Assembly: GCA_016926735.1 (NCBI GenBank)
Contig: JAFGOA010000160.1
Span: forward strand, 1-13,241
DNA: 13,241 nucleotides
Reading direction: 5' to 3'
Source of the DNA: Promethearchaeota archaeon
GTDB taxonomy: Archaea; Asgardarchaeota; Lokiarchaeia; Sigyniarchaeales; SOKP01
Below are positions 1 to 13,241 of the stretch, one piece after another (the stretch's first letter is position 1; each line of letters starts with the position of its first letter). The position numbers and the translations under genes were made by a program. The notes under the pieces are model-generated. The model was given only the letters and a program-made list of their open reading frames with translations, was not told the origin of the DNA and ran no database searches.

Positions 1-187
1 ATAATACTATATAAGATAAATTATGAAGATATAACAAATTAATTCATGATTTTCTCTTATATCTATAAATAATTGATTTTTTTCCCACTATAATAATTTC
101 TATTGATAAATTTTATTTTTGAAATTACATTTTCTTGTTTATTATACTACAATATTATAAATAATTACTTACAGAAAGGAAAAAATA

Positions 188-2848
188 ATGTCAACAGAAA
201 ATGATAAACATGTCTATGATTTTTCTGAAGGTAAAAAAGAGCTAAAACTTTTACTTGGCGGAAAAGGTGCTAACCTTGCAGAAATGACTAATATAGGGTT
301 AAATATACCTCAAGGTTTTACAATAACCACAGCAACATGTCTAAAATATTATGAAGATCCAAAAAAAATAATGGACGATATAAAATCAGATGTACTCGAT
401 GCTATAAAAAGATTAGAAAAAAAATATAATAAAAACTTTGGAGATAAAAAAAACCCATTATTGTTTAGTGTTCGCAGTGGAGCACCTATGTCAATGCCAG
501 GAATGATGGATACAGTATTAAATCTGGGCTTGAATGATGAAAGTGTTAAAGGTCTCGTTGAAGTGACCGATAATGAAAGATTCGCTTATGATTCTTATCG
601 AAGATTTATACAAATGTTTTCTGATGTTGTAATGGGAATTGAGTTAGACCATTTTGAAGAAATTTTAAATGCATATAAGGCTAAAAAAGGTGAAGATGCA
701 AAAGATACTGATTTAGATGTTAATGATTTGAAAAATATTATAGCAGAATATAAAACTTTATATCAAAAAGAGATAGGATCTCCATTCCCTCAAGAACCTC
801 AAATACAATTATTTAATGCAATAGAGGCAGTATTCAAATCTTGGAATAATAAAAGAGCTATAACATATAGAAGAATGAATAAAATTCCAAATTATGGCAC
901 TGCTGTTAATGTTCAAGTTATGGTATTTGGAAATAAAGGATGGAAATCGGGAACAGGGGTCGCTTTTACAAGAGATCCATCAACAGGAGAAAATAGAAAA
1001 TTCGGTGAATATTTAGCAAATGCTCAAGGAGAAGATGTTGTTGCTGGAATAAGAACTCCTAAAACTTTAGATGAGATGAAAGAAGAGTTCCCTAAAGTTC
1101 ATGATGAACTTTTTGAATTAATGGAAAAATTAGAAAATCATTATAGAGATATGCAAGATATCGAATTTACAATCGAAGATGGAGAATTATTTATCTTACA
1201 GACCCGAAATGGTAAAAGAACACCCTCAGCAGCAGTAAAAATTGCTGTTGATTTGGTTAAAGAAGGATTAATAACTAAAGAGCAAGCAATTATGAATATT
1301 GATGCGAATTCAATTTCAGATTTATTGTTTAAAAGTATTGATCCTAAAGCAGATGTTGCCGTTCTTGCTCAAGGTATTAATGCATCACCTGGAGCTGTAA
1401 CTGGAATAGCTATATTTGATTCAGATAGGGCAGAAGAACTCGCAACTAAAGAAAACATGGATGTTATTTTAGTAAGACCTCAAACAAAACCAGATGATGT
1501 TCATGGTTTATATGCTTCAGTAGGTGTTTTGACTCAGTTTGGCGGTAAGACATCTCACGCAGCAGTTGTAGCTAGAGGTATTGGAAAACCAGCAGTTGTA
1601 GGTGCCCAAAATGTCAAAATAGATCTAAAAAACAGACAATTTTCAGTAGATGATACGATTATCAAAGAGGGAGACTATATTACTATTGATGGCACTACTG
1701 GGAAAATAATAAAAGGACAAGTTCCATTAGTAGATCCGGAATTAAAAGGAGAATTTCTTGAGTTATTAGATATTGCAAGTGAAATAAAGAAACTAGGTGT
1801 AAGGGCAAATGCAGATACACCAACAGATGCTTCTAAAGCTCTTGAATTTGGTGCCCAAGGAATAGGACTTTGTCGAACAGAACATATGTTTATGGCCCAA
1901 GAACGATTACCTGTTGTACAACAAATGATAATGGCAAAATCTCAAGAAGAAAGAAAAAAAGCATTAGATAAAATATTACCAATGCAAAAAGGAGACTTTT
2001 ATGATATTTTCAAAATAATGAATGGTCTACCAGTAACTATTAGATTATTAGATCCTCCATTACATGAATTTCTACCTGATTACACTGAACTTATGTTGGA
2101 AGTGCAAAAACTTAAACTTACTAACTCAATAACTGATGAAGAACTTAAAGAAAAGGAGGAATTAATCCACACTATAAGAACTCTTCATGAAGAGAATCCT
2201 ATGATGGGTCTCAGAGGGTGTAGGTTAGGTATCACTTGGCCTGAAATTAATGAAATGCAAGTTAAAGCAATTTTTCAAGCTGCATGTGAATTAAAGAAAG
2301 AAGGTATTGATGTTAAACCAGAAGTTATGATTCCACTAGTAGGAATGCTCTCTGAATTGAAATTAGTGAAAGATCAATTAGTTAAAATCGCTAAAGAAGT
2401 CATAGATAGCTATAATGTGGCTTTAGATTATAAATTTGGAACAATGATTGAAATACCAAGAGCTGCTTTAGTTGCTGATACAATTGCTTCTGAAGCTGAA
2501 TTCTTTTCATTTGGAACAAATGATTTAACACAAATGACTTTTGGATTTAGTAGAGATGATGCAGAAGGCAAATTTCTCCCAATTTATCTTGAAAATGGTA
2601 TAATGAAAGAAAATCCTTTTGAATGTTTAGATCAAGAAGGTGTAGGTCAGTTAATGCAGCTTGCTATTCAAAAAGGGAGAGGCACCAGACCTGATCTTAA
2701 ATGTGGGATCTGTGGAGAACATGGTGGAGAGCCAAGTTCAATCGATTTTGCTCATAGAATTGGGTTAAATTATGTTTCATGCTCACCTTATAGAATTCCC
2801 GTAGCTCGAATTGCTGCTGCTCAAACATATATAAGAAATAAGGAATAA
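188..2848 (+). CDS. ppdK: Pyruvate, phosphate dikinase
   Basis: 886 aa. Motifs: N-terminal LLGGKGANLAEM, SVRSGAPMSMPGMMDT, AQGEDVVAGIRTP, phospho-His motif GGKTSHAAVVARG, GIGLCRTEHMF, and C-terminal FSFGTNDLTQ / GICGEHGG. AAAGGA at 175-180 upstream. Confidence 0.98.
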   Translation: MSTENDKHVYDFSEGKKELKLLLGGKGANLAEMTNIGLNIPQGFTITTATCLKYYEDPKKIMDDIKSDVLDAIKRLEKKYNKNFGDKKNPLLFSVRSGAPMSMPGMMDTVLNLGLNDESVKGLVEVTDNERFAYDSYRRFIQMFSDVVMGIELDHFEEILNAYKAKKGEDAKDTDLDVNDLKNIIAEYKTLYQKEIGSPFPQEPQIQLFNAIEAVFKSWNNKRAITYRRMNKIPNYGTAVNVQVMVFGNKGWKSGTGVAFTRDPSTGENRKFGEYLANAQGEDVVAGIRTPKTLDEMKEEFPKVHDELFELMEKLENHYRDMQDIEFTIEDGELFILQTRNGKRTPSAAVKIAVDLVKEGLITKEQAIMNIDANSISDLLFKSIDPKADVAVLAQGINASPGAVTGIAIFDSDRAEELATKENMDVILVRPQTKPDDVHGLYASVGVLTQFGGKTSHAAVVARGIGKPAVVGAQNVKIDLKNRQFSVDDTIIKEGDYITIDGTTGKIIKGQVPLVDPELKGEFLELLDIASEIKKLGVRANADTPTDASKALEFGAQGIGLCRTEHMFMAQERLPVVQQMIMAKSQEERKKALDKILPMQKGDFYDIFKIMNGLPVTIRLLDPPLHEFLPDYTELMLEVQKLKLTNSITDEELKEKEELIHTIRTLHEENPMMGLRGCRLGITWPEINEMQVKAIFQAACELKKEGIDVKPEVMIPLVGMLSELKLVKDQLVKIAKEVIDSYNVALDYKFGTMIEIPRAALVADTIASEAEFFSFGTNDLTQMTFGFSRDDAEGKFLPIYLENGIMKENPFECLDQEGVGQLMQLAIQKGRGTRPDLKCGICGEHGGEPSSIDFAHRIGLNYVSCSPYRIPVARIAAAQTYIRNKE

Positions 2849-2849
2849 T

Positions 2850-2900
2850 TGCTTATTTTCATAATCTTATTTTTTTATTTTTTTTATCTAAAATTTTTAT
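2850..2900 (+). terminator. Probable archaeal T-rich terminator region after ppdK
   Basis: Consecutive T-tracts (TTATTTTTTTATTTTTTTTA) shortly after the TAA. This is weak evidence in such an AT-rich genome. Confidence 0.35.
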
Positions 2901-3019
2901 TATTTTAAATAGACTTTAAATAGGTTTTATTGTCGTTAAACCTTGATATTTATTAGAAAAGAAAATATTTTATCAATTTCTGTATTTTATAAAATATATA
3001 GAATTAGAGATGAATATAA

Positions 3020-4120
3020 TTGACATTATCTTTAGATGAAAAAATAGAATTACTGAAAGAAGTCGGTAAAGAAATTATTAATGAAAATGAATTAAGAGAT
3101 ATGATTAAGTGGAAAGTTGAAAATAGCAAAGAAATTATTGCCTATGATGGATTTGAGCCTTCGGGTAACATTCATATTGCGCAAGGACTTTTGAGAGCTA
3201 TTAATGTAAATAAATTAATAAAAGCAGGAATAAAATTTAAATTTCTAATAGCAGATTGGCATGCAGCAGCAAATCAAAAATTTGGAGGAAATCTTGACGT
3301 AATTAAAAAAGTAGGAGATTTCTTTATAGAAGTTTGGAAAGCTTGTGAAATGGATCTTAGTAAAGTTGAATTCATTTATGCTTCAGATATAGTTAAAGAT
3401 CCAAAATATTGGGAATATGTACTTAAAATTTCTATTAATAGTACTTTAAATAGAATTATCAGATGCACTCAAATTATGGGCAGAAGTGAAAGTGATGTTT
3501 TGACTTCCTCCCAAATTCTCTATCCTCTTATGCAAGCTGCTGATGTATTCTATCTAAATATAGATATTTGTCAATTAGGATTAGATCAACGAAAGGTAAA
3601 TATGCTTGCTAGAGAGGTATCAAAAGTATTTAATCTTCCTAAACCTATTTCTATTCACCATCATATGTTAATGGGACTTACCCAACCGCCAGAAACAGAT
3701 GTATCTGGTACAGATAGAGTAATCCAATTAAAAATGTCAAAATCTAATCCCGATTCTGCAATTTTTATGCTTGATACCTCCGAAGATATTTCACGGAAAA
3801 TTAAAAAAGCCTATTGCCCTGCAAAAGAAATAAATGAAAATCCAATTCTAGAATATTGTAAATATATTATTTTTGAACGAATTGATACTTTTAAAATTGA
3901 ACGACCAGAGAAATTCGGTGGAAATATAGAATTTGATAATTATTCAGATTTAGAAATCGATTACTCGCAAGGTAATATTCATCCTATGGATTTAAAAAAA
4001 GCAGTTATTAAACATTTAGATAATCTTATCAAACCTATCAGGGAACATTTTGAAAAAAATAAAAACGCAAAGGAACTGTATGATTTTGTAAAAAAAGAAT
4101 ATATAAAGTATAATTCATAG
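3020..4120 (+). CDS. tyrS: Tyrosine--tRNA ligase, archaeal/eukaryotic type
   Basis: YDGFEPSGNIHIAQG (HIGH equivalent), IADWHA, YPLMQAAD, QLGLDQRKVNMLARE, KMSKS, KIKKAYCP, HPMDLK. TTG start directly after an in-frame TAA, with SD-like GAGATGA just upstream. Confidence 0.96.
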   Translation: MTLSLDEKIELLKEVGKEIINENELRDMIKWKVENSKEIIAYDGFEPSGNIHIAQGLLRAINVNKLIKAGIKFKFLIADWHAAANQKFGGNLDVIKKVGDFFIEVWKACEMDLSKVEFIYASDIVKDPKYWEYVLKISINSTLNRIIRCTQIMGRSESDVLTSSQILYPLMQAADVFYLNIDICQLGLDQRKVNMLAREVSKVFNLPKPISIHHHMLMGLTQPPETDVSGTDRVIQLKMSKSNPDSAIFMLDTSEDISRKIKKAYCPAKEINENPILEYCKYIIFERIDTFKIERPEKFGGNIEFDNYSDLEIDYSQGNIHPMDLKKAVIKHLDNLIKPIREHFEKNKNAKELYDFVKKEYIKYNS

Positions 4121-4466
4121 AGAAGATAAAATAAATCATTTCTAGAAGGTTAGATTGTACTAATGCTTTTCCTAAAAAATTAAAGAGTTTACTTTATAAT
4201 TATTCTAAAATTAGAAATTTTTATGTAACTTAAATCTTTTTTTATTAAATATACCTAAATAACAAAAATACCGGATTTAATATTTTAATGTAGAATATTG
4301 ATGGATTATTCAATAAATAAAAATAAAAAAGTAAAAAAATAAGGATCATATTCGATAATTTCTATTAATTTTCCTAAATAGAGATAGTAAAAGATCAATT
4401 CTGATGAATAATTTATATAATTATTATTAATAATGATAACCAATTTCCAAATATAATGTCTTTTTC

Positions 4467-4482
4467 AAAAAATATTTATATT
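4467..4482 (+). promoter_or_regulatory. Putative archaeal BRE/TATA for the aminotransferase
   Basis: AAAAAATATTTATATT about 30 bp upstream of ATG 4511, a spacing typical of archaeal promoters with a short or absent leader. Confidence 0.35.
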
Positions 4483-4510
4483 TCGCTAAATTCTATTGCT
4501 TGATCAGATT

Positions 4511-5623
4511 ATGAGTGATGTTCATTTTAATAAAAACGAAAGTTCTAAACTGAAATTATTTACTCCTGGACCTGTAGATGTTCCTGATAGAGTTCTTCAG
4601 GCAATGGCTATGGCTAATGATACCCATAGATCAAAACCTTACTCTGAAATGCATAAACTAGCAGTAGAAGGGCTTCAGAAAGTACTATTTACAAAAAATG
4701 AATGCTTACTATATACAACAAGTGCTTCAGGAGTTATGGAAGCTTGTGTTAGAAATCTTATAAAAGAAGATGAGAAGGCATTATTTCTTTCTATAGGTGC
4801 TTTTGGAGATAGATGGTATGAAATAGGAGTTACTAATGGAAAAAACTCTATAAAATCTAAAATTGAATGGGGTAAGGCAGTAACTCCCGAATTATTGAAA
4901 GAAGAATTGTCCAAACAAAATTATGATATTGTTTGTCTTCAATCGAATGAAACTTCAACAGGTGTATACAATCCTTTAGAAGAGTTAATACCCATAATTA
5001 AAGAATCAGAGGCACTTGTTTGTGTAGATGCAACATCTTCTTTAGCAGGTATAAAATTAGAGGTAGATCGACTCGACATAGATGTTTGTTTAGCTTCGGT
5101 TCAAAAATGTTTAGCCTTACCTCCTGGATTAGCTATATGTTCAGTTTCATCAAACGCATTAGAAAAAACCAAAGAAGTTAAAAATAGAGGATTATATTTA
5201 GATTTCTTATCAATACAGGAAAAAAATAAAATATATCAAACACCAAATACTCCACCAATACCACAAATAAGAGGTTTAGTTGTCCAATTAGATTATATTC
5301 TTAACCAAGAGGGTCTGGAAAAAAGATTTGAAAGACATAAAGACCTTGGAAAAAGAACTAGAGAATGGGCAAAGGATATGGGATTTGAAATGTTTTCAGC
5401 AAAAGGTTATGAATCTGATACAGTGTCTACAATGAAAAATACCATAGGAATCGATTTTGAAAAAATGGTTTCAAATTTAATAACTAAAGGATATCGAATT
5501 GTTAATGGATATGGATCCTTAAAAAATAAGACTTTTCGAATTGGACATATGGGTGAAATAACAAAAGAAGAATTAGATAATATGTTAGTTATTTTATCAG
5601 GTGTTATTGAAGAACTTAAATAA
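4511..5623 (+). CDS. Class V PLP-dependent aminotransferase (alanine-glyoxylate / serine-pyruvate aminotransferase family)
   Basis: LFTPGP, NETSTG, VDATSS, PLP-lysine motif SVQKCLALPPG, FRIGHMG. ATG 4511 is preferred over the upstream TTG 4496 given in the ORF track. Confidence 0.92.
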   Translation: MSDVHFNKNESSKLKLFTPGPVDVPDRVLQAMAMANDTHRSKPYSEMHKLAVEGLQKVLFTKNECLLYTTSASGVMEACVRNLIKEDEKALFLSIGAFGDRWYEIGVTNGKNSIKSKIEWGKAVTPELLKEELSKQNYDIVCLQSNETSTGVYNPLEELIPIIKESEALVCVDATSSLAGIKLEVDRLDIDVCLASVQKCLALPPGLAICSVSSNALEKTKEVKNRGLYLDFLSIQEKNKIYQTPNTPPIPQIRGLVVQLDYILNQEGLEKRFERHKDLGKRTREWAKDMGFEMFSAKGYESDTVSTMKNTIGIDFEKMVSNLITKGYRIVNGYGSLKNKTFRIGHMGEITKEELDNMLVILSGVIEELK

Positions 5624-5855
5624 TTATTAAATTTAAACTAATTATCTTTATTTTCATTCTAAAATTTCTGATTTTAGATAAAAAGCTCTATTTCTTATAA
5701 ATTAATTTTTGTAGTTAGATTTGTATATTTTTTAATAATTTTTAAATTTTTTTTGTAGAATTAATTTTTTAGACTGTAAAACATATAAATAACAATTATT
5801 ATTATATCACTAAATAACTATATATCTATAGGATTTTAATTCTAATATTTATAAC

Positions 5856-7601
5856 ATGAGTCCTTCAAACCAAGAAATAAATGGATTAAAGAATCTTGAA
5901 ACAGAAATTGGAGGAGATATTCCTGAAACAGATGAGTTGCAACCTCATCTTATAGGATATACCGTAAGAAATGATGCAATTACTGGGTTAAGCTTATTTT
6001 CTTGTGGATTGGAAAATATTCCAAATGGAATTATTCATCTCCATAAACTTGAAAAATTAATCCTTAAAGGAAATAATATAAAACTTTTTTCTAAACGTAT
6101 CTGTACATTAGATTCATTAAAATTGCTAGATTTTAGTGAGAATGGATTAAAATTTATACCAGAAGACATAATTAATTTGAGCCTCTTAGAAAATCTAAAT
6201 CTAGAGTCGAATGATTTAGTTGATCTTCCCGATAATATTAGCAGTTTAAAGAATCTTAAATCCTTAAATACAGGTGCAAATAAGCTAGTTAAAATACCAG
6301 AATCATTAGGTAATCTAACAAATTTAGAATTCTTGAATTTGAGTAATAATGATTTAGACAGTTTACCTGATTCAATTGGCTCTCTTATATCATTAAAATT
6401 TCTATATATTACACATAATCGATTGACATCCCTTCCTATATCAATTGGGAATCTTAAAAAATTAGAAAGATTAAATATTAGAAATAATAATATTAACAAT
6501 TTACCTGAATCATTTGGAAATTTAGAGAGTTTAACTTCTTGCTTTTTAAAAGGAAATAAATTAAATAATCTTCCCGAATCAATCTCATCTTTAAGAAATC
6601 TTAAATATCTCGGTTTAAGTTCAAATAATTTGGTAGATCTTCCAAATTCTATTGGAAATTTATCCAATTTAGAAAATCTAAGTATAAATGATAATAATAT
6701 TTCACATTTACCCTCTGGATTAGTTGATTTAAAATCCTTGATAAGATTTGACATTAAAAATAATCAATTAAGTTCATTACCAGAAAACATAGGTAAATTA
6801 AGAAATTTAAAGATATTTTTACTTAATAATAATAAAATAAGCGATCTTTCAGATTCAATTGGAGAATTAACCTCGTTAGAATCTTTAAGTCTTAAACAAA
6901 ATAACCTTCAAAGTATTCCTTCAGCAATTAATGGTCTTATTTTATTAAAAGAGCTAGATCTATATGGAAATAATTTAAAAATTCTACCTGATTCTTTTAA
7001 TGGGTTAAAAAATTTAGAAATTTTAGATATAAGCAGTAATAGCTTAATAAAACTTCCTAAATCTATTTGTGATTTGAAATCTCTAAGAGAATTAGACATC
7101 TCTACAAATAAGTTAGAAGAAATCCCCGAATGTATTGGTGAATTACATTCATTAAAGAATTTTATTTTAGGATTTAATAATTTAAATGAAATTTCTGAAT
7201 CAATTGGGAATTTAACAGAATTAGAAGTTCTTGATTTAGGTAAAAATAACCTTAGAGAAATTCCGAAATCAATTGGAAATTTAAAATCACTAAAATTTCT
7301 CTATCTGTATTATAATAATTTAAAAACAATACCGGAAGAAATTTACAATCTAAATAAATTAGAATATCTTAATATCAGCAATAATGAAATAAATATAATA
7401 CCCAATTCGTTAGGATCTCTAACATCATTAGAATATCTCCTCATCAATACAAATCAAATTACTAATATTCCTGAATCTATAGCAAATCTTCCAAATTTAA
7501 AACACATTGATCTTAAAAAAAATAAAATTGAAAAAGTACCAGCTTTTTTAAGAGTTCTCGAAGAAAAAGGAATTAAAATAATAATAGATATAGATTTATA
7601 A
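5856..7601 (+). CDS. Leucine-rich repeat protein (about 23 tandem 23-aa LRRs, no other recognisable domain)
   Basis: Consensus LPESIGNLxxLexLnLsnNnLxx repeated about 23 times (counted by eye), with short N- and C-terminal caps. Confidence 0.95.
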   Translation: MSPSNQEINGLKNLETEIGGDIPETDELQPHLIGYTVRNDAITGLSLFSCGLENIPNGIIHLHKLEKLILKGNNIKLFSKRICTLDSLKLLDFSENGLKFIPEDIINLSLLENLNLESNDLVDLPDNISSLKNLKSLNTGANKLVKIPESLGNLTNLEFLNLSNNDLDSLPDSIGSLISLKFLYITHNRLTSLPISIGNLKKLERLNIRNNNINNLPESFGNLESLTSCFLKGNKLNNLPESISSLRNLKYLGLSSNNLVDLPNSIGNLSNLENLSINDNNISHLPSGLVDLKSLIRFDIKNNQLSSLPENIGKLRNLKIFLLNNNKISDLSDSIGELTSLESLSLKQNNLQSIPSAINGLILLKELDLYGNNLKILPDSFNGLKNLEILDISSNSLIKLPKSICDLKSLRELDISTNKLEEIPECIGELHSLKNFILGFNNLNEISESIGNLTELEVLDLGKNNLREIPKSIGNLKSLKFLYLYYNNLKTIPEEIYNLNKLEYLNISNNEINIIPNSLGSLTSLEYLLINTNQITNIPESIANLPNLKHIDLKKNKIEKVPAFLRVLEEKGIKIIIDIDL

Positions 7602-8864
7602 AGAATAATTTTGTTTTTTATATGTTTTATCAGTAAAGACAAAAACATTATCATTATCAATCAAAATTTCTTCCTGAATATCTTTTATTCTTATATAAAT
7701 AGGAATGATTTTATTTTTTATTCCTTTAGGACTTTTTATCACTTCTTGGTTTTCATATATTATCGCTATGATAGTTGAGTGAATATAAGTATCATTTTTT
7801 TTACCCATTATTATAATATCATCATTATTTTCAATATACCCATTATTTAATTCAATTTTTATCATTTTATTTTTAGAACTGTAATCTATAGCTTTTCCTA
7901 CTTTTATATACCTGTAATGTGAAAGATTATAAGGGTAATTATGTTGCTGGTCTTCCTCTGTTGCTCTTTTAAAATAAAAACCTGTAGTAAATCCTCTATT
8001 ATATACTTTCTTTAATTCTGTTACCCATTTTCCTACCTTTTTTTTTGTAAAAGAGTTTTCATAATATGCATTTATTGCTTCTCTATATGTTTTAGATACT
8101 ATCTCAACATAATGAGGATGTCTCATACGGCCTTCAATTTTAAATGCATCAATTCCTGCTTCTATTAGTTCTGGAATATAAGCTATAGTGCATAAATCTC
8201 TAGAATTCATGAAATAAGTTCCATCATAGAAATATTCATTATTATCCTTATCTCTAACCCACCATTTTCTTCTACATGGTTGAATACAATTTCCACGATT
8301 TGCAGATTTTGTCGATGAACCACAGATATCTTGTGAAAAATAACATCTCCCACTTATAGAAGCACACATAGCTCCATGAATAAAGGTTTCAATTTCTGTT
8401 GAAATTAAATTCCTTTTTATTTCTTTTATTTTTTGTAATGATAATTCACGAGCCAATACAATTCTTTCTGCTCCTAATTTTTCATAAAACCTGGCAGATA
8501 AAGAATTAGAAACATTACATTGTGTAGACACATGAAAAGGTATATTATATCTTTTTGCAATTTCTATAGCTGCTAAATCATGAACAATAACCGCATCTAT
8601 TCCTGCTTCTTTTGCTTTTTTTATTATGTTTTCTAATTCTTGAATCTCATTATCATAAATGAGTACATTTGTAGTTAGATACAATTTTAAACCATGATCT
8701 TTACAATAATTGGTTATTTTTTCTAATTCAGATATATCTATATTTTCTGACTTCATTCGCATATTGAAGGATTTTACTCCAAAATATACTGAATCAGCAT
8801 ATTTAGAGCTTGCTTTTATTGCTTTTAGATTCCTAGCAGGAGCGAGTAATTCGACTTTCTTCAT
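7596..8864 (-). CDS. Peptidase U32 family Fe-S protein (TrhP/RlhA-like, probable RNA hydroxylation protein)
   Basis: ELLAPA, ADSVYFG, HVSTQ, VLARELS, cysteine cluster HGAMCASISGRCYFS..ANRGNCIQPCR, DLC, FKIEGR. Confidence 0.9.
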   Translation of the reverse strand: MKKVELLAPARNLKAIKASSKYADSVYFGVKSFNMRMKSENIDISELEKITNYCKDHGLKLYLTTNVLIYDNEIQELENIIKKAKEAGIDAVIVHDLAAIEIAKRYNIPFHVSTQCNVSNSLSARFYEKLGAERIVLARELSLQKIKEIKRNLISTEIETFIHGAMCASISGRCYFSQDICGSSTKSANRGNCIQPCRRKWWVRDKDNNEYFYDGTYFMNSRDLCTIAYIPELIEAGIDAFKIEGRMRHPHYVEIVSKTYREAINAYYENSFTKKKVGKWVTELKKVYNRGFTTGFYFKRATEEDQQHNYPYNLSHYRYIKVGKAIDYSSKNKMIKIELNNGYIENNDDIIIMGKKNDTYIHSTIIAIIYENQEVIKSPKGIKNKIIPIYIRIKDIQEEILIDNDNVFVFTDKTYKKQNYSL

Positions 8865-9012
8865 CTAATTTATATAATTAAACTTTATTTATCATTTTTT
8901 TTTAACTTTTTAAAAGAAGAATTTATAACATTTATCTTTCATTTATTTTTATATATAAAAACTTTATTCTTGATTTCCTTTAAAAATTCATAATAAGGAG
9001 TAATTTACTTAT

Positions 9013-10167
9013 ATGGACGGATTAATTCTCTGCAGATTCGATCAAACTATTGGACCAATTGTTCTTCTCAAATATCCTGAGAATTTGGAAGATAAAATAA
9101 TGCAGAAGTTTTCATCATTGATGGATCTGCATGAAAGTGGGTTTTTTATCCACACTTTTGATACATATCAAGGTATAAATAGAATTTTTGAAGTTCCAAG
9201 TGATTTAGCTCGAGGTCACAGAGAAATATTACAAATTTCTATGATTTTTGGAATTAATACTAAAGTAGATACTCAATTTACACGAGATTTTTTAGAAAAA
9301 TTCACAGTAGCAATTAAAAATATAGAAAAATTATATAAAGCTTTTTATAATAATGAAATTGCCGAAAATAAAAATAAACTGGATGAGTTAAAAAATATTT
9401 TTCATACTTTCTATGAATCAGCAAATTCTGCATTAAATGCTATTAAAAATATAGAATTAAAATATCAGACTCTTTTTGAGAAAGCTAGAGATGCTATAGT
9501 AATATTTGATTTAATTTCTGGTAATGTTATTGATATCAATATTGAGGCTGAATCAATATTAGGAGAAGATAGAAAGACAATATTAGAAGCGAATATTACT
9601 AAATACTTTTTTGTAAAGGATTATGAAAATTTCTATAATAATATTCTTGAACTTATATCAGGCGAACAAATTGAACTTCTAGAAATGGAATTAAAAAAAA
9701 AAATGAATAAAACCATAATAGTTGAAATTAGTGCAAGTAATATTATTATTGGTGAACAAAAATTTATACAATTGATAATTAGAGATATTTCTAAGAGAAA
9801 ATTATTGGAATCAAGGTTGAAAGAGAGAGTTAAAGAATTAAATTCATTATATAGAATAACAAAACTAATGGAATTAGATAAAATTTCTCTTGAAGTAATA
9901 TTTAACGAAGCTATTGAAATAATATTATCTGCATTAGAAGAACCCGAATATTCTTGTGTTAAAATACGATATAATGAGAAAAATTGGACTTCTGAAGATT
10001 TTAAAGAAACACAATGGAAAATCTCTACACATATTCAAATAAAAAATTCTGTTTTAGATATTGAAGTATTTTATTTTAAAGAAAAAAAAATTGTTGGAGA
10101 AAAATTAGAATTTATCTATGAAATGGCAGAAAGATTAAAAGGATTACTTCAAAATAAAATAGAATAA
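9013..10167 (+). CDS. Longin/uDENN-like + PAS + GAF-like sensor protein
   Basis: N-terminus LILCRFDQTIGPIVLLKYP ... PSDLARGHREILQISM (longin/uDENN-like). Central PAS: YQTLFEKARDAIVIFD..N..AESILG..VEISAS..IIRDISKRK. C-terminal LKERVKELNSLY...GAF-like domain. SD AAGGAG at 8995-9000. Confidence 0.8.
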   Translation: MDGLILCRFDQTIGPIVLLKYPENLEDKIMQKFSSLMDLHESGFFIHTFDTYQGINRIFEVPSDLARGHREILQISMIFGINTKVDTQFTRDFLEKFTVAIKNIEKLYKAFYNNEIAENKNKLDELKNIFHTFYESANSALNAIKNIELKYQTLFEKARDAIVIFDLISGNVIDINIEAESILGEDRKTILEANITKYFFVKDYENFYNNILELISGEQIELLEMELKKKMNKTIIVEISASNIIIGEQKFIQLIIRDISKRKLLESRLKERVKELNSLYRITKLMELDKISLEVIFNEAIEIILSALEEPEYSCVKIRYNEKNWTSEDFKETQWKISTHIQIKNSVLDIEVFYFKEKKIVGEKLEFIYEMAERLKGLLQNKIE

Positions 10168-10336
10168 TTTATTTCTTATATCATCATATAAAATCATTAT
10201 ACTAATTACTTATTATTTGTGTTTTTTTTTCTTAATTTTGGAAATGAAGCTCCAGTTCGCTTCTTGTATTCTTTATAGGGCTCTCCAAATCGTTTTATTA
10301 GATCTTTTTCTTCAAAATAAATCATAATAGGAGTAT

Positions 10337-10342
10337 AAATAA
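10337..10342. repeat. Target-site duplication, left copy (AAATAA)
   Basis: Directly abuts the CAAC terminus and is identical to 10983-10988. Confidence 0.8.
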
Positions 10343-10423
10343 CAACCTTCAAATTATTTATAAAAATCTGGTAATTTCTACAACAATCACCAATTTCTAT
10401 TCTAATTATTAATCTTTTTTCTC

Positions 10424-10453
10424 AAAAAGACCAGCCCTAAGGTTATTAGGCTG
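10424..10453 (-). terminator. Hairpin plus T-tract inside the element
   Basis: Minus strand CAGCCTAA-TAACC-TTAGGGCTG followed by GTCTTTTT. It overlaps the TAA ending the remnant ORF fragment. Confidence 0.5.
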
Positions 10454-10838
10454 TTCGCTCATCACTGAGTTCAAAACATACATCATCGATCGTATCTATA
10501 GTACTCTCTCCGAAGTTTTGAAGGATGTTATCCCGCAATACTTATATGTATAATAAATGTTATAGTATTCTAAGGAGGGACTATTCTTTTTCAAACAAGG
10601 CTCAAAATCCTTGACTTGTGAGAATACCCATATAGAATAAATTGGAATAGATTTCAAACATCTATCATCCTTCTAAGTATACACATAAATATTTTGATAT
10701 CAATAAAGGAATAAGTTATGTGATCGTGAGTATTAATGAGGAGTGTAATTGTAAGAGGAATTGTTGGCAGTATTTATCGTTGAGACGTTTTATTCTAAGA
10801 TATTCAGCTCCAATGATTTTATTTTCGATACTTGTGTT

Positions 10839-10926
10839 ATCATCTCCCTTGTTATTTTATAATATAATATATGAATTACTTTTATTTTAAGCGAGATTGA
10901 TATTTAAAATAAGGGAGAGAGATGAT
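10839..10926 (-). promoter_or_regulatory. Long inverted repeat pairing with the SD+ATG of the element's remnant ORF
   Basis: Arms at 10839-10865 and 10900-10926. On the minus strand, ATCATCTCTCTCCCTTATTTTAAATAT pairs with ATATTATAAAATAACAAGGGAGATGAT, which contains AAGGGAG-ATG (ATG at 10843). Confidence 0.6.
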
Positions 10927-10982
10927 TTTTTTGATTTGTATAAAAAATTATAAAGTTTTTATAAAATTTCAGTGAAGAGTTG

Positions 10983-10988
10983 AAATAA
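10983..10988. repeat. Target-site duplication, right copy (AAATAA)
   Basis: Directly follows the GTTG terminus and is identical to 10337-10342. Confidence 0.8.
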
Positions 10989-11730
10989 TAAAAAATATTG
11001 ATAATAAAATTATAAATCATGAATTAACAATAAATCCGAATGCGATAAACATTGAAAATTCTCCTAATGTTTGGGGATACCTAATATATTTATAAATTCC
11101 TCCATACATTTGAGTCTCCTTTGAAGGTGAAAGAGTATCTGAACCCGCATCTGAGACTCTTTTTATCATTATCAACATTAAAGGAATCATTACAATAACA
11201 AATATAATAACTCCAATCCACATATTTTTATTTATTATCCATCCTTGTACAATTGGAAGAGGAAACCATATCCATAAAAAAAAATTAATTATAACAATAA
11301 ATTCAAAAAGACCAGAAAGCATTCGAACTTTTTCACAATATTTCCAAGCTTTTTCTCCCATTTTTTCTTTTTTTTTCATAGGTTGTATGCTGAGAGTATA
11401 AAAATATCCTATAAAAGCAAATGAAATTAATATTGATATGAAATTTATAATTTCTATGATTATATTAATCACCTTTTTTTATTTTGCTAATATTTATTTT
11501 TCAATTCTGAAAAATTAAACATCTATTTAAAGATAATTGAAAATAAAATGATAAAATTCAATTTTTTTTGTAATATACTAAAAAAATCACATCACTTATT
11601 TGAACTAAACTTAAAATATATTTTTCTTTTTTACATAATTCTTGATTAAATTTAATAAAACCTAATAAATTTGAAGAATTTTTTAGAAATATAATTTTTA
11701 ATTTTAAAATATTTTTAGAAAAGAGTAAAT

Positions 11731-13146
11731 ATGGAAAAATGTGACTTAGTGGTTATGAAATTTGGTGGATCTTGTTTACAAGATATTGAATCATTTTCTC
11801 AAACTACCAAAATTATTAAAAAATATCTAAAGGAATCAAAAATCATTATTGTAACTTCTGCTTTTAAAGGTATCACCGATAAATTAATAGATTTTTATAA
11901 TAAATCTTGTAAGGATGTTAATTCATGCGCAGAGGTTATTGAAGATATTAAACAAATTCATTTGAAATTTATAAATGATAATATCAACAAAGAAACACCA
12001 GAGTATAAAGATTCTTTAGAATTTTTTGAATTGAATCTAAAAGATCTTGTTCAATTAGGAAGGGTCATTCGCCTTTTACGTCCAAGCTTAGACCTTCAAG
12101 ATTTGATAATATCTTATGGAGAAAAACTAAGTACCTACATTGTAAATCAATATTTAAATTCTATAGGAATTTCCTCAAAATTTCTCTCTTCTGATGAATT
12201 AATATTAACTGATAATAATTTTGGGAATGCACTTCCTTTATTGGAAGAAACTGAATCTATTATACAAAAGAGACTATCACCAATTATTAAATCTGATACT
12301 AATCATATTATATGTGTTACGGGTTTTTATGGATCTACTAAGGATAAGAAAATAACTACACTAGGTCGTGGAGGGACAGATTTAACAGCAGCTATAATGG
12401 CTTATAGTCTTTCTTCATTATTTAAATGTAAGGTAATATATTGGAAAGATGTTCAAGGGTTTTTAGATGCTGATCCACGAATAGCAGAACAAGCTTCTCT
12501 ATTACATCAAATATCATATTTAGAAGCAAAAGAACTCGCCTTTTTCGGCTCTAAAGTATTACATCCTCTTTGTCTGGATGTAAATGAAAAAGGGAATATT
12601 CCTTCTGAGATACGACCATTTAATGATCCAGAATCTAATGATTATACAAAAATTACAAAAGAAATAATAAAAGGAGAAAGAATTATCAAAGCAATTACTT
12701 CTATTCAAAGATTATCGATGGTAACTATTGAAAGTGGTACAATGATTTCTTTACCTGGAACTGTGGCAAAACTTTTTAATTTATTAGCTGAAAATAATAT
12801 AAATATAAAATTTATTTCACAAAGCTCCTCTGAAAATAATATTACAATTGGTATTGATTTTGAGGATTCTATGAAAATAAGCTATCTCTTAAGAAACTCG
12901 GATTGGTTTGGTAAACAATGGTTTAGCATAAAAATTGATAACGACATATCTTTAATTGCTGTAATCGGTGCTGCTATGCTCCATACTCCTGGTATCGCGG
13001 GTAAAATATTTACAGTGCTTGGAGAACAAAATATTAATATAAGAGCAATTTCACAAGGATCCTCTGAACTTAATATTACGATTATAATTGAAAGAGATCA
13101 TTGTAAAAAAGCTGTAAATATATTATATAATGCTTTTATCAGTTGA
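11731..13146 (+). CDS. lysC: Aspartate kinase with two C-terminal ACT domains
   Basis: VMKFGGS, VTSA, SYGEKLS, TGF, TTLGRGGTDLTAA, DADPRI, ELAFFGSKVLHP. ACT motifs: MISLPGTVAKLF..ISQSSSE and MLHTPGIAGKIF..ISQGSSE. Confidence 0.96.
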   Translation: MEKCDLVVMKFGGSCLQDIESFSQTTKIIKKYLKESKIIIVTSAFKGITDKLIDFYNKSCKDVNSCAEVIEDIKQIHLKFINDNINKETPEYKDSLEFFELNLKDLVQLGRVIRLLRPSLDLQDLIISYGEKLSTYIVNQYLNSIGISSKFLSSDELILTDNNFGNALPLLEETESIIQKRLSPIIKSDTNHIICVTGFYGSTKDKKITTLGRGGTDLTAAIMAYSLSSLFKCKVIYWKDVQGFLDADPRIAEQASLLHQISYLEAKELAFFGSKVLHPLCLDVNEKGNIPSEIRPFNDPESNDYTKITKEIIKGERIIKAITSIQRLSMVTIESGTMISLPGTVAKLFNLLAENNINIKFISQSSSENNITIGIDFEDSMKISYLLRNSDWFGKQWFSIKIDNDISLIAVIGAAMLHTPGIAGKIFTVLGEQNINIRAISQGSSELNITIIIERDHCKKAVNILYNAFIS

Positions 13147-13241
13147 AATACCATTCCCTGAAGGAAATGGATTCGTAGTCCCTATGATTCAATTACAATC
13201 GTAGACACTACAGGATAGTTCTCTACCCTTATATCATCAAT
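13143..13241 (-). mobile_element. Right end of an IS200/IS605 (IS1341/TnpB-type) element with omegaRNA-like structure; probably continues past the window edge
   Basis: Minus strand ...GAAT-CCATTTCC-TTCA-GGGAATGG-TAT-TTCAA: a GAAT guide tetranucleotide, subterminal hairpin and TCAA terminus, as at the IS608 right end. Preceded by two more hairpins. GC content is visibly higher than the surrounding intergenic DNA. Confidence 0.75.

Follow-up and report, generated by a model that had tools for sequence, protein, structure and literature searches.

The question raised by this locus is whether a group of hairpins that abuts the end of lysC, at the extreme edge of a 13,241-nt stretch of DNA (the whole of which we refer to as the window), belongs to lysC or is the end of a mobile element that encodes TnpB and its guide RNA. 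Our analyses indicate that positions 13143–13241, read on the minus strand, very probably constitute the right end (RE) of a non-autonomous, tnpB-carrying, IS608-like element of the IS200/IS605 type that inserted 3' of the sequence TTTAC. The features that bear on this question are as follows.

11731–13146, plus strand: lysC, encoding an aspartate kinase of 471 aa (homologues 83–97% identical, also 471 aa)
13123–13142, minus strand: flank and candidate omegaRNA guide; antisense to the final lysC codons, unique to this copy
13143–13241, minus strand: very probable RE of an IS608-like IS200/IS605 element, the visible 99 nt (from copies, covariance model R1 and covariation)
13143–13147, minus strand: TTCAA, the element terminus (copy identity ends here; G003 empty site; the IS608 motif CR is TCAA)
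13151–13170, minus strand: H3, 8 bp including one G-U, UUCA loop; a subterminal imperfect palindrome (from folding and covariation)
13171–13174, minus strand: GAAT, directly 5' of the terminal hairpin; identical to the IS608 right-end DNA guide GR
13175–13211, minus strand: H2, an outer stem of 5 bp and an inner stem of 8 positions with one C-A mismatch (from folding and covariation)
13182–13241, minus strand: last 19 codons of tnpB and its TAG stop (13184–13182); overlaps H1 and most of H2
13212–13229, minus strand: H1, 7 bp including one G-U, AGAA loop; stem-1-like (from folding and covariation)

Copies of the repeat and the site of insertion

The genome to which the window belongs (G000) contains three copies of the RE (on contigs C210, C132 and C127), with identity over the 99 nt of 98% for the C132 copy and 99% for the C127 copy. 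The flanks beyond TTCAA are unrelated among these copies, each of which ceases to resemble the others precisely after that motif. Because the 99-nt pattern recurs in G000 at 98–99% identity, and because that identity ends after TTCAA, the pattern exceeds what chance would produce. Indeed, as an earlier note on this DNA had anticipated, copies lose their identity at TCAA; the boundary was the same in 29 of the 29 copies compared (from G000, G001, G002, G003 and G006). The same end carries a cleavage motif at its tip (TCAA) and, 5' of the foot of the hairpin, a guide tetranucleotide (GAAT), in an arrangement identical to that of CR and GR in IS608, and by the IS608 motif the right cleavage site is predicted to be the TCAA at 13146–13143 of the minus strand. 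That GAAT and TCAA are the right-end guide and cleavage pair of IS608, a point made in the earlier note, agrees with the legend to Figure 1 of PMC5934647. The A, A and T of GAAT are invariant in 29/29 copies, RNAalifold also pairs GAAU with GUUC, and position -6 is U in the window copy and G in 25 of the other 28. An Rfam scan of positions 12000–13241 at E ≤ 10 returned six chance-level matches, none of them within 13143–13241, and no tRNA was found in the window.

Comparison with the congener G003 locates the insertion to the nucleotide. The G003 orthologue of lysC (96% identical) ends in ATC AGG TAA and the window copy in ATC AGT TGA; the corresponding empty site in G003 reads ...TATCAG/GTAAAAAT, where the slash marks the junction, versus ...TATCAG/TTGAAATACC in the window. 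The insertion point is between the second and third base of the final lysC codon, which changes from Arg to Ser, and the plus strand of the element supplies both the last base of that codon and a new stop codon, TGA. On the minus strand of the G003 empty site, TTTAC directly precedes the sequence that flanks the element. Positions 13142–13123, named in the earlier note as the predicted guide, are indeed the element's flank and may serve as a guide. A second G000 copy, which is complete, spans two contig ends, C62 reading ...TTTTTAC/CATATTTAGAGC and C132 reading ...GTTCAA/TAATGGC, and because G003:C358 has an empty site that reads ...TTTTTAC/TAATGGC, this insertion too occurred without target duplication. 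Empty sites were found for two of the three G000 copies, both with TTTAC joined to the flank and without duplication; none of the relatives could be aligned as far as the junction of the C127 copy.

The left end was examined in related elements. Among the short derivatives in G002, TTTAC lies directly before the left end in 8 of 11, and the left-end motifs TTAC and AAAG are found, for example, in G002:C109 and in the G002 derivatives. The earlier note had considered TTGAT (13240–13236) as a target motif, in which case the element would be a miniature of ~93 bp. The empty sites give TTTAC instead, and we rejected TTGAT as an element boundary because it lies inside I-D-D codons and homology to the sister copies runs on upstream past it, with which the miniature alternative fails. 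Searches of G000 with the DNA and the proteins that follow lysC in G003 gave no usable left-end junction for the window copy, because the G000 assembly lacks the gene that comes after lysC there (413 aa), and no overlap of contig ends with the start of C132 was found.

The tnpB gene and the hairpins of the right end

The open frame IDDIRVENYPVVSTIVIES, which runs to its stop codon from 13241 to 13182 and had been suggested to be the tail of TnpB, proved to be 100% identical to residues 78–96 of the TnpB tail encoded on C132. In that sister copy, the sequence upstream of the RE encodes a 96-aa open TnpB tail with a zinc ribbon (CPIC...CPHC) and a DRD that supplies the RuvC-III Asp. The full gene, of 416 aa, is present in the congener at G003:C434, where 332 nt of shared DNA are 97% identical and the protein ends ...IDDIRVETYPVVSTIVIES; the tnpB that the earlier note had expected beyond the repeat is thereby found in both the sister copy and the congener. 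We think it probable that the window copy, too, still carries the whole of tnpB. The 416-aa protein matches Pfam PF01385 and PF07282, as well as NCBIfam guided_TnpB (NF040570; 167.7 bits, cutoff 100), and its AlphaFold2 model (pLDDT 85.8) has Cas12f and TnpB as nearest structures (TM 0.74, target-normalized, against 8h1j with Foldseek). A contig search with the 416-aa TnpB found five loci only, all from a congener already compared. The closest database TnpB (P0001), which matches 89 of 95 tail residues, is not G000's own copy.

RNA folding of the minus strand reproduced exactly the three hairpins, H1, H2 and H3, that the earlier note had placed at these coordinates (MFE -32.3 kcal/mol, z = -3.84, equaled by 1 of 200 shuffles). 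The plus strand gave a fold of -22.6 kcal/mol (z = -2.70) in which H1 and H3 are broken. The strand asymmetry ascribed to G-U pairs, by which H1 and H3 would close fully only on the minus strand, is thus real, as that strand folds all three hairpins and the other breaks two. H3 is followed on its 3' side by UAU and then by UUCAA at 13147–13143, its foot being 3 nt from TCAA; counted from the element end, its tetraloop (13159–13162) occupies positions -20 to -17, and the 3' arms of H2 occupy -37 to -33 and -47 to -40.

The stems are also marked by covariation. In alignment A1, 11 of 28 pairs have changed on both sides, and the covariation score of 0.201 (shuffled mean 0.127) was reached by 0 of 500 shuffles, with slid partners scoring at most 0.099. 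Across the 29 copies, both-sided changes affect 2 of 7 pairs of H1 (in which 91.0% of cells are paired), 6 of 13 pairs of H2 and 3 of 8 pairs of H3, where 9 copies, for instance, have U-A in place of C-G. The arms of H3 covary in diverged paralogues as well, and the covariation of this hairpin would fit a role in DNA (TnpA binding) and a role in RNA alike. A covariance model built from the copies (R1) scores the window RE at 106.2 bits and gives 16 matches in G000 at E ≤ 0.01. Those on C160, C151, C71 and C173 lie 24–40 nt downstream of PF07282 matches on the same strand; the TnpB tails at C160, C151 and C173 are only 33–37% identical to the element's tail, and the tail at C71 gave no match in the tail comparison search. 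R1 thus locates the 3' ends of four diverged tnpB paralogues in G000, besides that on C132. The RE matches the 3' part of an omegaRNA scaffold, the contig stopping at 13241, 99 nt into the element, and both the position and the structure of H1–H3 are as expected for, and support their assignment as, the putative scaffold of an omegaRNA that overlaps the 3' end of tnpB.

The pseudoknot proposed in the earlier note, between UUGAA in the H2 loop and the terminal UUCAA, is without covariation support: 0 of its 5 pairs covary, the pairing fails in the three G006 copies, and two of the five loop bases are also used by the top of H2. An alternative pairing, of GAA in the H1 loop with UUC at -5 to -3, has 92.8% of cells paired and shows no real covariation because the tail is invariant.

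Alternative readings, TnpA and the host

The hairpins begin right at the lysC stop codon, where a terminator or some regulatory structure of that gene might lie. However, the same sequence recurs at unrelated loci, fused to tnpB, and it folds more strongly on the strand opposite lysC. The earlier note had named conservation of the hairpins downstream of lysC as the observation that would count against a mobile element; because they are absent there in 5/5 relatives (G003, G002, G001, G005 and G006), they are not a lysC terminator, and we accord this reading a negligible probability. A mobile element that has lost its gene is the more serious alternative, although still rather unlikely: the lysC copy would be a tnpB-less derivative, either like a PATE or MITE or internally deleted, that retains no more than its ends and the omegaRNA scaffold, and TnpB and TnpA would come from elsewhere. 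Indeed, the sister species G002 has at least eight elements of ~225 nt with a TTTAC/CATAAT left end and complete H1–H3, PATEs frequently code for omegaRNAs that serve in trans, according to PMC10055086, and the sequence upstream of the 99 nt at which our contig stops is unseen. However, positions 13212–13241 read ATTGATGATATAAGG, which encodes IDDIR and agrees with the tnpB-coding form of C132 and of all G003 copies, whereas the corresponding sequence of the G002 derivatives is ATTAATAATATTAGG. Moreover, neither G000 nor G003 yielded a short derivative of the subfamily, and sequencing run X1, the probable source sample of the genome, has contigs of the tnpB body at high depth (contigs of the 5' half at a word depth of ~75, together with a 2,216-nt contig of depth 17 that joins the RE to the window flank), evidence that is weak because depth is not copy number.

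If the element does carry tnpB, as we favor, the protein might nevertheless be a relic that is no longer a nuclease and at most binds DNA, as nuclease-dead TnpB derivatives do. Gly (G295) occupies the position of the canonical RuvC-II Glu in 34 of 35 aligned relatives, and alignment to a Cas12f structure agrees, the TnpB segment ilGNLkgi lying under iENLegi; activity therefore hinges on a proposed relocated Glu. Arguing against a relic, D202, E348 and D381 are invariant in 35/35 aligned TnpB sequences, and PMC10691335 describes large TnpB groups with the same Glu-to-Gly change and a compensating Glu, groups that in the view of its authors have been rearranged and not inactivated. The catalytic site is consistent with this published rearranged type, with E348 as the probable alternative Glu. 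In addition, two insertions are private to G000 and one is private to G003, in genomes whose lysC DNA is 96% identical; since insertions differ between these genomes and the copies are 95–99% alike, recent mobility is indicated. We therefore regard a relic as very improbable, and the preferred reading remains a tnpB-carrying element.

A search for Y1 TnpA (PF01797) gave 0 matches in G000, a genome estimated to be 99.3% complete in which repeats may have gone unassembled, as they often do. Two of three congeners have PF01797, as do 11 of the 41 genomes searched (G000 included); the nearest tnpA genes are those of the congeners and adjoin a different tnpB. One of these elements, G002:C109, combines its different tnpB with a left end that is built in the same way. 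We infer that the element would be mobilized by TnpA acting in trans, that it would be transcribed, and that TnpB would cleave DNA with the flank as its guide. Among the 22 sequencing runs listed, none in which the element occurs is recorded as RNA, and two metatranscriptome runs from the study of X1 gave no match to the element, which is silent on expression. The nearest named homologues of lysC come from Lokiarchaeota and Promethearchaeota metagenome-assembled genomes, at no more than 85% identity, so that the Asgard origin suggested in the earlier note holds in the form of an Asgard-like host.

Known relatives and a possible mode of action

Biologically, the element is an ordinary selfish element and a further example of a known TnpB-carrying IS class. 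Its end motifs are identical to those given in PMC5934647 for IS608 of Helicobacter pylori (IS605 group), namely CL = TTAC and GL = AAAG on the left and CR = TCAA and GR = GAAT on the right; in both elements, imperfect subterminal hairpins occur at the two ends and integration is 3' of the target, without duplication. Unlike IS608, this element has tnpB only, without tnpA in cis, a five-base target (TTTAC), an Asgard-like archaeal host and a TnpB with a relocated RuvC-II Glu. The protein resembles TnpB of ISDra2 from Deinococcus radiodurans in fold (8H1J/8EXA; Foldseek TM 0.71–0.74, target-normalized), although the two are only 15–17% identical and Gly replaces the canonical RuvC-II Glu here. 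In both systems the omegaRNA, putative in our case, shares sequence with the 3' end of tnpB and reaches as far as the right end. As described in PMC10097598, the ISDra2 omegaRNA has a UUUA loop at -20 to -17, matching the tetraloop of the guide-adjacent hairpin here, and, as here, UUC at -5 to -3, and the 3' arms of H2 are near the positions of its stems 2 and 3a. The predicted target-adjacent motif (TAM) is TTTAC rather than TTGAT, and stem 3 is shorter here; in this subfamily the loop of the stem-1-like hairpin is 4 nt long, which makes a pseudoknot of the ISDra2 type uncertain.

The Glu-to-Gly change with another conserved Glu recalls the 'RIIr' rearranged TnpB groups of Altae-Tran et al. 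(2023; PMC10691335), several branches of which are reported there to be nearly exclusive to archaea. For PATEs and the tnpB-only ISGst elements of Geobacillus stearothermophilus, the preprint of Meers et al. (PMC10055086) describes many non-autonomous copies that share ends with a single tnpA element, a TAM common to TnpA and TnpB, and protein-less derivatives that keep the omegaRNA. The G002 derivatives, together with the tnpA element at G002:C109, conform to this pattern, except that the host here is archaeal, the sequences are unrelated and the system is known from sequence alone.

In the mechanism that we propose, the element would have inserted as single-stranded DNA directly 3' of TTTAC, without target duplication, and a Y1 (HUH) TnpA would bind and cut the terminal H3 between GAAT and TCAA, on single-stranded DNA. 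A transcript through the 3' end of tnpB would provide H1, H2 and H3 as the omegaRNA scaffold, and the next ~16–20 nt (13142–13123) would be the guide. According to the published model for the family, TnpB-omegaRNA would cut the TTTAC-plus-guide 'donor joint' left by TnpA excision, and recombination with a sister copy would then restore the element. A bolder proposal, which we hold to be decidedly unlikely, is that the family is active now in Lokiarchaeota-like Asgard archaea, with a relocated-Glu TnpB that cuts TTTAC targets and ~225-nt derivatives that act as trans guides. If so, the ~225-nt G002 derivatives would, on this same joint reading, keep the whole 105-nt scaffold under selection, and trans guides dispersed for one TnpB would be a step toward array-like storage of guides in an Asgard host.

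Public records already include annotated TnpB genes from these archaea. What the present analysis delimits, for a TnpB element from an uncultured Asgard-like archaeon, is the right end to the nucleotide, the beginning of the left end, TTTAC as the target, a putative omegaRNA scaffold of ~105 nt with covariation support, and three sites that differ in occupancy between two close species. On this basis a heterologous test could be designed for a compact (416 aa), putatively relocated-Glu nuclease with an AT-rich TAM, the nuclease activity of this class being treated as open in PMC10691335.

As a separate observation, G000:C167:2966-3105 appears by eye to be an inverted-repeat MITE. It was rejected as a miniature of the IS200/IS605 type, since its homologue at G003:C434 has inverted ends (TAGTA.../...TACTG) with TTTA on both sides.

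The right end and its copies

The right end lies at the end of a contig, because the window spans the entire contig (G000:C210, 13,241 nt). Its features, with H1 to H3 denoting three hairpins, are as follows:

13241-13182, minus strand: 19 codons followed by a TAG stop
13229-13212, minus strand: hairpin H1
13211-13175, minus strand: hairpin H2, with one C-A mismatch and small internal loops
13174-13171, minus strand: GAAT
13170-13151, minus strand: hairpin H3, followed by UAU
13147-13143, minus strand: UUCAA, the element tip

The earlier note had read this as a TnpB-type IS200/IS605 right end, and that reading is correct. The three hairpins, with their strand-specific G-U pairs, are as it described them: ViennaRNA folded the minus strand into exactly H1, H2 and H3 at -32.3 kcal/mol (z = -3.84; 1 shuffle in 200 did as well), and the plus strand, at -22.6 kcal/mol (z = -2.70), into a structure in which H1 and H3 are broken up. 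The 99 nt recur in the same genome at C132:233-331 (98% identity) and C127:6450-6533 (99% identity, at a contig end), and the flanks of the three copies are unrelated beyond TTCAA. Matches were found in 10 of 41 genomes (G000 and 40 relatives), including all three other congeneric species. The expected loss of identity at TCAA was borne out, in that similarity stops at the same point in all 29 copies compared (from G000, G001, G002, G003 and G006).

The motifs match those of IS608, listed in the legend to Figure 1 of PMC5934647 as TTAC (CL), AAAG (GL), TCAA (CR) and GAAT (GR). In particular, H3 is flanked by GAAT and TCAA, TTAC forms the 3′ portion of the target, and AAAG abuts the 5′ side of the left-end hairpin in derivatives from the related genome G002, in G001:C93 and in a tnpA-bearing element, G002:C109.

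The tnpB gene and its host

The tnpB gene that the note proposed to look for beyond 13241 is seen in related copies, as a tail in C132 and as a complete 416-aa gene in G003:C434. C132 extends 232 nt past the point where the window stops and contains a 96-aa open frame that carries CPIC...CPHC and DRD and whose terminal 19 residues are those of the window; in G003:C434 the same DNA (97% over 332 nt) lies behind the complete gene. The 416-aa protein scores 63.4 bits against Pfam PF01385, 74.1 bits against PF07282 and 167.7 bits against the NCBIfam model guided_TnpB (cutoff 100), and the structures nearest to its AlphaFold2 model (mean pLDDT 85.8) are those of Cas12f, ISFba1 TnpB, ISDra2 TnpB and Fanzor2. 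In 35 of 35 aligned relatives, residues D202, E348 (part of NEAYTS in the G003 protein) and D381 do not vary. The canonical RuvC-II Glu position, where ilGNLkgi of the query aligned under iENLegi of a Cas12f structure, is Gly in 34 of the 35. Large TnpB groups with this replacement and a compensating Glu are described in PMC10691335, whose authors model the site as altered, not dead, and report several such rearranged branches as nearly exclusive to archaea.

G000 has 17 PF07282 matches, 15 of them above cutoff, and thus holds many TnpB lineages. The body of the element's own tnpB was absent from the G000 assembly when we searched it. The smallest contig there is 2,507 nt, a size limit that would have excluded a ~1.2-kb contig of the collapsed repeat; we infer that this accounts for the missing body. 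In run X1, a possible source sample of the window DNA, contigs cover the 5′ half of tnpB at a word depth of about 75, and a 2,216-nt contig of depth 17 runs from the right end into the lysC-side flank, depth here not being copy number.

The nearest named lysC homologues come from metagenome-assembled genomes labelled Lokiarchaeota (85%) and Promethearchaeota, and TnpB relatives sharing 56-69% identity carry the labels Promethearchaeota and Helarchaeota; by these labels, the suggestion of a probable Asgard genome holds. More distant TnpB relatives are labelled Odinarchaeota, Jordarchaeaceae, Nitrososphaerota, Bathyarchaeota and Caldivirga. The element is an ordinary, well-defined case, and genes of this sort already carry annotations in the host group.

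Insertion sites, left ends and proposed mobility

The lysC orthologue of G003 (96% identical DNA) ends ...GCTTTTATCAG/GTAAAAATATAAT and that of the window ...GCTTTTATCAG/TTGAAATACC (the slash marks the junction), so that the empty site on the element's strand is ...ATATTTTTAC/CTGATAAAAGC. The element therefore abuts the 3′ side of TTTAC, and the sequence past its right end is what followed TTTAC in the empty site. Insertion changed the final lysC codon from AGG (Arg) to AGT (Ser) and replaced the TAA stop with a TGA composed of element bases; the protein is still 471 aa, like homologues of 83-97% identity. A second G000 copy, closed over two contig ends (C62, ...TTTTTAC/CATATTTAGAGC..., and C132, ...GTTCAA/TAATGGC), is matched by an uninterrupted site in G003:C358 (...TTTTTAC/TAATGGC), indicating that no duplication occurred. 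Conversely, a site occupied in G003:C434 is empty in the orthologous G000:C109 (...TTTTTTAC/CGAGG). TTTAC also immediately precedes the left end in 8 of 11 short G002 derivatives. Together, the empty sites and left-end flanks identify TTTAC as the target motif; TTGAT, the alternative raised previously, sits within I-D-D codons, where there is no boundary.

In the occupied G003:C434 copy (L016, 460-470), TTTAT precedes the left end, and the empty orthologous site (G000:C109:11415-11425) has TTTAC; the target motif of the occupied copy may have mutated, a change that would block excision and re-cutting. A 413-aa gene stands tail-to-tail with lysC in G003 (L021, G003:C416, 1630-3129). DNA and protein searches of the G000 assembly found no match to it, so in G000 the sequence beyond the insertion is either unassembled or rearranged.

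The G002 loci L027-L037 (for example L028, L029 and L030) form a family of ~225-nt derivatives that encode no protein, each with TTTAC/CATAATAAC...AAAG-hairpin-ATGAAT as its left end, followed by a short linker, a complete H1-H3 scaffold and a GTTCAA tip; the left end is intact in 8 of 11 examined. In L016 (about 504-621) the left-end hairpin loop (TTTA) is split by a ~110-nt insert that has inverted ends and is flanked on each side by TTTA; the insert resembles a MITE of another type and has a homologue at G000:C167:2966-3073 (85%). The left end at G000:C62:28304-28386 is broken at the same loop by sequence starting CAGTAC, shortly before the contig ends.

An autonomous-looking element in G002 (L048, G002:C109:12380-15175, positions 1320-2590) combines a 154-aa Y1 TnpA frame with a different TnpB downstream of it, on a contig that stops before its right end. 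Its left end (TTTAC, about 15 nt, AGAAAG, a hairpin with a TTTA loop, ATGAAT) has the same build as that of the element's family, and a TnpA of this kind is the likely mobiliser. PF01797 has no match in G000, and has matches in 2 of 3 congeners and 11 of the 41 genomes searched. The element's ends, target motif and scaffold are established here; each enzymatic step below is proposed by analogy with the experiments described in PMC10055086. Once TnpA had excised the top strand and rejoined the flank to TTTAC, TnpB would recognise this same motif and, directed by an omegaRNA whose 3′ end derives from the flank, would cut the rejoined site; repair from a sister chromosome would then restore the element.

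Covariation of the scaffold, and a possible pseudoknot

On a 29-copy alignment (A1), the three hairpins were counted as 28 pairs, with 86.5% of cells paired and both-side changes in 11 of the 28. The covariation score was 0.201, as compared with 0.127 +/- 0.008 for shuffles and at most 0.099 for slid partners; 0 of 500 shuffles reached it, a count that is not a probability because the copies are related. A covariance model from A1 found 16 sites in G000 (E <= 0.01). Besides C132, four lie 24-40 nt downstream of PF07282 matches on the same strand, at the 3′ ends of diverged tnpB genes:

C160:9323-9423: scaffold-like site
C151:17388-17488: scaffold-like site
C71:579-703: scaffold-like site
C173:2526-2626: scaffold-like site

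The TnpB tails of C160, C151 and C173 are only 33-37% identical to the element's, and C71 gave no match in that tail search. In these paralogues the H3 arms differ yet remain complementary, and GAAT and UAGUUCAA are fixed. Of the independent evidence that the fold accompanies tnpB 3′ ends, these paralogue sites are the strongest. Nine of the 16 sites adjoin no TnpB match and may be derivatives or relics.

The ISDra2 scaffold, as described in PMC10097598, has 116 nt, four stems and a pseudoknot in which -5U to -3C (counting back from the element end) pairs with G-A-A of the stem-1 loop; it has a UUUA tetraloop at -20 to -17, and the 3′ arms of stems 2 and 3a lie at -35 to -32 and -48 to -42. 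Likewise, the element's H3 loop lies at -20 to -17 (UUCA in the window, UUUA in most copies) and UUC at -5 to -3, and its H2 3′ arms lie at -37 to -33 and -47 to -40. The pseudoknot proposed earlier, UUGAA of the H2 loop with UUCAA, is paired in 91.9% of cells, but 0 of 5 pairs covary; the pairing is lost in the three copies from G006, and H2 already uses two of the bases involved. The loop of paralogue C151 lacks UUGA. The ISDra2-like alternative, GAA of the H1 loop with UUC, is paired in 92.8% of cells, a value uninformative for covariation since the tail, being also the cleavage site, is invariant. The 4-nt H1 loop makes this pairing sterically doubtful in the element's subfamily; in two paralogues the loop is 7 nt long and includes GAA. 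At -6 (window position 13148), a base that has a part in the ISDra2 pseudoknot according to PMC10097598, the lysC copy has U (GGUAUUUCAA), as opposed to G in 25 of the 28 other aligned copies.
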